From a virus (Duplodnaviria; Caudoviricetes): a stretch of DNA of 61,550 bases. Below are positions 1 through 61,550 of the stretch, piece after piece. The stretch is from positions 1 to 61,550 of the IMG/VR virus record IMGVR_UViG_3300027833_001904; one strand, given 5' to 3'. Under the pieces are notes generated by a model. It did not search any database, was not told the origin of the DNA, and was given only the letters and a program-made list of their open reading frames with translations. Both the position numbers and the translations under genes were made by a program. How positions within the stretch are numbered: position 1 is the stretch's first letter; each line of letters begins with the position of its first letter.

Positions 1-366
1 AAAGACGATAAAGATTATATTAAAATTGCAAAAGAAACAGAAGCTGAATGTATTCAGATGTTTGTTGATGCAGTTGATCAAGAAAAAGAATGGGCTGAGT
101 ATTTGTTTAAAGATGGATCAATGATTGGTTTAAATACACAGCTATTAAGTGATTACATTGAATGGATTGCATCAAAGCGTATGACCGCGGTTGGACTAAA
201 GTCGCCATACAGTGTATCACAAGCAAACCCACTACCATGGACACAGAAATGGATCAGCGGTGCAGAAGTGCAAGTTGCTCCACAAGAAACTGAAATTAGT
301 AGTTATATTGTGGGTGGTGTTAAACAAGACGTATCTGAGGATACATTTAAAGGATTTAGTTTATGA
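1..366 (+). CDS. nrdB: Ribonucleotide reductase class Ia beta subunit, C-terminal part (5' truncated by window)
   Basis: Frame open from base 1; EKEWAEYLFKDGSMIGLN and VAPQETEISSY motifs. Confidence 0.95.
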   Translation, partial: KDDKDYIKIAKETEAECIQMFVDAVDQEKEWAEYLFKDGSMIGLNTQLLSDYIEWIASKRMTAVGLKSPYSVSQANPLPWTQKWISGAEVQVAPQETEISSYIVGGVKQDVSEDTFKGFSL

Positions 367-620
367 CAAATGTAGTAGTATACAGTAAGCCACATTGTCC
401 TTATTGCGATAAGGCAAAGGCATTACTTGAAAGAATGAATATCGAGTTTGAAGCAAAGATGCTTGATAAAGATTTTACAAGAGAAGATTTAATGGAAGTT
501 GCTCCAAGGGCTCGAACCTTCCCACAAGTGTTTATTAATGGAACAAACATTGGCGGGTATGATCAATTGACAACATACATTGAAACAACTAATTTTAACG
601 GAACAGGATTTACATTATGA
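363..620 (+). CDS. Glutaredoxin
   Basis: CPYC active site, TFPQVFI, IGGY; adjacent to nrdB. Confidence 0.93.
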   Translation: MTNVVVYSKPHCPYCDKAKALLERMNIEFEAKMLDKDFTREDLMEVAPRARTFPQVFINGTNIGGYDQLTTYIETTNFNGTGFTL

Positions 621-913
621 TTATTGAAACACCTTATAAAGTAGGGGACGTAGTAAGTATCAAACTAAGCAGTGGCGAAGAAATGATTGCGAAACTTGAA
701 GAAGAAACAGCAACACACATTTCAGTGAATAAACCACTTATCTTAGTAGCAGCAGAAACAGGCGTAGGCTTATCACCATTTATGTTCACAGTTAGCCCAG
801 CAGCTAAAGTGCGTCTGAATATAAATAGTATTATATGTGTAGTTAAGTCAGCGAAGGACGCCGACACTACATACATCCAACAAACAACAGGTTTGCATTT
901 AGCGAAAGCATAA
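617..913 (+). CDS. Conserved phage protein, possible Sm-like fold
   Basis: VSIKLSSGEEMIAK pattern; translationally coupled ORF. Confidence 0.55.
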   Translation: MIIETPYKVGDVVSIKLSSGEEMIAKLEEETATHISVNKPLILVAAETGVGLSPFMFTVSPAAKVRLNINSIICVVKSAKDADTTYIQQTTGLHLAKA

Positions 914-914
914 T

Positions 915-1205
915 ATGGCAGGAGTTCACAGAAATACAGACAGTCGTCCATGTGGTGCCACAACTTCGGTTAGTGGTCAAGGCACTGTCTATGTCAATAA
1001 TAAATTGTGTAGTGTGAACAACGATCCTAATACACACGGCGGCGGTAATTTAAAAGCCGCTAATCCAAATGTATATGTAAATAACAAACTCGTGGTAATT
1101 TTAGGCAATAGTGCTTCACCAGATGGCTACTGTCCATTACCTGGTGGTAGTCATTGTAATCCTAAAGCCAGTGGCGCCAGTGGCGATACATACGTAGGCG
1201 GATAA
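915..1205 (+). CDS. PAAR-type spike tip protein (T4 gp5.4-like)
   Basis: R-x-x-D-x-x-x-CGA, repeated VYVNN, His/Cys metal ligands, ASGDTYVG end. Confidence 0.85.
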   Translation: MAGVHRNTDSRPCGATTSVSGQGTVYVNNKLCSVNNDPNTHGGGNLKAANPNVYVNNKLVVILGNSASPDGYCPLPGGSHCNPKASGASGDTYVGG

Positions 1206-1206
1206 T

Positions 1207-2490
1207 ATGTCAGATTTTGAAACAGCAGCTAATTATTTAAAGAACACTAATGTTGATTTAGTCACAAGTGCTACAGTAGATGTAGGCACTGGCGAAGTAG
1301 AAACAACCACAACAAGTATGAGTTTAAGAGAAATTATCTGTAGCTTATTAGCTGGTGGCGGAATTAAACTTCCTAACTTACAATTGTGTTTAAAAATTAA
1401 CTTAGGTAGACTATTGGGTATACCAGGAATTCCACCAGAGTTATATAAAGCACTTGCTGAAGCCGATGCAGCATTAGATGAATTTATTGCACATACAAAC
1501 ATTGATAATGTATTGGGTAGACTAAACGCCGCAATTGCAGAATTTGCCGCAATTGCTAACATGATTAATTTTTGTGGAACACCAATTAACCCAAAACCAA
1601 TTCCAAATGTATTAAAAGAAATATTTGGTTCATATCTAGGAGCAGGTAAAAGCATACTAGATAAACTAGGAACTATGTTAGACAGCGATATTGGTGGATG
1701 CACATCAGGTGGTGGATTTAATGCAGGTATATTTCAAAATGGTATCCTTAAATCATTAGGTGATTTAATTACTCAATTTGGTAGTCTTGCAAATGCTCCA
1801 CAGTCAGTAATAGATGGACTAGTTAACGAGCTTAATGCATTTTCATCAGATATGAAAAATCTAGTTACACTTGAGAACAATTTTAGTGGAACAAATTCTA
1901 ATGGTGGCAGTTCATTTGCAGATGCATCTGCACAATCAACACATACAGGTGTTGGAACAGCAATTGATTCAAGCACATTGACATTAGCAAAAGCACAAGG
2001 ACTTGCTGGCTCATTAAAATCTGCATATGATAGTTTAAATGGTTATCCGGTTGATGCAGCAGGTAATAGCATATTTGATTACTTATTAGATGCTCAAATG
2101 TTAGCCAAATTAAAGCAAAATGATTTACCTACAGTTAGTGTAGTGGAAAGAACACCTGTTTATGATTATTGTGGCGTAGTTACTGGATATACAACAGCAC
2201 CAGATTATAGTGTGCCAAAGAGCGAAGGATCACCGGTAACAGTATCTTCTGCACCTGGAATAACAGGATTAGCAGAAAGTGGAACAGTAAGTAATAATTC
2301 ACCAACAACAACAACAAATTTAACTAATCCAAATCCAATGATAAGAAGTAGTGTTCCAGCTACTAATATTGGTAGTTCGGGCGATAAAAAAGGCGACATA
2401 GCATCTGATTCATCATACATATACATAGCAAATGCAGATTATGACGGATCTACTGCAATATGGGTAAGAGCTGCACTCAGTTCTTGGTAA
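1207..2490 (+). CDS. Putative virion/baseplate-associated protein
   Basis: Follows PAAR gene; Gly/Ser/Thr-rich; C-terminal GDKKGDIASDSSYIYI...WVRAAL motif typical of tail proteins. Confidence 0.55.
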   Translation: MSDFETAANYLKNTNVDLVTSATVDVGTGEVETTTTSMSLREIICSLLAGGGIKLPNLQLCLKINLGRLLGIPGIPPELYKALAEADAALDEFIAHTNIDNVLGRLNAAIAEFAAIANMINFCGTPINPKPIPNVLKEIFGSYLGAGKSILDKLGTMLDSDIGGCTSGGGFNAGIFQNGILKSLGDLITQFGSLANAPQSVIDGLVNELNAFSSDMKNLVTLENNFSGTNSNGGSSFADASAQSTHTGVGTAIDSSTLTLAKAQGLAGSLKSAYDSLNGYPVDAAGNSIFDYLLDAQMLAKLKQNDLPTVSVVERTPVYDYCGVVTGYTTAPDYSVPKSEGSPVTVSSAPGITGLAESGTVSNNSPTTTTNLTNPNPMIRSSVPATNIGSSGDKKGDIASDSSYIYIANADYDGSTAIWVRAALSSW

Positions 2491-2534
2491 AACCCACAAA
2501 TTCTAAAAAAAACTAAAAAAACAAGACATTTCGG

Positions 2535-2563
2535 TTGACAAAAGGCTATCTTACTGTTATATT
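2535..2563 (+). promoter_or_regulatory. Sigma70-type early promoter
   Basis: TTGACA-17nt-TATATT; CAAGACAT motif just upstream (2522-2529). Confidence 0.75.
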
Positions 2564-2599
2564 ATATATAATTGTATTAATTAAAGAAACGATACGAAT

Positions 2600-2887
2600 A
2601 TGAGAGCAACAATATATAACGATGGAATTAAGCGAATCAATGCTAAAATTGAAGTTCCGCTTAGTAATGATGATGTGGGTGATTATATCCTTAGTGCCTT
2701 AGTTGGCGACTCTATAGATTTAAGAAGCCTGCAACAAATGAATAAACGACAACTTTTGCATCTTGCTAAAGAAGAAATTAAAACGTTTGGGACAGAAAAC
2801 CCAAGAGAACGTGTTAATGGAATCGATAACGATACACAGGTTATTGTTAAAAACTACGTGAAACAAATGTTTCCAGAATTACAATAA
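2600..2887 (+). CDS. Hypothetical protein
   Basis: 95 aa ORF downstream of promoter. Confidence 0.7.
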   Translation: MRATIYNDGIKRINAKIEVPLSNDDVGDYILSALVGDSIDLRSLQQMNKRQLLHLAKEEIKTFGTENPRERVNGIDNDTQVIVKNYVKQMFPELQ

Positions 2888-2900
2888 ACAGGAGATTATT

Positions 2901-3443
2901 ATGAACAAACTTGCATACGGAATTATATTAACAACTATACTATTTGCACAATCAGTATTTGCGGAATCAAGAACAGACACAGTAATAAACGTAGATGGCT
3001 ATGTAGTAGATACCCAAACATTGACCGTCAAGACTCAATTAGTGGAAACACCAATTAGAACTTGTAATATTGTAAATGTTCCAATTTATGGAAATACTGG
3101 TAAAACACAAACCGGAGAAGTATTAGGTGGCGCAATTATAGGCGGCATACTAGGTAACCAAGTAGGCGGTGGCAAAGGTAAAGATGCTGCAACTATACTA
3201 GGTGCAATTTTAGGGGCAGACTTTGCCAATAAAAAAGGTGGACAACAAAAAATTGTTGGATACAAACAAGTAGAGCAATGTGAAGTCACATACGAAAAAA
3301 CATACCAAACTATAACCAGATGTGATGTAACAGTAAGTATACCTGCAATAAAAGGAGTTACACATACTTATGTAACTGATACTTGTCCTGCTAATAATAC
3401 CAAAGTTAAACTTGTTACAAGTTTAAGCATACAGCGAAGATAA
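2901..3443 (+). CDS. Glycine-zipper 2TM exported protein (YcfJ-like)
   Basis: Signal peptide; GAIIGGILGNQVGGGKGKDAATILGAILGA; AGGAG RBS. Confidence 0.85.
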   Translation: MNKLAYGIILTTILFAQSVFAESRTDTVINVDGYVVDTQTLTVKTQLVETPIRTCNIVNVPIYGNTGKTQTGEVLGGAIIGGILGNQVGGGKGKDAATILGAILGADFANKKGGQQKIVGYKQVEQCEVTYEKTYQTITRCDVTVSIPAIKGVTHTYVTDTCPANNTKVKLVTSLSIQRR

Positions 3444-3463
3444 ATAAAAAGTAGAAAGAATAT

Positions 3464-3539
3464 GCCGGTATAGCTCAGTTGGTAGAGCAACTGATTTGTA
3501 ATCAGTAGGTCACGTGTTCGAATCATGTTACCGGCACCA
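3464..3539 (+). tRNA. tRNA-Thr(UGU)
   Basis: Cloverleaf; ACTGA-TTTGTAA-TCAGT arm; GTTCGAATC; encoded CCA. Confidence 0.96.
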
Positions 3540-3635
3540 GATATAAAGAAAAGGCGATTGGACTGCCGGGCTGCAAAATGCCTTAAAACGGAAATACAAA
3601 AGAGAATTAATACCAGTAAACATTTAAACAGTCAT

Positions 3636-3711
3636 GGGGCTGTAGCTCAGCTGGGAGAGCACTGCCTTTGCAAGGCAGGGGTCAGGAGTTCGATCCTCCT
3701 CAGCTCCACCA
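3636..3711 (+). tRNA. tRNA-Ala(UGC)
   Basis: GGGGCTG/CAGCTCC acceptor with G3:U70; CTGCC-TTTGCAA-GGCAG; CCA. Confidence 0.97.
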
Positions 3712-3720
3712 TTAAAACTA

Positions 3721-3750
3721 GGCCCTCATCTTAAACGGTGAGGGCTTTTT
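3721..3750 (+). terminator. Intrinsic terminator
   Basis: GCCCTCATC-TTAAAC-GGTGAGGGC followed by TTTTT. Confidence 0.85.
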
Positions 3751-3764
3751 ACTTTAATAAAGTC

Positions 3765-3793
3765 TTGACTTAGTATAAAAACTGTTATATAAT
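3765..3793 (+). promoter_or_regulatory. Sigma70-type promoter
   Basis: TTGACT-17nt-TATAAT. Confidence 0.75.
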
Positions 3794-3836
3794 GTAAGCA
3801 ATTAATAACAACAGAAAAGTAAAAGGGAGAAAATTA

Positions 3837-4490
3837 ATGTCTGAACTAATGAGTAAGAAACTAAAAGACAGCTATGAAAATGGATTTGATAATACAGCAG
3901 GATCGAAAGAGATCTTTGGAACATGGACTACATACGAAGAAGATATTAATGCAGGGCAATGGCTTGCTCCTGTTAAAGTAGCTGCATATGTCCAGCACAA
4001 CTTTAATCCTAGTGTTAGCATTGGTGATATTGCGTGTGGAACTGGATTAGTTGCAAAACTATTAAAACCAGGCTTTTACACTAACATTGATGGATATGAT
4101 ATTACAGTAGAGTTCTTAGAAAAAGCTAAAGAACATTATAACAATACAGCATACAATGACATTTGTGCAGAAGCATTGCCTAAACAATACGAGGTAGTTA
4201 CTGCAAGTGGAGTATTTGCACCAGGTCACCTAAGTGCATTGCCAAGTAAAAACATTGCAGATAGTTTGCTTCCAGGCGGAACATTTGTTATGAGTAATCC
4301 TAGTAACGCACACGGACACGCATTAATCCCATCAGACTATTCATATATGGAAACAGGTGGATGGAATGCACAACAAGATCTTGTAATGATTTATGAATCA
4401 GATCCATATCCTAGTTTGTTACACAATGGACATCAACACTACCACAGGGTTCGTGCATGGAAACGAGCGAAAGATGTTGCAGTTCTGTAA
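3837..4490 (+). CDS. Class I SAM-dependent methyltransferase
   Basis: Motif I DIACGTG, DGYDI, ASGVFAPGH, LLPGG. Confidence 0.88.
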   Translation: MSELMSKKLKDSYENGFDNTAGSKEIFGTWTTYEEDINAGQWLAPVKVAAYVQHNFNPSVSIGDIACGTGLVAKLLKPGFYTNIDGYDITVEFLEKAKEHYNNTAYNDICAEALPKQYEVVTASGVFAPGHLSALPSKNIADSLLPGGTFVMSNPSNAHGHALIPSDYSYMETGGWNAQQDLVMIYESDPYPSLLHNGHQHYHRVRAWKRAKDVAVL

Positions 4491-4493
4491 GTG

Positions 4494-4501
4494 AATAAAT
4501 A
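4494..4501 (+). promoter_or_regulatory. Late promoter-like TAAATA element upstream of the 4525-12016 operon
   Basis: AATAAATA matches the core found before many late genes; AGGA RBS follows. Confidence 0.55.
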
Positions 4502-4524
4502 CACATATAATATAGGATACAACA

Positions 4525-5943
4525 ATGAGACCTTTTTACTTACTCCCTAAAAACGACAGCCCAGCATTATCTGACAAATACAGATTACTTACATACGAAC
4601 AACTTATTGCTGAAGTGTTAGCATGTAAGAAAATTTTAAATGCCAGCGGCTATACTAAAGACCACAGAATTGCTATCCAAGGCACTAATAGAGTTGAGAC
4701 TTGGATTTGGATGATTGCGGCATCGTTTGATGGATCAGGAACAACACTTCCATGGAAAGCATCTGAGTATACAGAGAATGCAAGACTAAAGAAAAACAAT
4801 GCTAACGCAGTTGTTAGGTTAAACCACGATGGCACATTAAACGAAATCGATCACAAACACTTTGAAAAGTCAGTAACACAAGAAAAAGAATACATGTGCC
4901 AATACTCAAGTGGCACAACAAACAGATATGGTATTCCAAGTTGCTACAGTGGTGTATATGAACTAGATGAAAACAATTGGGGTGGTGATGGTCGCCAAGC
5001 AATTGCGTATAGAGTCAAAGGCAATCCAGACTTTGCTAACCCAGAAACAAATAGATTCCTAAACATTATGCAACCATATATTCCGTGGTCGCAGGACCTT
5101 ACATATCACACACTGTTAATGGGTGGTTGGGTGCATGTTATTAACGACCCAGACGAATATGATAGTGCATGTGAAATACAAAAGCCTACATGGGTTATTG
5201 GATTTCCATTATCATTGCAAAAAGTTATGGATACCAACAAAGGAACACACAAAGTTAATACTGTAGAATTTACTGGCGGCATTGTAACTACTAAGCAACA
5301 AGAAGATTGGCAAGAGTTTTTTGACCCAGATCAATATATGAATGTATATGGTGAAGGAAGTGTAGGAACTTATTGTGTTAACTTTGCTAAAAAAGGCGAA
5401 GATATTAGACATGTAGGAAAGCCATTAGATTGGTTTATTCATTCAGGCGGTGAAATGCGTATTGGCGAAAAAGGAACAGTAGAAGTGCGTGGACAGAATA
5501 CACCTGGTGACGAATGGTGGGATTCAGATGACCTAGCAGAGATAACACCCGAAGGCAATTATAATATTATAGGTCGTGCAAACGAAGTAATTATCAGCAG
5601 AGGTGGAGCAAATATCTTCCCATATGAGATAGCAGAATTTATTGGACAACATCCTAAAGTAAATGATTGTTATTTGTATAAGATAACAGTAGATGATGAA
5701 CGTGGCGAAATGCCTGGTTGCGTATACAGTGGTGATGTTGGCCCTGAACATTTTTATAACTATGTTAAAAAGAAGATAGAAGGATATCAAGTTCCAGTTA
5801 AGTTCACAAGACTAAGTGACACAGTTCCTAAATTGCTACAAAGCAAAGGCGACAAGTTTCAAGCACCAAAGATTAATTTATTTTTTATGAATGAAACTCT
5901 GCAAGAAAACAGTGAGTGGATTGTTGATGAATACAAAGTCTAA
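4525..5943 (+). CDS. Adenylate-forming (AMP-binding, acyl-CoA ligase-like) enzyme
   Basis: YSSGTT loop, NVYGEG, WDSDD, GRANEVIISRGGANIFPYEI. Confidence 0.8.
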   Translation: MRPFYLLPKNDSPALSDKYRLLTYEQLIAEVLACKKILNASGYTKDHRIAIQGTNRVETWIWMIAASFDGSGTTLPWKASEYTENARLKKNNANAVVRLNHDGTLNEIDHKHFEKSVTQEKEYMCQYSSGTTNRYGIPSCYSGVYELDENNWGGDGRQAIAYRVKGNPDFANPETNRFLNIMQPYIPWSQDLTYHTLLMGGWVHVINDPDEYDSACEIQKPTWVIGFPLSLQKVMDTNKGTHKVNTVEFTGGIVTTKQQEDWQEFFDPDQYMNVYGEGSVGTYCVNFAKKGEDIRHVGKPLDWFIHSGGEMRIGEKGTVEVRGQNTPGDEWWDSDDLAEITPEGNYNIIGRANEVIISRGGANIFPYEIAEFIGQHPKVNDCYLYKITVDDERGEMPGCVYSGDVGPEHFYNYVKKKIEGYQVPVKFTRLSDTVPKLLQSKGDKFQAPKINLFFMNETLQENSEWIVDEYKV

Positions 5944-7798
5944 TGTATATCTAGCACAATTTAGTTTAACCATAACTCCTGGCAACATGATTTTCATGCC
6001 GTATGCAGTATCATGTGTGTGGAGTTATGCACAGACACACGACGATATTCGAGACAACTATGAAATGAAGGAAGTATTTTTTGAGAAGATACCTCCAAAG
6101 GAAGTAGTAAAAAAGTTAGACAATCCTAAAGTATTTGCATTTGGTTGTTATATTTGGAATTGTAATTACACAGACGAAGTTGCAAAACTAGTCAAAGAAA
6201 AGTTTCCAGAATGTTTAATAGTATATGGTGGCCCACAAATACCAATAACAGCACACGATGAATGGTGGAGCAATCACTCATATGTTGATGTTGTTATATA
6301 TTACGAAGGTGAGAAGCGTTTCACACGAGTGTTAAGATGCAGTTCCAAAGAAGAAATGTCAATGATACCTAATGTAAGTGTTAACTTTGATGGTGACTGG
6401 ACATTTAACTTAGACTATAAAGCAGTTGGTAAAGATAGAATAAAAGACTTAGAACAAATACCAAGTCCGTATCTGTTAGGTATGTTTCCTAATCCACAGC
6501 AAAATTGGATTCCAATTATGGAAACTACAAGAGGTTGTCCATATGCCTGCACATTCTGTGACTTGGGTGCATTGAATCATAATAAAGTTTACAAGACTGA
6601 ATTGGGCAGAGTGCAAGAAGAACTTGATTGGTTAGTAGAAAATAAACTATCAAGTTTCTATTATGTTGATAACAACTTTGGATTATTTAAAGACAGAGAT
6701 GATACTATTGTTGATATGGTTATTGCAAGTAAAGAAAAGCATGGATACCCAAAGAGTTTCTTTGTTAACTGGGCAAAGAATCATAAAGAAGAATTTATTA
6801 ACATGGCAAAGAAACTGTATGATGCAGATGTGCTACAGTCAATAACATTAAGTCTACAAACTAGAAACGAAGAAGCACTAGAAATTATTAAACGTAAAAC
6901 TATGAACATCAACGATATTAGTTTTTATACTGATATGTGTAAACAAGTAGGCTTACCTTACAGCACAGAACTTATGCTGGGCAACCCAGGTGAAACTGTT
7001 GATAGTTGGAAAGATGGATACATAGAAGTAGTTGCCGACGGTATCAGTTGTGACATATACGCAGTAGCACTACTACCAGGCGCAGAACTGGCATCAGAAG
7101 CAAGTTTAAAAGAACATGGAATAGAATATGAACCAGTTCAGTTTCCAGGCGTAGCCAACCCAAAGTATCGTCCAGTAAAAGAATGGATGAATCAAATTGT
7201 AGCTACTAAGTATATGAATAGAAACGAAATGCGTGAGATGTTTGAATGGACTTGGTGCACCAGATTAGGACACGAGTTCAACTTTACACGTGAACTAGCA
7301 AATTATTGTGAGAAACACAATGTTGCTACAATGCGTGAGTTCTACGACAGCTTCTATGAGTATATAAATACTAGTAAGGGTATATTAAACAAGTATTATA
7401 CAGATGTATTGTTGTTTAGAACTGAAAAGTATGAATACACTCTTGCACTAAAAAATATACAATTCAGAGATAATTTAAGTTTAGAAGATAGAGAACTTGT
7501 TAAGACAGACATTAAAGCATTTGCAAGCCAATATAATCTACCTAATGATTTAATTGAATATAATGACGCTAAAATGTTCAGAGGTGATGTAAATTATCCT
7601 TGGCGTATTAAGTTTGATTATGACTTCTTAAATGATATAGATCAAAAAGTAGAAATTGAATTTACAGAAACAGGACACGGTAGAGCTACATCAACCCGAG
7701 ATAATCTACTAGTAGGAACAGATACAGTAGATGAAGAATATAAAAGAAAGAAGAGAATGGTATGCACCAGGACGAATGGGACAATAGTGAGTTTGTAA
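5927..7798 (+). CDS. B12-binding radical SAM enzyme
   Basis: N-terminal cobalamin-binding-like domain (FGCYIWN, VYGGPQ, YEGE); ETTRGCPYACTFC; GNPGET. Confidence 0.9.
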   Translation: MNTKSNVYLAQFSLTITPGNMIFMPYAVSCVWSYAQTHDDIRDNYEMKEVFFEKIPPKEVVKKLDNPKVFAFGCYIWNCNYTDEVAKLVKEKFPECLIVYGGPQIPITAHDEWWSNHSYVDVVIYYEGEKRFTRVLRCSSKEEMSMIPNVSVNFDGDWTFNLDYKAVGKDRIKDLEQIPSPYLLGMFPNPQQNWIPIMETTRGCPYACTFCDLGALNHNKVYKTELGRVQEELDWLVENKLSSFYYVDNNFGLFKDRDDTIVDMVIASKEKHGYPKSFFVNWAKNHKEEFINMAKKLYDADVLQSITLSLQTRNEEALEIIKRKTMNINDISFYTDMCKQVGLPYSTELMLGNPGETVDSWKDGYIEVVADGISCDIYAVALLPGAELASEASLKEHGIEYEPVQFPGVANPKYRPVKEWMNQIVATKYMNRNEMREMFEWTWCTRLGHEFNFTRELANYCEKHNVATMREFYDSFYEYINTSKGILNKYYTDVLLFRTEKYEYTLALKNIQFRDNLSLEDRELVKTDIKAFASQYNLPNDLIEYNDAKMFRGDVNYPWRIKFDYDFLNDIDQKVEIEFTETGHGRATSTRDNLLVGTDTVDEEYKRKKRMVCTRTNGTIVSL

Positions 7799-8316
7799 TA
7801 GAACTCCCACAACTAGAGTTTAATCCAGAAACCTTCCTGGAACAGATGCAAGGAATAGAACTTAAAGACTACGTTAGTGCGTATGGCAAGCCCACTGGCT
7901 TGCAAGTAAGTTATGCACCAGAATTAATTCAAACACAAATTGTAAAACATTATCTTGATATTTTTAAAGACTTTAAGATTCCAATAGGTGATATAGAAAA
8001 CAATCATGCACACGGCGATGGATTATATGGGTGGAGTTATATTAAAACAAAAGCAAACGCTCCGTTGCAAAGACACACAGACGCAGTAAGAGAAGCAAGT
8101 ATTACATTTCCGTTAACATTCCCACAGGAATTGAATTTTTTTAGTAGCAAAGAATCAACCGAAAAATTAGTATATGAATATAAACCAGTTATTGTGATAA
8201 TAAATGCAAAACACAAATGGCATTCAGTTGATCCAAGCAATGAGCCTAGATTACAGTTTCAACTTGATTGTTTTAATCCATGGGATGAGATTAAAGAACT
8301 AGTTAAAGCATTATGA
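7762..8316 (+). CDS. Putative 2OG-Fe(II) oxygenase-fold protein
   Basis: HTD...WHSV...PRLQFQL (HxD...H...R). Confidence 0.65.
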   Translation: MHQDEWDNSEFVIELPQLEFNPETFLEQMQGIELKDYVSAYGKPTGLQVSYAPELIQTQIVKHYLDIFKDFKIPIGDIENNHAHGDGLYGWSYIKTKANAPLQRHTDAVREASITFPLTFPQELNFFSSKESTEKLVYEYKPVIVIINAKHKWHSVDPSNEPRLQFQLDCFNPWDEIKELVKAL

Positions 8317-8948
8317 ATCCAGTAATTGTAATTAATGTAAACATGGCGTCTAAAGGACACCAAATTGGAAGATTAGTATCAAGTTGTAGTAATATTACTT
8401 GGTATGATCATCCTGGCAATGGAAACAATCCATGGGAACCATGTAATAATATATTAAATGCAGAACTAAGTGGCTTTCATTACGATAGACGATTTGCAGA
8501 CAACAGCACAATACCACCTGTGTTAGATTTTAGTAGACGCAGTGGATTGCCAGAGCGTCCAGTTATAGAATACAAAGATAGATTGCTAACATACATAACA
8601 CACAGCTATTTAGATGAGTCACGTGAGTATTTTAATGGTAAACATCTTGTGGTGTTACACAAAGACCTAGACAGGTTTATGAATACATCATGGAAATTTA
8701 GAGTAGGTAAAACAAAAAGACTTGTTAGTGAATTATACACAGAAGAACAAATAGTAGAAATGCTAAACAGCATATACGATAATTACAAAGACAATATAAC
8801 AGAGGATGATTTTGTTATTGAATCAATAGATGAACTATTTGATCAAGATATTTTTAAAAACATGTGTAATAAATTAGAATTAGAGTTTAATGAAGATAGA
8901 TATATACAAGTGAAGAGATTTATAAATGCAAACACACTTATTAACTAA
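8313..8948 (+). CDS. Hypothetical protein, possibly a divergent sulfotransferase/P-loop-like fold
   Basis: Coupled ORF; N-terminal beta-loop-helix pattern (VINVNMASKGHQIGRLV); fold assignment weak. Confidence 0.45.
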   Translation: MNPVIVINVNMASKGHQIGRLVSSCSNITWYDHPGNGNNPWEPCNNILNAELSGFHYDRRFADNSTIPPVLDFSRRSGLPERPVIEYKDRLLTYITHSYLDESREYFNGKHLVVLHKDLDRFMNTSWKFRVGKTKRLVSELYTEEQIVEMLNSIYDNYKDNITEDDFVIESIDELFDQDIFKNMCNKLELEFNEDRYIQVKRFINANTLIN

Positions 8949-9462
8949 AGAAGTATTCCCACAGTTGGAAACTTTCTTTGATACTGCAAAGGAATTAAAG
9001 TATCTAAACAATGTTAGTAAACGTGCTATGAAATACGACTGGTGTTTAGACTTTGGTGGAATGTGGCATTGTGCAATAGATGATAATAATCGCATGGTAA
9101 GTTTAGCAGGCTGTCATCCATTACCAGAAGTTGATGACAATGCTTGGAGAGTAATGTTTAGAGGAGTTCAAATACCAGGAGATTATGGATTTGGATTAAG
9201 TAAATATCATATGAGTGCATTAACATGGAGATTACTATTGCCATTGCAATTAGAATATATCGATAACGCAGATGCATATATAACTACTAACATCTCACAT
9301 GATGCAAGTGGTAAAATGAATAAGACACACAGATTATTTCAACAGTTAGAGAAACTGGGTATGGTTGAACATTATAATGACATGGAACTATATCACACTG
9401 ATCAAAGTGTTTGGAAACTAAACAAAGAGAAATATATGGAGGTAAGAAGCAATGTGGTTTAA
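8926..9462 (+). CDS. Putative GNAT-like acyltransferase
   Basis: MVSLAGCH...WRVMFRG pattern; size consistent with a GNAT. Confidence 0.5.
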   Translation: MQTHLLTKEVFPQLETFFDTAKELKYLNNVSKRAMKYDWCLDFGGMWHCAIDDNNRMVSLAGCHPLPEVDDNAWRVMFRGVQIPGDYGFGLSKYHMSALTWRLLLPLQLEYIDNADAYITTNISHDASGKMNKTHRLFQQLEKLGMVEHYNDMELYHTDQSVWKLNKEKYMEVRSNVV

Positions 9463-9730
9463 TTGGAAACATCTAAGAGATGCAGAATATCTTAGTAAAA
9501 GCAAACGTGAAAATGGAGTAGTGTTATACTTCAAACACATGTGGGTTGGATTTAGAGAAGCAGGAAAACAATTGCTAATGGCTATTGCTAGTGTATTACA
9601 TGCAATATTTCCACCATTGTTTGATTTCAAATTACTTGATATAGTAATTGATCAAACTATAGGCTTACATAAGTTTTTGCCAGATCATCCAAGTTGGCAG
9701 AGACTAAAAGACGAATTAAAGAAGAAATAA
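9452..9730 (+). CDS. DUF6356-like small protein
   Basis: HL...YFKHM...ASVLHAIFPPLF pattern. Confidence 0.65.
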   Translation: MWFNWKHLRDAEYLSKSKRENGVVLYFKHMWVGFREAGKQLLMAIASVLHAIFPPLFDFKLLDIVIDQTIGLHKFLPDHPSWQRLKDELKKK

Positions 9731-9731
9731 T

Positions 9732-10430
9732 ATGAACTTAGACAATCTTAAATTAATACTGGAACACGGAATCACAATTAACACAAGTGGAACAACTGGT
9801 GAACCAAAAAGCATAACACAGACACCTGAGAAGATGAAATTTGCAGACGAGATTGCAATTGATAGTCAACAGTTGACTAAAAATTCTAAAATATATACAG
9901 TTTGCAAAATACAACATGCAGGTGGATTACTAGCACAAACATTACCAGGTATTAGACTTGGAGCAGAAGTTGTTATAGACGATTTTAATGCATATAGATG
10001 GGTAAGAGAAATAAACAAGTATACACATTCGCATCTTACACCTAATCATGCAAAAGCAATAATGAAAACCAAAGGCTGGCGATTATTAGATTTAACTGGC
10101 GTATGGATAACATGTGGAAGTGATCCGGTTCCTTGGGATACTATTAGTGCATTTGTAGAAAAAGGTGCAACATTTATGGCAAATTGGGGTATGACAGAAA
10201 TTGGTCCATGTGCTATTAATACTGTATTTGAAACATTAGACAAAGTAGAAGAATATAAACAAGAATTAACTATTGTAGGCGATAGATTCTATTGCGATAC
10301 TACAGTAGGACCAGATGGGCAATTATATGTTAAAGGTGATATAAGCACATATGGAGATAATTGGTTTGCTACAAAAGATGTAGTAAAAGAAGAAAATAAC
10401 AGCTATTATTACGTTAAAAGGGCGTATTAG
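9732..10430 (+). CDS. Short adenylate-forming (AMP-binding) enzyme
   Basis: TSGTTGEPK, WGMTEIGP, WFATKD; lacks C-terminal subdomain. Confidence 0.8.
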   Translation: MNLDNLKLILEHGITINTSGTTGEPKSITQTPEKMKFADEIAIDSQQLTKNSKIYTVCKIQHAGGLLAQTLPGIRLGAEVVIDDFNAYRWVREINKYTHSHLTPNHAKAIMKTKGWRLLDLTGVWITCGSDPVPWDTISAFVEKGATFMANWGMTEIGPCAINTVFETLDKVEEYKQELTIVGDRFYCDTTVGPDGQLYVKGDISTYGDNWFATKDVVKEENNSYYYVKRAY

Positions 10431-10484
10431 ACGCTCAAATACCGTCATACAAGCACGAATTACACATAGGAAACAAATTATAAC

Positions 10485-11270
10485 ATGGCAATATTAGAAT
10501 TAGAAGTGTTAAAAGTTCAACACTACACAGATGACTTATTTCACTTTACAATAGCAAGAGATCCAGGATTAAGATTCAGAGATGGAGAATTTGTAATGAT
10601 TGGACTGAATAATTGGTCTGAAAAGCTACAAAAGAATAAACCAATTATGCGAGCATACAGTGTAGCAAGTCCTAACCACCAAGACACTATTGAATTTTAT
10701 AGTATTAAAGTGCAAGACGGACCATTAACAAGCAGATTACAGCATGTAGTTCCAGGTGACAAAATATTAGTTAATGATAAAGCAGTAGGCACACTAGTTA
10801 ATGCAAATATAAAACCAGGGCGTAATTTATATTTACTAGCAACAGGCACAGGTGTAGCACCTTTCTTATCATTAGCACGTGGAGTAGACACATACGAATA
10901 TTATGACAACGTCATTTTAGTGTGGGGTGCAAGAACAGTTGCAGAACTTCCATTTGATGCAATGTTTAGAAATCTAAACGAAGATGAAATATACCAACAT
11001 GTAACAGAAGGTAAATTTAAGTTTTATCCTACTGTCACAAGACAGTCATATGAAAACGAAGGTCGTGTAACAACAGCAATGTATGACGGCAAAGTGCAAG
11101 AAGCATTGGATTTGCCAATGCTAGATCCAGAACATGACAGAATTATGATATGTGGTAGCATACCAATGAATGAAGAATTAATAGAATGGCTAGAAGTATT
11201 AGGATTTGAAGAAGGTAATAATAAGTATCCAGGAACTTATGTAGTTGAAAGGGCGTTTGTAAGTTCATGA
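10485..11270 (+). CDS. fpr: Ferredoxin/flavodoxin-NADP+ reductase
   Basis: RAYSVAS, GPLTSRL, ATGTGVAPF, MICGS, VERAF. Confidence 0.95.
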   Translation: MAILELEVLKVQHYTDDLFHFTIARDPGLRFRDGEFVMIGLNNWSEKLQKNKPIMRAYSVASPNHQDTIEFYSIKVQDGPLTSRLQHVVPGDKILVNDKAVGTLVNANIKPGRNLYLLATGTGVAPFLSLARGVDTYEYYDNVILVWGARTVAELPFDAMFRNLNEDEIYQHVTEGKFKFYPTVTRQSYENEGRVTTAMYDGKVQEALDLPMLDPEHDRIMICGSIPMNEELIEWLEVLGFEEGNNKYPGTYVVERAFVSS

Positions 11271-12016
11271 TTTATACTGAGTTACTTGATAAGCACAGAA
11301 ATACTATTGTAAATAACTTTGAACCAGCACGGTGCGAAGAAAATGTATTTACTGAACATGACTTACATCAATTAACTTTGTATCAATTTCAAAATGCAGA
11401 TGATTTGCGTTGGACAGACTCAAGTAGCAATATCCAACCTATATTAAATGTTACACGACTGTTTGAATACTTTCCATGGATGCAAGATAAATTTGAATCT
11501 ATACTAAAACATGATTTTAGTGAACATCACACAGGTAATTATTATATTACTACACAGCTACATGACGCACACGTAGATCTAATGACAGAAGCTGAAACAG
11601 AATTTGACTGGGCAGAAAACTTAATACCATACAAAAGTTGTGTAATACCATTGGGTATCACAGCAGGCGCAGAAGCCTACACAGCATTTTTTAAGCAACG
11701 ACATATTGGAACGAGCATAACATTTGATCGTGTTGGACAAAGTTCACAAGACAAAAGCATGTATGAAATTGCACGTGAGTATCCAGATCTAGAAACAATA
11801 GATACTCCAACACTGGAAAATACAGATTATATATTCCCACACATAGATGAGGGTAATATATGTGACTTTGATTTGGAAGCGGTGTTTCCATTTCAACCCG
11901 GCAATGCATTAGTATTTGATGCATGCCAGTTACACGCAAGTTGTGTAACACGTAGACGACCAAACTTTAATTCACTGAAAACAGGAATAAATATTCAGTT
12001 TTATATTAAGGTATAA
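11267..12016 (+). CDS. Putative 2OG-Fe(II) oxygenase-fold protein (paralogue of 33727-34494)
   Basis: HDAHVD...FDACQLHAS...K-x-GINIQFY. Confidence 0.6.
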   Translation: MIYTELLDKHRNTIVNNFEPARCEENVFTEHDLHQLTLYQFQNADDLRWTDSSSNIQPILNVTRLFEYFPWMQDKFESILKHDFSEHHTGNYYITTQLHDAHVDLMTEAETEFDWAENLIPYKSCVIPLGITAGAEAYTAFFKQRHIGTSITFDRVGQSSQDKSMYEIAREYPDLETIDTPTLENTDYIFPHIDEGNICDFDLEAVFPFQPGNALVFDACQLHASCVTRRRPNFNSLKTGINIQFYIKV

Positions 12017-12024
12017 ATATTAAT

Positions 12025-12111
12025 ATGGGGTAAAACAAAATTGGCCCGGGTAGAGATTCATTGCTTGCATGTCAACACTCTTAGGACGATAGCTATCGGA
12101 CAGTTTTACCC
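12025..12111 (+). ncRNA. Candidate structured RNA after late promoter TATAAATA (12012-12019)
   Basis: GGGTAAAAC/GTTTTACCC closing stem with internal hairpins; GC-rich intergenic stretch. Confidence 0.5.
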
Positions 12112-12133
12112 TAATTAATTACAAGGAAAAAGT

Positions 12134-12886
12134 ATGCACACATTATATTTGGTGGTAAGCCAAAGTTGTATTAACCAGATGGAAATTCCATATCTGCTAA
12201 ACAACAGCCCAGATTTACATGGAACCAGTGGTCCTGGACAACATTGGGCAACATATGAATTAGATGGAAAACAAGTAGATCACGAACCAGGTCCATTAGG
12301 CAAGATTAGAGTGCATGATGATTATTGGAATCTAGACGATGAAGATAAGGAATGGTATAATTTTGATATTAGAAATACTATGGAAATTACCACAGAACAG
12401 TTAGATGGATTACTTAATATTAGTAACAAGTATTCTATTGCATTATTATTACACGCACAAAATTACAATGATGTGTGGAAATGGAGTAGATCGAAAAATG
12501 TTATTATAGTTAATCCAATAATTAGTCAATGGAAAGATGCAGTTCACACCTGGGCAGCAAGAGAATATAATTACCTAATGGAAGATGATAAAAATGCAAA
12601 TTTCAGTGGGTATGATCATGTTTGGCCAGGAACACAAGAAGTTGCAGAAAAGTTTGTAGAACGTATGGATTATGATAGTGAGATCAAAGAACTATTATCC
12701 GATAGACTTATAAAACAACCACAGTGGATGACAACTCCAGAAATATATACATTATGGGATAGTATTGGGATTACATCTCCAACAAAAGAATGGATCGATT
12801 CATATATTAATGATTACAACGAACATCAAGAATATGACATCGACGCAGTTAATGAGTTAAAGGACGCATATGATACAACTAGATAG
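12134..12886 (+). CDS. Hypothetical protein
   Basis: 250 aa ORF with AAGGA RBS. Confidence 0.75.
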   Translation: MHTLYLVVSQSCINQMEIPYLLNNSPDLHGTSGPGQHWATYELDGKQVDHEPGPLGKIRVHDDYWNLDDEDKEWYNFDIRNTMEITTEQLDGLLNISNKYSIALLLHAQNYNDVWKWSRSKNVIIVNPIISQWKDAVHTWAAREYNYLMEDDKNANFSGYDHVWPGTQEVAEKFVERMDYDSEIKELLSDRLIKQPQWMTTPEIYTLWDSIGITSPTKEWIDSYINDYNEHQEYDIDAVNELKDAYDTTR

Positions 12887-13280
12887 TATAGATACAGAAT
12901 CACAATTAAATACAACAACAACAATAGACTTTTTACCGTTTGATAACACACTTAAAATTTATGTGTTTAAAAAAGAACATGCAGTTCAGCTTAGTTTTAA
13001 ATTATCAGAACAGGCAGTATTTACTGACAGAGTAAGTATTAAAGATATGGAAATTATTTGTCAAGAATGGAACAATGGTGGTGTAAATGGAATTGAGACT
13101 TGGATGGGAAAGGTATATTGGGAAGAACGTAAAGTCGGACCAAGACCTGACTGCAAACCAGCAAGTTTTGTTGCTATACAATTTAATAAGTGGAACTTCC
13201 GACTTACAATTAAAGAAATGGAAGATGTTATTAATGAGTTCAATAAGCAGTTAAAAGGCGACAATCATTGGGATGAATGA
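12870..13280 (+). CDS. Hypothetical protein
   Basis: Coupled ORF with AAGGA RBS. Confidence 0.7.
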   Translation: MIQLDSIDTESQLNTTTTIDFLPFDNTLKIYVFKKEHAVQLSFKLSEQAVFTDRVSIKDMEIICQEWNNGGVNGIETWMGKVYWEERKVGPRPDCKPASFVAIQFNKWNFRLTIKEMEDVINEFNKQLKGDNHWDE

Positions 13281-13789
13281 TAAATAGCTATATGGACATA
13301 TATAAAAAAGACAAGGTAGTAACATATGCATTAACAACCGCATTGGTGTTGTTACTCGGTAGCCTTGCCTGTATGTTTTATTCATATGTTAAATTACAAC
13401 AAGCATATCCTTTAGAAAACCTACGTGGTGCAGTTATACAACCAATAGCAACAGATGACGATATGTTAGAGTTTCAAGGAACATATGATAGATATGTAAA
13501 GTGTAATATGCTCAGATTTGATGTGCATCTATACAATGAAGAAACCCAAGATATTATTACGTTAACACCAGTTCATTTAGCAAAACCAGTTCCAATCATT
13601 CCAGAACCAGGACTAGACATAAAAACACAATTTGCATTATTCATGCCAAAAACAATATATCCAGGCAAATGGAAACCTTCATTTACAGGTTTTTACATAT
13701 GTCAACTAGGAATATTTGTAGATCAAAAAACACAAGTAATTAACCCAGAAGCGTTTATAATACAAGCGGCCCCCATTACAAAAGAATAG
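13277..13789 (+). CDS. Membrane-anchored hypothetical protein
   Basis: N-terminal hydrophobic helix. Confidence 0.7.
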   Translation: MINSYMDIYKKDKVVTYALTTALVLLLGSLACMFYSYVKLQQAYPLENLRGAVIQPIATDDDMLEFQGTYDRYVKCNMLRFDVHLYNEETQDIITLTPVHLAKPVPIIPEPGLDIKTQFALFMPKTIYPGKWKPSFTGFYICQLGIFVDQKTQVINPEAFIIQAAPITKE

Positions 13790-13790
13790 G

Positions 13791-13819
13791 TTGACAAAAC
13801 CAAGACTTCTTGTTATAAT
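13791..13819 (+). promoter_or_regulatory. Early promoter, variant of the CCAAGAC family
   Basis: TTGACA-AAACCAAGACTTCTTGT-TATAAT. Confidence 0.8.
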
Positions 13820-13848
13820 ATACACTATTATGATAAATGGAGAACACT

Positions 13849-14016
13849 ATGTTTCTAGGTAAAATTCAAAAGAAAAAGTTATTTGAAAAGCTATTTGCAA
13901 AAGAGCAAATGAAAATTAAATCAACTTCCCCAACATTAAGCAAAAAGTCAATAAATTTATTAGCCGAATGGGCAGCAGAAAATCACATTCAGAATTTAGA
14001 GAATCATGGCGAATAA
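13849..14016 (+). CDS. Small hypothetical protein (55 aa, not in ORF track)
   Basis: GGAGA RBS; ATG..TAA read manually (MFLGKIQKKKLFEK...). Confidence 0.6.
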   Translation: MFLGKIQKKKLFEKLFAKEQMKIKSTSPTLSKKSINLLAEWAAENHIQNLENHGE

Positions 14017-14218
14017 CATAGAAGAAGCGTTTACTCCTAAAGACACGTGTAGCATTTGCGATAGTCCATATGATGAAGACGCAGGTGGAATACAAGGACA
14101 CTTTGGTATATTACCAGTTACGTTTTGTGAATGGTGTTATAGTAGCATCTACAGTATGGTCGAACAAGACATCAGAGATAATTTAGAACCAGAGCCCTGT
14201 GGAATGAGTAGAAAATAA
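14006..14218 (+). CDS. Small zinc-finger-like protein
   Basis: CSIC...CEWC. Confidence 0.65.
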   Translation: MANNIEEAFTPKDTCSICDSPYDEDAGGIQGHFGILPVTFCEWCYSSIYSMVEQDIRDNLEPEPCGMSRK

Positions 14219-14233
14219 AGCATAAATAAAACT

Positions 14234-15238
14234 ATGCTTTACTCAACCATAAACAGTCTTCAATTTGATTTAAACGTTACTTGCAATGCATATTGCCCTG
14301 GTTGCCATAGACATACAATGGTAAACGGCGAGATGTATATGAATCCATTCCTACCATTTAATACTAGTCTTAATATTGATATAGTAGAACGTGTAATGGA
14401 AAACCCAAGACTTAGCGATAATGTAGAAGTAGACTTTGTAGGATTAGTAGGCGAGCCTATTGCTCATCAACAATTTCTAGAGATTATAGATATTATCTAT
14501 AAGCATAGACCAAATGCAAGAGTTAATATTCACACAAATGGTGGATTGCGTTCCGTAGAGTTCTTTACACAGCTTGCTAAAAAATTAAAAGATAAATCTC
14601 ATCAAGTGCAATTTTCAATCGATGGATTAGAAGATACAAACAGTTTATATCGTGTAGGTGTAAATTGGGATAAAGTAATGGAAAATCTACAAGCATTTAT
14701 AGATGCTGGTGGTCGTGCAGTATGGAAGTTTTTGCTTTTTCCATACAATAAACATCAAACAGAAGAAGCAAGACAATTGGCATTTTCAATGGGAGTTAAA
14801 AACTTTCGTCCAGAGAGAAATAGAGACGAAGGACAAGAACTGTATACACGTTATATGAAAGCATATAAAAAGTTTCACCCAAAAACACTAGGTGAAAAAG
14901 GCCATGCACAGGACAAAGGATATGACATAAATCAGTTTAACGAATCCCAAGGCATTGCAAATAGATGCTTTGACGAAGATGCAATTTATATAAATTACGA
15001 AGGCGTAGTATTACCATGTTGTATGTTTAATTCTGGATTAACAGATGAATCATATATGAAAGAGATGGTCCCATATATTAAAGGAAATACTTGCCATCAA
15101 AATGATGATGAAAATTGGAATAGCCTATATCATAATACATTAGAAGATGTTATGAATAATAGCTGGTGGGACAAGTTATATGGCGATTTAGACACAACTC
15201 CATGCACCGTTTGTGTGCATTCTTGCGGAATTCATTAA
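14234..15238 (+). CDS. Radical SAM protein with SPASM/twitch domain (paralogue 1)
   Basis: CNAYCPGC, GEP, HTNGG, FSIDG; C-terminal C...PCC...CxxCxxxC. Confidence 0.9.
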   Translation: MLYSTINSLQFDLNVTCNAYCPGCHRHTMVNGEMYMNPFLPFNTSLNIDIVERVMENPRLSDNVEVDFVGLVGEPIAHQQFLEIIDIIYKHRPNARVNIHTNGGLRSVEFFTQLAKKLKDKSHQVQFSIDGLEDTNSLYRVGVNWDKVMENLQAFIDAGGRAVWKFLLFPYNKHQTEEARQLAFSMGVKNFRPERNRDEGQELYTRYMKAYKKFHPKTLGEKGHAQDKGYDINQFNESQGIANRCFDEDAIYINYEGVVLPCCMFNSGLTDESYMKEMVPYIKGNTCHQNDDENWNSLYHNTLEDVMNNSWWDKLYGDLDTTPCTVCVHSCGIH

Positions 15239-15266
15239 AAAAGACGAAAAAAGATGCATTTTTCGG

Positions 15267-15295
15267 TTGACAACCAAGACATCTTAGTGTATATT
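15267..15295 (+). promoter_or_regulatory. Repeated early promoter TTGACAACCAAGACATCTT (copy 1)
   Basis: TTGACA-ACCAAGACATCTTAGTG-TATATT. Confidence 0.85.
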
Positions 15296-15327
15296 GTATA
15301 TATAAGCTAATAAAACAGGAGTTGAAA

Positions 15328-15666
15328 ATGCAAAACGAAATCCAAACATTGATCCAAAAATGTAAAGTAGATTATACAAAGTTTGTTACTGCTAGTGATC
15401 GTGGAACACCAGATCCAGATAGTTACTTTGGTAAAACACTTGCTAACTTTGAAAATAGTTTCACTATTAAAGAAGGCAAAAAGTATATTAAGATTATACG
15501 TGATAATGGTGTATGGGGCTTTATTGTTAAAGAAGATGGTCCTAAGTTTAAAAAAGGTGATATCCTTAAAGCTGCAGGTTGGAATGCTCCAGCAACAAAT
15601 GCCGCACGTGGTAACATTTTTGAAGACTTTAGTGTTGCGTGGACAGGTCCACATTACTTGAAATAA
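15328..15666 (+). CDS. Conserved phage hypothetical protein
   Basis: GKKYIKI...VWGFI...GDILKAAGWNAPA...RGNIF; AGGAG RBS. Confidence 0.8.
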   Translation: MQNEIQTLIQKCKVDYTKFVTASDRGTPDPDSYFGKTLANFENSFTIKEGKKYIKIIRDNGVWGFIVKEDGPKFKKGDILKAAGWNAPATNAARGNIFEDFSVAWTGPHYLK

Positions 15667-15676
15667 GGAAAAGCAA

Positions 15677-15829
15677 ATGAGTAAAACAGGAAACTGGGTA
15701 TTAGAAATGCAAGAAGATGCGTATGATATGACTCTTGCAGAATTTATTAAAAAACACGGCGAAAGCCAATCATCACTTTGGCATCAAACACAAGAAGAAG
15801 CCGAAGAAGGGGTTCTTATTGATGAGTAA
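15677..15829 (+). CDS. Small hypothetical protein (50 aa, not in ORF track)
   Basis: AAGGA RBS; MSKTGNWVLEMQEDA... read manually. Confidence 0.65.
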   Translation: MSKTGNWVLEMQEDAYDMTLAEFIKKHGESQSSLWHQTQEEAEEGVLIDE

Positions 15830-16082
15830 GGCTATTCAGCGTTACCTCAAACCCACACTATTCAAGCCTAAGGGTTCTGTATTCGAAGGCTTGATATGGA
15901 AACAACCTAACTCAAAAGGCACAGACACATATGATGTTGTATGCACCGAAAAAGGTTTTACTTGTGATTGTCCAGGCTTTACATTCCGTGGCAAGTGCAA
16001 GCACAGTTTAGAAGTGCTAACACGAGTAGAAACAGCATTAGATGACAAGCACCCACAATACAGATGGGAGTTTGCACAATGA
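15822..16082 (+). CDS. SWIM zinc-finger protein
   Basis: CDCPGFTFRGKCKH; likely start ATG 15822. Confidence 0.8.
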   Translation: MSKAIQRYLKPTLFKPKGSVFEGLIWKQPNSKGTDTYDVVCTEKGFTCDCPGFTFRGKCKHSLEVLTRVETALDDKHPQYRWEFAQ

Positions 16083-16804
16083 CAATTGCATATGTATTTG
16101 ATGTAGACGGAACACTAACACCAAGTCGTGAACGAATAGACTTTACGTTTGGTAAATTCTTCTACGAGTTTTGTTTGCACAATGATGTATATTTGGTCAC
16201 AGGAAGTGATAAAAGCAAAACAGTAGAACAAGTAGGTAACATTATATACAGTGGTGCTAAACGTGTGTATAATTGCAGTGGAAACGATGCATATGAAAAC
16301 TTTACTAATGTATATCGCAACGAATGGTCTCTACCAGAAGAACCTTGGAAATATTTAGAGAATAGATTAAACCATAGTAACTTTGGACAAAAATCAGGAC
16401 ATCATTTTGACGAACGTCCTGGGTTATTAAACTTTAGTGTTGTTGGAAGAAAATGCACAGCACAACAACGCAAGGATTATGTGTTGTATGATACATATCA
16501 TAAAGAACGTGAAAATATCTCAAAAGAATTTAATACAGCATATGGCGACAAATATAATATCATGTCAACTGTAGCTGGTGAAACAGGAATAGATATAACA
16601 CAACAAGGTTGTGGTAAAGCACAAATACTTAAAGACTTAGACTACGAAGAAATAATCTTCTTTGGTGACAAAACTATGACAGGTGGGAATGACTATGATA
16701 TTGCACAAGCACTAATAGGCATGGGCCATACTGTATTTTCAGTAAAGGAATGGGAAGATACTTATCGTATTTTAACACAAATGCATGAAACCCATACGAT
16801 CTGA
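16079..16804 (+). CDS. HAD-IIB hydrolase, eukaryote-type phosphomannomutase-like
   Basis: FDVDGTLT, VTGSD, RPGLLNFSVVGR, FFGDK...GGNDY. Confidence 0.85.
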   Translation: MTIAYVFDVDGTLTPSRERIDFTFGKFFYEFCLHNDVYLVTGSDKSKTVEQVGNIIYSGAKRVYNCSGNDAYENFTNVYRNEWSLPEEPWKYLENRLNHSNFGQKSGHHFDERPGLLNFSVVGRKCTAQQRKDYVLYDTYHKERENISKEFNTAYGDKYNIMSTVAGETGIDITQQGCGKAQILKDLDYEEIIFFGDKTMTGGNDYDIAQALIGMGHTVFSVKEWEDTYRILTQMHETHTI

Positions 16805-16973
16805 TAAACAATGGACATGGATGCCCAAGCGTATGAGCAGTGGAAAACTAGTATTCTGCACATACTATTATTATGAAGAATTCCTAAGAACAGCAGACCC
16901 TAGACACAATTGGGTTCATAGATATGAATATTCCAAACGAGAATATTTTATAAAAATACTTTCAGAAAAATAA
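16785..16973 (+). CDS. Hypothetical protein
   Basis: Coupled 62 aa ORF ending just before a terminator. Confidence 0.6.
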   Translation: MKPIRSDKQWTWMPKRMSSGKLVFCTYYYYEEFLRTADPRHNWVHRYEYSKREYFIKILSEK

Positions 16974-16974
16974 C

Positions 16975-17043
16975 AAGCCCTTGTAATGCAAGGGTTTTTT
17001 CTTTACGAATTCGGTTGACAACCAAGACATCTTAGTGTATATT
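16975..17043 (+). repeat. Terminator plus repeated early promoter unit (copy 2)
   Basis: CCCTTG-TAATG-CAAGGG-TTTTTT then TTGACAACCAAGACATCTTAGTG-TATATT; very similar to 60016-60084. Confidence 0.85.
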
Positions 17044-17078
17044 AGTAGTATAAGTTAAACAAACAGAAAGATTACAAC

Positions 17079-17369
17079 ATGTCAAATTATGCAACATTAA
17101 CAGAATCAATTAACACTGCAACTTTTAATGCAGAAAACTGGAATGCTGATGGTAGCATTAACTGGAGTTTTGTTGATGCAGATGCGTTTGATGAGTGTAA
17201 TAAATTGTTTGACGGAACAGCATTGTTTTACGAAGCATTTGATGAAATTGTAACAAATATGCGTAATGAAATGCGTGAAGAAGCACGTAGCGAAATGGAT
17301 TTATTGCAACGGTATCCAAATGCAATAGAGCAATTAGAAGTATTGAAAACAGACTTTTTAGGACAGTAA
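17079..17369 (+). CDS. Hypothetical early protein
   Basis: 96 aa ORF after repeated promoter. Confidence 0.7.
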   Translation: MSNYATLTESINTATFNAENWNADGSINWSFVDADAFDECNKLFDGTALFYEAFDEIVTNMRNEMREEARSEMDLLQRYPNAIEQLEVLKTDFLGQ

Positions 17370-17371
17370 TT

Positions 17372-17884
17372 ATGGATTTACAAACACAAGCACAAATATT
17401 TGCAACAGCGGCCCACGCCGCAATTGGGCAAAAACGTAAATATAGCGGAGACGATTATATTGTTCATCCTGCTCGAGTAGCCAGTATTGTTATGCGACAT
17501 GGTGGCACAGACGAGATGGTTGCCGCTGCTTGGTTGCATGATACTGTAGAAGATACTGATGTTACACCTATTCTTATCACTAAGATGTTTGGTGTTGATG
17601 TTGCAGATATCGTCGAAGGTCTTACTGATATTAGTTTACCCGAGGATGGTAATAGAGCAAAGCGTAAGTCAATTGACCGTATGCACAGTGCAAATGCATC
17701 AACTGAAGCACAGTTTGTAAAGTGTGCAGACATTGTTGACAACAGTTGGGATATTGCTGAAAACGATCTACATTTTGCAAAAGTATACAAATCAGAAGTA
17801 TTTCTTTTGTTAAATGCAATGACCAAAGTCAAGCATACTGAGATTTGGGAACAAGCAATGCAAAGCGTAGAGTTAATGCCTTAA
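17372..17884 (+). CDS. HD-domain hydrolase, (p)ppGpp hydrolase/Mesh1-like
   Basis: AHAAIGQKRK...YIVHP...AAAWLHDTVEDT...VKCAD. Confidence 0.85.
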   Translation: MDLQTQAQIFATAAHAAIGQKRKYSGDDYIVHPARVASIVMRHGGTDEMVAAAWLHDTVEDTDVTPILITKMFGVDVADIVEGLTDISLPEDGNRAKRKSIDRMHSANASTEAQFVKCADIVDNSWDIAENDLHFAKVYKSEVFLLLNAMTKVKHTEIWEQAMQSVELMP

Positions 17885-17906
17885 TTGGCATTAACTAAAT
17901 ACTTGT

Positions 17907-18905
17907 ATGCTTTATAAGAAAATAGATACAGTTGAGTTCGATCTTAACACAGTATGCAATAGTTATTGTCCGCCTTGTCATAGATATACAGTCCAAGACG
18001 GTGAGCTATTTCATAACCCACATGTAAAATTAGGTGTTAACTTAGAGTTAGACGTAATTGAGCGAGTGTTTGAGAACAGTAGAATTGCAGATGATTGTTT
18101 TGTCGATCTTGTAGGATTAGTAGGCGAACCAATTGCACACCCAAAGTTTATGGAAATTATAGATATTATCTATAAGCACAAACCTCATGCTGGAATAAAC
18201 TTACATACAAATGGTGGATTACGCACTGAAAAAATGTTCTATGATTTAGGCAAAAAGTTTAACAAGCACAGTTGGGTTAAATTTTCAATAGATGGATTAG
18301 AAGATACAAATGGTATATATCGTATTGGAGTAGACTATAATAAAGTAGTTGCAAATATGCGAGCATTCATAGATGGCGGAGGCCGTGCAATATGGAAATT
18401 TGTTACATTTCCGTGGAATGAACATCAAGTAGAACAAGCCGAAGCCTTAGCAAAAGAATATGGTTGCTATAAATTTCAACAAGATTGGGATGTGCATGAC
18501 CAAGATATACATGGATACATGGCTGCTGCACAGAAGAAAATTAATAAAAAGGTAGCGGCAGTAAGTGGTGGAGATGTTGAATTACCTGAGTTTGAATCAT
18601 ACACAATAGAAGATCGATGCTTTACATATAAAAAGATATATGTAAATGCACATGGATACGTTATCCCATGTTGTATGTTTAACGGTGCATTTACATATGT
18701 TAATTATAGAGAACAAACACTGAATTTTATTAAAGAAGGCAGAGACGAATACTGGAACAGTTTATATCATAATGACTTAGAAAGTATAATGAGTGATACA
18801 TGGTGGCAAAAACTAAAAGACAGTTTTGATGGCAATGCCTGTAACGTGTGTGTCAATGCGTGTAGTAATAATTCTGTAATTAAAAATGAACGCTATTTTG
18901 ATTGA
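17907..18905 (+). CDS. Radical SAM protein with SPASM/twitch domain (paralogue 2)
   Basis: CNSYCPPC, GEP, HTNGG, FSIDG; PCC...CNVCVNAC. Confidence 0.9.
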   Translation: MLYKKIDTVEFDLNTVCNSYCPPCHRYTVQDGELFHNPHVKLGVNLELDVIERVFENSRIADDCFVDLVGLVGEPIAHPKFMEIIDIIYKHKPHAGINLHTNGGLRTEKMFYDLGKKFNKHSWVKFSIDGLEDTNGIYRIGVDYNKVVANMRAFIDGGGRAIWKFVTFPWNEHQVEQAEALAKEYGCYKFQQDWDVHDQDIHGYMAAAQKKINKKVAAVSGGDVELPEFESYTIEDRCFTYKKIYVNAHGYVIPCCMFNGAFTYVNYREQTLNFIKEGRDEYWNSLYHNDLESIMSDTWWQKLKDSFDGNACNVCVNACSNNSVIKNERYFD

Positions 18906-18930
18906 CTTTATTCACTTAATAGTGTATTAT
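18902..18930 (+). promoter_or_regulatory. Sigma70-type promoter
   Basis: TTGACT-17nt-TATTAT. Confidence 0.65.
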
Positions 18931-18957
18931 ATAAATTAACAAATAAAGGAAAGAACA

Positions 18958-19185
18958 ATGATTTTAGAACTATTTAGTAACCCGTTAACATGGATGATGG
19001 CATTCTTTGTTATTGTATGTGCATGGCATAATTTTAAAGTTGGATACAAGCAAGGAGTCGCTGAAGGGGTAGACGTAGTTTTAGAAATGCTTAATGCAGA
19101 AAAATTAATAGATTTAGAAACTGGCGCTAATGGAGAAGTTATTATTCATGCCAGAGATGGCAGTTCAAGGAAGAAAGCTGGTTAG
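18958..19185 (+). CDS. Small membrane-anchored hypothetical protein
   Basis: N-terminal TM helix; GYKQGVAEG. Confidence 0.7.
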   Translation: MILELFSNPLTWMMAFFVIVCAWHNFKVGYKQGVAEGVDVVLEMLNAEKLIDLETGANGEVIIHARDGSSRKKAG

Positions 19186-20025
19186 ATGTATAGTAAGCAA
19201 GAATTACTAGATAAAAAACAAGCTGCCAACCTTGCATTAGAAAAATCAGAGGCACTAGAAACAAAATTTGCAGATAGATTTGAGATGGCAAGTTCATTGT
19301 TTGCAGTGTTAGACAAGCAACTTTTTATTGAATGTAATGATCTTGAACCAAACGATTCATATAGAATTGAAACATGGAAAGATGAAAATGTTCCAGATAA
19401 AAGTTATTCCTTGAATCACATTGGACCTGTGTTTGGATTTGATATTGATACTATGACAGGACCAGAAAGTTGGTATGATGAAGAATGTGGTGTAGATGAT
19501 TATGTGTTACGTAGAAAATGTTACATATATGATTGGACTGCAGAAAAATTAAAAGTAAACTTTCCAGAACTAACATATTTTACAGATTTACATAAAGAGT
19601 TTGTTCCAGTATTGCAACACTATTATAATGAATGTTTTGAGGATCAACATATAGATATTGCAAAAACGTTGCATAAACTTATGGTTATTGAATACTCGCA
19701 TCCAACTGCAAACGCTGGAACTATTATAGAACATAAAAAACACAATACAGATAGATTTGGCGATATACATTGTGACGAAACATTAGGTGGATTACACTTA
19801 GGTGAAAACGTAGTAGAATTTTATATACAGAATCACCTAACAAAAGAACGTAACTATGTAAGCGAATTATCAGAGAATAACACATTATGGTTCTTTGGTG
19901 AATTTAGTGAACGCAGTGGGTGGCAACCTAGTATGCATGGAATGAAACACAATCCAAGTGATGATACTTGGAAAAGATATAGTATAATTTTTGACTTACA
20001 AGCAAGATATAATGGAGAAGAATAA
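19186..20025 (+). CDS. Putative 2OG-Fe(II) oxygenase (IPNS-like fold)
   Basis: HCD...MHG...RYS (HxD...H...RxS). Confidence 0.6.
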
Positions 20026-20026
20026 A

Positions 20027-20617
20027 ATGGCATTAGTACCAATGGTGGTCGAGCAAACAGGCCGCGGAGAAAGAAGTTACGATATTTACAGTCGTCTATT
20101 AAAAGATCGTATTGTAATGTTAACAGGAGAAGTAAACGACATGACTGCTAATTTAGTAGTTGCACAGATGTTGTTTTTAGAATCACAAAATAGTGCAGAA
20201 GATATTAATTTTTATATTAATAGTCCAGGCGGTGCAGTTACAGCCGGGCTTGGAATTTATGACACAATGCAGTTTATTAAATCTTCAGTAAGCACAATTG
20301 TAATGGGACAAGCATGTAGCATGGGTAGTTTCCTTTCACAAGCAGGCGAACCAGGCAAGCGTTTAGTATTGCCAAACTCACGCACAATGATTCACCAACC
20401 AAGTGGTGGTGCAGGTGGACAAGCAACTGATATGCAAATTCAAGTTGATGAGATTCTCAAGATGAAAAAGAATCTAACACAAATTTATGTTAAACATAAT
20501 AGTGCAGGCAAAACATATGAAGAATTAGAAGCGGCAATGGAACGTGATAATTTTATGAGTGCCGAAGAAGCAGTTGCATATGGACTTGCTGATAAAGTTA
20601 TCGAACGAAAAGTATAA
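20027..20617 (+). CDS. clpP: ATP-dependent Clp protease proteolytic subunit
   Basis: [42 protein letters not shown]. Confidence 0.97.
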
Positions 20618-20652
20618 ACATAGGTTAGTTATATTTTTGTATAAATACTAGT

Positions 20653-21348
20653 ATGAAAATACACGACATATTAGAAAGACTCATAGACGAAGGTCCAAAC
20701 GATCCTGCTATATTTAAAGCTATATTTCTTGCTGGTGGCCCAGGCTCTGGCAAGAGTTACGTAGCAAGTAAAATATTATCAGGACTAGGCCTTAAGCCTG
20801 TTAACAGTGACGATGTGTATGAATACCTAGCTAACAAACATGATGTTGATTTAGGTAATCCAGACGAAGTTGCTAGTGATAAAGGTCAAGAAGCTAGAAA
20901 TCGTGCAAAACAACTTACTGATAAAAGACAAAATATATACATTGATGGTCGCCTCGGATTAATTATTGATGGAACAGGAAAAGACGTTCAAAAAGTAAAA
21001 GAACAAACTGTAAAATTAAAAAGTCTAGGATATGATTGTGCAATGGTATTTGTTAATACTAATCTACAAGTAGCACAAGAACGTAATGGCGATCGTAAAA
21101 GAAAACTTCCGGCAGAAATGGTGCAAACTATGTGGCGTCAAGTTCAAGAAAATATTATGAAGTTTCAGCAAGTATTTGGTGCAAAAGACTTCCACGTAGT
21201 AGACAACAGTGGCGGGCTAGAAGACCCAGAACGTAAAGAAAACTTTGATAATGTATACAAGAGTGTTAGAGCATTTGCTTCATCACCCCCATCTAGTCAC
21301 CATGCTAAAAAGTGGCAAGATGATGCAAAGAATAAAAATACCACTTAA
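20653..21348 (+). CDS. P-loop kinase (zeta toxin/AAA_33-like)
   Basis: GGPGSGKS, VNSDD, IIDGTG, ERNGDR lid motif. Confidence 0.8.
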   Translation: MKIHDILERLIDEGPNDPAIFKAIFLAGGPGSGKSYVASKILSGLGLKPVNSDDVYEYLANKHDVDLGNPDEVASDKGQEARNRAKQLTDKRQNIYIDGRLGLIIDGTGKDVQKVKEQTVKLKSLGYDCAMVFVNTNLQVAQERNGDRKRKLPAEMVQTMWRQVQENIMKFQQVFGAKDFHVVDNSGGLEDPERKENFDNVYKSVRAFASSPPSSHHAKKWQDDAKNKNTT

Positions 21349-21421
21349 ATCCCCCTAAAAAATAGGTAAATATATAACAACGACACTAATAGTGTCGCAT
21401 AGACATGGGTTAATAACAGTA

Positions 21422-21766
21422 ATGTATACATATAAAGCAAAACTAATTAGAGTCGTAGACGGTGATACTATTGATGCAGAGATAGATTTAGGATTTGATA
21501 CAATAGTTCGTAAACGAATTAGATTGTATGGAATTAACACACCGGACACTAAAACAAAAGATCTATCAGAAAAAGATAAAGGATTGGCAGCAAAACAACG
21601 TCTTACTGAATTACTTAGTAATGAATTTGTTGTTGAGACTATTTTAAATAAACGTGGGAAATATGGTAGAGTGTTGGGCGTAGTATATGCTATGGATAAT
21701 AAAACAAAAATAAATATAAATGAAACTTTGGTAGCTGAAGGACATGCTATCAAGTATCTTATATAA
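21422..21766 (+). CDS. Thermonuclease (SNase) family nuclease
   Basis: RVVDGDTI, RIRLYGINTPD, GKYGRVLG. Confidence 0.9.
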   Translation: MYTYKAKLIRVVDGDTIDAEIDLGFDTIVRKRIRLYGINTPDTKTKDLSEKDKGLAAKQRLTELLSNEFVVETILNKRGKYGRVLGVVYAMDNKTKININETLVAEGHAIKYLI

Positions 21767-21777
21767 GGTAAAAATAT

Positions 21778-23361
21778 ATGATAAGAATTTTTGGGTTTTG
21801 GACAATCTTTATAGCATTAGTAATTAGTGCAATAGCAGCCTATTATTCTATTATTGGATTAATTGCAATTTTTGCCGCAGCAGCAGTTCCTGTTATTATA
21901 ATGGGAACAGCATTAGAAATTGGTAAAATCACATCAGCTATTTGGTTACACTTAAAGTGGAAGACTGGTAAATGGCTTATTAAAGGATACTTAGTATTTG
22001 CAGTTGCATTGCTTATGTTCATTACAAGCATGGGTATCTTTGGATTCTTATCAAAAGCACACGTAGAACAAAATGCATCAATGTTAGAAGGCCAAGCACA
22101 GCTAGAACGTATTGAAGTAGAAATTACACGTGCTGAAGGTGAGATTACACGTGCTGAAGGTAAAATTGAAAAACTTTCAACAGCAGACACAAGCACAGAT
22201 GATGGCATACAAGAAAAGATTAGAGTAGCAGAATTAAGTATAACAACTGTATACGATAGATTAAAAGATGATGTTGAGTTTACGCAAGACTCACTAGATC
22301 AAGCAGCGGCACCATACTTAAAACAAGCCGAACAAGCAGATGCTACACTAGAAAAAATGAATACTTATGCAGAAACAAATAACATAACAGCATTACAAGG
22401 TTTAGTAGGTGCTGCACAAGACGGAAGAATGGGATCTAAAACAGCAAAACTTGTTTCAGAATTCCGTGATAAAGTTGAAAAGAATAGAATGATGGCACTA
22501 TTCCAACTACAAAAAATAAGAGAAAATAGCCAAGACGAAACTAAAGATCTTAGAGATGCTGCAGATAGAACAATAGCACAAACTAATAAACTTATTAATA
22601 GATTGCGTGAGCAATTAGGAACAGCAACAGACAATGATGTTGAACCCAAGATACAAGAATTACAAGTTAAAATTAAAGACTTTGAACTAAATTTAGATAC
22701 ACTGTTTGAACAGAAATATGCCATCGAAGCTGAAGGTAGAGAACTAGAAGCAGATGTAGGTCCTGTAAAATATATTGCAGAACTGGTATATGGTGAAGAG
22801 GCAGATAGAGATTCACTTGAAGATGCAGTTAGATGGGTAATACTACTACTTGTTATAGTATTTGATCCACTTGCAATTGTATTGGTTATTTCAGGAATAT
22901 CTCTTGTTGAAGAATACCCTAGAAAAAAGAGGATTCGCAATGAAGATAAAATTACTGAAACAACACCAAAGACTGACCTGGTGGAGAAAACTGTCAAAGA
23001 AACGAAAGCCCGTAAGGAACCTAAAAGCCCAAAAGTAACCCCTAACCAACCAGAACCTAGTTCTGACGCAATAGAATTTAAAGGTGTAGTATACGAACCC
23101 ACAGATTATGCATACCACCGCATTAAAGATCAGATAGATGCCAACGATAAACATCGCAAAATTATCAGTAACCAAACTAAGGTAAATAATATTGTAGAAA
23201 GAATGGAACTTGACGAGAAGACAACAGATGTTGATATTGTTAAGAAACGTTTAGAACAAATGTTTGAAGAAGATAATGCAAAAGCAGAGTTACTAACAAA
23301 TGCCGATACTAAAACAATACATGAAGTATTTAAAGATATTATTAAGGACACTAAGAAATAG
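21778..23361 (+). CDS. Multi-TM membrane protein with long coiled coil
   Basis: Three N-terminal hydrophobic helices, coiled coil, VIVFDPLAIVLV TM segment. Confidence 0.75.
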   Translation: MIRIFGFWTIFIALVISAIAAYYSIIGLIAIFAAAAVPVIIMGTALEIGKITSAIWLHLKWKTGKWLIKGYLVFAVALLMFITSMGIFGFLSKAHVEQNASMLEGQAQLERIEVEITRAEGEITRAEGKIEKLSTADTSTDDGIQEKIRVAELSITTVYDRLKDDVEFTQDSLDQAAAPYLKQAEQADATLEKMNTYAETNNITALQGLVGAAQDGRMGSKTAKLVSEFRDKVEKNRMMALFQLQKIRENSQDETKDLRDAADRTIAQTNKLINRLREQLGTATDNDVEPKIQELQVKIKDFELNLDTLFEQKYAIEAEGRELEADVGPVKYIAELVYGEEADRDSLEDAVRWVILLLVIVFDPLAIVLVISGISLVEEYPRKKRIRNEDKITETTPKTDLVEKTVKETKARKEPKSPKVTPNQPEPSSDAIEFKGVVYEPTDYAYHRIKDQIDANDKHRKIISNQTKVNNIVERMELDEKTTDVDIVKKRLEQMFEEDNAKAELLTNADTKTIHEVFKDIIKDTKK

Positions 23362-23364
23362 TAG

Positions 23365-23817
23365 ATGAACTTAAACGACAATAGCAGTTATACGGTCACT
23401 GCACCAGATTTATTCCTACAATTAAACGGATTAAATGTTTTAATTACAAGCACAAACAAAGAGTTAATTGATAACTTCAAATTAATATTTGAAAAATTTA
23501 TTAGATCAAGCGTAGTTTTTAATGTGCAACAACGAGTAACAAAACCAGATAGTTTGCCGTGGATGTGGCACGTTAGCAGAACATGTGAATATATGTTAGT
23601 TGACTTAGATACATGTGCATGGGAAGATATAATGGCTGCGTTATTAAAGCGAATGGATGATAATCATTCTGTAATTTTTTATAGTGAAAAGAAAGTAAGA
23701 CGAGAAGCAATAAAATTGATTAACGCAACCAGCAACTATATTATAATTAACAACTTAGAAGAATTAAATAAATTCTTAGACATAGATACTCAATACCCAG
23801 GCATGCCAGATGAGTAA
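23365..23817 (+). CDS. Hypothetical protein
   Basis: 150 aa coupled ORF upstream of clpX. Confidence 0.7.
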   Translation: MNLNDNSSYTVTAPDLFLQLNGLNVLITSTNKELIDNFKLIFEKFIRSSVVFNVQQRVTKPDSLPWMWHVSRTCEYMLVDLDTCAWEDIMAALLKRMDDNHSVIFYSEKKVRREAIKLINATSNYIIINNLEELNKFLDIDTQYPGMPDE

Positions 23818-25009
23818 TCCATACTGTAATTTTTGCGGTAAAAATAAACATCAAACCAAAAAACTATTAGCTGGAAATGATGGAACACACATTTGTGATG
23901 GATGTGTGGATCTTTGTCATGACATATTAATTAAAGAAAAAGCTAAAGCATCAGCTCAACCAGAGTCTGTAACACGCCTTAAGCTACCTACACCGTTAGA
24001 ATTACACGAACACTTAAATAGATTCGTCATTGGGCAAAACACCGCTAAAAAGACGCTTAGTGTTGCAGTATACAACCATTACAAGCGGATTAAGAACACT
24101 ACACAAGTAAAGTTACAAAAGAATAATGTGCTTATAGCAGGTCCTACTGGAACAGGCAAAACACTTATTGCTTCTACATTGGCATCATATTTAGATGTGC
24201 CATTTGTAGTTACAGATGCAACAACAATAACTGAAAGCGGATATGCAGGTGATGACACAGAAGTATTACTAGACAAACTATTCCAAGCTGCTGATTATGA
24301 TGTAGAAAAAGCACAGTTGGGTATTATATACGTAGACGAGATTGATAAAAAAGCAAAACGAAATGACATGGTAAGTTTAAGTCGTGATGTGTCAGGCGAA
24401 GGTGTGCAACAAAGTTTGCTAAAGCTAATGGAAGGCACAGTAGTAACAGTTCCAAACAAACCTCAAGCCAATCCAGAAAAAGTAGATATAGATACTACTA
24501 ACATATTGTTTATAGTAGGCGGAGCATTTATAGGATTATCAGATCTTGTAAAACAACGTATAGGCCAAAGTAAAATAGGCTTTAATGATAACAAACAGGA
24601 ACAATTAGATAATTGGGAAATGCATTTACAAACACGTGATCTAGTTCAGTATGGACTTATTCCAGAATTTGTAGGAAGATTACCTAGTGTTAATGTTTTA
24701 CACGAATTAACCAAAGAAGAACTAGTGAAAATACTTACAGAACCACAAGATTCAATAATAGATCAAATAAAAGTGCTTTTTTCACTTGACAAAATACAAA
24801 TAGAGTTTAATATAAAAGCATTAGAGCAAATTGCCTCTATTGCAATAGAACAAGACCTCGGTGCAAGAGGATTAAGAAAGATACTGGATTCGGCACTTGT
24901 GGAAACACAATACCAGTTACCACAACTAAGAGAAAGCGGAGTGAAAAAAATTATTATAACAGATGAAACTATTGTCAATGGCCATCCACCGTTAATGATA
25001 AAAGGGTAA
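23810..25009 (+). CDS. clpX: Clp protease ATP-binding subunit ClpX
   Basis: CNFCGK...ICDGC zinc domain, GPTGTGKT, GYAG pore loop, RDVSGEGVQQ, IGF loop, GARGL. Confidence 0.96.
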   Translation: MSNPYCNFCGKNKHQTKKLLAGNDGTHICDGCVDLCHDILIKEKAKASAQPESVTRLKLPTPLELHEHLNRFVIGQNTAKKTLSVAVYNHYKRIKNTTQVKLQKNNVLIAGPTGTGKTLIASTLASYLDVPFVVTDATTITESGYAGDDTEVLLDKLFQAADYDVEKAQLGIIYVDEIDKKAKRNDMVSLSRDVSGEGVQQSLLKLMEGTVVTVPNKPQANPEKVDIDTTNILFIVGGAFIGLSDLVKQRIGQSKIGFNDNKQEQLDNWEMHLQTRDLVQYGLIPEFVGRLPSVNVLHELTKEELVKILTEPQDSIIDQIKVLFSLDKIQIEFNIKALEQIASIAIEQDLGARGLRKILDSALVETQYQLPQLRESGVKKIIITDETIVNGHPPLMIKG

Positions 25010-25010
25010 G

Positions 25011-25532
25011 ATGAAACAGAAAAATAATCATAACAACCCAAGAAGCCACATCACTGCAAATGAGAAGATCAGAGCAAAAGATGTTAGAGTAATAGCTAGG
25101 GATAGCGAATCCGTAGTAATGCCATTAAGTAAAGCATTACAACAAGCAAGGAGCCAGTATTTAGATTTAATACTTATTAATCCTAAAGCTGAACCACCGT
25201 TATGTAGAATAATGGAAATAAATAAGTTTTTGTATGAACAAAAACAAAAAGAGAAAGCAGAGAAAAAACGCCAACGTGAAAACATAGTAGATCAAAAAGA
25301 AATACGAATGGGCTTAAACATTGATCAAAATGATATGCAAACTAAGGCAAATCATGCTAAGAAGTTTTTAGAACAAAAAGCAAAAGTCACGGTGACAATT
25401 GTTTTAAAAGGCCGCGAAAGAGGCAAACAAGACATGGCAAGAGATCTATTGAATAGCTTCGCTGAATTATGCGAAGTTGAGTATGAAACGATAAATAGTC
25501 AAAACAATAGAGTAATTGGACGTGTGAAATAG
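25011..25532 (+). CDS. infC: Translation initiation factor IF-3
   Basis: NEKIRAKDVRVI, LDLILINPKAEPPLCRI, KEIRM, KGRE. Confidence 0.92.
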   Translation: MKQKNNHNNPRSHITANEKIRAKDVRVIARDSESVVMPLSKALQQARSQYLDLILINPKAEPPLCRIMEINKFLYEQKQKEKAEKKRQRENIVDQKEIRMGLNIDQNDMQTKANHAKKFLEQKAKVTVTIVLKGRERGKQDMARDLLNSFAELCEVEYETINSQNNRVIGRVK

Positions 25533-25539
25533 GTAACAA

Positions 25540-25815
25540 ATGAAAAAATATAATAATAATTCTCGAGATAGAAACAGAGATAACAGAGAAGATAAAGATT
25601 ACGGATTGTCCGTTGAAGTGAGAAACAACAACGTAGACCAAGCAATGCGTAAGTTAAAAAAGAAAATAATGAATGATGGCATGTTGCAAGAATTACGCGA
25701 ACGCCAACATTTTGTAAGTAATACAGAAAAACGATTAAAGGCCGAGGCTGCGGCTCGTGCCAGACATCGTAAACGTATAGCTAGCGATAAAATAGATAAA
25801 CCAAGGCTATACTAA
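25540..25815 (+). CDS. rpsU: Ribosomal protein bS21
   Basis: VEVRNNNVDQAMRKLKKK...ELRERQHF. Confidence 0.9.
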   Translation: MKKYNNNSRDRNRDNREDKDYGLSVEVRNNNVDQAMRKLKKKIMNDGMLQELRERQHFVSNTEKRLKAEAAARARHRKRIASDKIDKPRLY

Positions 25816-25817
25816 AA

Positions 25818-25903
25818 GAATTTGTATACATGTAGTATACGAATAGGCGAGGCGCCGTAAGGGCCTCATTATATACATCTTGCTTAAAAGGAGATAAAAG
25901 ATG
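25818..25903 (+). promoter_or_regulatory. ROSE-like RNA thermometer in hsp20 5' UTR
   Basis: Two upstream hairpins, then ATCTTGCT pairing with AGGAGAT (SD) with a bulged G. Confidence 0.65.
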
Positions 25904-26326
25904 AAAACATTAACAACACTTGATCTGCAGAAGATCGCACCATATGCCGTTGGATTTGACAGAATAATTTCTGACATGTTTCAATATGCAGACAATAACG
26001 TAGCAAGCACAGGCTACCCACCATATAACATTCGCAAAGAAGGTGACAAGTTTCAAATTGAAATTGCACTAGCTGGTGTTACTAAAGAAGATTTAGAAAT
26101 CAATTTAGAAGAAGGGCAGCTAACAATCTCACATGACCCAGAGGAAACTCAAGTCGATGTAGAGTATTTGCACAAAGGTATTGCACAACGCAAGTTCAAA
26201 CGAGTTTGGACGCTGAGTGATGATGTAGTCGTAAACGGTGCTCAAATGGAAAACGGAATGCTTTATGTAGAATTAGAGCGTATTGTTCCAGAAGAGAAAA
26301 AAGCACGTTCGATTAAAATTAAATAA
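25901..26326 (+). CDS. Small heat-shock protein Hsp20 (IbpA-like)
   Basis: GFD, YPPYNI, IEIALAG, YLHKGIAQRKF, ENGML, PEEKK. Confidence 0.95.
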   Translation: MKTLTTLDLQKIAPYAVGFDRIISDMFQYADNNVASTGYPPYNIRKEGDKFQIEIALAGVTKEDLEINLEEGQLTISHDPEETQVDVEYLHKGIAQRKFKRVWTLSDDVVVNGAQMENGMLYVELERIVPEEKKARSIKIK

Positions 26327-26341
26327 ATACTAACGTTAACG

Positions 26342-26368
26342 GTGTAGGGAATTAACTCCCTACACTTT
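26342..26368 (+). terminator. Hairpin between hsp20 and clpS (terminator or stabilising stem)
   Basis: GTGTAGGGA-ATTAAC-TCCCTACAC followed by TTT. Confidence 0.55.
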
Positions 26369-26391
26369 ACTCTAAAAAATTAAAGGTAATT

Positions 26392-26697
26392 ATGTCACAA
26401 GAAGAAATAGCAACAGCAGAAAAGAAAAAAACAGCATTAAAGTCACCTAATAAATATCATGTGGTATTTTTAAATGATAATGTAACTCCAATGGAATACG
26501 TTATACAGGTGCTAGTGGCATTCTTTGGTAAAGGCCCTGATGAAGCAAATATAATTACATTAGAGATCCACGAAAAAGGAAGATCTATCGCAGGTTCATA
26601 TAGCTATGAAGTAGCTGAACAAAAATGCATAGAAACAGTCACAGATGCAAGAAAACATAGCTACCCGCTTGATGTAGTTATGGAAGAAACTACTTAA
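26392..26697 (+). CDS. clpS: ClpA adaptor ClpS
   Basis: YHVVFLNDNVTPMEYVI...IHEKG...YEVAE...YPL. Confidence 0.93.
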   Translation: MSQEEIATAEKKKTALKSPNKYHVVFLNDNVTPMEYVIQVLVAFFGKGPDEANIITLEIHEKGRSIAGSYSYEVAEQKCIETVTDARKHSYPLDVVMEETT

Positions 26698-26715
26698 ATA
26701 AGCACAAAAACCCAC

Positions 26716-26744
26716 TTGACAATTTAAAACTTTGATGTTATAAT
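26716..26744 (+). promoter_or_regulatory. Sigma70-type promoter
   Basis: TTGACA-17nt-TATAAT. Confidence 0.8.
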
Positions 26745-26771
26745 ACATATAACGAATGAGGTATTCTGACT

Positions 26772-27101
26772 ATGAAAGTAAACATAAATGATATACAAGG
26801 CGAAATAGCCAAACAAGACGAGCGTTATACAGTTACTGATAACAAGACTCTTAAAAATCTAGTGCTTAGTTCTACTAGATTACAACCTAAATGTGCTACA
26901 AACGGTCATTCACACGAAGGCCAAGAAGAAATATACTTCTTTGTAAGTGGTTCAGGCAAAATGCAATTAGGCGAAGAAAACATTAACTTTGTAGAAGGTG
27001 ATGTTATTCTAATTCCAGATGGGGCATTTCATAAAGTAAGTGCAGGGCCACTTGGTGCATATTTTGTATGTGTATTTGATGGGAAACGATATGGTAGTTG
27101 A
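26772..27101 (+). CDS. Cupin domain protein
   Basis: HSHEGQEEIY...GDVILIPDGAFHKV. Confidence 0.88.
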   Translation: MKVNINDIQGEIAKQDERYTVTDNKTLKNLVLSSTRLQPKCATNGHSHEGQEEIYFFVSGSGKMQLGEENINFVEGDVILIPDGAFHKVSAGPLGAYFVCVFDGKRYGS

Positions 27102-27495
27102 TACAGACGAAGTAGTGACAAACGAAGAATCAAAAGAAAAATTCAAAGACAGTCAAATGACTAAGGCTGGTAAACTAGCAATGGAACTGAGTTATGAACG
27201 TAAACGTCTTAAAAAAGAATTATCAGAATTACAAACAGAAGTAGAAGACCTAACACCCACTACGCCAATTGGCACAGTTGACTGGTATGTTAAATGGGTA
27301 GCAATGGGCCTTGCAGTTGCTGGTGTATTCTTAATGAGTGCAGGCTTTACATATTGGGGCCAAGTTTCTTACATCGTCAGTAGTATTGGCTGGGTTTTTG
27401 TAGGAATGGCTTGGGGCGACCGAGCAATTATGATTGGTAGTGCTATTACAGGAACAGCCGTAGCAATGAATTTTGTAGAGAGGGTAATGATATGA
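27091..27495 (+). CDS. Membrane protein
   Basis: Coiled N-terminus plus three short TM segments; likely start ATG 27091. Confidence 0.7.
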   Translation: MVVDTDEVVTNEESKEKFKDSQMTKAGKLAMELSYERKRLKKELSELQTEVEDLTPTTPIGTVDWYVKWVAMGLAVAGVFLMSAGFTYWGQVSYIVSSIGWVFVGMAWGDRAIMIGSAITGTAVAMNFVERVMI

Positions 27496-27920
27496 TCATT
27501 AATAAAGTAGGATTTACATGTAGCACTTTTGATTTACTCCATGCAGGACATATTGGCATGTTGAGAGAAGCAAAAGAACATTGCGATTATTTAATTATAG
27601 GACTGCAAAGCGATCCAACTATTGATAGACCTGATACTAAAAACAAACCAATACAAACAATAGTAGAACGTTATGCACAACTTAATGCATTGCATCTAGT
27701 TGACGAGATAGTTCCATACCAAACAGAAGAAGACCTAATTGACATACTAGAATTGTTTGCAATTAATGTAAGATTTTTAGGCGAAGAATACCGAGAAAAA
27801 GAATTTACTGGAAAAGACGTATGTCGTAAACGTGGCATAGATTTACATTTTAATAAACGTGACCATAGGTTCAGCACAAGCTCACTACGGAAACGTGTTT
27901 GCGAAAAGGAAACCAAATGA
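27492..27920 (+). CDS. Cytidylyltransferase (glycerol-3-phosphate cytidylyltransferase-like)
   Basis: FDLLHAGH (HxGH), ERY, RDHRFSTS. Confidence 0.88.
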   Translation: MIINKVGFTCSTFDLLHAGHIGMLREAKEHCDYLIIGLQSDPTIDRPDTKNKPIQTIVERYAQLNALHLVDEIVPYQTEEDLIDILELFAINVRFLGEEYREKEFTGKDVCRKRGIDLHFNKRDHRFSTSSLRKRVCEKETK

Positions 27921-28456
27921 CAATACATGCAATGATTGATTTAGAAACATTAGGCACTTCACCTGATTGTGCGGTATTAACAATCGGTGGTGTTAAGTTT
28001 AATCCCAATGCTATATCAGAACCATATCAACCTTTCTACTATAGATTTGAAGTAGACGAACAATTAGAACAAGGTCGCACAGTATTAGACAGCACATTAG
28101 AATGGTGGGGTCAGCAAGCAGATGATGTTCGTGAAGAAGCATTAGGCGATGCAGACAGAACACCAGTGTTAGAAGTATTACAGGCACTAAACAAATGGTG
28201 CGTGGGCGTTGATACTATTTGGTGTCAAGGACCTGCATTTGATATTGTAATACTGGAAAGCCTATTTAAAGAATACAATCATCACATACCTTGGCCGTTT
28301 TGGAAGATACGTGACAGTAGAACACTGTTTGGTATTATGCCAGTAGACCCACGTAAAGCAATTAACTTTGCGGCTCACAATGCATTAGAAGATTGTAAAG
28401 TTCAAGCATTGTGTGTTCAGCAAACACTACAAAAGCTACAATTGGAGGTTAGGTAA
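27917..28456 (+). CDS. DEDDh 3'-5' exonuclease (Rv2179c-like)
   Basis: MIDLETLG, FDIVIL, RDSRT, HNALED. Confidence 0.88.
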   Translation: MTIHAMIDLETLGTSPDCAVLTIGGVKFNPNAISEPYQPFYYRFEVDEQLEQGRTVLDSTLEWWGQQADDVREEALGDADRTPVLEVLQALNKWCVGVDTIWCQGPAFDIVILESLFKEYNHHIPWPFWKIRDSRTLFGIMPVDPRKAINFAAHNALEDCKVQALCVQQTLQKLQLEVR

Positions 28457-28695
28457 TGTTACATACAGTAGAATCATTATTAGAAAAAATTAATGCAATG
28501 CACTCAAAAGCATTATTACTACACAGACTTCGTAATCAATATTCAGAAGCATCAGGAAAAACATACGACCATGCGGAGTGTCAAGCCCTTATCGATGATA
28601 TTCAATACATGGCTAAACTTATTTCAAACGATAAGCAAGGCGATGAGATTAAAACCGAAATGGAATACACGAAATTTTTAAAGGATGAAAAATGA
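28456..28695 (+). CDS. Hypothetical protein
   Basis: Coupled ORF with GGAGG RBS. Confidence 0.7.
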
Positions 28696-29813
28696 GAATA
28701 GACCAGGATATTAAACTAGACTACAGTGATGTGTTAATTCGCCCAAAACGTAGCACACTTAAAAGTCGTAGTCAAGTAAGACTTGAACGCAAGTTTAAAT
28801 TTAGAAATAGCAGGCACGAATACGAAGGTATTCCTATTATGGCTGCTAACATGGACGGTGTTGGAACATTTGCACTAGCAGATACACTAGCCCAACAAAG
28901 TATGTTTACATGTTTAGTAAAAACATATTCAGTAGAAAAACTTGTAGAATACTTTGATAAAGGTCTTCAAATCAGAACAGAACATGTTGCTATGAGTATT
29001 GGCACAAGTTGGGAAGACTTTGACAAATTAACAAAAGTTTGTAAATTGAGTAGTGGATTAAAGTATGTATGCATGGATATTGCAAATGGTTATAGTGATC
29101 ACTTTGCACAGCATGTAAGGAAAGTGCGTGATGCATTTCCTAATTTAATAATTATAGCAGGTAATGTAGTTACCGGAGAAATGACAGAGGAGTTAATACT
29201 TGCAGGAGCAGATATCATTAAAGTTGGAATCGGACCAGGAAGCGTCTGCACAACAAGAATTCAAACAGGAGTCGGGTATCCGCAACTTAGTGCAGTCATT
29301 GAGTGTGCAGATGCGGCACATGGGCTTGGCGGACATATTATCGCTGATGGGGGCTGTAACTCTAGTGGTGATGTGGCTAAAGCATTTGCTGGCGGCGCCG
29401 ATTTTGTAATGCTAGGCGGTATGCTTGCAGGACACAATGAAGGTGGTGGCGATGTTATTACAAAATATTATGAAACAACTGAACTTGTATACGAAATAGG
29501 TTCGCACTTAGATAAGCATACACGTAAGATTGAAACAAAACAATTTGTAGCGTTCTACGGTATGAGTTCAGATGCAGCAAATACAAAACACTTTGGTGGA
29601 CTAAAAGACTATCGTGCAAGCGAAGGTCGAGAAGTATTAGTTCCATACCGAGGAGATGTTAAAGACACAATTCAAAGTATATTGGGTGGTATTAGATCAA
29701 CTTGCACATATTCAGGTGCAATGAAACTCAAACAACTTAGTAAATGCACTACGTTCGTTCGTGTTAACAATCAGTTTAACAGAACATACGAAAGCACAAC
29801 AACCAAAATATAA
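28692..29813 (+). CDS. guaC: GMP reductase
   Basis: [51 protein letters not shown]. Confidence 0.95.
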
Positions 29814-29825
29814 CTTTTAAACAGG

Positions 29826-29842
29826 TATGTGTATAGTGCATA
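29826..29842. promoter_or_regulatory. Possible LysR-type T-N11-A box
   Basis: TATGT-N7-GCATA imperfect dyad followed by a second ATGCAT. Confidence 0.4.
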
Positions 29843-29899
29843 ACGAGAATGCATAAATAAGTATGGTTTATTGCGTAAATACGTGATAAATAAAAGTGT

Positions 29900-30110
29900 A
29901 ATAATAACACAAAGGTGTGTTGTTTACATATACAACGTAGTATAGAGCGACCTCGGCTCAGAAAAAAAGAGCGGCAGTTAGTGCCACGCTAACTGACTAT
30001 GGGAAAGACCATGGCATAACCCATGCCTTACAAGCGACACGGATGCAGGTGTTGTGGTAGCGGCCAGGAGAGACTGGCAAATAACGGATGCTTTCCCAAA
30101 AACATCCACA
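29900..30110 (+). ncRNA. Candidate multi-hairpin structured RNA or leader
   Basis: At least six consecutive hairpins with complementary segments (GGGAAAG/CTTTCCC). Confidence 0.55.
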
Positions 30111-30133
30111 TATAACTTTTAAGGAGAAGCCAA

Positions 30134-30319
30134 ATGGCAACCAATTTCTTTGGTGCTTGGGCAGGACTCTTCAATGGCGCACGTAAGACACGTGTAAAAT
30201 ATGAGGCTGAACTGCTAAAGTACGCGAAAACAGAATACACAAATGACTGGCAGTATGCATATCAGCATATGTTAGATAACAACGGACACGGTCCACGAGA
30301 AGTGAGTGTATACCGATGA
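30134..30319 (+). CDS. Small protein
   Basis: AAGGAG RBS; ELLKYAKTEYTNDWQYAY. Confidence 0.75.
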   Translation: MATNFFGAWAGLFNGARKTRVKYEAELLKYAKTEYTNDWQYAYQHMLDNNGHGPREVSVYR

Positions 30320-30492
30320 TTAAACATATTATAAAACGTTATAATAAAATGATGCTAAACCGCGAAGAGTCTTATCTAGCAAACTCATGCGATTTAGTTG
30401 AACTAGAAAGACGTCAACGAGAGATTCAACGTGGGAATGCACCATGGCAAAAACCACTATTAACAACCCCAAATTTAAGAGGACATGTATAA
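30316..30492 (+). CDS. DUF3563-like small protein (not in ORF track)
   Basis: ATGA overlap; EESYLANSCDLVELERRQREI. Confidence 0.7.
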   Translation: MIKHIIKRYNKMMLNREESYLANSCDLVELERRQREIQRGNAPWQKPLLTTPNLRGHV

Positions 30493-30683
30493 TGACAACA
30501 ACAGTATTATATAACACTACATGTAGAGTATGTGAAACAATTAAACTAGGCTTAATAACAGCCGCTATGGCAATATGGGCATTTGGTGAAAGTGCCGGTA
30601 GAGCAAGAGCAGCAACTGAACTAGCACGCCAAGGCTACCATAAGGAAGCACGTAATTTGATGATTGGAAACAACGATGTTTAA
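30492..30683 (+). CDS. Small protein
   Basis: TAATG overlap; FGESAGRARAATELARQGY. Confidence 0.7.
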   Translation: MTTTVLYNTTCRVCETIKLGLITAAMAIWAFGESAGRARAATELARQGYHKEARNLMIGNNDV

Positions 30684-30810
30684 AAAGTTTTTAAAAGCAA
30701 TGGAATACAGAAGTTATTGCATGAGCATACAGCAACTTAGAGATATGGGCGAGTTTGAAAAAGCTAACGAGATATCTGAGTTTAAACATAACATGTATCC
30801 TACCCACTAA
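30676..30810 (+). CDS. Small protein (44 aa, not in ORF track)
   Basis: MFKKFLKAMEYRSYCMSIQQLRDMG..., overlapping the previous stop. Confidence 0.6.
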   Translation: MFKKFLKAMEYRSYCMSIQQLRDMGEFEKANEISEFKHNMYPTH

Positions 30811-30821
30811 GGAATGATGAA

Positions 30822-30995
30822 ATGAAATTAATTAGAACACTAAAAAACTTGATGGCACCCAGCTATGATAGAAAAGGCGCTCGTGCTTTACATAGCATGA
30901 CCGACAGAGAGCTTCAAGACATAGGAATATGTCGTGGAGATATTAACAGAATGTGTAGGACACAAGCTGAATTTAATAGAAAACAGCAGATGTAA
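30822..30995 (+). CDS. DUF1127 (YjiS-like) small protein (not in ORF track)
   Basis: ALHSMTDRELQDIGICRGDI signature. Confidence 0.85.
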   Translation: MKLIRTLKNLMAPSYDRKGARALHSMTDRELQDIGICRGDINRMCRTQAEFNRKQQM

Positions 30996-31017
30996 CCATA
31001 TAGTTTATCTTTACATT

Positions 31018-31054
31018 AAAAGTCGTATACTGTTCCCTCGGTATGCGGCTTTTT
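31018..31054 (+). terminator. Intrinsic terminator with GTTCCCTC loop
   Basis: AGTCGTATACT-GTTCCCTC-GGTATGCGGCT followed by TTTT. Confidence 0.8.
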
Positions 31055-31088
31055 CTTTATATACAGTTTTAATCGGCTAAATAGTAGT

Positions 31089-32066
31089 ATGAGTAAAGTT
31101 AATCTAATACCACAAATAGTAGAATTATTACAAGCAACACAATCACAAGAAAGAAAACTTGAGATTGTAAAAAAGTATGAAAAAGAATCACTTTTTAAAC
31201 GAATTGTTTTATTTTCGTATAATCCTTGGATAAATTATAAATTACAGCATTTTGTTCCTAAACACATGGGCAAAAAGTTTGGATTTGGCATGAGTAAATT
31301 TATGCATATGTTTGAAGAAATTATTGAAGGGCAACTTGATCCAAAGGATGCTGAATTTGGATTTAATATGGCATTCTTACATGTTAACACAGAAGAAGCT
31401 CCTATATTGCTAGGCATAGTTAACCAGTCATTGGACCTTGGATTAGACATAGAAACAATTAATACAGTTTGGCCTGGGTCTATATCTGAATATCCTATAC
31501 GTATAGCAAAACCAGGAACTTATAAAACCTTTGATAAATTTCCAGCATCATTGCAAACAGTAAGTAAAGGATTACGTGTTAATATTATTATTAGAGATAA
31601 TACAGTTCAATATAGACAAAAAGATGGCACTGTAATCGAAGAATGGACGCATTGGGATGAACAGTTTATTAATCTTGCACAAGGACAAGGAACTGTATTT
31701 GACGGTCATGCCGTAGTTGCAAAAAATAATAAGATATCAGAAACAGACAACACTAAGGTGTTAGAAGCAGATGTCGAAGATATAAGATTTATATTCTGGG
31801 ATGTAATACGTTATGATGGATTTATAAAAGGCAAAGATACACGCATAGGTTACAACTGGCGTTACAATGGACTTGAACATATGATGATGTTAGCGTATGC
31901 AAAGAATCCGCAACCATGTTATGATATATTGAAAGCAGAAATGATAGGCTCAAGTGAACAACTGTCTACTGCTATAAAAAATTACAGCAAAGCAGTTATT
32001 AAGTCATTAGATGATACTTGGGCACATGGCGAAAGCGATGATGAAATTATTTTTTCTCGGAAATAA
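31089..32066 (+). CDS. ATP-dependent DNA ligase-like protein with degenerate catalytic motifs
   Basis: T4 gp30-like N-terminus; VSKGLRV in place of KxDGxR; VFDGH; FWDVI; no OB domain apparent. Confidence 0.65.
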   Translation: MSKVNLIPQIVELLQATQSQERKLEIVKKYEKESLFKRIVLFSYNPWINYKLQHFVPKHMGKKFGFGMSKFMHMFEEIIEGQLDPKDAEFGFNMAFLHVNTEEAPILLGIVNQSLDLGLDIETINTVWPGSISEYPIRIAKPGTYKTFDKFPASLQTVSKGLRVNIIIRDNTVQYRQKDGTVIEEWTHWDEQFINLAQGQGTVFDGHAVVAKNNKISETDNTKVLEADVEDIRFIFWDVIRYDGFIKGKDTRIGYNWRYNGLEHMMMLAYAKNPQPCYDILKAEMIGSSEQLSTAIKNYSKAVIKSLDDTWAHGESDDEIIFSRK

Positions 32067-32367
32067 TTTGTTCTAGTCTATGATTATTTTGCACTCTTGT
32101 ATTTCTTATGTAACGCCAAATTTTACCTCTGCCGTTATCAACTTCAAATATAGTTTCTGAATAACCTATACTAATAATAGTAGCACGTTCACCATCTAAA
32201 TATACTACATCTCCGGGTTCAAACCCAGGTTTCATTTTCCAGCGTATACTTGCTACTACATCACTTACTAATTCCTTAAACCATAATGCAATAATACCTG
32301 ATATTAGTAATGCTAATACTGGTGTTAAATATGCAGTTATGCCTGCTTCTAATAATGATTGGTCCAT
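32047..32367 (-). CDS. MscS-like small membrane protein
   Basis: TM helix plus FEPGDVVYLDGERATIISIG beta domain. Confidence 0.65.
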   Translation of the reverse strand: MDQSLLEAGITAYLTPVLALLISGIIALWFKELVSDVVASIRWKMKPGFEPGDVVYLDGERATIISIGYSETIFEVDNGRGKIWRYIRNTRVQNNHRLEQIISEKK

Positions 32368-32370
32368 AAT

Positions 32371-32772
32371 TTATTCCTCTTCTATTTTAGTATTTTTATA
32401 TACTTGATCATTAAACGACTTACCTTTAACTCCACATTCTTTAATACAGATAGGTGAAGGATTGTCACTTTCCCAACCCTCATAATTTATGTATGATTTA
32501 TATATTGGGTGTTCTAGAATTTCATCCCATGTATTTTTGGTTAAGTCGTTAAAATCGGGATCGTCTTTTAACAGTTTAGCTAATTTTTCATCTGGGTTAG
32601 TTCCAGCACTTTTGGTATTCCATCCTTGTATCCAAACACAACATGGCCATAGTTTACCATCATGATCAACTTCCATTTCTCTTTGTAATACATAAGGGTC
32701 TAAATCTTTACGTTGATCTTTTTCATCAAGTTTTACAGTTCGCATACAATTTGGTTTTATTAAATGTTTCAT
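32371..32772 (-). CDS. Stand-alone SPASM/twitch-like domain protein
   Basis: PNC...VDHDGKLWPCC...ICIKEC. Confidence 0.75.
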   Translation of the reverse strand: MKHLIKPNCMRTVKLDEKDQRKDLDPYVLQREMEVDHDGKLWPCCVWIQGWNTKSAGTNPDEKLAKLLKDDPDFNDLTKNTWDEILEHPIYKSYINYEGWESDNPSPICIKECGVKGKSFNDQVYKNTKIEEE

Positions 32773-33038
32773 TACCAGTCCCATCTCCAAGGCAGTATTG
32801 AATAACCTAACATATTAAAATACATTTCAATTAGATACGTGAATAATATAAAGAAAGTTGTTTTAACTATAAATCTCCACGGTTGAGGTAAACTATTCTG
32901 CCATCTATTGAATCTACTTCCTTGGACTTTCTCTTCTAGATTATTTTTAGTCCATATCTTTTCTGCCCACCAGCCTGCATCTAAAATATTTTTTAGCATA
33001 ATAACTGGCCAGAATATAATTTTAATTATACGTTTCAT
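32772..33038 (-). CDS. Small Trp-rich membrane protein
   Basis: Hydrophobic segments; coupled to both neighbours. Confidence 0.65.
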   Translation of the reverse strand: MKRIIKIIFWPVIMLKNILDAGWWAEKIWTKNNLEEKVQGSRFNRWQNSLPQPWRFIVKTTFFILFTYLIEMYFNMLGYSILPWRWDW

Positions 33039-33679
33039 TTCAACTCCTCTATAAGTTCTTTACATGCTGCTTTGTTTTCATCACTTATTAAACCTAGACT
33101 ACGGTTGTTAAATTTAAAGTTAATATTAATACCATGTTCTTTTGCCATTGCATACGCCTCAGTAACTTCTTGCCAATTCCATTCAAAAATAAGAAAGTGC
33201 CATTCCATTTCAGCATCTGTTTTTGCCATTGCTATCATATTATCCATAGCCCGTTGCCAATCCACACCTTCTCTATATTTCCAATTACTCTCATGGGTTA
33301 TACCATCTATCCCAAAAATTATCACAAATCCATGGCCATGCTTGTTGCCCATCTTAGTATACCAGTCTGGAGTTCTTAGTCCGCCATTTGTATTGATAAT
33401 AAGTCTATTTACGCTTTCTTTAGATAATGCACGATCAACAAATTTTGTTATATCAGGATGCATCATAGGATCGCCTAGCTCTCCGCAAAATTGAATAGTT
33501 TTTAATTTATCAGGAGAACCAGTAAGCACCTTATCAAATAAATCATAGGGCATATGGCTAGGAATTAACCAATCTTCGGGTTGACCTGTGTCTTGGTTAG
33601 TTCGTTGGCAGCTTCTGCATCTTGCCTGACAATATGTCGTAATAGCAAAATCAGTCCATATTATAGGCTCATGTATCAT
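33035..33679 (-). CDS. Radical SAM protein, core domain only (paralogue 3)
   Basis: CQARCRSC, GELGDP, NTNGG, FGIDG; likely start ATG 33679. Confidence 0.88.
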   Translation of the reverse strand: MIHEPIIWTDFAITTYCQARCRSCQRTNQDTGQPEDWLIPSHMPYDLFDKVLTGSPDKLKTIQFCGELGDPMMHPDITKFVDRALSKESVNRLIINTNGGLRTPDWYTKMGNKHGHGFVIIFGIDGITHESNWKYREGVDWQRAMDNMIAMAKTDAEMEWHFLIFEWNWQEVTEAYAMAKEHGININFKFNNRSLGLISDENKAACKELIEELK

Positions 33680-33684
33680 ACTTG

Positions 33685-33699
33685 TATTTAGCATAAATA
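33685..33699. promoter_or_regulatory. Back-to-back divergent late promoters
   Basis: TATTTA-GCA-TAAATA between divergent genes. Confidence 0.65.
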
Positions 33700-33726
33700 A
33701 GTATGTAGTTAATAAAAGGACAACAT

Positions 33727-34494
33727 GTGAATTATTTAAATAATTGTCACAAATATAGACAAGACATTATAGACAGGTTTGAACCTGCTTATGTAATGGA
33801 AAAGTTTTTCTCTGATAATGACTTGCAAAAACTTATGGACTATCAGTTCCAAAATGCAAAGCGTGTAAAAGCAAGAGTAACGGGTATGAACATACAAAGT
33901 GTTGTAAGTGTGCAAAAGATGTTCAGAGAAAACCAATGGCTTGCTGATAAATTTACAGAAGCATTGGGAGAGTTCGATGAAGTATTAACAGGTAATTTTT
34001 ATATTACTATAATGCACCACGATGCTCATGTGGATTTAATCAATGAAGATGAAGAAAACGATCCAGTGTTCCATAACCTAATACCTTGGAAAAGTGTAGT
34101 GTTTCCAATATTCCTATCAGACAATGCAGACTGCTACACAGCATTTATGGATCAACGTAGAATAGGATATGCAGCCACATTTGATAGAATATCATTAACT
34201 GATCAAGGCGATAGTAGTTATAAACTGTTTAGAGATTATGATGGATTCTTAGATGTAAATGGAAATCCATTACCAAGCACAAATGATAGTCCAGGATGGA
34301 CCGAAGAAAAGTATCCAATACTACCTAAAGAAAACTTTAGTGGATTTAGTGAAGAAGCAATATTTAAACAAAAAATGGGAGATGTTATGGTTTTTGATGC
34401 ATGTCAAGTTCATGCTAGTTGTCAACTTCCAGGTTCTAATTCACATTGGATGAAAAACGGCATGAATATTCAATTCTATAAGTCTGCAAGGTAA
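33727..34494 (+). CDS. Putative 2OG-Fe(II) oxygenase-fold protein (paralogue of 11267-12016)
   Basis: HDAHVD...FDACQVHAS...KNGMNIQFY. Confidence 0.6.
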   Translation: MNYLNNCHKYRQDIIDRFEPAYVMEKFFSDNDLQKLMDYQFQNAKRVKARVTGMNIQSVVSVQKMFRENQWLADKFTEALGEFDEVLTGNFYITIMHHDAHVDLINEDEENDPVFHNLIPWKSVVFPIFLSDNADCYTAFMDQRRIGYAATFDRISLTDQGDSSYKLFRDYDGFLDVNGNPLPSTNDSPGWTEEKYPILPKENFSGFSEEAIFKQKMGDVMVFDACQVHASCQLPGSNSHWMKNGMNIQFYKSAR

Positions 34495-34504
34495 ATACAA
34501 GTGG

Positions 34505-34533
34505 TTGCAATATACCACAACATGTAGTATAAT
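34505..34533 (+). promoter_or_regulatory. Sigma70-type promoter for iscSU
   Basis: TTGCAA-17nt-TATAAT. Confidence 0.65.
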
Positions 34534-34572
34534 ATAACATTAAATATTCACACTTTCGGATTAATTATTACT

Positions 34573-35787
34573 ATGACATCTCCAACATACATGGATTATT
34601 CAGCAACAACACCGGTAGACCACCGAGTTGCAGAGAAAATGGCAGAGTGCCTATCAATAGAAGGCACCTTTGGAAACCCGGCATCTCGCTCACATTATTA
34701 TGGGTGGCAAGCCGAAGCGGCAGTAGACAAAGCACGTAAACAAGTAGCAGATTTAGTAGGAGCAGATCCTAAAGAAATAGTATGGACATCTGGTGCTACC
34801 GAATCAAACAACTTAGCACTTAAAGGTATTGCACACTTTTATAAAAAGCGTGGCAATCATATTATTACGCTAAAAACAGAACACAAGGCAATACTAGATA
34901 CTTGCCGTCAACTAGAGCGTGAAGGATTTGAAGTTACATACATGAGTCCATTACCTAGTGGACTATTAGACATTGAAGAATTAAAAGCTACAATACGAGA
35001 AGATACAATACTAGCTTCATTTATGCATGTTAATAATGAGATTGGTGTTATACAAGACTTACAAGTTATTGGTGATATTTGCAGAGAACGTAAAGTATTC
35101 TTTCATGTTGATGCATCACAATCAGTTGGTAAACTTCCAATAAACTTAACAGAACTTCCAGTTGACTTAATGAGTTTTTCAGCACACAAGATATATGGGC
35201 CAAAAGGAATGGGAGCTCTTTATGTATCACGCAAGCCACGAGTTAGACTTGAGGCGCAGATGCATGGTGGTGGACACGAACGTGGAATGCGATCAGGCAC
35301 ATTAGCTACACATCAAATTGTTGGCATGGGCGAAGCATTTGCAATTGCACAAGAAATGATGGCAGACGAAGAAGTTAGAACACGTGGACTTAGAGATAGG
35401 TTATACGCTGGCTTCTCTGACATGGAAGAAGTAAAAGTAAATGGCGATATGGAACAACGTATTGGCAATAACTTAAATATTAGTTTTAATCATGTAGAAG
35501 GCGAATCGCTAATGATGGCAATAAACGGCATTGCAGTATCATCAGGATCAGCATGCACATCAGCAAGTTTAGAACCTTCTTACGTTCTTAGAGCAATAGG
35601 ATTACCAGATGAATTATCTGCTAGTTCAATACGTTTTAGTGTAGGACGCTTTACAACAGAAAAAGATGTTGACAATGCAATTACACTTGTTAGACAAAAA
35701 GTAGAAAAATTAAGAGAACTATCGCCACTATGGGATATGTATAAAGATGGAATTGATTTAAACACAGTAGTATGGGCTGCTCATTAG
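34573..35787 (+). CDS. iscS: Cysteine desulfurase
   Basis: [27 protein letters not shown] (PLP lysine), SSGSACTS. Confidence 0.97.
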
Positions 35788-35816
35788 AGTAGTCTTAAAT
35801 AATATAGGATAAGATT

Positions 35817-36227
35817 ATGGCATATTCAGACAAAGTAATGGATCATTATGAGAACCCACGTAATGTAGGTAAGTTTGATCCCAAAGAAAGTAATATTGGA
35901 ACAGGAATGGTTGGAGCTCCTGCTTGCGGTGATGTAATGAGATTACAAATTCAAGTAGAAGATGGTATTATTACTGATGCTAAATTTAAAACATATGGTT
36001 GTGGTAGTGCAATTGCAAGTAGCAGTTTACTAACTACAATGGTAAAAGGTATGAATTTAGAAGAAGCTGGTGCAATCCAAAACATGGACCTTGCAGATGA
36101 ACTTGCATTACCTCCAGTTAAGATTCACTGTAGTGTATTAGCCGAAGATGCAATTAAATCTGCAATAGCAGATTATCAAGGCAAAAACCCAGTGCCAGAA
36201 GGCGCCAATTATTTTGAAATTAAATAA
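35817..36227 (+). CDS. iscU: Fe-S cluster scaffold protein
   Basis: MAYSDKVMDHYENPRNVG, APACGD, GCGSA, LPPVKIHC. Confidence 0.97.
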   Translation: MAYSDKVMDHYENPRNVGKFDPKESNIGTGMVGAPACGDVMRLQIQVEDGIITDAKFKTYGCGSAIASSSLLTTMVKGMNLEEAGAIQNMDLADELALPPVKIHCSVLAEDAIKSAIADYQGKNPVPEGANYFEIK

Positions 36228-36230
36228 AGG

Positions 36231-36261
36231 TTGACATTTTATACACTTTCGTGTATAAATA
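36231..36261 (+). promoter_or_regulatory. Overlapping sigma70 and late promoter for tmRNA
   Basis: TTGACA-17nt-TATAAA, where the -10 is also a perfect TATAAATA. Confidence 0.75.
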
Positions 36262-36266
36262 ACATT

Positions 36267-36560
36267 GTAACGTTGAAGCGATTTGACGACTATACTGGAC
36301 CTCGGGGCAGTACCGAGCAGCTCCACCAAAAACATACTAGTGTCCAGTTAAGTTTGGAACACATCTGATAAAGTGGCTAGTATGTTTTTGATGGGGCTGA
36401 ACTAGGATCGACAGGTAGGATAGATGAGTGGAGTTACCGGGATGTAAGCGCCGTTACCGCGAACAAACTTTATAATTGCAAATAACAATTATGCGCCAGA
36501 AATGGCATTAGCAGCCTAGAGTTGCTATGAGGTAACTATACCTTATTACCCAAACTAGTA
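36267..36560 (+). ncRNA. ssrA: Circularly permuted (two-piece) tmRNA, tag ANNNYAPEMALAA
   Basis: Acceptor piece with T-arm and CAGCTCCACCA (ends 36328) precedes GGGGCTGAA 5' end (36393); tag frame 36478-36519; outer ends approximate. Confidence 0.92.
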
Positions 36561-36561
36561 G

Positions 36562-36588
36562 AAAGGGTGTCTTAGGGCACCCTTTTTT
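36562..36588 (+). terminator. Intrinsic terminator after tmRNA
   Basis: AAAGGGTGTC-TTAG-GGCACCCTTTTTT. Confidence 0.88.
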
Positions 36589-36606
36589 GAGGCAATAAAT
36601 ACTAGC

Positions 36607-37650
36607 ATGATATATTCCAAGAAGCCATTAATATTACAATTAGAATTAAGCAGTATGTGTAATGCATTATGCTTAGGCTGTCAGCGTGTCGATCCAAATA
36701 CATTTAACAGTGTGCATCCAGATATCCCTAAAAAGGAAATGATATCAGTTGATACAATACACAAATTAATGAATAGCCCAGCAATGGCTAGTATAGAGGA
36801 AATACAATTTTGTGGAACAATAGACGAGCCACTAATGCATCCAAATTTTATGGAAATACTAGATGTTATGTATGAAGCGAATCCAGAACTAGACATAGAA
36901 ATACATACAAATGCAAGTTTAAGGACAACTGAATTTTGGAGAGACCTAGCACATAAGTTATCCAAGTTTAAGAAACATAAAGTATTATTTGGCATAGATG
37001 GGTTAGTTGACACACATGAAATATATAGACAGCAAACAAATTTTGATCTCATTATTAGAAATGCAGTGCATTTTATACGTGCAGGCGGGAATGCACAATG
37101 GCAGTATATTATCTTTCCATGGAATAAACATCAAGTAGAAGAAGCACGTAACATGAGTAATAGTTTAGGATTTAAGGAATTTAAAACTCGTAATGATAGA
37201 AGTGGAGTAAGCGAAGAAGGACTTGACTTAGTAAGAGAAATACAACAAAATCCAACAACTAGTAAAGAAGGAACAGATGTGAGTATATACAATGGGTATG
37301 CGATTAGTTGTATGAATCACGATGAAGACATGTATCATGTTTCATACGATGGCAGACTTTGGCCTTGTTGCTATTTTGGTAATGTAAAGTATATGGGTCC
37401 AAAATTGTATAACGAATTTAAGCAGAGAATATTTGGAGTGTATGGCGAAGATTTTAATTTACTTACCAAACACACAGTAGAAGAAATATTAGATTCAGAT
37501 TTATATAAAAACGATTTAGTAGAGTCTTGGAATAATCCAATAGGTTGCGGCAGTAAAGATAAAGTAAATCGTTGTGCAATGTCGTGTAGTGTAAAAGCAC
37601 TTGAAACCAGACCAATTGCAACAGCACATAAAATTACAGAAAACTTTTAA
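36607..37650 (+). CDS. Radical SAM protein with SPASM/twitch domain (paralogue 4)
   Basis: CNALCLGC, HTNAS, FGIDG, YDGRLWPCC, RCAMSC. Confidence 0.9.
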   Translation: MIYSKKPLILQLELSSMCNALCLGCQRVDPNTFNSVHPDIPKKEMISVDTIHKLMNSPAMASIEEIQFCGTIDEPLMHPNFMEILDVMYEANPELDIEIHTNASLRTTEFWRDLAHKLSKFKKHKVLFGIDGLVDTHEIYRQQTNFDLIIRNAVHFIRAGGNAQWQYIIFPWNKHQVEEARNMSNSLGFKEFKTRNDRSGVSEEGLDLVREIQQNPTTSKEGTDVSIYNGYAISCMNHDEDMYHVSYDGRLWPCCYFGNVKYMGPKLYNEFKQRIFGVYGEDFNLLTKHTVEEILDSDLYKNDLVESWNNPIGCGSKDKVNRCAMSCSVKALETRPIATAHKITENF

Positions 37651-37657
37651 AAAACAC

Positions 37658-37686
37658 TTGACAAGTTGTATAACATAATGTATATT
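37658..37686 (+). promoter_or_regulatory. Sigma70-type promoter of the tRNA array
   Basis: TTGACA-17nt-TATATT. Confidence 0.75.
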
Positions 37687-37704
37687 AGTTATATAAATTG
37701 AAGT

Positions 37705-37779
37705 TGGAAAGTAGCATAACGGTAATGCATCACTTTTTGGTAGTGCAGATTATAGGTTCGAATCCTATCTTTCCAGCCA
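37705..37779 (+). tRNA. tRNA-Gln(UUG)
   Basis: TGGAAAG/CTTTCCA acceptor; CACT-TTTTGGT-AGTG; GCCA end. Confidence 0.9.
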
Positions 37780-37783
37780 CACT

Positions 37784-37858
37784 GCACCCTTCGTCTATCG
37801 GTTAGGACACACGGTTTTCATCCGTGCAAGAGGAGTTCGATTCTCCTAGGGTGTACCA
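37784..37858 (+). tRNA. tRNA-Glu(UUC)
   Basis: CACGG-TTTTCAT-CCGTG; GTTCGATTC; CCA. Confidence 0.94.
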
Positions 37859-37865
37859 ACATTAT

Positions 37866-37941
37866 TCCTTCTTAGCTCAGTTGGTAGAGCAATTGACTGT
37901 TAATCAATTTGTCGCTGGTTCGAGCCCAGCAGAAGGAGCCA
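37866..37941 (+). tRNA. tRNA-Asn(GUU)
   Basis: TCCTTCT/AGAAGGA; ATTGA-CTGTTAA-TCAAT; GCCA. Confidence 0.96.
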
Positions 37942-37948
37942 ATAATAC

Positions 37949-38038
37949 GGAAGATTGGCTGAGTGGTCGAAAGCACCGGTTTACTAAACCGACGAAGGGG
38001 TAACTCTTCCTAGGGTTCGAATCCCTAATCTTCCGCCA
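37949..38038 (+). tRNA. tRNA-Ser(ACU), class II
   Basis: GGAAGAT/ATCTTCC; CGGT-TTACTAA-ACCG; long variable arm; G73; CCA. Confidence 0.9.
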
Positions 38039-38040
38039 AA

Positions 38041-38204
38041 GACGTGTTGAGGTTGCTCCTCGACTAGTATGGGTTAGCAAGTCCCATATGATGAGAAGTG
38101 GTGTCGCAATCACAACAAAAGGCTCGATGCAAGTATGCCGGCAAGTGTTTGTCGTTAGTGTGGATAGGCGGAGCGAAAGCGTTGAGAACCTCCCACGCAT
38201 ACAC
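38041..38204 (+). ncRNA. Candidate structured ncRNA inside the tRNA array
   Basis: Ends pair (GAGGTT/AACCTC, CTCGAC/GTTGAG, CGTG/CACG); internal hairpins; GNRA loop. Confidence 0.6.
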
Positions 38205-38211
38205 ATTAATT

Positions 38212-38285
38212 GCGGGTGTTGTGTAATGGTAAGACCTTAGGTTTCCAACCTAAAGATAGGAGTTCGATTCTCCTCACCCGCTCCA
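38212..38285 (+). tRNA. tRNA-Gly(UCC)
   Basis: GCGGGTG/CACCCGC; TTAGG-TTTCCAA-CCTAA; U73-CCA. Confidence 0.94.
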
Positions 38286-38307
38286 ACAACAAGTAACATA
38301 TGAAAGG

Positions 38308-38336
38308 TTGACACCTTGTAGTTTTTATGTTATTGT
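38308..38336 (+). promoter_or_regulatory. Sigma70-type promoter with extended -10
   Basis: TTGACA-17nt-(TGn)TATTGT. Confidence 0.6.
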
Positions 38337-38383
38337 AATTGTAGTAATGCTCTTCGGGTAAATAAAAACATAAGGAATTTAAA

Positions 38384-38443
38384 ATGTCAAGATCGATACA
38401 ACAATATATATTAAATTGGTGCCTGCATAGGGGTATGTCTTGA
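38384..38443 (+). CDS. Putative leader peptide MSRSIQQYILNWCLHRGMS
   Basis: TAAGGA RBS; 19 codons; lies between a promoter and the terminator preceding tRNA-Trp. Confidence 0.55.
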   Translation: MSRSIQQYILNWCLHRGMS

Positions 38444-38473
38444 TGTGACTTTTTAACAAAAGTTATTTTTAGC

Positions 38474-38507
38474 AAGCCCTGTAGTAGAAATATTACAGGG
38501 CTTTTTT
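38474..38507 (+). terminator. Intrinsic terminator (candidate attenuator) abutting tRNA-Trp
   Basis: AAGCCCTGTAGTA-GAAA-TATTACAGGGC-TTTTTT. Confidence 0.85.
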
Positions 38508-38582
38508 ATGGGTGTGGTGTTAACGGCAACACGTTGGTCTCCAAAACCAAAGTTTAGGGTTCGAATCCCTACACCTATGCCA
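38508..38582 (+). tRNA. tRNA-Trp(CCA)
   Basis: ATGGGTG/CACCTAT; TTGGT-CTCCAAA-ACCAA; GCCA. Confidence 0.93.
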
Positions 38583-38586
38583 ATTC

Positions 38587-38661
38587 GGGACCGTAGCTTA
38601 GTGGTAGAGCAAGACGCTCATAACGTCCAGGTCGTTGGTTCGATCCCAACCGGTCCCACCA
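38587..38661 (+). tRNA. tRNA with CAU anticodon (Ile2-lysidine or elongator Met; not initiator)
   Basis: GGGACCG/CGGTCCC fully paired; GACG-CTCATAA-CGTC; no GGG/CCC initiator stem. Confidence 0.9.
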
Positions 38662-38721
38662 AATAAACACTTGACAAATGCTTTATAAGTAGTATAATAA
38701 GTGCATGTTAGGAGAATATCA

Positions 38722-39633
38722 GTGTCATTAGAGAAACATCATTGGATGCATGGAATAGATGAATACTTAACACGTATTAATCATGTTCATGCAGAGCAGT
38801 ATAAAAAATTACAAAAGGCTATTCAGTATGGTGAGCCTTGGCCTATTCGTGACATGATGCTTGAGTTAATCAAAGAAGGGTTTAGTAGTGAAAGCGAAGA
38901 ACATACTAATCTAATTCTTTCACACTATCTTACAGAGCTAGAAGTAACACCAGAACAGTTACTACGTCTTGTTAATAGACATGTTGACGATGGATTCTTA
39001 TTAGACACTTATGCATGGTTAGAAAAATATCAAGATCGTGCAGACTTAAACGACCACTTTAGTAGAGGCCAAATTAAAAGTAAACTATGGTTAATGGAAG
39101 AACTACGTAATGTAGTAAGCGGCAATGAACTAGGAACAGTAGTATTATATGGTGGATGGTATGCCACAATTGCACATTTCTTCTTTAAGTTTTTTAGCCC
39201 ATCAAAGTTATACAGTATAGATTTAGATCCTAGCACAGTTGAAATAGCAGATAGTTTTAACAAACGACAAGGCGAGGATAATAATTGGCAATTTAAAGCA
39301 TTTGCATATGATGTAAATGAACTTAGTTATACTGATAAAGGATTTATTATTCCAGCAGATAGTAGTAAGATGGGAACAACGCAACTATCAATAAAGCCAA
39401 CAGTAGTAATAAACACAAGTTGTGAACACATGAATGACGATTGGTTTACAAACTTACCAGATGGACAATTTGTAGTATTACAAACAAATGATTATTTTGC
39501 CAATGAGCAACATACAAATTGTGTTAATAATGTTAACGAAGCATTATCAAAGTATAAATTTAACGAGGTATATTTTAGCGGTGAACTAGATACACAATTA
39601 TATAAGAGATTTATGATAATTGGAAAGAAATAA
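38722..39633 (+). CDS. Class I SAM-dependent methyltransferase-like protein
   Basis: VLYGGWY, SIDLDP, VINTSCEH; AGGAG RBS before GTG 38722; promoter 38671-38698. Confidence 0.7.
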   Translation: MSLEKHHWMHGIDEYLTRINHVHAEQYKKLQKAIQYGEPWPIRDMMLELIKEGFSSESEEHTNLILSHYLTELEVTPEQLLRLVNRHVDDGFLLDTYAWLEKYQDRADLNDHFSRGQIKSKLWLMEELRNVVSGNELGTVVLYGGWYATIAHFFFKFFSPSKLYSIDLDPSTVEIADSFNKRQGEDNNWQFKAFAYDVNELSYTDKGFIIPADSSKMGTTQLSIKPTVVINTSCEHMNDDWFTNLPDGQFVVLQTNDYFANEQHTNCVNNVNEALSKYKFNEVYFSGELDTQLYKRFMIIGKK

Positions 39634-39729
39634 TTATAATAGTTGTTAACTCATATTATACCACTTTAAATAAAATTAACTATTGACAAGAACCAAAAAA
39701 GATAGTATAGTATAAATTAAATAACAGGA

Positions 39730-39948
39730 GTGATGATTATGATTACAAGTAGACAAATTGTTGATATTATCCGTAAGGAAAAAAGCAAAACAAATAACGA
39801 AGTTATGCGATCTGCATATGATAATATCCTTAATAGAATTGAAGTTATCGAAGACGTAGAGTTACATAACCGATATAGCTCATTTGGTTATGGTCGTGAA
39901 GCTGCAGAAAGAATGACAAAGGATGAACTCGAAAAAGTCTTTAAATAA
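39730..39948 (+). CDS. Hypothetical protein
   Basis: After promoter TTGACA(39683)-17nt-TATAGT; AGGAG RBS. Confidence 0.7.
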   Translation: MMIMITSRQIVDIIRKEKSKTNNEVMRSAYDNILNRIEVIEDVELHNRYSSFGYGREAAERMTKDELEKVFK

Positions 39949-40180
39949 TAGTTGGCATCGAGTAATAGTAAGATCCACAGACAAAGATAAGGCAGTAAAA
40001 TGGCTAGACGACATGAACATTGTGGCTAACTGCCAAGACTTTAATAATGATTATTTTGAGGATAGCTTAAACACTATTCAATTCATATTCATCGAACATG
40101 AAGGGTCAGACTTAACATGTGCAACATCTTTTGCTAAACTGTTTGCACTACATAACGAGGTAAGAAGCTATGAGATTTAA
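39923..40180 (+). CDS. Hypothetical protein
   Basis: Overlapping ORF in an early cluster. Confidence 0.6.
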   Translation: MNSKKSLNNSWHRVIVRSTDKDKAVKWLDDMNIVANCQDFNNDYFEDSLNTIQFIFIEHEGSDLTCATSFAKLFALHNEVRSYEI

Positions 40181-40478
40181 AGACTTAGAATTTATAAAAA
40201 CAACTAATCCTAATGGAATACAAGCACTTATGGATTATGGAATGTATGAATTAAGTGTTATAAAAAGCGACATTTCATATGGCGGTAAAATGGGACTATA
40301 TGAAATAGGTGTATTCTTTGGAGGCGAGCTAACAGAGTTGCCAGGAATCACAGCAGATGATGACTATGTTGCAGGATATTTAACAGAGTCAGAAGTTGAA
40401 ACAATCATGCACAAAATGTATTTAATCACTGCAAAAAACCCAGTGAATATACAAGTAAGAAATATGGAGATACAATGA
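40170..40478 (+). CDS. Conserved phage hypothetical protein
   Basis: YELSVI...SYGG..GLYEIGV...VAGYLT pattern. Confidence 0.75.
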   Translation: MRFKDLEFIKTTNPNGIQALMDYGMYELSVIKSDISYGGKMGLYEIGVFFGGELTELPGITADDDYVAGYLTESEVETIMHKMYLITAKNPVNIQVRNMEIQ

Positions 40479-40693
40479 AACAAGAACTTTATCTAGAATA
40501 CCAAGTTGGAAATAAAACAGCTCGAGTAATGAAACGCAATGATCAATTTGAAGTTGATTTCTTTGATAACAATGAACAAATGGGAACTATAAATTATGCA
40601 GATAAAAGTTTGCATTTTGTTGAAGACGCCGCAGAAAATTGGGTAACAGGTGTCATGTCTACTGATACACTAAATAAGTATAGTATTACATAA
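40475..40693 (+). CDS. Hypothetical protein
   Basis: KSLHFVEDAAENWV; GGAGA RBS. Confidence 0.7.
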   Translation: MKQELYLEYQVGNKTARVMKRNDQFEVDFFDNNEQMGTINYADKSLHFVEDAAENWVTGVMSTDTLNKYSIT

Positions 40694-40755
40694 TATAACA
40701 ATATTGCACACTTATTTAGAGAGTGTAATATAAGGTTCGATATAAGGAGAACTAG

Positions 40756-41511
40756 ATGCAAGACATTATCAAAGATATTAAAAAAACGTCAGAAATAATT
40801 AGACGTTGTCAAAGAAATTGGGATCATTCAAAATCAATCCCACGTGAACATATTGAACTATTGGCAGAAGTAGCCAAGAACTCACCCGCTAAACAAGACG
40901 AAGCATACTTTGATGTGTATGCAATTACTGATAGAGATTTAATTGAGAAGCTATATGAAAATAGTAATGGGTTTACATCTGGTGCACTTTCAGAAGGCAA
41001 ACTAGATAACTTTAAAGTTTATCCAAATTCACAAACAAGAGCTAATCTTGTATTTTGTTGGGTATCAAGACAACCAACTACAATGAGAAATTATTACCAA
41101 GATGACCACGATCACGATGCATTTGATCCAAGTGACAAAGGTATTGATAATGATAAGACTCCAGGCACACCTAAAGATGCTGGCGAGTGGAGTAGAAACA
41201 TTGAAAACACTTACACATCAATTGGTATCTCAACAGCATGTGTGGCACAAGCAGCCGCACGTTTAGGATACGTAACTGGATATAATAAGAACACTGGTGA
41301 GTTTGATGAAATCATTGAATTGAAAACAAACGAAAGTGTATGGCTACGTTATACATTAAGTATTGGATTTCCAAATGAAGATATTCCACACCATGTAGAT
41401 GACGAAGGCAGAGAGTTTGGATCATTTTCATTAACTACAGAACGTGATAACCAAGTAGTAGAAGTTACACTTGATAAAGACGGAAATATCAATAAAAATA
41501 AAATAGCGTAA
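40756..41511 (+). CDS. Nitroreductase-family protein
   Basis: RRCQRNWD, NSPAKQ, SIGISTACVAQAAARLGYVTG, LSIGFP. Confidence 0.75.
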   Translation: MQDIIKDIKKTSEIIRRCQRNWDHSKSIPREHIELLAEVAKNSPAKQDEAYFDVYAITDRDLIEKLYENSNGFTSGALSEGKLDNFKVYPNSQTRANLVFCWVSRQPTTMRNYYQDDHDHDAFDPSDKGIDNDKTPGTPKDAGEWSRNIENTYTSIGISTACVAQAAARLGYVTGYNKNTGEFDEIIELKTNESVWLRYTLSIGFPNEDIPHHVDDEGREFGSFSLTTERDNQVVEVTLDKDGNINKNKIA

Positions 41512-41517
41512 TACGTT

Positions 41518-41603
41518 GCTCGCATGGTGGAATTGGTATACACAACAGACTTAAAATCTGTCGCCTAACAGGCTTTCCGGTTCGAGTCCGGATGCGAGCA
41601 CCA
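41518..41603 (+). tRNA. tRNA-Leu(UAA)
   Basis: GCTCGCA/TGCGAGC; ACAGA-CTTAAAA-TCTGT; long variable arm; ACCA. Confidence 0.96.
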
Positions 41604-41608
41604 AGAAT

Positions 41609-41639
41609 AAAAAGGGCAGTGTAAAAACTGCCCTTTTTT
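41609..41639. terminator. Bidirectional terminator
   Basis: AAAAAGGGCAGT-GTAAAA-ACTGCCCTTTTTT between convergent genes. Confidence 0.88.
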
Positions 41640-41644
41640 GTATC

Positions 41645-42157
41645 TTAAACTAATTGTAATGCTAGTTCAGTTGTTTCATCTACTCGACGAGTCCAACCTC
41701 TTCCAAACGTTTCAAAGGTTTTTAATCTTTCATAATAACCTTGTCTTGCTTCTTGGAAGTTTTTAATTGCATTATCTAAACCAACATCTTTTACATATGC
41801 ATCAACACACTTTAATGTGTTAGGGCCTATGCCTCCATCTACTGTAGTGCCGACCATTTTTTGCAAATACTTTGCTGAACGGCCTGTTCCTGCATTAACA
41901 CCAAAATCAAATACACACAAATCTAACCCTTTAGGTAAATCATCACCTTTCAGTCTGTCCCAATAATTTTTCTTATATATTGGAGCAACATCTGATACTG
42001 TTAAATCACGCATGCTTTTTGTTCCACCCCATTCTTCGTAAACTCGCTTAGTAACTCCTAAGTTAGTTTCGCCTCCTGGGTCTTTAGGATGGTTTACATA
42101 ACCTCCTTCGTGGTGTAATATAGTTTCTAGACATTTGTCATAGTTTATATGTGCCAA
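41645..42157 (-). CDS. Endolysin, glycoside hydrolase family 108 with PG-binding domain
   Basis: HEGGYVNHPKDPGGETNLGVT; FGRGWTRR. Confidence 0.93.
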   Translation of the reverse strand: MAHINYDKCLETILHHEGGYVNHPKDPGGETNLGVTKRVYEEWGGTKSMRDLTVSDVAPIYKKNYWDRLKGDDLPKGLDLCVFDFGVNAGTGRSAKYLQKMVGTTVDGGIGPNTLKCVDAYVKDVGLDNAIKNFQEARQGYYERLKTFETFGRGWTRRVDETTELALQLV

Positions 42158-42160
42158 TTT

Positions 42161-42340
42161 TTAATCCTCTTCTCTTTTCCACATTGTCCACACACCCCAT
42201 ACGATTGCCACCCAAGCGGCAATTTTAGCTAATGGTGTAAACATTAGAAATACAACACCTGCAGCGACTAGCATCATGCCATCCCATGTAGTGCGTTCTT
42301 TGAAAAGTCCTGTGACTTTATTTTTTAAATAGTTAAACAT
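42161..42340 (-). CDS. Small two-TM protein, holin candidate (not in ORF track)
   Basis: MFNYLKNKVTGLFKERTTWDGMMLVAAGVVFLMFTPLAKIAAWVAIVWGVWTMWKREED; AGGAG RBS; directly upstream of endolysin. Confidence 0.65.
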   Translation of the reverse strand: MFNYLKNKVTGLFKERTTWDGMMLVAAGVVFLMFTPLAKIAAWVAIVWGVWTMWKREED

Positions 42341-42439
42341 ATTGTTCTCCTTCTTATATACAACAGGTCACATTTCGGCCTGTGTAACGTATTTATGATA
42401 AAAAACACACTAAATATACATAATACAAGGAGTAAACAC

Positions 42440-42817
42440 ATGGAACTAGTGCATAAGCATATTATATTAAGAATTGAGGCTAAATCACCGCCTGAAGAAC
42501 AAGAACTAAAAGAGTGGATGGTTGAATTAGTAGATAAAATAGGAATGAAAGTATTAGCAGGTCCTATATCAGCAAACATTGATTATATGCCCGGTAACAA
42601 TGGACCAACTTGTGTTGTTATTATTGAAACATCACACTTTGCATGTCATGTATGGAATGATGTTGATCCAGCATTAATACAACTAGATGTTTATACTTGT
42701 GGTCCGTTTGATCCACATAAAGTTATAGAACATATTCAAGTTTGGGATCCAGTCAAAGTAGAATACAAATACTTAGACAGAGAATTTGGATTAAATGAAA
42801 TAAGTATTGACAAATAG
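42440..42817 (+). CDS. speD: S-adenosylmethionine decarboxylase proenzyme-like protein
   Basis: HKHIIL, VVIIETSHFACHVW, LDVYTCG. Confidence 0.85.
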   Translation: MELVHKHIILRIEAKSPPEEQELKEWMVELVDKIGMKVLAGPISANIDYMPGNNGPTCVVIIETSHFACHVWNDVDPALIQLDVYTCGPFDPHKVIEHIQVWDPVKVEYKYLDREFGLNEISIDK

Positions 42818-42855
42818 TCAAATTTACGCTATACTGTAATAACAGCAAGTTTACT

Positions 42856-43311
42856 ATGGAGCGTAAAAATATGACGATGCAATTACTTGGTCCACATATG
42901 ACCACAACTCAATATAGTCGTAAGAAAAGCAAAAAGGCTATGAGTCCAGCAAAACTAGAAAACCTAAAAGTGCAATGGCGACAACACAACAAAGATTGTC
43001 GTAGGCGACATATCCACTCGGCACAGTTTGCAGAGTTTGATGATTATGTTGCATATGTAAGTGGTACATACAAAGCCCCAAAAAGCACAGCAAAGCCTAA
43101 AGCATACGAACCTCCTAAATTACTACGTGAAACAAAGCATTACCCTAGTCTTAGCAATAATGTTAGTGGCAATGGCACACGTAAAGAGCCAATGCAATAC
43201 ACAGGCGAACGCAAATTACTAGGTATTGCAACAATGCACAAAAGTAATATGGTTCCTATATTTGAAGATCAGAAAGAGCAAGCTGTTGAAATTGCTCAAA
43301 TGAGGCGATAA
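42856..43311 (+). CDS. Conserved phage hypothetical protein
   Basis: YTG...GIATMHKSNMVPIF...AQMRR; promoter 42807-42835. Confidence 0.75.
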   Translation: MERKNMTMQLLGPHMTTTQYSRKKSKKAMSPAKLENLKVQWRQHNKDCRRRHIHSAQFAEFDDYVAYVSGTYKAPKSTAKPKAYEPPKLLRETKHYPSLSNNVSGNGTRKEPMQYTGERKLLGIATMHKSNMVPIFEDQKEQAVEIAQMRR

Positions 43312-43316
43312 AAATT

Positions 43317-43481
43317 ATGAAGAAATTTGGATTATTTAGATATAAAGTAATGCAATGGCATATGGATGCAAATGAAGAACGTAGACACTTTGGTCAACGT
43401 GCTATATCATTTGTTGAATACGTAAGACGCTATAAGTGGTGGCTACGTGATAAGTTTAGAAAGGATCAGAATGGAAAATGA
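43317..43481 (+). CDS. Small hypothetical protein (54 aa, not in ORF track)
   Basis: MKKFGLFRYKVMQW...YKWWLR read manually; fills the gap. Confidence 0.55.
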   Translation: MKKFGLFRYKVMQWHMDANEERRHFGQRAISFVEYVRRYKWWLRDKFRKDQNGK

Positions 43482-43674
43482 AATAACCGAACAAGAGGTA
43501 TTAGCACAAGCAATAAAAGAATTCCAAGAAAAAGGTGGAAAGATTACTGTATGCGAGCCAGGTGCTAGAACTGAAGATATTACTGTAGGACAGTGGGGAA
43601 AACGTAAGAAAAACAAGAAACGTGGAACAATAAAAACTGATAAATTTGGCTTTGATGATGGAATAAAAGGTTGA
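43471..43674 (+). CDS. Small hypothetical protein
   Basis: AIKEFQEKGGKITVC; AAGGA RBS. Confidence 0.7.
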   Translation: MENEITEQEVLAQAIKEFQEKGGKITVCEPGARTEDITVGQWGKRKKNKKRGTIKTDKFGFDDGIKG

Positions 43675-43699
43675 CAACCAAGACATCTTGTTGTATAAT
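43671..43699 (+). promoter_or_regulatory. Repeated early promoter (copy 3)
   Basis: TTGACA-ACCAAGACATCTTGTTG-TATAAT. Confidence 0.85.
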
Positions 43700-43726
43700 A
43701 GTAGTATGTTAAATGAAAGAGAAGAT

Positions 43727-44320
43727 ATGAAAAACTACAAGATTATACTTACTGACTGTGATGGCGTTCTACTTGATTGGGAAGGCGCATTCCATAATTG
43801 GATGAGTGAACATGGATATATAACAGTTACTAGCGGTATGTATGATATTGGAGAACAATATGGATTGCCAAAAGTTGAAGCTAAAAAACTTATTAAAGTG
43901 TTTAATGAAAGTGCTTGGATGGGTTACTTAAAAGCATTCCGTGATGCACGTAGTGGTGTTGCTAAACTTTATGAGAATGGATATCGATTTAAATGTATTA
44001 CTAGTTTAAGTTTAGATCAAAAAGCAAAACGTTTACGTGCATATAACTTAGATAATGTATTTGGTAAAGGAACATTTAAAGAACTAGTTTGTTTAGATAC
44101 TGGCGCTGATAAAGATGAAGCACTTGCTGAATACAAAGATAGCGGACTTTGGTGGATTGAAGATAAACTTGAGAACGCAGAGTGTGGATTAAAATTTGGA
44201 TTGAAACCAATTTTAATTGGACACGAACACACAGAAGGTGTTGACATTAAAGCGGGTGTTACTCGTTTAATGGATTGGACTGCAATTACTAATCACATTC
44301 TAGATAACGATAATATTTAA
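43727..44320 (+). CDS. HAD-family nucleotidase-like phosphatase
   Basis: LTDCDGVLLDW, CITS, WIEDK. Confidence 0.8.
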   Translation: MKNYKIILTDCDGVLLDWEGAFHNWMSEHGYITVTSGMYDIGEQYGLPKVEAKKLIKVFNESAWMGYLKAFRDARSGVAKLYENGYRFKCITSLSLDQKAKRLRAYNLDNVFGKGTFKELVCLDTGADKDEALAEYKDSGLWWIEDKLENAECGLKFGLKPILIGHEHTEGVDIKAGVTRLMDWTAITNHILDNDNI

Positions 44321-44363
44321 CAGCAAGCAAGTTAGGACTTTTTATTTTTAACTCTGTTAAATA

Positions 44364-45110
44364 TTATACTATATTATCGTCACCGTATATGTCTAGAACT
44401 GCACTTACCGCCGGATGTCTTTCAACTTCATTCTTAGTAAATTTGACCACGTCGATCATTTTACTATTGCGGGTTTGCAACAATTCTACAAAATCTTTAA
44501 GACCGTTGTTTTCAAATCCACGGTCATGTTGGTTTAAGTCTCCTGTAACTACTATTTTACTATTGTTACCGATGCGGGTTAATAACATTTTCATTTGACT
44601 TGGAGTAGCGTTTTGCATTTCGTCTGCAACGATCCAAGCGTTTTTAAATGTTCTACCACGCATGTAGGCTAGTGGTGCGATTTCAATAACATTTTCTTCT
44701 ATCATGTTTTCGATTTCTTTTGGACTCCAGTATTCTTCCATTACGTCGAATATAGGTCTAGTCCATGGCGCCATTTTTTCTACTAACGTTCCAGGTAGGA
44801 AACCATGCTGTTCATCAACTGATACAGCTGGTCGTGTAATAACAATTTTGTCGCATTGTTTATTGTTCATTGCGTCGATGGCTGCTAATACACCAAGCAT
44901 TGTTTTACCGGTTCCAGCAGGACCCATTGCAAAGACGATTGCCTTGTTGGCATCATCTAGCATTTCAAGATAATCTTCTTGAAGTAGGTTTTTTGGTATG
45001 ATTTGAACATGCTTTTGTCTACGTCTGTAGGCACTTACTGATATAACATCATCGGAATAGTTTGAACTTTGATGTTGTTGTTTTTTTGTCTTTCGAGCTC
45101 TTTTTGCCAT
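44364..45110 (-). CDS. phoH: PhoH-family ATPase
   Basis: GPAGTGKT, RPAV, GFLPG, PLAYMRGRTF, DEMQN, TGD. Confidence 0.95.
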   Translation of the reverse strand: MAKRARKTKKQQHQSSNYSDDVISVSAYRRRQKHVQIIPKNLLQEDYLEMLDDANKAIVFAMGPAGTGKTMLGVLAAIDAMNNKQCDKIVITRPAVSVDEQHGFLPGTLVEKMAPWTRPIFDVMEEYWSPKEIENMIEENVIEIAPLAYMRGRTFKNAWIVADEMQNATPSQMKMLLTRIGNNSKIVVTGDLNQHDRGFENNGLKDFVELLQTRNSKMIDVVKFTKNEVERHPAVSAVLDIYGDDNIV

Positions 45111-45273
45111 TTTAACTCCTATTATAAGGTTTTTTACATTGGCCTAACTTGCCTGCTCATAAGTATTTAACAAAGAAACAAAACCATTAAATACGTGTTT
45201 TACAAAAATAATTACATAACTTGACCTGCAGAACAAAGATAGATAAATAACTATAGTTAAGGAATAAAATATT

Positions 45274-45801
45274 ATGGATCAAAATTACATTATAGATACA
45301 CTTAAAAACAACATTAATCGTCAAAGTGCGTTAGATACACTTATTGACTTTGAACGTGTGCTAGACAATCAGAACATTTATACCTATGCAAATTGGATAG
45401 AAGGTGAAGTTGTTGAAGGACCACACATTGACAAGTATTGGGTTACAGTTACATTAATGTATCCATATGAGAAAATGCCAGACCCAGAAGCATCAAAGCG
45501 TTTACTAAAACATGATTGTAAGGTGTTCTATGCAAAAGATACACTAATTTCAGCGGCTAAATTAAAAGACCCAAGTGATAGTGAACCAAGAGATGGAATG
45601 GACGGTAAACGCCCAGGACAACATAGAGCTAAAAAAGTTGAAAAACCTATTTGGTTAGTAACACTAGAAGTTCCACGTAAGTTTATGCAAGAACTTGCAA
45701 CAGCTGATTTAAGCATTGCTAACGATACATTAGATGGCGAAGCAGTAAATACAGCTATGGATGACGGCGCAGGAGATAATGATGCAACAGCACAAATCTA
45801 A
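45274..45801 (+). CDS. Conserved phage hypothetical protein (late)
   Basis: After GATAAATA; AAGGA RBS. Confidence 0.75.
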   Translation: MDQNYIIDTLKNNINRQSALDTLIDFERVLDNQNIYTYANWIEGEVVEGPHIDKYWVTVTLMYPYEKMPDPEASKRLLKHDCKVFYAKDTLISAAKLKDPSDSEPRDGMDGKRPGQHRAKKVEKPIWLVTLEVPRKFMQELATADLSIANDTLDGEAVNTAMDDGAGDNDATAQI

Positions 45802-46276
45802 CATTAGCGAAAATATTAAGCATAACGACTTAGCAGGATTAATTAATGCTACGTTTAGTATTGATCAATATAAGTCAAAATTAGGTAATGATGAGAACGT
45901 AATTGTAATTGCGTTTATTGTTATGGATATTGAACCAGCACAAGAACTAAGTCAGTTTTTAGAAACTGGACATGATGTAATCGATATTGATGTTAGCACA
46001 GGTCCAAATGAAGATGGACATTATTCAGTTTACGTTGAAATTGAAAGAGATAGTCAAGCGTTTAAAAAAGTAAATGAAATAATTGCTGATGTTAGACGTG
46101 CAGATACAGAATTAACAAAACTACAGTTTACAAGCTACGAAGATAAAAGTCCAAGAGATTGGAACGAAGATAACTTTATAAAAAATGTTATTACCGATAG
46201 TTACACATATGTAATGAAACATAATCCAGAAGCCAAGGCAATATCAGAAAGAATTAACTTTCTTAAGAAGTATTAA
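45779..46276 (+). CDS. Hypothetical protein
   Basis: SIDQYKSKLG pattern; AGGAG RBS before ATG 45779. Confidence 0.7.
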   Translation: MMQQHKSNISENIKHNDLAGLINATFSIDQYKSKLGNDENVIVIAFIVMDIEPAQELSQFLETGHDVIDIDVSTGPNEDGHYSVYVEIERDSQAFKKVNEIIADVRRADTELTKLQFTSYEDKSPRDWNEDNFIKNVITDSYTYVMKHNPEAKAISERINFLKKY

Positions 46277-46290
46277 TTCAGGTAAAAAAG

Positions 46291-46758
46291 ATGTTTACAA
46301 AACTCAAAGTTTATATTATAATGTTTACAGCGTTTGCAATGTTTGCCGGTGTGGCTTATTGGTATTATACAGATACACAAAAAGCACTAGCAGTTGCAGC
46401 AGGTAACCAAGCTAGACTTGAAACAAGTTTAAGCATACAAAAAGAAACAACAGCAAGTTTGCAAGCAGACATAAAATTAATGACAAAAACAATCAAAGAA
46501 CTAAACCAAGAATTTGCGTTGAGTAGATTAAATGTTAAAAGAATAGAACAATTATTTACACAAGACGAAGATGGAACTTCACGTGATTTTGGCGAACTAA
46601 CAATACAACAGCCAGATTATGTCCAAGATAAAATTCAAAAAGGAAACGATGAAGTTTTTAGATGTATTGAATTACTAAGTGGCCAGGAGGCCAAGCAAGG
46701 AGAAAAAGAGAATGCAGAATTTATTGATTGCCTCACTAGCAATACTGACACTAAGTAG
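46291..46758 (+). CDS. Putative inner-membrane spanin (Rz-like)
   Basis: N-terminal TM helix, coiled coil, C-terminal Cys; overlaps a lipoprotein gene. Confidence 0.65.
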   Translation: MFTKLKVYIIMFTAFAMFAGVAYWYYTDTQKALAVAAGNQARLETSLSIQKETTASLQADIKLMTKTIKELNQEFALSRLNVKRIEQLFTQDEDGTSRDFGELTIQQPDYVQDKIQKGNDEVFRCIELLSGQEAKQGEKENAEFIDCLTSNTDTK

Positions 46759-47065
46759 TTGCACAAGTATACCAAGTATAATAGACATTAATTCTTCTCC
46801 TGTAGAAAGACCTCCACTAGTGGTCCCAAACGTAGATGAATTTACTACAAGACCTATTGAATGGACAGTTTTAACACCTGAGAATCAAGAACAAGTATTC
46901 CAGGATTTAAAAGACAGAGACATTGATGTGGTACTTTATGCAATCACTGACGATGGGTATAAAAACCTTTCGCTAAATATGGCAGATATTATTAAGTTGG
47001 TAAAACAACAAAAAGCAATAATAGCCGCCTACGAAAAGTACACCGATGAAGAAAAAACAGAATAA
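46712..47065 (+). CDS. Putative outer-membrane spanin lipoprotein (Rz1-like)
   Basis: Lipobox LSSC; Pro-rich linker; AAGGAG RBS. Confidence 0.7.
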   Translation: MQNLLIASLAILTLSSCTSIPSIIDINSSPVERPPLVVPNVDEFTTRPIEWTVLTPENQEQVFQDLKDRDIDVVLYAITDDGYKNLSLNMADIIKLVKQQKAIIAAYEKYTDEEKTE

Positions 47066-47729
47066 CCCTTGGGATGTTTTAGGCATCCACCCAGATTCAA
47101 ATGTTGCTGAAGTAAAGAAAGCCTACAAAAGTCTTTCTATGTTACATCATCCAGATAAAGGCGGCAAGATTGCAGACTGGCTAGCAATAGCAGATGCATA
47201 CGATTCCATTACATCAAAGAATTACATTCCCATAGTCAAATCTACCAACACACAATTGCTTAATCTTAAACTTAGTTTAAAGCAGCAAATACTAGGTGTT
47301 GATGATATCATTGCAATAGAAAATGATGATGACGAAATATACATGAACGTTAAGATACCACCTGGAGCTGCATCGGGTGATAAGATACAAGTTACGCAAG
47401 ATAATAAAAAATATATAATAAATATTAAAGATAAAGCACATTCGGTCTTTACAAGACAAGGTTCTTCGCTTATAATGTATAAGAAGGTATCAGTTATAGA
47501 AGCACTAAAGAGAACACCAATACTGATAGAAGGTCCAACAGAAGAATTTATCGAAGTAGACTTGCCAGAAGAAATACAAACAGGAACTATACTAACATTG
47601 GCAAATTATGGTTTATACGATAAGAAGAAACGAAAACGAGGGAATTTAAAAATACATATACATGTAGACTTCCCTATTATTACAGACGCTAATTTACAAG
47701 AATTTATAACAAGGTTAAAAAATGACTGA
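47046..47729 (+). CDS. DnaJ/CbpA-like co-chaperone
   Basis: J-domain with HPDKGG; C-terminal DnaJ_C-like region. Confidence 0.88.
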   Translation: MKKKQNNPWDVLGIHPDSNVAEVKKAYKSLSMLHHPDKGGKIADWLAIADAYDSITSKNYIPIVKSTNTQLLNLKLSLKQQILGVDDIIAIENDDDEIYMNVKIPPGAASGDKIQVTQDNKKYIINIKDKAHSVFTRQGSSLIMYKKVSVIEALKRTPILIEGPTEEFIEVDLPEEIQTGTILTLANYGLYDKKKRKRGNLKIHIHVDFPIITDANLQEFITRLKND

Positions 47730-50031
47730 TATTGAAAAAATTATTATTACAGCAATAGATCTAGCAAAAAGATTTAAACACGAGTATGTTACAATTGAAC
47801 ACCTAACAGCCGTTATATTAGACGACGAAGAAGTTCGTAGCATGTGTTTTGATATACAAGCAGACTTCGAAGGTATACAAGTAGCACTTATACATTACCT
47901 TCAACATGACTGTGATGAAATTGCAGTGGCAAACGGAGAAGAACCAGATCCTAAAAAGACACAAATGCTTGAAAGAGTATTTAATAGAGCATTAACACAA
48001 GCATTGTTTCAAGGTAAAAAAGCTATTGATCAGTTAGATCTGGTATTAAGTATATTGGGTGAGGATAAAAGCACAAGTTGTTTCTTTGCAGAGAGTTTAG
48101 GATTATCAAAGTCAAAAGTATTAGCATGGATGCAGGAAAGTTTTGCAGAGAACTTTAAAACAGATTACGAACAACAGCAAGCACACGAAGAAGCATACTA
48201 TACGCAGACTAAAAAGAATCAAATGGGTCCACAAACACATGTAGAGGTGTTGCAACAGTTTTGCACTAACCTATGTGAACAACATGCAGATTTTGAAGAT
48301 GTAATTGGTCGCAGAGAAGAATTAAAAGACCTTGTGCAAACAATTGCACGTAAGAAAAAATCAAACGCTATTTTAGTAGGAGCCAGTGGTGTTGGTAAAA
48401 CTGCTATTGTGCAAGGGTTATCAAAACTTATTGTAGAAGGACATGTTCCTGATATTATCAAAGGCACCACAGTGTGGGAACTTGATATGACGAAGTTAAT
48501 TGCAGGCACAAAGTATAGAGGCGACTTTGAAGAACGCATGAAACTGCTAGGCGATGCATTAATGAAATTAGACGATATTATATTATTCATTGATGAGATA
48601 CACACAGTAATTGGTGCAGGTAGCACTAGTGGTAGCTTAGACGCAGGTAACATGCTCAAACCAGCATTAAGTTCAGGCAAGCTGAAAGTTATTGGTGCAA
48701 CAACAGATGAAGAATATCGTAAGATATTTGAAAAAGAAAGTGCGTTAGCACGTAGATTTACAAAGTTAAATGTAAAAGAACCAACAGTGCAAGAAGCTAA
48801 AGAAGTCTTACGTAATACACTAGACCATTACGAAGCATTTCATGAAGTAGATATTGATATTGCATCGGCAGATTTAGCAGTAGAATTATCAGCACAGTAT
48901 ATCTTTAACAAGAAACTTCCAGACAAAGCATTTGATATTATTGATAGAGCATGTGCATTTAATAGAATATTACCAGAAGAAGAACGTGTAACCACTATTG
49001 GCATAAATGAAATTAGAGCTGAGGTTTCTAGACTAACTGGCATACCAAAAGAACACTTAGGCACAGCTGCAGAAGAACAATCAATTAAAAAACATACAGA
49101 AGTAAAAGCATTTTTAGAGAACACAGTATTTGGACAACAAGAAGCCATTGATAAAGTATCAAATGCAATTACAGTAAGTTTAGCAGGCCTAAAAGATCCA
49201 AACAAACCAGTTGCAAGTTACTTGCTTACAGGACCAACAGGTGTAGGTAAAACAGAACTTGCTAGACGTCTATCACAAGCAATGGGCATGTCAATGGTGC
49301 GTTATGATATGGCTGAATATCAAGAACGTCATAGTGTAGCAAAACTAATAGGCTCACCTCCAGGCTATGTAGGACATGGTGATGGTAAAGCAGGTGATGG
49401 TTTGCTAATTACACAATTAGAAGATAATCCAAATTGTGTATTGTTACTAGACGAAGTAGAAAAAGGACACCCAGATATTATGAGTGTTATGCTAAGTTTA
49501 CTAGATGAAGGTATAATTACAAGTAGCTCAGGCAAAAAAGTCAGTGCAAAAAATGCCATCATTATAATGACCAGTAACTTAGGTGCAAAGGATGCCTCTA
49601 TTAAGAGCATCGGATTTAACGAAGAAACATACAACGATAGTGCGGTAACAGAAGCAATTAATAACTTCTTTGCACCAGAGTTTAGAAATAGACTTGATGG
49701 TGTTATAAGATTTAATTCACTACAACCTGAAAATATGCAACGTATTGTTATAAAGTTTTTAAGACAATTAGAAGGATATGTTGAGGGCAGACACATTAAA
49801 ATTCATTGGAATAAAAATCTTTTAGCTATGTTACAAGATAAAGGATACAGTGCTACAATGGGTGCTCGTCCACTTGCACGTCTCATTAACGAACGTGTTA
49901 AACTACCACTAGCAAATTATATGATGGAAAATTTAGAATCAAAAGAGCTTGATATATCGTATGATGAGGTTACAGATAAAGTTAACATTCTGCCATCTAA
50001 AGTGATAGCAGCCAATGAACAACCAGCATAA
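47722..50031 (+). CDS. clpA: Clp protease ATP-binding subunit ClpA
   Basis: HEYVTIEHL N-domain; two AAA modules (GVGKT twice); GTKYRGDFEER; PPGYVG; IGF loop; no ClpB M-domain. Confidence 0.93.
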   Translation: MTDIEKIIITAIDLAKRFKHEYVTIEHLTAVILDDEEVRSMCFDIQADFEGIQVALIHYLQHDCDEIAVANGEEPDPKKTQMLERVFNRALTQALFQGKKAIDQLDLVLSILGEDKSTSCFFAESLGLSKSKVLAWMQESFAENFKTDYEQQQAHEEAYYTQTKKNQMGPQTHVEVLQQFCTNLCEQHADFEDVIGRREELKDLVQTIARKKKSNAILVGASGVGKTAIVQGLSKLIVEGHVPDIIKGTTVWELDMTKLIAGTKYRGDFEERMKLLGDALMKLDDIILFIDEIHTVIGAGSTSGSLDAGNMLKPALSSGKLKVIGATTDEEYRKIFEKESALARRFTKLNVKEPTVQEAKEVLRNTLDHYEAFHEVDIDIASADLAVELSAQYIFNKKLPDKAFDIIDRACAFNRILPEEERVTTIGINEIRAEVSRLTGIPKEHLGTAAEEQSIKKHTEVKAFLENTVFGQQEAIDKVSNAITVSLAGLKDPNKPVASYLLTGPTGVGKTELARRLSQAMGMSMVRYDMAEYQERHSVAKLIGSPPGYVGHGDGKAGDGLLITQLEDNPNCVLLLDEVEKGHPDIMSVMLSLLDEGIITSSSGKKVSAKNAIIIMTSNLGAKDASIKSIGFNEETYNDSAVTEAINNFFAPEFRNRLDGVIRFNSLQPENMQRIVIKFLRQLEGYVEGRHIKIHWNKNLLAMLQDKGYSATMGARPLARLINERVKLPLANYMMENLESKELDISYDEVTDKVNILPSKVIAANEQPA

Positions 50032-50662
50032 GCAACACAAATATTGGTCACCAGTTAGGAAGTTATATTATAAAAAATATTATAATGTAATAAGAGCTTC
50101 CGCTACACCTACACATTCCGCAGTGTCTATACCACTTGAGTTTAAAGGTGAGTATAGAATAGTAGATAGGTATGATGGGATAAAAAAGATTGATGGTGCT
50201 ACTGCATTTACAAGTGTTGCAAGCATATATACCAATAACCAAGATCTAATTAATTATGTAATGAAAACATATGGAGTTATTGGAATAGAAACTCCATTCA
50301 ATCAAACACATTTAGATTATCTACTAGATTCCAATAGAGAAATTATATATAGAGACAAAGCATGGTATGATCAATATCATCATAAAGTGCGAGTATTCGA
50401 ATCATGGCGTAGCAGAGGCCTGCCAAACAGTGCTCAGCCTATAGAAGTTTTAACTATGTGGAAAGAGTTATTTCAACGTAAAGATTCACGTTGGTCGGGA
50501 CAAGATAGACAATTAAGAACTTCTTGGTCACATTCACGTTATTTTTCATATCCTACAGTATATACTAACAATGAAGCATCAATAATGCTACTTAAAATGA
50601 CATATAACTCATTATTAAACATACATGTTGAAACTGTAGTCACGCCAGATTTCTTAAAGTAG
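50015..50662 (+). CDS. Hypothetical protein
   Basis: 215 aa coupled ORF. Confidence 0.7.
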   Translation: MNNQHKQHKYWSPVRKLYYKKYYNVIRASATPTHSAVSIPLEFKGEYRIVDRYDGIKKIDGATAFTSVASIYTNNQDLINYVMKTYGVIGIETPFNQTHLDYLLDSNREIIYRDKAWYDQYHHKVRVFESWRSRGLPNSAQPIEVLTMWKELFQRKDSRWSGQDRQLRTSWSHSRYFSYPTVYTNNEASIMLLKMTYNSLLNIHVETVVTPDFLK

Positions 50663-50712
50663 ATAAATACAAGTATATATTTACATATACAAATACTGAA
50701 TAGAGAGATAAA

Positions 50713-51087
50713 ATGGCTAACACACAAATAGTATTAACAAATAAACCAGAGCTTACTTATACAAGTGATAAGGTAAAGGGTGATGGCTACTATGGATATG
50801 CAGACGGACTGCATACTATGAGCTTTCATTTTAAGAATTTCGTAGGAAGAATTTGGGTTCATGCAACACTTGTTGATGATCCAGCAGAAACAGATTGGTT
50901 TCCAATTAGTTTAGATACAAATACAGATTACTACCAATACACCACACAAACAAGTGGAACAGTAGGAACAACATTCCAAGGAAATTTTGTTTGGCTTAGA
51001 GTTAAAATAGACAGAGATTACATAGGCGATGCAACGTATGTTTCATCAACACATGGATTGTTTGATAAAGCCGTATTGTTAATTTAG
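50713..51087 (+). CDS. Putative virion protein
   Basis: After GATAAATA; beta-rich; GNFVWLRV. Confidence 0.6.
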   Translation: MANTQIVLTNKPELTYTSDKVKGDGYYGYADGLHTMSFHFKNFVGRIWVHATLVDDPAETDWFPISLDTNTDYYQYTTQTSGTVGTTFQGNFVWLRVKIDRDYIGDATYVSSTHGLFDKAVLLI

Positions 51088-51118
51088 TATAAATATATAA
51101 AAGCAAGGAGAATATACA

Positions 51119-51925
51119 GTGCCAATAAAAGCGTTTAGTGGAAGTATTAGTTCATTACCATTACCAGAGGTTGTCCTAAGTGATGATATTCTGGATGGTG
51201 AAATTCTAGTTTATAACAAATCTTTAAAAGTATTTGAAAATAATTTAGCAGCTGATAAGGCCACAGGTAAATTATTTGTTACCGGTGCAGTAAGCACAGG
51301 TGGAAATAGTGTTGTATCTTCTGTTGCTAACAAAGATATAAAATTAAAAGGATTAACAGCAGGTAACATGGTTACTATTACTGATAGCGTAGATGGTAAC
51401 AGTCTAGTCATTGGTATTAACTCAGCTATAGCAAATGCAACAGCAGGCTTTACAGGTGAATTAAAAACAAGTGATGTAATAGTTGTTCCAGATGCAGTAA
51501 CAGTTGAGTATAAGTTTTACAAAGTTAACAACGGACAAGAACTGGAATTAAACGGAAACTTTACAATTGTATACAGAAATGGACGTAGATTAAGTCCAGA
51601 CGAATATTCATTTACTGTAAACAACACTGCAATCTTTTATGAGATATTAGAAGGCGACGAATTACATATAGATACAATAACTGGTGAAACAGATAATAAA
51701 CTAATTCACAGTAAACGAGTTACAGCAACAACAGTATTAGCATATGAATTCCAAGACCAAGTAAACAATTTAATAACAATAAACAATCACTTTTTAGAAG
51801 TTTTTGTAAATAGAATAAAAGTTCATCAACGTGACTATGCTGTTCAAGAGAACAAAGTAGTATTTGCTGCAGGCTCTATTGTTGAGCAAGATGAGTTAGA
51901 GATAATTACACTAGGAGACATTTAA
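51119..51925 (+). CDS. Putative tail/structural protein
   Basis: After TATAAATA (51088-51095); repeated VYRNG/VFVNR beta modules. Confidence 0.6.
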   Translation: MPIKAFSGSISSLPLPEVVLSDDILDGEILVYNKSLKVFENNLAADKATGKLFVTGAVSTGGNSVVSSVANKDIKLKGLTAGNMVTITDSVDGNSLVIGINSAIANATAGFTGELKTSDVIVVPDAVTVEYKFYKVNNGQELELNGNFTIVYRNGRRLSPDEYSFTVNNTAIFYEILEGDELHIDTITGETDNKLIHSKRVTATTVLAYEFQDQVNNLITINNHFLEVFVNRIKVHQRDYAVQENKVVFAAGSIVEQDELEIITLGDI

Positions 51926-52704
51926 TGCCAAATACAAGAACGACACATATTAAATCAGGCGCAACTGCAGATTTTAAATTAGAATATGATACAATATATG
52001 TTTATGATGAAATAAACAACCAGCTTACAACAGTTGCTACATTAGGCGATGTGCAAGCAAATCAATATGTATTTTTTGGAACAAAAAGTGATCGAAGAAT
52101 TGACGCAGCTGAAAAGAATTTAAGTCTCCTAATTCATAAGCTAGAGCAACTTACAACTGATGACATTCCACAAGGTTCAACTAATACTTACTTGTTAAAC
52201 AATGGTGTATCAAGTCAAGCAGTAGCAGTTGATGCCGTTAACTTAGATGCAAGTGGATCAAAAATATTCAAACAGTTTGCAAGCAACAGATTAGAATTTA
52301 AAACAGTAAAAGCAGCATCAGGTGTTACACTAACTGAAGATGCTACAAGCGTTACAGTTGGATTAGACGCAAATGCAAATGCAAACAGTTCAAGTTGGAC
52401 AGCAAAGATTAACTTTGATGGTGGAGGCGACCCAACTACAGTTGAAGACTTACCGGCAGGTGTTACAGCAAACGTAAGTGGAAGTGCAATTACATTTACA
52501 CATGGTTATGCAAGAAGTGTTAAGAGTGTTGTATACATGGGTTATGATGCAAATACAGACGAATATCGTATGAGATTCCCTACATCAACATATATTGTTA
52601 AAACAACTCCAGCTACACTAACAACAGAGTTTACTATTAATGTAAACACAGCGGCAACCGGTGCAGATGCTAATGGACATGCGTTGATGAATGTGGTGAT
52701 GTAA
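51925..52704 (+). CDS. Putative tail/structural protein
   Basis: TTDDIPQGSTNTY motif; Thr/Ala-rich. Confidence 0.6.
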   Translation: MPNTRTTHIKSGATADFKLEYDTIYVYDEINNQLTTVATLGDVQANQYVFFGTKSDRRIDAAEKNLSLLIHKLEQLTTDDIPQGSTNTYLLNNGVSSQAVAVDAVNLDASGSKIFKQFASNRLEFKTVKAASGVTLTEDATSVTVGLDANANANSSSWTAKINFDGGGDPTTVEDLPAGVTANVSGSAITFTHGYARSVKSVVYMGYDANTDEYRMRFPTSTYIVKTTPATLTTEFTINVNTAATGADANGHALMNVVM

Positions 52705-52705
52705 C

Positions 52706-55348
52706 ATGGCAATTGTTATCGATGCGCCTAAATTACTGCCCATAAGGATAACAGCTTTAACGCCGAAAGACGTTAAAAACGATTACGTTTATACCTATAA
52801 TGCAGAGATTGATGTAACAGCACAGTTACACAGCGGAACCACAGGTTTCGTTGCAAAACAATATGACGGTAGAGATGTAAAAGTAGGCGACTATATTGCT
52901 ACTACTTCTCAAGGCAGAATACTAAAAATCTCATCTATTACTAATACAGGACCAACACGGGTTGTATGTGTGTTAATGGATGAAGACCAAATGAACGCCA
53001 GTGTAGATCCTACACAGTTTGGCGAAAGTTCAATTGATAAAGATGACGGTATATTATTTGCTATCAAAGAAGGCAAACCATTTATATTTCCATTGCCAGG
53101 TGTATTACCAGGCGGACTAACAAAAGATTTTGCAACACAAATATTCTCACGTTTTAACTACGTATCAAAAGCAAGAAATATTAATGTTGAACAACAGATA
53201 CACACATTTGAACTTGGTGAAACAGTATTACTAACAGACAGCGGATGGATTGCAGCTACAACTAACCCAACTGGTGTTGTTGTAAAAGCAGATGACGATA
53301 GCTTTGGTGTAAGATTATTTGGTGACAAAACAGCAGTATCACTTCCAGGTGATGTAGGTGATGTTTACTATTGGGATGACATTGATAGAATGTTAACCAA
53401 AACACCAAGCAGTGCAAACGCAGTAAAATTATTTCAAAAAATAGATTCAGATGAAGCACTACTATTAGGTGATGTCAGAGGCACCGGAGGCGGTGGTGGT
53501 GGAGGCGGTGCGTTCAGCGGCGCATTTAACGACCTTACAAATGTGCCTAGCACACTTGCAGGATATGGAATTACAGACGCAGTATTAACACCAGCAAATT
53601 ATACAGATTTAACAAACAAACCAAGCATACCAACTGACGTTAGTGACTTAACAGACACAACTAACTTATTAAGCAGTGGCGGAGCGTTTGATGGTGATTA
53701 CAATAACCTAACAAACAAGCCAGTATTGTTCAGTGGAAACTGGAGTGATATCACAGGCACACCAGCTCTATTCAGCGGTAATTACAACGATCTTTATAAT
53801 AAGCCAACTATACCAGCTGACCTTGGCGATCTCACAAATAACGCAGGATATTTAAAGACCATAACAAGTTCTCACATTGTTACAGCATTGGGTTACACAC
53901 CACAGAATGCCGCAACAGCATTTGGTGGAAGTTATACAGACTTAACAAACAAACCAACAGACATAAGCGACTTTACTGATAACAATGGATTGCTAGGCGG
54001 TGGCGGCGGTGCAACTACACTAGGTGCTTTAACAGATGTAGATACAAGTGGCGCAACAGCAGGTCAAGTATTAAAGTTCGATGGCACAGAATGGGTAGCA
54101 GCTGCAGATGCAACCACAGGCGGTGGTGGAACTGATGCAGACACATTAGATGGATTTGATAGTTCTTATTATTTAGACTATGCTAACTTAACAAACAAAC
54201 CAACATTATTTGATGGACAATATTCAAGTCTAACAGGCTTACCAACTATTCCAAGTGCATACACAAATGCAGATGTTGATGCACACTTAAACCAAACTAA
54301 CCCAACAAGTGGATATGTTCTTTCATGGAATGGATCAGATTACACGTGGGTTGCAAACGCCGGTGGTGGAGGTGGCGGTGCTACAGCATTAAGTGGGCTA
54401 ACTGACGTAGTAAGCACAGCACCTACAAACGGTCAAGTTCTTAAATGGGATAACGCAAACAACACATGGGCACCAGCAGATGATGCCACAGCAGGTATTG
54501 GTGGTAGTAGTTATGCAACAGAATCATATGTAGATCAAAAATTAGTAGAACGTGGTAATCACTTTAGCGGTGACTACAACGACTTAACTAATTCACCTAC
54601 GTTGTTCAGTGGAAACTTTACAGACCTAAATGGTAAACCAACTACAATAGCTGGATATGGAATTACAGACGTTCCACAAAGTTTAATAGACCTTGCTATT
54701 GCAGATGGTAATGCCGGACAAGTATTAACAACAGATGGAGCAGGCAACTTTACATTTACAAGTGCAGGCGCATTTAATGGCGATTATAATTCGCTTATAA
54801 ACAGACCATCGTTATTCTCAGGCAACTATTTAGACTTATCAAATAAACCATATATTCCAAGTATAGCAGGACTGGCCTCTACTAACTATGTAGACCAAAA
54901 AGCAGATTATGGTGGCGATAAAAACTTCTTAAACAACGTAGAGTTTAGAGATAAAATTAAACAAAAAGCCAGCACAGCAGATACTACAGGCGAACGTGAA
55001 AGTCTTGTAATGGCAATACAAACAGCAGATGATGTTGAAACAGAAGTGCTATTTTCAGACAACACTAAGATAGAAATAGCAGACGGAACTACAGCAATGG
55101 TAGAAATGCACATTGTTGGTTCAAGTTCTATTGGACAATATGGTGTAAAACTACAAGCAATTGTGCATAGAGCAGGAACAAACGTGTTTATTATTGGAAG
55201 TCCAGCTAGGGAAACATTAGCAGAATACAGCACATGGACAGCTGATTTAGACGTAAATACCACTAGTTTAAAGGTAACAGTTACAGGATCAGCGGCTACA
55301 ACCGTAGATTGGACAGTGTTTACCAACATTTTTTCAGTAATTAGATAA
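52706..55348 (+). CDS. Tail-fibre-like protein with internal repeats
   Basis: About a dozen (F)SGxYxDLxNKP repeats; LxxLTDV...GQVLKW repeats; poly-Gly hinges. Confidence 0.8.
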   Translation: MAIVIDAPKLLPIRITALTPKDVKNDYVYTYNAEIDVTAQLHSGTTGFVAKQYDGRDVKVGDYIATTSQGRILKISSITNTGPTRVVCVLMDEDQMNASVDPTQFGESSIDKDDGILFAIKEGKPFIFPLPGVLPGGLTKDFATQIFSRFNYVSKARNINVEQQIHTFELGETVLLTDSGWIAATTNPTGVVVKADDDSFGVRLFGDKTAVSLPGDVGDVYYWDDIDRMLTKTPSSANAVKLFQKIDSDEALLLGDVRGTGGGGGGGGAFSGAFNDLTNVPSTLAGYGITDAVLTPANYTDLTNKPSIPTDVSDLTDTTNLLSSGGAFDGDYNNLTNKPVLFSGNWSDITGTPALFSGNYNDLYNKPTIPADLGDLTNNAGYLKTITSSHIVTALGYTPQNAATAFGGSYTDLTNKPTDISDFTDNNGLLGGGGGATTLGALTDVDTSGATAGQVLKFDGTEWVAAADATTGGGGTDADTLDGFDSSYYLDYANLTNKPTLFDGQYSSLTGLPTIPSAYTNADVDAHLNQTNPTSGYVLSWNGSDYTWVANAGGGGGGATALSGLTDVVSTAPTNGQVLKWDNANNTWAPADDATAGIGGSSYATESYVDQKLVERGNHFSGDYNDLTNSPTLFSGNFTDLNGKPTTIAGYGITDVPQSLIDLAIADGNAGQVLTTDGAGNFTFTSAGAFNGDYNSLINRPSLFSGNYLDLSNKPYIPSIAGLASTNYVDQKADYGGDKNFLNNVEFRDKIKQKASTADTTGERESLVMAIQTADDVETEVLFSDNTKIEIADGTTAMVEMHIVGSSSIGQYGVKLQAIVHRAGTNVFIIGSPARETLAEYSTWTADLDVNTTSLKVTVTGSAATTVDWTVFTNIFSVIR

Positions 55349-55402
55349 ATACAATTAGCACATTAGAGTGCAGAAAATAAAACATTTTTAGGAGAAATTA
55401 AA

Positions 55403-55705
55403 ATGGCAACAAGAAACCCAGCAAACGTAATCGAGTTCGGCAAATGGAACTACGGCGCAACAATGACAGACTTTACAGTAGTAGCAGACGCTGATATTTC
55501 AGCAGAAGTTAACCCTGGTGAAGAAATGGAAAAAGTAATGGAGACTATGTCTCAACACGGAACTTGGATGGGCTTATCAGCACATTCAGTTGGTGGAACA
55601 ACTTTTACTGTAACTATGGAAGGTTCTTCATGGGCAGACGCAGCAGCAGTTCAAGTAGCTCTTAGAGCACTTGGCGGAAACTTTGCAACAGCAACAGTAT
55701 CGTAA
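55403..55705 (+). CDS. Putative small virion protein
   Basis: Own late promoter (55344-55351), AGGAG RBS and terminator. Confidence 0.65.
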   Translation: MATRNPANVIEFGKWNYGATMTDFTVVADADISAEVNPGEEMEKVMETMSQHGTWMGLSAHSVGGTTFTVTMEGSSWADAAAVQVALRALGGNFATATVS

Positions 55706-55732
55706 TTACTAGCTAACTAGTTATTATAAAGG

Positions 55733-55760
55733 AAAGCCCAATCTTAGTATTGGGTTTTTT
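55733..55760 (+). terminator. Intrinsic terminator
   Basis: AAAGCCCAAT-CTTAGT-ATTGGGTTTTTT. Confidence 0.8.
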
Positions 55761-55813
55761 CTTGACTAAATTATATACGTCATAAATACATATATAAGAA
55801 TCAGGAGTTAAAC

Positions 55814-56077
55814 ATGGCAGCAAGAAGAAAAACTACAGACCTAAATGAAGATGGTGTAGTAAGTTTATTTGAATCATTCCCATATTGGTTTGACAGATTA
55901 CGTTTATTTCCACGTGCATTTATTTCAGTATATATTTATTTGCTTTATGATGTATGTCAGTGGTTCATGTCATTGCCAGATCCTAACACACAACAAGCAG
56001 GTTTAGTATCTGTTATAGTTGGTGCAGGTGCAGCTTGGTTTGGCCTTTACGTAAGTAGCGGTAAATCAGATAGATAA
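55814..56077 (+). CDS. Small two-TM membrane protein (holin-like candidate)
   Basis: RLFPR...WFM.LP.P...QAGLVSVIVGAGAAWFGLY. Confidence 0.65.
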   Translation: MAARRKTTDLNEDGVVSLFESFPYWFDRLRLFPRAFISVYIYLLYDVCQWFMSLPDPNTQQAGLVSVIVGAGAAWFGLYVSSGKSDR

Positions 56078-56092
56078 CATTGGAGAATCATT

Positions 56093-56404
56093 ATGAAAAC
56101 AGTAGCCGAAGAAATTAGAGAGTTTGCAGATAGATTGGCACAGATCAATCCCGAAGTTCAGGAAGCTGAGCATGATAGAGAATATTATAGAGATCTAGAC
56201 AAAGGTCAACTTAATCATACTAAATCAATGTTAATGAAAACTGCAGGTCAGTTAGAAGTAGCAATTAATCAAAGATCAAAATTTAGTAGAGAATTAATGA
56301 CTAATGGCAACAGAGCCGGTACAGGAGATCTGTATAACATGTTAGACAAACTCAACAAATTAATTGAAGAGTGGGACGAACAAACAGAATTATATGGAAT
56401 GTAA
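56093..56404 (+). CDS. Hypothetical late protein
   Basis: GGAGA RBS; helical, acidic. Confidence 0.7.
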   Translation: MKTVAEEIREFADRLAQINPEVQEAEHDREYYRDLDKGQLNHTKSMLMKTAGQLEVAINQRSKFSRELMTNGNRAGTGDLYNMLDKLNKLIEEWDEQTELYGM

Positions 56405-56406
56405 AA

Positions 56407-56604
56407 ATGATTAAGAATTTAAAAGATTTAATAATTGTAGCATTAGTAATTGGTGTATTATCATTACTAGGATTAATAATTGTAGGTGACTACTATGTTG
56501 CATTACAAGAAAATAGACCAGTAGACGAAAGCGTTATTACACTAATGAAAATGGCACTTACAGGATTAATAGGCATTATTGCAGGCTACATAGGAAGTAA
56601 ATAA
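56407..56604 (+). CDS. Small two-TM membrane protein
   Basis: Two hydrophobic helices; likely start ATG 56407. Confidence 0.7.
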   Translation: MIKNLKDLIIVALVIGVLSLLGLIIVGDYYVALQENRPVDESVITLMKMALTGLIGIIAGYIGSK

Positions 56605-56605
56605 T

Positions 56606-57148
56606 ATGTTCCAACATCACATTATATTAGCAACACCAGAAGTAATGGAATCAGAACTTGTTCACAAGTGGTATGATTTTGTAAAAACTTATGGTCCAGA
56701 AGGAATTGTATCTCCGTATACAACTGTTGATGGCGATGTTGCAATAGAATATGGAACACGTGAAAGCGACATGCCACACTGTTATATTATTCCTCTACAT
56801 AGAGATTTAACTACAGACGAAACACAATTTATTGTAGCAACATGGGAACATATATACCCAGAAGATTTTGATATTGAAATTTCAAATCAATATGATATTT
56901 CACGTAGTTATGAATATGACATCAATGAAGAATTTGAAACTCGTGCAAGACACGATATGAAAAAATGGCATCATAATCGTTGGGTTACAGAAATGTCACA
57001 TACTGGCTGGAGTTGGGGAACTTCATTTAGTGAATCAAAGAAAACACACCCAGCATTGCGTGATTGGGATAGCCTTCCAGAATCACATAGACGCAGTCCA
57101 GATTTCAATCAAAAAGAAATTACTGAATGGCTACGCAACCTAATTTAG
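56606..57148 (+). CDS. RyR-domain protein
   Basis: HNRW...GWSWG...KKTHPALRDWDSLPE. Confidence 0.8.
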   Translation: MFQHHIILATPEVMESELVHKWYDFVKTYGPEGIVSPYTTVDGDVAIEYGTRESDMPHCYIIPLHRDLTTDETQFIVATWEHIYPEDFDIEISNQYDISRSYEYDINEEFETRARHDMKKWHHNRWVTEMSHTGWSWGTSFSESKKTHPALRDWDSLPESHRRSPDFNQKEITEWLRNLI

Positions 57149-57207
57149 GTTGACATCACACACTTACCGTTATATAATAAACACTATTAACCTATAGGAG
57201 ACTCTGA

Positions 57208-58551
57208 ATGAGCAAAGCATTGATACTTCTTTCTAGCAATAAGAACGAAGTTAAAAAGTTAGGTCTGGCAAAACATGCCGCACTAATTGACAAAGACGTA
57301 GATGTTGCATTTGCAAACAAAGACTACGACTACATTACACTAATTAATAAAGCACCAACAACACCACAAGAAGCACGTGACATTGGTGGGAATATGTTTA
57401 AGAAATATAAATCAAAAGCAACAGAAATTGTTTTTAATCTTCCTAGACTAGCTGATGTTAAAGAAGGTGCAGCATTGGCATCATACGAATTTACCAAATA
57501 TAAAACAAAGCCTGAAGAAAACACACTACAAGTAGAAGATGCAGGCATTAGTGCAAGTGTTCATTTTGCACGTGATTTAGTTACAGAGCCAGGCAATGCA
57601 TTATATCCTGAAGAATACGCACACCGTATTAATGAAACACTCACACCACATGGTGTTAGAGTGCGTGTAATTTATCAACGTGAACTAGAACGCATCGGCA
57701 TGGATATGCTGTTAAGTGTTGGACTAGGTAGTGAGAATAACAGTGCTGTGGTTATAATGGAATGGATGCATGGACTTGAAGGTGAACAACCAATTGCATT
57801 AGTAGGTAAAGGTGTTACATTTGACACAGGTGGTATTAGTTTAAAACCAGGTCGTAACATGGGCGATATGAAATATGACATGGGCGGTAGTGCCGCAGTT
57901 GTAGGAGCCATGCATGCTATTGCTGATAAAAAACTAAAGAAAAACGTAGTTGGTATTGTAGGACTAGTAGAGAACATGCCAGATGGTAAAGCAATTAAAC
58001 CAGGTGATGTTGTTAGATCACTAAGTGGACAATATGTTGAAAACTTAAACACTGATGCAGAAGGCAGACTTGTGCTTGGTGATATTTTAACATATGTGCA
58101 AAGTGAATACAATCCAGGTGCTATTATTGACCTTGCTACACTAACAGGAGCCATTGTTGCAACACTAGGCAATGAAATGGCAGGATTGTTTACTAACAGT
58201 GATGGATTAGAAAAAGCAATTATTGAAAATGGTGAGCTAGGTGGAGAAGGTTACTTCCGTATGCCAATGGGTAAAAACTGGGCTAAGATGATCGAATCAC
58301 CTATCGCTGATTTCCAAAACATTGGTGGTCCATATGGTGGCTCAACTACTGCCGCTGAATTCTTATACAAGTTTGTAGACAAGAAAACAGCATGGGCTCA
58401 TTTAGATATTGCAGGTATGTGTTGGTCTAAAAGTGGAAATGCAACAACACCAAAAGGCGCAGTCGGCTTCGGCGTAAAAACATTATTCAACTTTGTAGAC
58501 AACACAGAGAGTTATCAGTGGTTTGCAGTAGAAGAAAAAATGTCATACTAA
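57208..58551 (+). CDS. pepA: Leucyl aminopeptidase (M17)
   Basis: VGKGVTFDTGG, MKYDMGG, NTDAEGRL, DLATLTG, HLDIAG; promoter 57150-57178. Confidence 0.95.
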   Translation: MSKALILLSSNKNEVKKLGLAKHAALIDKDVDVAFANKDYDYITLINKAPTTPQEARDIGGNMFKKYKSKATEIVFNLPRLADVKEGAALASYEFTKYKTKPEENTLQVEDAGISASVHFARDLVTEPGNALYPEEYAHRINETLTPHGVRVRVIYQRELERIGMDMLLSVGLGSENNSAVVIMEWMHGLEGEQPIALVGKGVTFDTGGISLKPGRNMGDMKYDMGGSAAVVGAMHAIADKKLKKNVVGIVGLVENMPDGKAIKPGDVVRSLSGQYVENLNTDAEGRLVLGDILTYVQSEYNPGAIIDLATLTGAIVATLGNEMAGLFTNSDGLEKAIIENGELGGEGYFRMPMGKNWAKMIESPIADFQNIGGPYGGSTTAAEFLYKFVDKKTAWAHLDIAGMCWSKSGNATTPKGAVGFGVKTLFNFVDNTESYQWFAVEEKMSY

Positions 58552-58554
58552 AGG

Positions 58555-58583
58555 TTGACAACCAAGACATCTTATTGTATATT
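58555..58583 (+). promoter_or_regulatory. Repeated early promoter (copy 4)
   Basis: TTGACA-ACCAAGACATCTTATTG-TATATT. Confidence 0.85.
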
Positions 58584-58614
58584 GTATGTATAGGTTGTTA
58601 ATAAAGGACTGGTA

Positions 58615-59058
58615 ATGGATATCGTATATAACAAAAACTATAATTTTAAAATTAATGCAACGTTTGGAGATCTTCCTATTTCAGTATTAGAAGAAGTTCT
58701 CAAAGATGGACGTTTAGCAAGTCACTTTTTAGAACGTCAGTTGGAAGTATGGTTTCCAGAACTTACATTTGTAAATGCAAAAGGTTACGATCATGTTCGT
58801 AAAGGATCTGATATTTTGTATGACCAAAAATGTTTTACAAAAGGTGGACTTGGGTTTGCACCAAGTAAGATGTTAGGTGCAGGTCGTAAAATTAATATAG
58901 AAGAAGCACATGCACACGCAAATACAATTGATTACATTGCATGTGATATTACTGAATTTCCTAAAGTAGTTGTTCGCTTTGTAAAAGGAAGTGAACTTGT
59001 TAATAATTATCCAACATGTAAAGTTAAATATAATCAACGAGAGGAATTCTTTGCTTAA
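58615..59058 (+). CDS. Putative PD-(D/E)xK restriction-type endonuclease
   Basis: E...GYD...YDQK spacing; coupled to a DNA methyltransferase. Confidence 0.5.
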   Translation: MDIVYNKNYNFKINATFGDLPISVLEEVLKDGRLASHFLERQLEVWFPELTFVNAKGYDHVRKGSDILYDQKCFTKGGLGFAPSKMLGAGRKINIEEAHAHANTIDYIACDITEFPKVVVRFVKGSELVNNYPTCKVKYNQREEFFA

Positions 59059-59992
59059 TATAATACACAATCAAGACTGTATAGAAGGTATGTTATCACT
59101 GCCAGCAGGCAGTGTTGATGTGGTAGTTACATCACCACCATATAACTTGGATATAAAATATGGAACATACAAAGATGACTTGCCACGTGATAGTTATCTC
59201 AAATGGTTAGATGATGTATTTGCAGGTGTAAAGCATTGTCTTAAAGATAATGGGCATTTCTTTCTTAATGTAGGGTATTCAAATATTGATCCATGGGTTG
59301 GTATGGACGTAGGTAATGTTGCTCGTAAGCATTTTGTTTTACAAAATAACTTTACATGGGTTAAAAGCATTTATGTAGATGGTAAAACAAGTGGACACTT
59401 TAAGCCAATAAACAGCAAAAGGTTTAGTAATCCAACATGGGAGCACTTGTTTCACTTTACAAAAGATGGTGCAGTAGAATGCGATAAACTAGCAATTGGT
59501 GTTCCATATGAATGGGATTGTAATATTGATAACAGTGGCAGAATGCGTGGACGTCTAGTTAAAAAGATGGGCTTTGATAACTTTAAGCACTTTGAAAAAA
59601 CAGCAACAGCAGAACAAATTAATGAACTACAAGTTGCACTGGCTGAAAAATTAGCAAATACACCAGAGCGTCCTACTACAAGAGATAGAGGAAATACTTG
59701 GTATATTCCATATGATACTATTGCTACTCGAGATAAACGTGGTAAACATCCGGCAACATTTCCAGTTGCATTAGTAGAGCAATGTATACAATTTACTGGT
59801 ATCAAAGATGGTGTATTACTTGATCCATTTATGGGTTCTGGCACATCAGCAATAGCATCAATAAATCAACAGTTTGATTATATAGGATATGACATAGATG
59901 TAGACTATATTGAATTTGCAAAACAACGAATAGATGCACAAGTTAAAGACATAAATCAACCAAAATATCAGCTATTTGATGCAGCTTTATAA
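59051..59992 (+). CDS. Beta-class amino DNA methyltransferase (probably N4-cytosine)
   Basis: TSPPY (motif IV) before HPATFP and DPFMGSGT (motif I); GAGGA RBS before TTG 59051. Confidence 0.9.
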   Translation: MLNIIHNQDCIEGMLSLPAGSVDVVVTSPPYNLDIKYGTYKDDLPRDSYLKWLDDVFAGVKHCLKDNGHFFLNVGYSNIDPWVGMDVGNVARKHFVLQNNFTWVKSIYVDGKTSGHFKPINSKRFSNPTWEHLFHFTKDGAVECDKLAIGVPYEWDCNIDNSGRMRGRLVKKMGFDNFKHFEKTATAEQINELQVALAEKLANTPERPTTRDRGNTWYIPYDTIATRDKRGKHPATFPVALVEQCIQFTGIKDGVLLDPFMGSGTSAIASINQQFDYIGYDIDVDYIEFAKQRIDAQVKDINQPKYQLFDAAL

Positions 59993-60015
59993 TAAATTAA
60001 TTTAAAAAAACTTAC

Positions 60016-60084
60016 AAACCCTTGTTACGCAAGGGTTTTTTCTTGACTAAAAAGGTTGACAACCAAGACATCTTACTGTATACT
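60016..60084 (+). repeat. Terminator plus repeated early promoter unit (copy 5)
   Basis: CCCTTG-TTACG-CAAGGG-TTTTTT then TTGACAACCAAGACATCTTACTG-TATACT. Confidence 0.85.
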
Positions 60085-60116
60085 ATAAGTATATAAACAA
60101 TAAAGGAATGAACTAA

Positions 60117-60488
60117 ATGGCATATGTATCACAAGCAGACAAAAAAGAACTTGCACCAGCTATTAAAGATGTATTGAAAAAATACAAAATGAAAGCCAGC
60201 ATTAGTGTTAACAATCATTCAACACTAGCAGTTAACATCAAAGAAGGTGCAATTGACTTTACAGACAATTTTACACATGGAGATGGTTATATCCAAGTTA
60301 ACGAATATTGGATTAATGATCATTGGGCAGGTGTTAAGCGTGATTTCTTTAACGAACTACTAGCGGCAATGAAAGGCCCAAAGTATTTTAATGATGATGA
60401 TGCAATGACTGATTACTTTAGTCGTTCACACTATACTAGCATTAATGTTGGTAAGTGGAATAAGCCTTACAATTACACAGGAGCGTAA
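60117..60488 (+). CDS. Conserved phage hypothetical early protein
   Basis: AMTDYF...INVGKWNKPY; AAGGA RBS. Confidence 0.75.
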   Translation: MAYVSQADKKELAPAIKDVLKKYKMKASISVNNHSTLAVNIKEGAIDFTDNFTHGDGYIQVNEYWINDHWAGVKRDFFNELLAAMKGPKYFNDDDAMTDYFSRSHYTSINVGKWNKPYNYTGA

Positions 60489-60489
60489 T

Positions 60490-60726
60490 ATGAAAAAGTT
60501 TACAATATTAATGAGTGTGTTTTGTTTAACAATTATCGGAGGTTCAGTGTTTGCTGATGAAAATAATCCGCCAGTAAAGATGAGCAAGAGTGAAATTTGT
60601 CATGCTACAGATAGTTCATCATACAAACGCACAAAAAACTTTACTGCATTTGATACATTAGAAGACTGTTTAGGTAATAGCGAAAAAGCACGTTTACCTA
60701 AAAACTATACACGAAAAGAAAGTTAA
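60490..60726 (+). CDS. Small exported protein
   Basis: Signal peptide; VKMSKSEICH...YKRTKNF...CL. Confidence 0.7.
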   Translation: MKKFTILMSVFCLTIIGGSVFADENNPPVKMSKSEICHATDSSSYKRTKNFTAFDTLEDCLGNSEKARLPKNYTRKES

Positions 60727-60727
60727 T

Positions 60728-61462
60728 ATGAAGTTTACTGCAATTCTATTATCAACATTGTTGTCAGCAACACTTTCACATGCCGATGTTCTTAAAGAAC
60801 ACGTAATATCAACCGAAAAAATATTCAATATAGGGTCTGATATTATAGGCACCAATAATAAAAAAACCTTAGCAGAAGATTTTTACTATTTCAAAGCGAA
60901 CGAAAATTTAAATATTCATATTGATGTTCATTCAGATGACCTCCCTCTGATAGGTTTTGGGTTTAAAAACAATATCGAGTTTACTGAACTTAGAGCTGAG
61001 TCATTAAAGTCTTTTCTTCTTGATAATTTTAAAGATAATATTAATAGCATAACAATTTCAGGAAAAGGTGAATTTAATCCTATATGTCAAGATTATACTC
61101 CAGAATGTCGTTCTAAAAATCGTAGGGCAGTAATACAAATTTACAGAAAGGATAGGGGAGATATTAAAATGCCAGTGAAAGTTGCACCTGTAACAATTAG
61201 AAAAAACCAACCAAGAAAACTAAATGTCCCCCATATGATAGTTAGATGTGGCATGTATGTAAACGCAATGATTTTTGATGAAAGTGGTCCAAAATTACAA
61301 GATTTTTTAACTTCACAATTACGTGAAATGGGCGTAGGCAGAGATCATGAAGTTCAGATAAGAAAAGGAATGAGAAAAATTATTAAACAATCAGGGGTTA
61401 CATTTATTGAGCAAATGAACTTCCTATTTAACGATTGTAAAGCATTAGGATTAACAAAATAA
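60728..61462 (+). CDS. Exported protein with OmpA-like domain
   Basis: Signal peptide; HSD, LRAESL, GKGE..P, KNRRAVI. Confidence 0.7.
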   Translation: MKFTAILLSTLLSATLSHADVLKEHVISTEKIFNIGSDIIGTNNKKTLAEDFYYFKANENLNIHIDVHSDDLPLIGFGFKNNIEFTELRAESLKSFLLDNFKDNINSITISGKGEFNPICQDYTPECRSKNRRAVIQIYRKDRGDIKMPVKVAPVTIRKNQPRKLNVPHMIVRCGMYVNAMIFDESGPKLQDFLTSQLREMGVGRDHEVQIRKGMRKIIKQSGVTFIEQMNFLFNDCKALGLTK

Positions 61463-61550
61463 ATGACAAATAAAATTAAAGATCAACTATTCCTAGAAGC
61501 CTGTTTTTATATTAAGATGGGCGTTCTAGTTGATGTAGAAGATGCAAGTG

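What the first reader, a model, noticed from the sequence alone, without database searches (positions are those of the whole stretch)
38308..38661. Leader-peptide attenuator apparently controlling tRNA genes
Seen, in order: promoter, TAAGGA RBS, 19-codon ORF MSRSIQQYILNWCLHRGMS, a small hairpin (38446-38465), and a strong terminator whose U-tract ends on the base before tRNA-Trp. tRNA-CAU follows, and there is no room for another promoter. The leader has TGG (38417), two ATA codons and an internal ATG, which are the codons read by the downstream tRNAs. ATAGGG (38427-38432) can pair with CCCTGT in the terminator's 5' arm. Known: ribosome-stalling attenuation controls amino-acid operons. Inference: a sensor that produces replacement tRNA-Trp/Ile2 only when the host tRNA is depleted or cleaved, which would be an unusual anti-defence feedback circuit. 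Caveats: there is only one Trp codon, the antiterminator is short, and a ribosome stalled at TGG could mask it, so the ATA codons may be the real sensors.
Basis: partly seen in the sequence, partly recalled or inferred. Interest (0 to 1): 0.82.

Follow-up and report, generated by a model that had tools for sequence, protein, structure and literature searches.

The report
Trp-codon leader gating phage tRNA-Trp
A marine giant-phage fragment carries a short conserved reading frame and a strong terminator directly in front of its tRNA-Trp gene, folded like the classic trp-operon attenuator, so the phage may make this tRNA only when ribosomes stall for lack of it.

Summary
Promoter, SD, 19-codon ORF (38384-38443), small hairpin, strong terminator (38474-38503, T-run to 38507) and tRNA-Trp starting at 38508 are all present.

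The module recurs in four sequence types: window, L020, L019-type and the more diverged L051. It always lies directly upstream of tRNA-Trp with no promoter between.

- The ORF stays open in 4 of 4 types despite +1/-1, -3 and +6 indels, while the peptide is poorly conserved.
- The ORF's 3' end can pair with the base of the terminator's 5' arm. The energy gain is -10.7 to -16.6 kcal/mol, close to E. coli trpL (-11.0) and above six other terminators of the window (-0.1 to -4.0).
- A masked-ribosome scan places the single conserved UGG at the 3' edge of the stall positions that still allow this antiterminator, as in trpL.
- Of 131 tRNA calls in 59 held sequences, only these tRNA-Trp genes (plus one weak case) have a terminator directly upstream.

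Best reading: a trp-type leader-peptide attenuator gating tRNA-Trp, confidence about 0.5. Weak points are one Trp codon, no compensatory change in the antiterminator, no SD in one type and no experiment. The ATA-sensor idea is rejected and the anti-defence purpose is untested.

The parts
38308..38336 (+). Sigma-70-type promoter TTGACA-17-TATTGT (TGn extended -10). It drives the leader in the window.
   Evidence: 10 of 12 matches, TG present. A homologous promoter follows tRNA-Gly in L051. It is absent in front of the leader in L020 and the L019-type, where transcription comes from further upstream.
38371..38376 (+). Shine-Dalgarno TAAGGA, 7 nt before the ATG.
   Evidence: AAGGA is present in window, L020 and L051. 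It is absent in the L019-type, where the 15-nt segment holding it is missing.
38384..38443 (+). Leader ORF of 19 codons plus TGA: MSRSIQQYILNWCLHRGMS*.
   Evidence: frame 0 is open in 4 of 4 sequence types, and frames 1 and 2 each carry a stop in 4 of 4. The indels (+1/-1, -3, +6) keep the conserved blocks in frame.
38417..38419 (+). The single Trp codon UGG (codon 12), proposed sensor codon.
   Evidence: Invariant in 4 of 4 types. It is the last A-site codon that still allows the antiterminator in window and L019, and is followed by two more permissive codons in L051.
38384..38424 (+). Region 1: the 5' strand of closing helix P1 (38384-38393), a small inner hairpin, and the 5' strand of helix B (38419-38424).
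   Evidence: Helix 1 is 97.7% paired with 6 pairs changed on one side. Helix 3 is 95.8% paired.
38430..38446 (+). Region 2: GGGGUAUGUCUUGAUGU, the last codons plus the stop. It pairs either with region 1 or with region 3.
   Evidence: pairing with region 1. (pairing with the base of the terminator 5' arm).
38445..38466 (+). Small hairpin hp2, the tip of the composite antiterminator stem-loop.
   Evidence: -5.2 kcal/mol, z -2.46. Kept in the L019-type with a 3-nt loop deletion and a G.U to A-U change. Weaker in L051 (-2.1).
38468..38486 (+). Region 3: linker plus terminator 5' arm. GCCCU at 38476-38480 is the toggle shared by antiterminator and terminator.
   Evidence: The lower 5' arm AAGCCCU is invariant in 4 of 4 types, while the upper stem covaries.
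38474..38507 (+). Intrinsic terminator: 13-bp stem, GAAA loop and a U6 tract ending at 38507.
   Evidence: Five pairs are changed on both sides in L051, all in the upper stem.
38508..38582 (+). tRNA-Trp (CCA), the first gene behind the terminator.
   Evidence: It follows the leader in 4 of 4 types at 0 or 9 nt.
38587..38661 (+). tRNA-CAU (probably Ile2), the second gene behind the terminator.
   Evidence: Present in window, L020 and L051, absent in the L019-type. The best E. coli matches are annotated tRNA-Ile.
38671..38698 (+). Next promoter (12 of 12 matches). It marks the end of the gated unit.
   Evidence: An equivalent promoter follows the tRNAs in L019, L020 and L051.

Best explanation
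This is a ribosome-dependent (leader-peptide) transcription attenuator of the trp-operon type, but the genes it gates are phage tRNA genes: tRNA-Trp always, then tRNA-CAU and, in L051, tRNA-Pro.

Proposed working (inferred):
- Transcription from the upstream promoter makes an 18-20-codon leader.
- If the leader is not translated, its 3' end (region 2, 38430-38446) pairs back onto its 5' part (region 1). The terminator (regions 3:4) then forms and RNA polymerase stops at the U-tract, one base before tRNA-Trp.
- If a ribosome reads through to the TGA, it covers region 2, with the same outcome.
- If the ribosome stalls with UGG in its A site because charged tRNA-Trp is short, region 1 is covered and region 2 is free. 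Region 2 then pairs with the base of the terminator's 5' arm (GGGGU:GCCCU plus extensions, with hp2 at the tip). The terminator cannot close, and polymerase runs into tRNA-Trp.
- The result would be a feedback loop that supplies tRNA-Trp on demand.

Shown: the parts, their conservation, the open frame, alternative pairings above chance, and a geometry like that of trpL. Inferred: translation of the leader, stalling at UGG, regulated read-through, and the physiological signal.
For: 1. Four sequence types carry the module directly upstream of tRNA-Trp, in different upstream contexts. These are an own promoter (window), protein ORFs (L020), tRNA-Glu (L002/L018/L019), and tRNA-Thr plus a spacer (L051).
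2. Frame 0 is open in 4 of 4 types and the other two frames are closed in 4 of 4. Indels of +1/-1, -3 and +6 keep CAA CAA, UGG UGC and AGG GGU xUG UCU UGA in frame. The peptide keeps only QQ, WC and RG[ML]S. This is the pattern expected when the act of translation matters rather than the product.
3. Antiterminator: adding the terminator 5' arm to the RNA left free by a UGG-stalled ribosome gains energy as follows.
   - Window: -10.7 kcal/mol; 2.7% of 300 shuffles do as well.
   - L019: -10.7; 5.3% of shuffles.
   - L051: -16.6; 0 of 300 shuffles.
   - E. coli trpL control: -11.0; 0 of 300.
   - Six other + strand terminators of the window: -0.1 to -4.0; 36-87% of shuffles.
   In L051 the antiterminator state (-22.3) lies within 1.7 kcal/mol of the terminator state.
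4. Eight antiterminator pairs are kept in 4 of 4 types. L051 changes two of them on one side and keeps both pairs. It also turns the window's A x A mismatch into a U-A pair.
5. Codon-by-codon masking: the antiterminator stays possible up to UGG in window and L019, and up to UGG+2 in L051. It is lost beyond that and at the stop. trpL behaves the same way, up to one codon after its second UGG.
6. The untranslated fold (region 1:2) is the same in all four types, with z -1.2 to -2.9. On the structure-fitted alignment 98.5% of cells pair, against 33-48% when partners are slid. Five compensatory pairs lie in the upper terminator stem, while the lower 5' arm stays invariant.
7. Among 131 tRNA calls in 59 held sequences (overlapping loci included), a terminator within 25 nt upstream was found only for these tRNA-Trp genes, plus one weak hairpin (-8.4) before a Bacillus-phage tRNA-Gln.
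8. The segment from TGG to the terminator end is 90-93% identical between window and L019. That compares with 79% for the neighbouring gene and 83% for tRNA-Trp itself.
Against: - There is only one Trp codon. Classical amino-acid attenuators have tandem or enriched regulatory codons; E. coli trpL has two.
- No antiterminator pair shows a change on both sides (0 of 17 predicted pairs). All four types share GGGGU and GCCCU, so the key toggle is invariant and carries little information.
- In window, L020 and L019 the antiterminator is 6.7-9.7 kcal/mol weaker than the terminator state, so it needs kinetic trapping.
- Two earlier, cruder tests on the window were not significant. The truncated fold gave z -0.88, with 39 of 200 shuffles as good. 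In the whole-ORF shuffle, 13% of 300 did as well.
- The L019-type has no SD. Its nearest purine-rich stretch is 12 nt from the ATG.
- UGG conservation could be due to RNA structure, because it sits in or next to conserved helices.
- Relatives and other phages carry tRNA-Trp without any leader: L044, L054 and Bacillus phage QCM8.
- Two other + strand terminators of the window, at 31020 and 36563, are also followed by a gene with no promoter of at least 10 of 12 matches. Read-through is therefore part of this phage's normal layout.
- There are only four sequence types, three of them close to each other. The pair counts come from an alignment fitted to the structure.
- There are no expression data.
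Confidence: 0.5

Rival explanations
1. Constitutive layout with no sensing. The small ORF (a micro-protein gene) or small RNA is simply the last unit of an upstream transcription unit and ends in its own terminator. tRNA-Trp (with or without tRNA-CAU and tRNA-Pro) was inserted in the neutral gap between that terminator and the next promoter. It is made at a low, fixed level by leaky read-through.
For: - The phage's usual grammar is genes, then terminator, then promoter: the terminators at 3720, 16976 and 60017 are each followed by a promoter.
- Two other terminators are followed by genes with no promoter of at least 10 of 12 matches.
- tRNA content behind the terminator varies from 1 to 3 tRNAs.
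- tRNA-Trp exists without a leader in L044, L054 and QCM8.
- There is only one Trp codon, and about one in five random 19-codon ORFs would hold one (my estimate).
- A contig of RNA library X6 runs across the terminator, 37741-38651. DNA carry-over cannot be excluded.
Against: - It does not explain complementarity between the ORF's 3' end and the terminator base at trpL level, which is absent at six other terminators.
- It does not explain why the frame is kept through four indels while the peptide drifts.
- It does not explain why the lower 5' arm is invariant while the upper stem covaries.
- It does not explain why, among 131 tRNA calls, only this tRNA sits directly behind a terminator.
Confidence: 0.25
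2. A translation-coupled attenuator that is not Trp-specific. The same alternative structures report where the leading ribosome is, in general. Inputs could be overall translation speed, any slow codon in positions 2-12, or the stage of infection. The terminator then acts as a timing or translation-capacity gate for the tRNAs behind it.
For: - In the masking scan every stall from codon 2 to UGG leaves the antiterminator possible.
- The permissive part of the leader is full of codons read by tRNAs that the phage encodes: CAA CAA, AAU, AUA and UUA.
- CAA CAA is invariant in 4 of 4 types.
- Up to three different tRNAs lie behind the gate.
Against: - Stalls at early codons leave helix B free to hold region 2.
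- UGG is the only codon at the 3' edge of the permissive window shared by all four types, and tRNA-Trp is the only gene shared downstream.
- AT-rich codons matching phage tRNAs are expected in any ORF of this phage.
Confidence: 0.13
3. A trans-acting or otherwise functional small RNA. A structured RNA of about 125-165 nt ends in a hairpin plus U-tail and is released by termination or by RNase P cleavage at the tRNA 5' end. The ORF would be secondary or dual-function. This would be comparable to the stable small RNAs embedded in the T4 tRNA cluster, or to the attenuator-derived sRNA rnTrpL.
For: - High nucleotide conservation from TGG to the terminator (90-93%).
- A common fold with a closing helix that pairs the start region with the stop region.
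- In the window, RNase P cleavage and termination would give the same 3' end.
- The T4 tRNA cluster transcript also carries species I and II RNAs and an ORF (PMC2330249, passages read).
- rnTrpL is an attenuator RNA that acts in trans (PMC6614838, abstract in the listing).
Against: - No Rfam family matches. Only sub-threshold hits driven by the terminator were found.
- Frame maintenance through indels is not needed for a pure sRNA.
- No target was sought or found.
- This reading does not exclude the attenuator.
Confidence: 0.07

Closest known systems
E. coli trp operon attenuator (trpL leader peptide)
   Same: - A short leader ORF: 14 codons in trpL, 18-20 here.
- Trp codon(s) about two thirds of the way along the ORF.
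- The stop codon lies in or next to region 2.
- A four-segment 1:2 / 2:3 / 3:4 scheme followed by an intrinsic terminator.
- The antiterminator gain is equal in the same test: -11.0 for trpL against -10.7 to -16.6 here.
- The permissive stall window ends at or just after UGG in both.
   Different: - The gated genes here are tRNA genes, not Trp biosynthesis genes.
- The element lies in a phage.
- It has one UGG instead of two.
- No sequence homology was found: there is no Rfam Trp-leader hit at E <= 1.
- The sensed shortage would be answered with more tRNA rather than more amino acid.
   Same: A ribosome-stalling attenuator that controls a component of the decoding machinery for the same amino acid whose codons are in the leader.
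   Different: The target there is an aminoacyl-tRNA synthetase, the leader has several Phe codons, and the system is cellular rather than phage.
T-box riboswitches
   Same: Terminator/antiterminator leaders that respond to the state of one specific tRNA.
   Different: T-box leaders bind uncharged tRNA directly, need no translation, and are about 200-300 nt long with a specifier loop and the T-box motif (from memory). No Rfam T-box match was found at E <= 1. The leader here is only about 125 nt and carries a conserved ORF.
Small RNAs and ORFs embedded in phage tRNA clusters (T4 species I/II RNAs, segB)
   Same: A non-tRNA unit sits inside a tRNA cluster and is co-transcribed with the tRNAs. In T4, one primary transcript of about 1.75 kb is the precursor of eight tRNAs and of species I and II RNAs, and also carries the segB ORF (PMC2330249, passages).
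   Different: In T4 the transcript terminates after the cluster, not in front of one tRNA. No alternative-pairing leader is described in the passages read.
rnTrpL / peTrpL of Sinorhizobium (attenuator-derived sRNA and leader peptide with functions of their own)
   Same: This shows that a terminated Trp-attenuator RNA and its peptide can have further functions in trans (abstracts in the listing: PMC6614838, PMC7968998). The phage's tmRNA is of the alphaproteobacterial two-piece type.
   Different: No homology was tested or seen. That leader controls trpE(G), and its peptide has three Trp residues (recalled).

Membership tests
Ribosome-mediated (leader-peptide) transcription attenuators | A short ORF with a translation start lies upstream of, and close to, an intrinsic terminator. 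| tested here: met
   The ORF is open in 4 of 4 types. SD AAGGA lies 6-8 nt before the ATG in 3 of 4 types and is missing in the L019-type. The stop codon is 30-33 nt before the terminator arm.
Ribosome-mediated (leader-peptide) transcription attenuators | An intrinsic terminator lies between the leader and the regulated gene, with no promoter in between. | tested here: met
   The terminator is -16.7 to -19.7 kcal/mol with z -4.4 to -5.9. The gap to tRNA-Trp is 0 or 9 nt. No promoter-like site of at least 9 of 12 matches lies between them.
Ribosome-mediated (leader-peptide) transcription attenuators | An antiterminator pairing (2:3) is mutually exclusive with the terminator. | tested here: met
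   The gain is -10.7 to -16.6 kcal/mol. The shuffle fractions are 0.027, 0.053 and 0 of 300. The trpL control gives -11.0, and six ordinary terminators give -0.1 to -4.0. Eight pairs are kept in 4 of 4 types, but none has a change on both sides.
Ribosome-mediated (leader-peptide) transcription attenuators | An anti-antiterminator pairing (1:2) forms in untranslated RNA. | tested here: inconclusive
   The same fold appears in all four types, but the z-scores are only -1.2 to -2.9. Pairing is 96-98% on a structure-fitted alignment, with one-sided changes only.
Ribosome-mediated (leader-peptide) transcription attenuators | Regulatory codons are cognate to the controlled function, enriched or tandem, and placed so that a stall frees region 2. 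| tested here: inconclusive
   Placement is met: UGG is the last, or nearly the last, permissive A-site codon. It is cognate to the downstream tRNA-Trp. Enrichment is not met: there is one UGG in 18-20 codons.
Ribosome-mediated (leader-peptide) transcription attenuators | Read-through depends on leader translation and on supply of the cognate charged tRNA. | not testable with these tools
   Only contigs of RNA libraries were available. One bridges the terminator, but it may be DNA.
Rfam Trp leader and other curated leader families (homology) | A match to the family's covariance model. | tested here: not met
   No leader family reaches its gathering score. Only sub-threshold hits were found: SSRC10 at E 0.023, rli38 at 0.56 and SdsR at 0.66 in the window, and PyrR at 0.27 and L10_leader at 0.41 in L051.
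T-box riboswitch | A match to the T-box model, with specifier loop and T-box sequence. | tested here: not met
   No T-box hit at E <= 1 in either Rfam scan.
Stable small RNAs of phage tRNA clusters (T4 species I/II type) | A stable processed RNA accumulates in infected cells. | not testable with these tools
   No raw RNA reads were available, and contigs cannot show RNA ends or levels.

The most novel reading that the evidence does not exclude
The module is a self-regulating tRNA supply. The phage uses one UGG codon in a disposable leader as a live read-out of how well the infected cell decodes Trp codons. It opens transcription into its own tRNA-Trp, and the tRNA-Ile2 and tRNA-Pro behind it, only when that capacity falls. 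The fall could come from the host's single tRNA-Trp being outrun, from host tRNA decay during infection, or from a tRNA-cleaving defence. This would be the first leader-peptide attenuator known to control a tRNA gene, and a demand-driven counter to tRNA depletion.
Probability: 0.2. Interest if true: 0.85.

Novelty: new variant of a known kind. Interest (0 to 1): 0.68.

Why it matters
Why phages carry tRNA genes, and how those genes are controlled, is an old open question. Current ideas are codon supply and escape from tRNA-targeting defences. The papers listed, such as PMC10264068 and PMC11555353, were seen as listing abstracts only.

A leader-peptide attenuator in front of a tRNA gene would show that at least some phage tRNAs are made on demand. 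The trigger would be the very decoding step they serve. It would also extend classical attenuation from amino-acid operons to the tRNA itself.

My six literature searches listed no such case. The element is about 125 nt, self-contained and built on host-type promoter and terminator signals. It can therefore be tested directly in a reporter or in a cell-free system, even though the phage and its host are uncultured.

Tried and rejected
Searches for close relatives
- A megablast of the region against the phage collection found no match.
- A distant blastn matched tRNAs only.

Searches for more homologues
- The 17-mer scan gave 4 stretches, of which 3 were chance.
- The gapped pattern found only L016 in viral contigs.
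- It found L018, L019 and L020 in metagenomes.
- The peptide-degenerate pattern found only L016.
- The terminator 20-mer found only L016.
- The loose pattern in genome contigs gave 13 chance hits, 0 of them next to a tRNA-Trp.
- Relatives of the downstream gene at 47% identity have no tRNAs.
- Covariance model R1, run over 37 sources, found only the four known types. The other hits had E >= 0.11.

Ideas rejected
- ATA codons as sensors: rejected.
- Pairing of leader GCAUAGG with the 3' acceptor strand of tRNA-Trp: 7 bp in the window, not kept in the L019-type. This was by inspection, and I treat it as chance.
- The leader as a decayed tRNA: neither ARAGORN nor the Rfam tRNA model hits it.
- ATAAATAAAAA upstream of the ORF as a phage promoter motif: 12 matches against 12.8 expected.
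- A promoter hidden in the hp2/terminator region: nothing reaches 9 of 12 matches.
- TRAP-like (G/U)AG repeats: not seen by eye, no tool used.

RNA libraries (contigs only)
- X16, X17 and X18 have no contig over 38297-38536. A gap like this proves nothing.
- The X6 contig 37741-38651 bridges the terminator but may be DNA.

Calls that gave no result

Supplementary files of papers were not consulted.
Full report
**What the window is.** The window is a 61,550-base IMG/VR virus record, linear and estimated 17% complete, so it is a fragment of a very large phage. It has 35% G+C and almost all genes on the + strand. Consensus sigma-70-type promoters are frequent: 32 on the + strand with at least 10 of 12 matches, five of them perfect. 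It encodes host-like functions, namely ClpX-like, ClpB-like, IMPDH/GMP reductase, class-V aminotransferase, radical-SAM and M17 aminopeptidase. It also carries a two-piece tmRNA and ten tRNAs. Near-identical DNA occurs in marine metagenomes of 13 studies. No close relative is in the phage collection.

**The observation.**
- Promoter at 38308-38336, and TAAGGA at 38371-76.
- ORF at 38384-38443 (MSRSIQQYILNWCLHRGMS*), with TGG at 38417.
- Hairpin at 38445-66.
- Terminator at 38474-38503, -19.7 kcal/mol, z -5.9, with its T-run ending at 38507.
- tRNA-Trp from 38508 and tRNA-CAU from 38587.
- A perfect promoter at 38671.

No promoter-like site lies between the terminator and the tRNAs.

**Relatives.** Pattern scans and flanking-gene searches found the module in only a narrow clade, as four sequence types.
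- The window.
- L020, a metagenome contig. Its ORF is MSRRIQQSILNWCLHRGMS, it is preceded by protein ORFs, and tRNA-Trp and tRNA-CAU follow.
- L002/L016/L018/L019. The ORF is MLRQIQQKLYWCLYRGMS, it lies directly after tRNA-Glu, has no SD and no tRNA-CAU.
- L051, found through the tRNA-CAU. The ORF is MHKIVQQSFYWCPPEGRGLS. The terminator has a different upper stem. tRNA-Trp, tRNA-CAU and tRNA-Pro follow.

In all four types the order is leader ORF, small hairpin, terminator, tRNA-Trp, with 0 or 9 nt between T-run and tRNA. A strong promoter then follows for the next gene. The window's promoter at 38308 is homologous to the promoter after tRNA-Gly in L051. Other relatives and other phages have tRNA-Trp without the module: L044, L054 and Bacillus phage QCM8.

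**Is the ORF real?** Frame 0 is open in 4 of 4 types, and the other two frames each carry a stop in 4 of 4. Between the types there are four indels. A +1/-1 pair flanks the conserved CAAGAU, and there are also a -3 and a +6. After each one the conserved blocks (CAA CAA; UGG UGC; AGG GGU xUG UCU UGA) are read in the same frame. The peptide itself is poorly conserved. This is what one expects if translation of the frame matters more than the product. Against this, the L019-type lacks the SD.

**RNA structure.** Untranslated, all four RNAs fold the same way. A 10-11-bp helix pairs the start codon and codons 2-4 with the last codon, the stop and the next bases. Inside it lie two small hairpins, one of which (helix B) holds the GGG of region 2. 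Then come hp2 and the terminator.

On the model-fitted alignment 98.5% of cells pair, against 33-48% for slid partners. Five pairs changed on both sides, all in the upper terminator stem. The lower 5' arm AAGCCCU is invariant. That alignment leans towards the structure.

When the 3' arm of the terminator is left out, the 3' end of the ORF pairs with the linker and the base of the 5' arm. The pairing is GGGGU 38430-34 with GCCCU 38476-80, plus UG:CA, CU:AG and GA:UU, with hp2 at the tip. In L051 this helix is 11 + 6 + 6 bp, -22.3 kcal/mol, and only 1.7 kcal/mol above the terminator state.

**Is the alternative pairing more than chance?** Two early tests on the window alone were not significant. 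A sharper test measured the energy gained when the 5' arm is added to the RNA left free by a ribosome with UGG in the A site. It was compared with 300 dinucleotide shuffles of that RNA.

| Sequence | Gain (kcal/mol) | Shuffles doing as well |
|---|---|---|
| Window | -10.7 | 2.7% |
| L019 | -10.7 | 5.3% |
| L051 | -16.6 | 0 of 300 |
| E. coli trpL (positive control, fetched) | -11.0 | 0 of 300 |
| Six other + strand terminators of the window | -0.1 to -4.0 | 36-87% |

The pairing is therefore as strong as in the textbook attenuator and is absent at ordinary terminators of the same phage. No antiterminator pair shows a both-sided change. L051 has two one-sided changes that keep pairs and one change that repairs a mismatch.

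**Geometry.** I masked a ribosome footprint (A site -18 to +12) codon by codon. The antiterminator remains possible up to UGG in window and L019 and up to two codons beyond UGG in L051. It is lost from there to the stop. E. coli trpL behaves the same way, remaining permissive up to one codon after its second UGG.

UGG is thus the one conserved codon at the 3' edge of the permissive window, and tRNA-Trp is the one conserved gene behind the gate.

**Specificity of the layout.** Among 131 tRNA calls in the 59 sequences held (overlapping loci included), a terminator within 25 nt upstream was found only for these tRNA-Trp genes. The exception is one weak hairpin before a Bacillus-phage tRNA-Gln. 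Elsewhere in the window tRNAs sit upstream of terminators: Thr/Ala before 3720 and Leu before 41612.

On the other hand, two other terminators of the window are followed by genes with no promoter of at least 10 of 12 matches. Read-through as such is therefore not unusual in this phage.

**Conservation.** From TGG to the terminator end, window and L019 are 90-93% identical. That compares with 79% for the neighbouring gene, 83% for tRNA-Trp and 73% for the 5' part of the ORF.

**Expression data.** Only contigs of RNA libraries were available. One contig in X6 runs across the terminator from 37741 to 38651, which fits read-through but may be DNA. Nothing more can be said.

**Verdict.** The best-supported reading is a trp-type leader-peptide attenuator that gates phage tRNA-Trp and the tRNAs behind it, with confidence about 0.5.
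- The main rival is a constitutive small ORF or RNA cassette whose terminator is simply leaky (0.25).
- A translation-coupled gate without Trp specificity has 0.13.
- A trans-acting small RNA has 0.07 and does not exclude the attenuator.

Membership in the mechanistic class is met for the ORF, the terminator and the antiterminator. It is inconclusive for the 1:2 pairing and for codon enrichment, and untestable for function. There is no homology to curated Rfam leaders.

**Literature.** Six full-text searches listed no leader-peptide attenuator in front of a tRNA gene. I saw listings and abstracts only, except for passages of PMC2330249. The claim that this is unprecedented rests on those searches and on my recall.

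Noticed in passing
window 36227-36610: A phage-encoded two-piece (permuted) tmRNA of the alphaproteobacterial type, with tag ANNNYAPEMALAA. Relatives L003, L020 and L044 carry one with nearly the same tag. It hints at an alphaproteobacterial host.
   Followed up: partly
window 37949-38038: A tRNA-Ser is called with the unusual anticodon ACT. The same call recurs in relatives L040, L044, L046, L051 and L058, so it is a conserved feature of this phage group and not an error of one contig.
   Followed up: partly
window 38508-38582 versus L020:5615-5688: Between window and L020 the leader's 3' half and the tRNA-CAU are identical, yet tRNA-Trp differs at about ten positions. These include two compensatory anticodon-stem pairs. 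L020's acceptor stem would carry two U.U mismatches. This suggests fast turnover or replacement of the tRNA body inside fixed flanks.
   Followed up: partly
window 38039-38211: A 173-nt spacer between tRNA-Ser and tRNA-Gly, richer in G+C than its surroundings, lies under contigs of RNA libraries X17 and X18. It folds no better than shuffles (z -0.33) and matches no Rfam family.
   Followed up: partly
L051:6701-6800: The stretch between tRNA-Thr and the leader looks tRNA-like, with a T-arm-like GTTCGATTC and an end ...CCAGTACCA. Neither ARAGORN nor the Rfam tRNA model calls it. It may be a decayed or atypical tRNA.
   Followed up: no
window 38587-38661: The tRNA-CAU is not initiator-like, since it has a G1-C72 pair. 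Its best matches in E. coli genomes (76-80% identity, in 416 of 5426 genomes) are annotated tRNA-Ile. It is therefore probably an AUA-reading tRNA-Ile2.
   Followed up: partly
window 41609-41638: A bidirectional terminator lies directly after tRNA-Leu(TAA). A second terminator lies directly after tRNA-Ala, at 3720-3747. Elsewhere in this phage, tRNAs therefore sit in front of terminators, not behind them.
   Followed up: yes
window 23810-25009, 47722-50031, 28692-29813, 34573-35787, 57208-58551: Host-like auxiliary genes are present: ClpX-like and ClpB-like ATPases, IMPDH/GMP reductase, a class-V aminotransferase and an M17 leucyl aminopeptidase.
   Followed up: no
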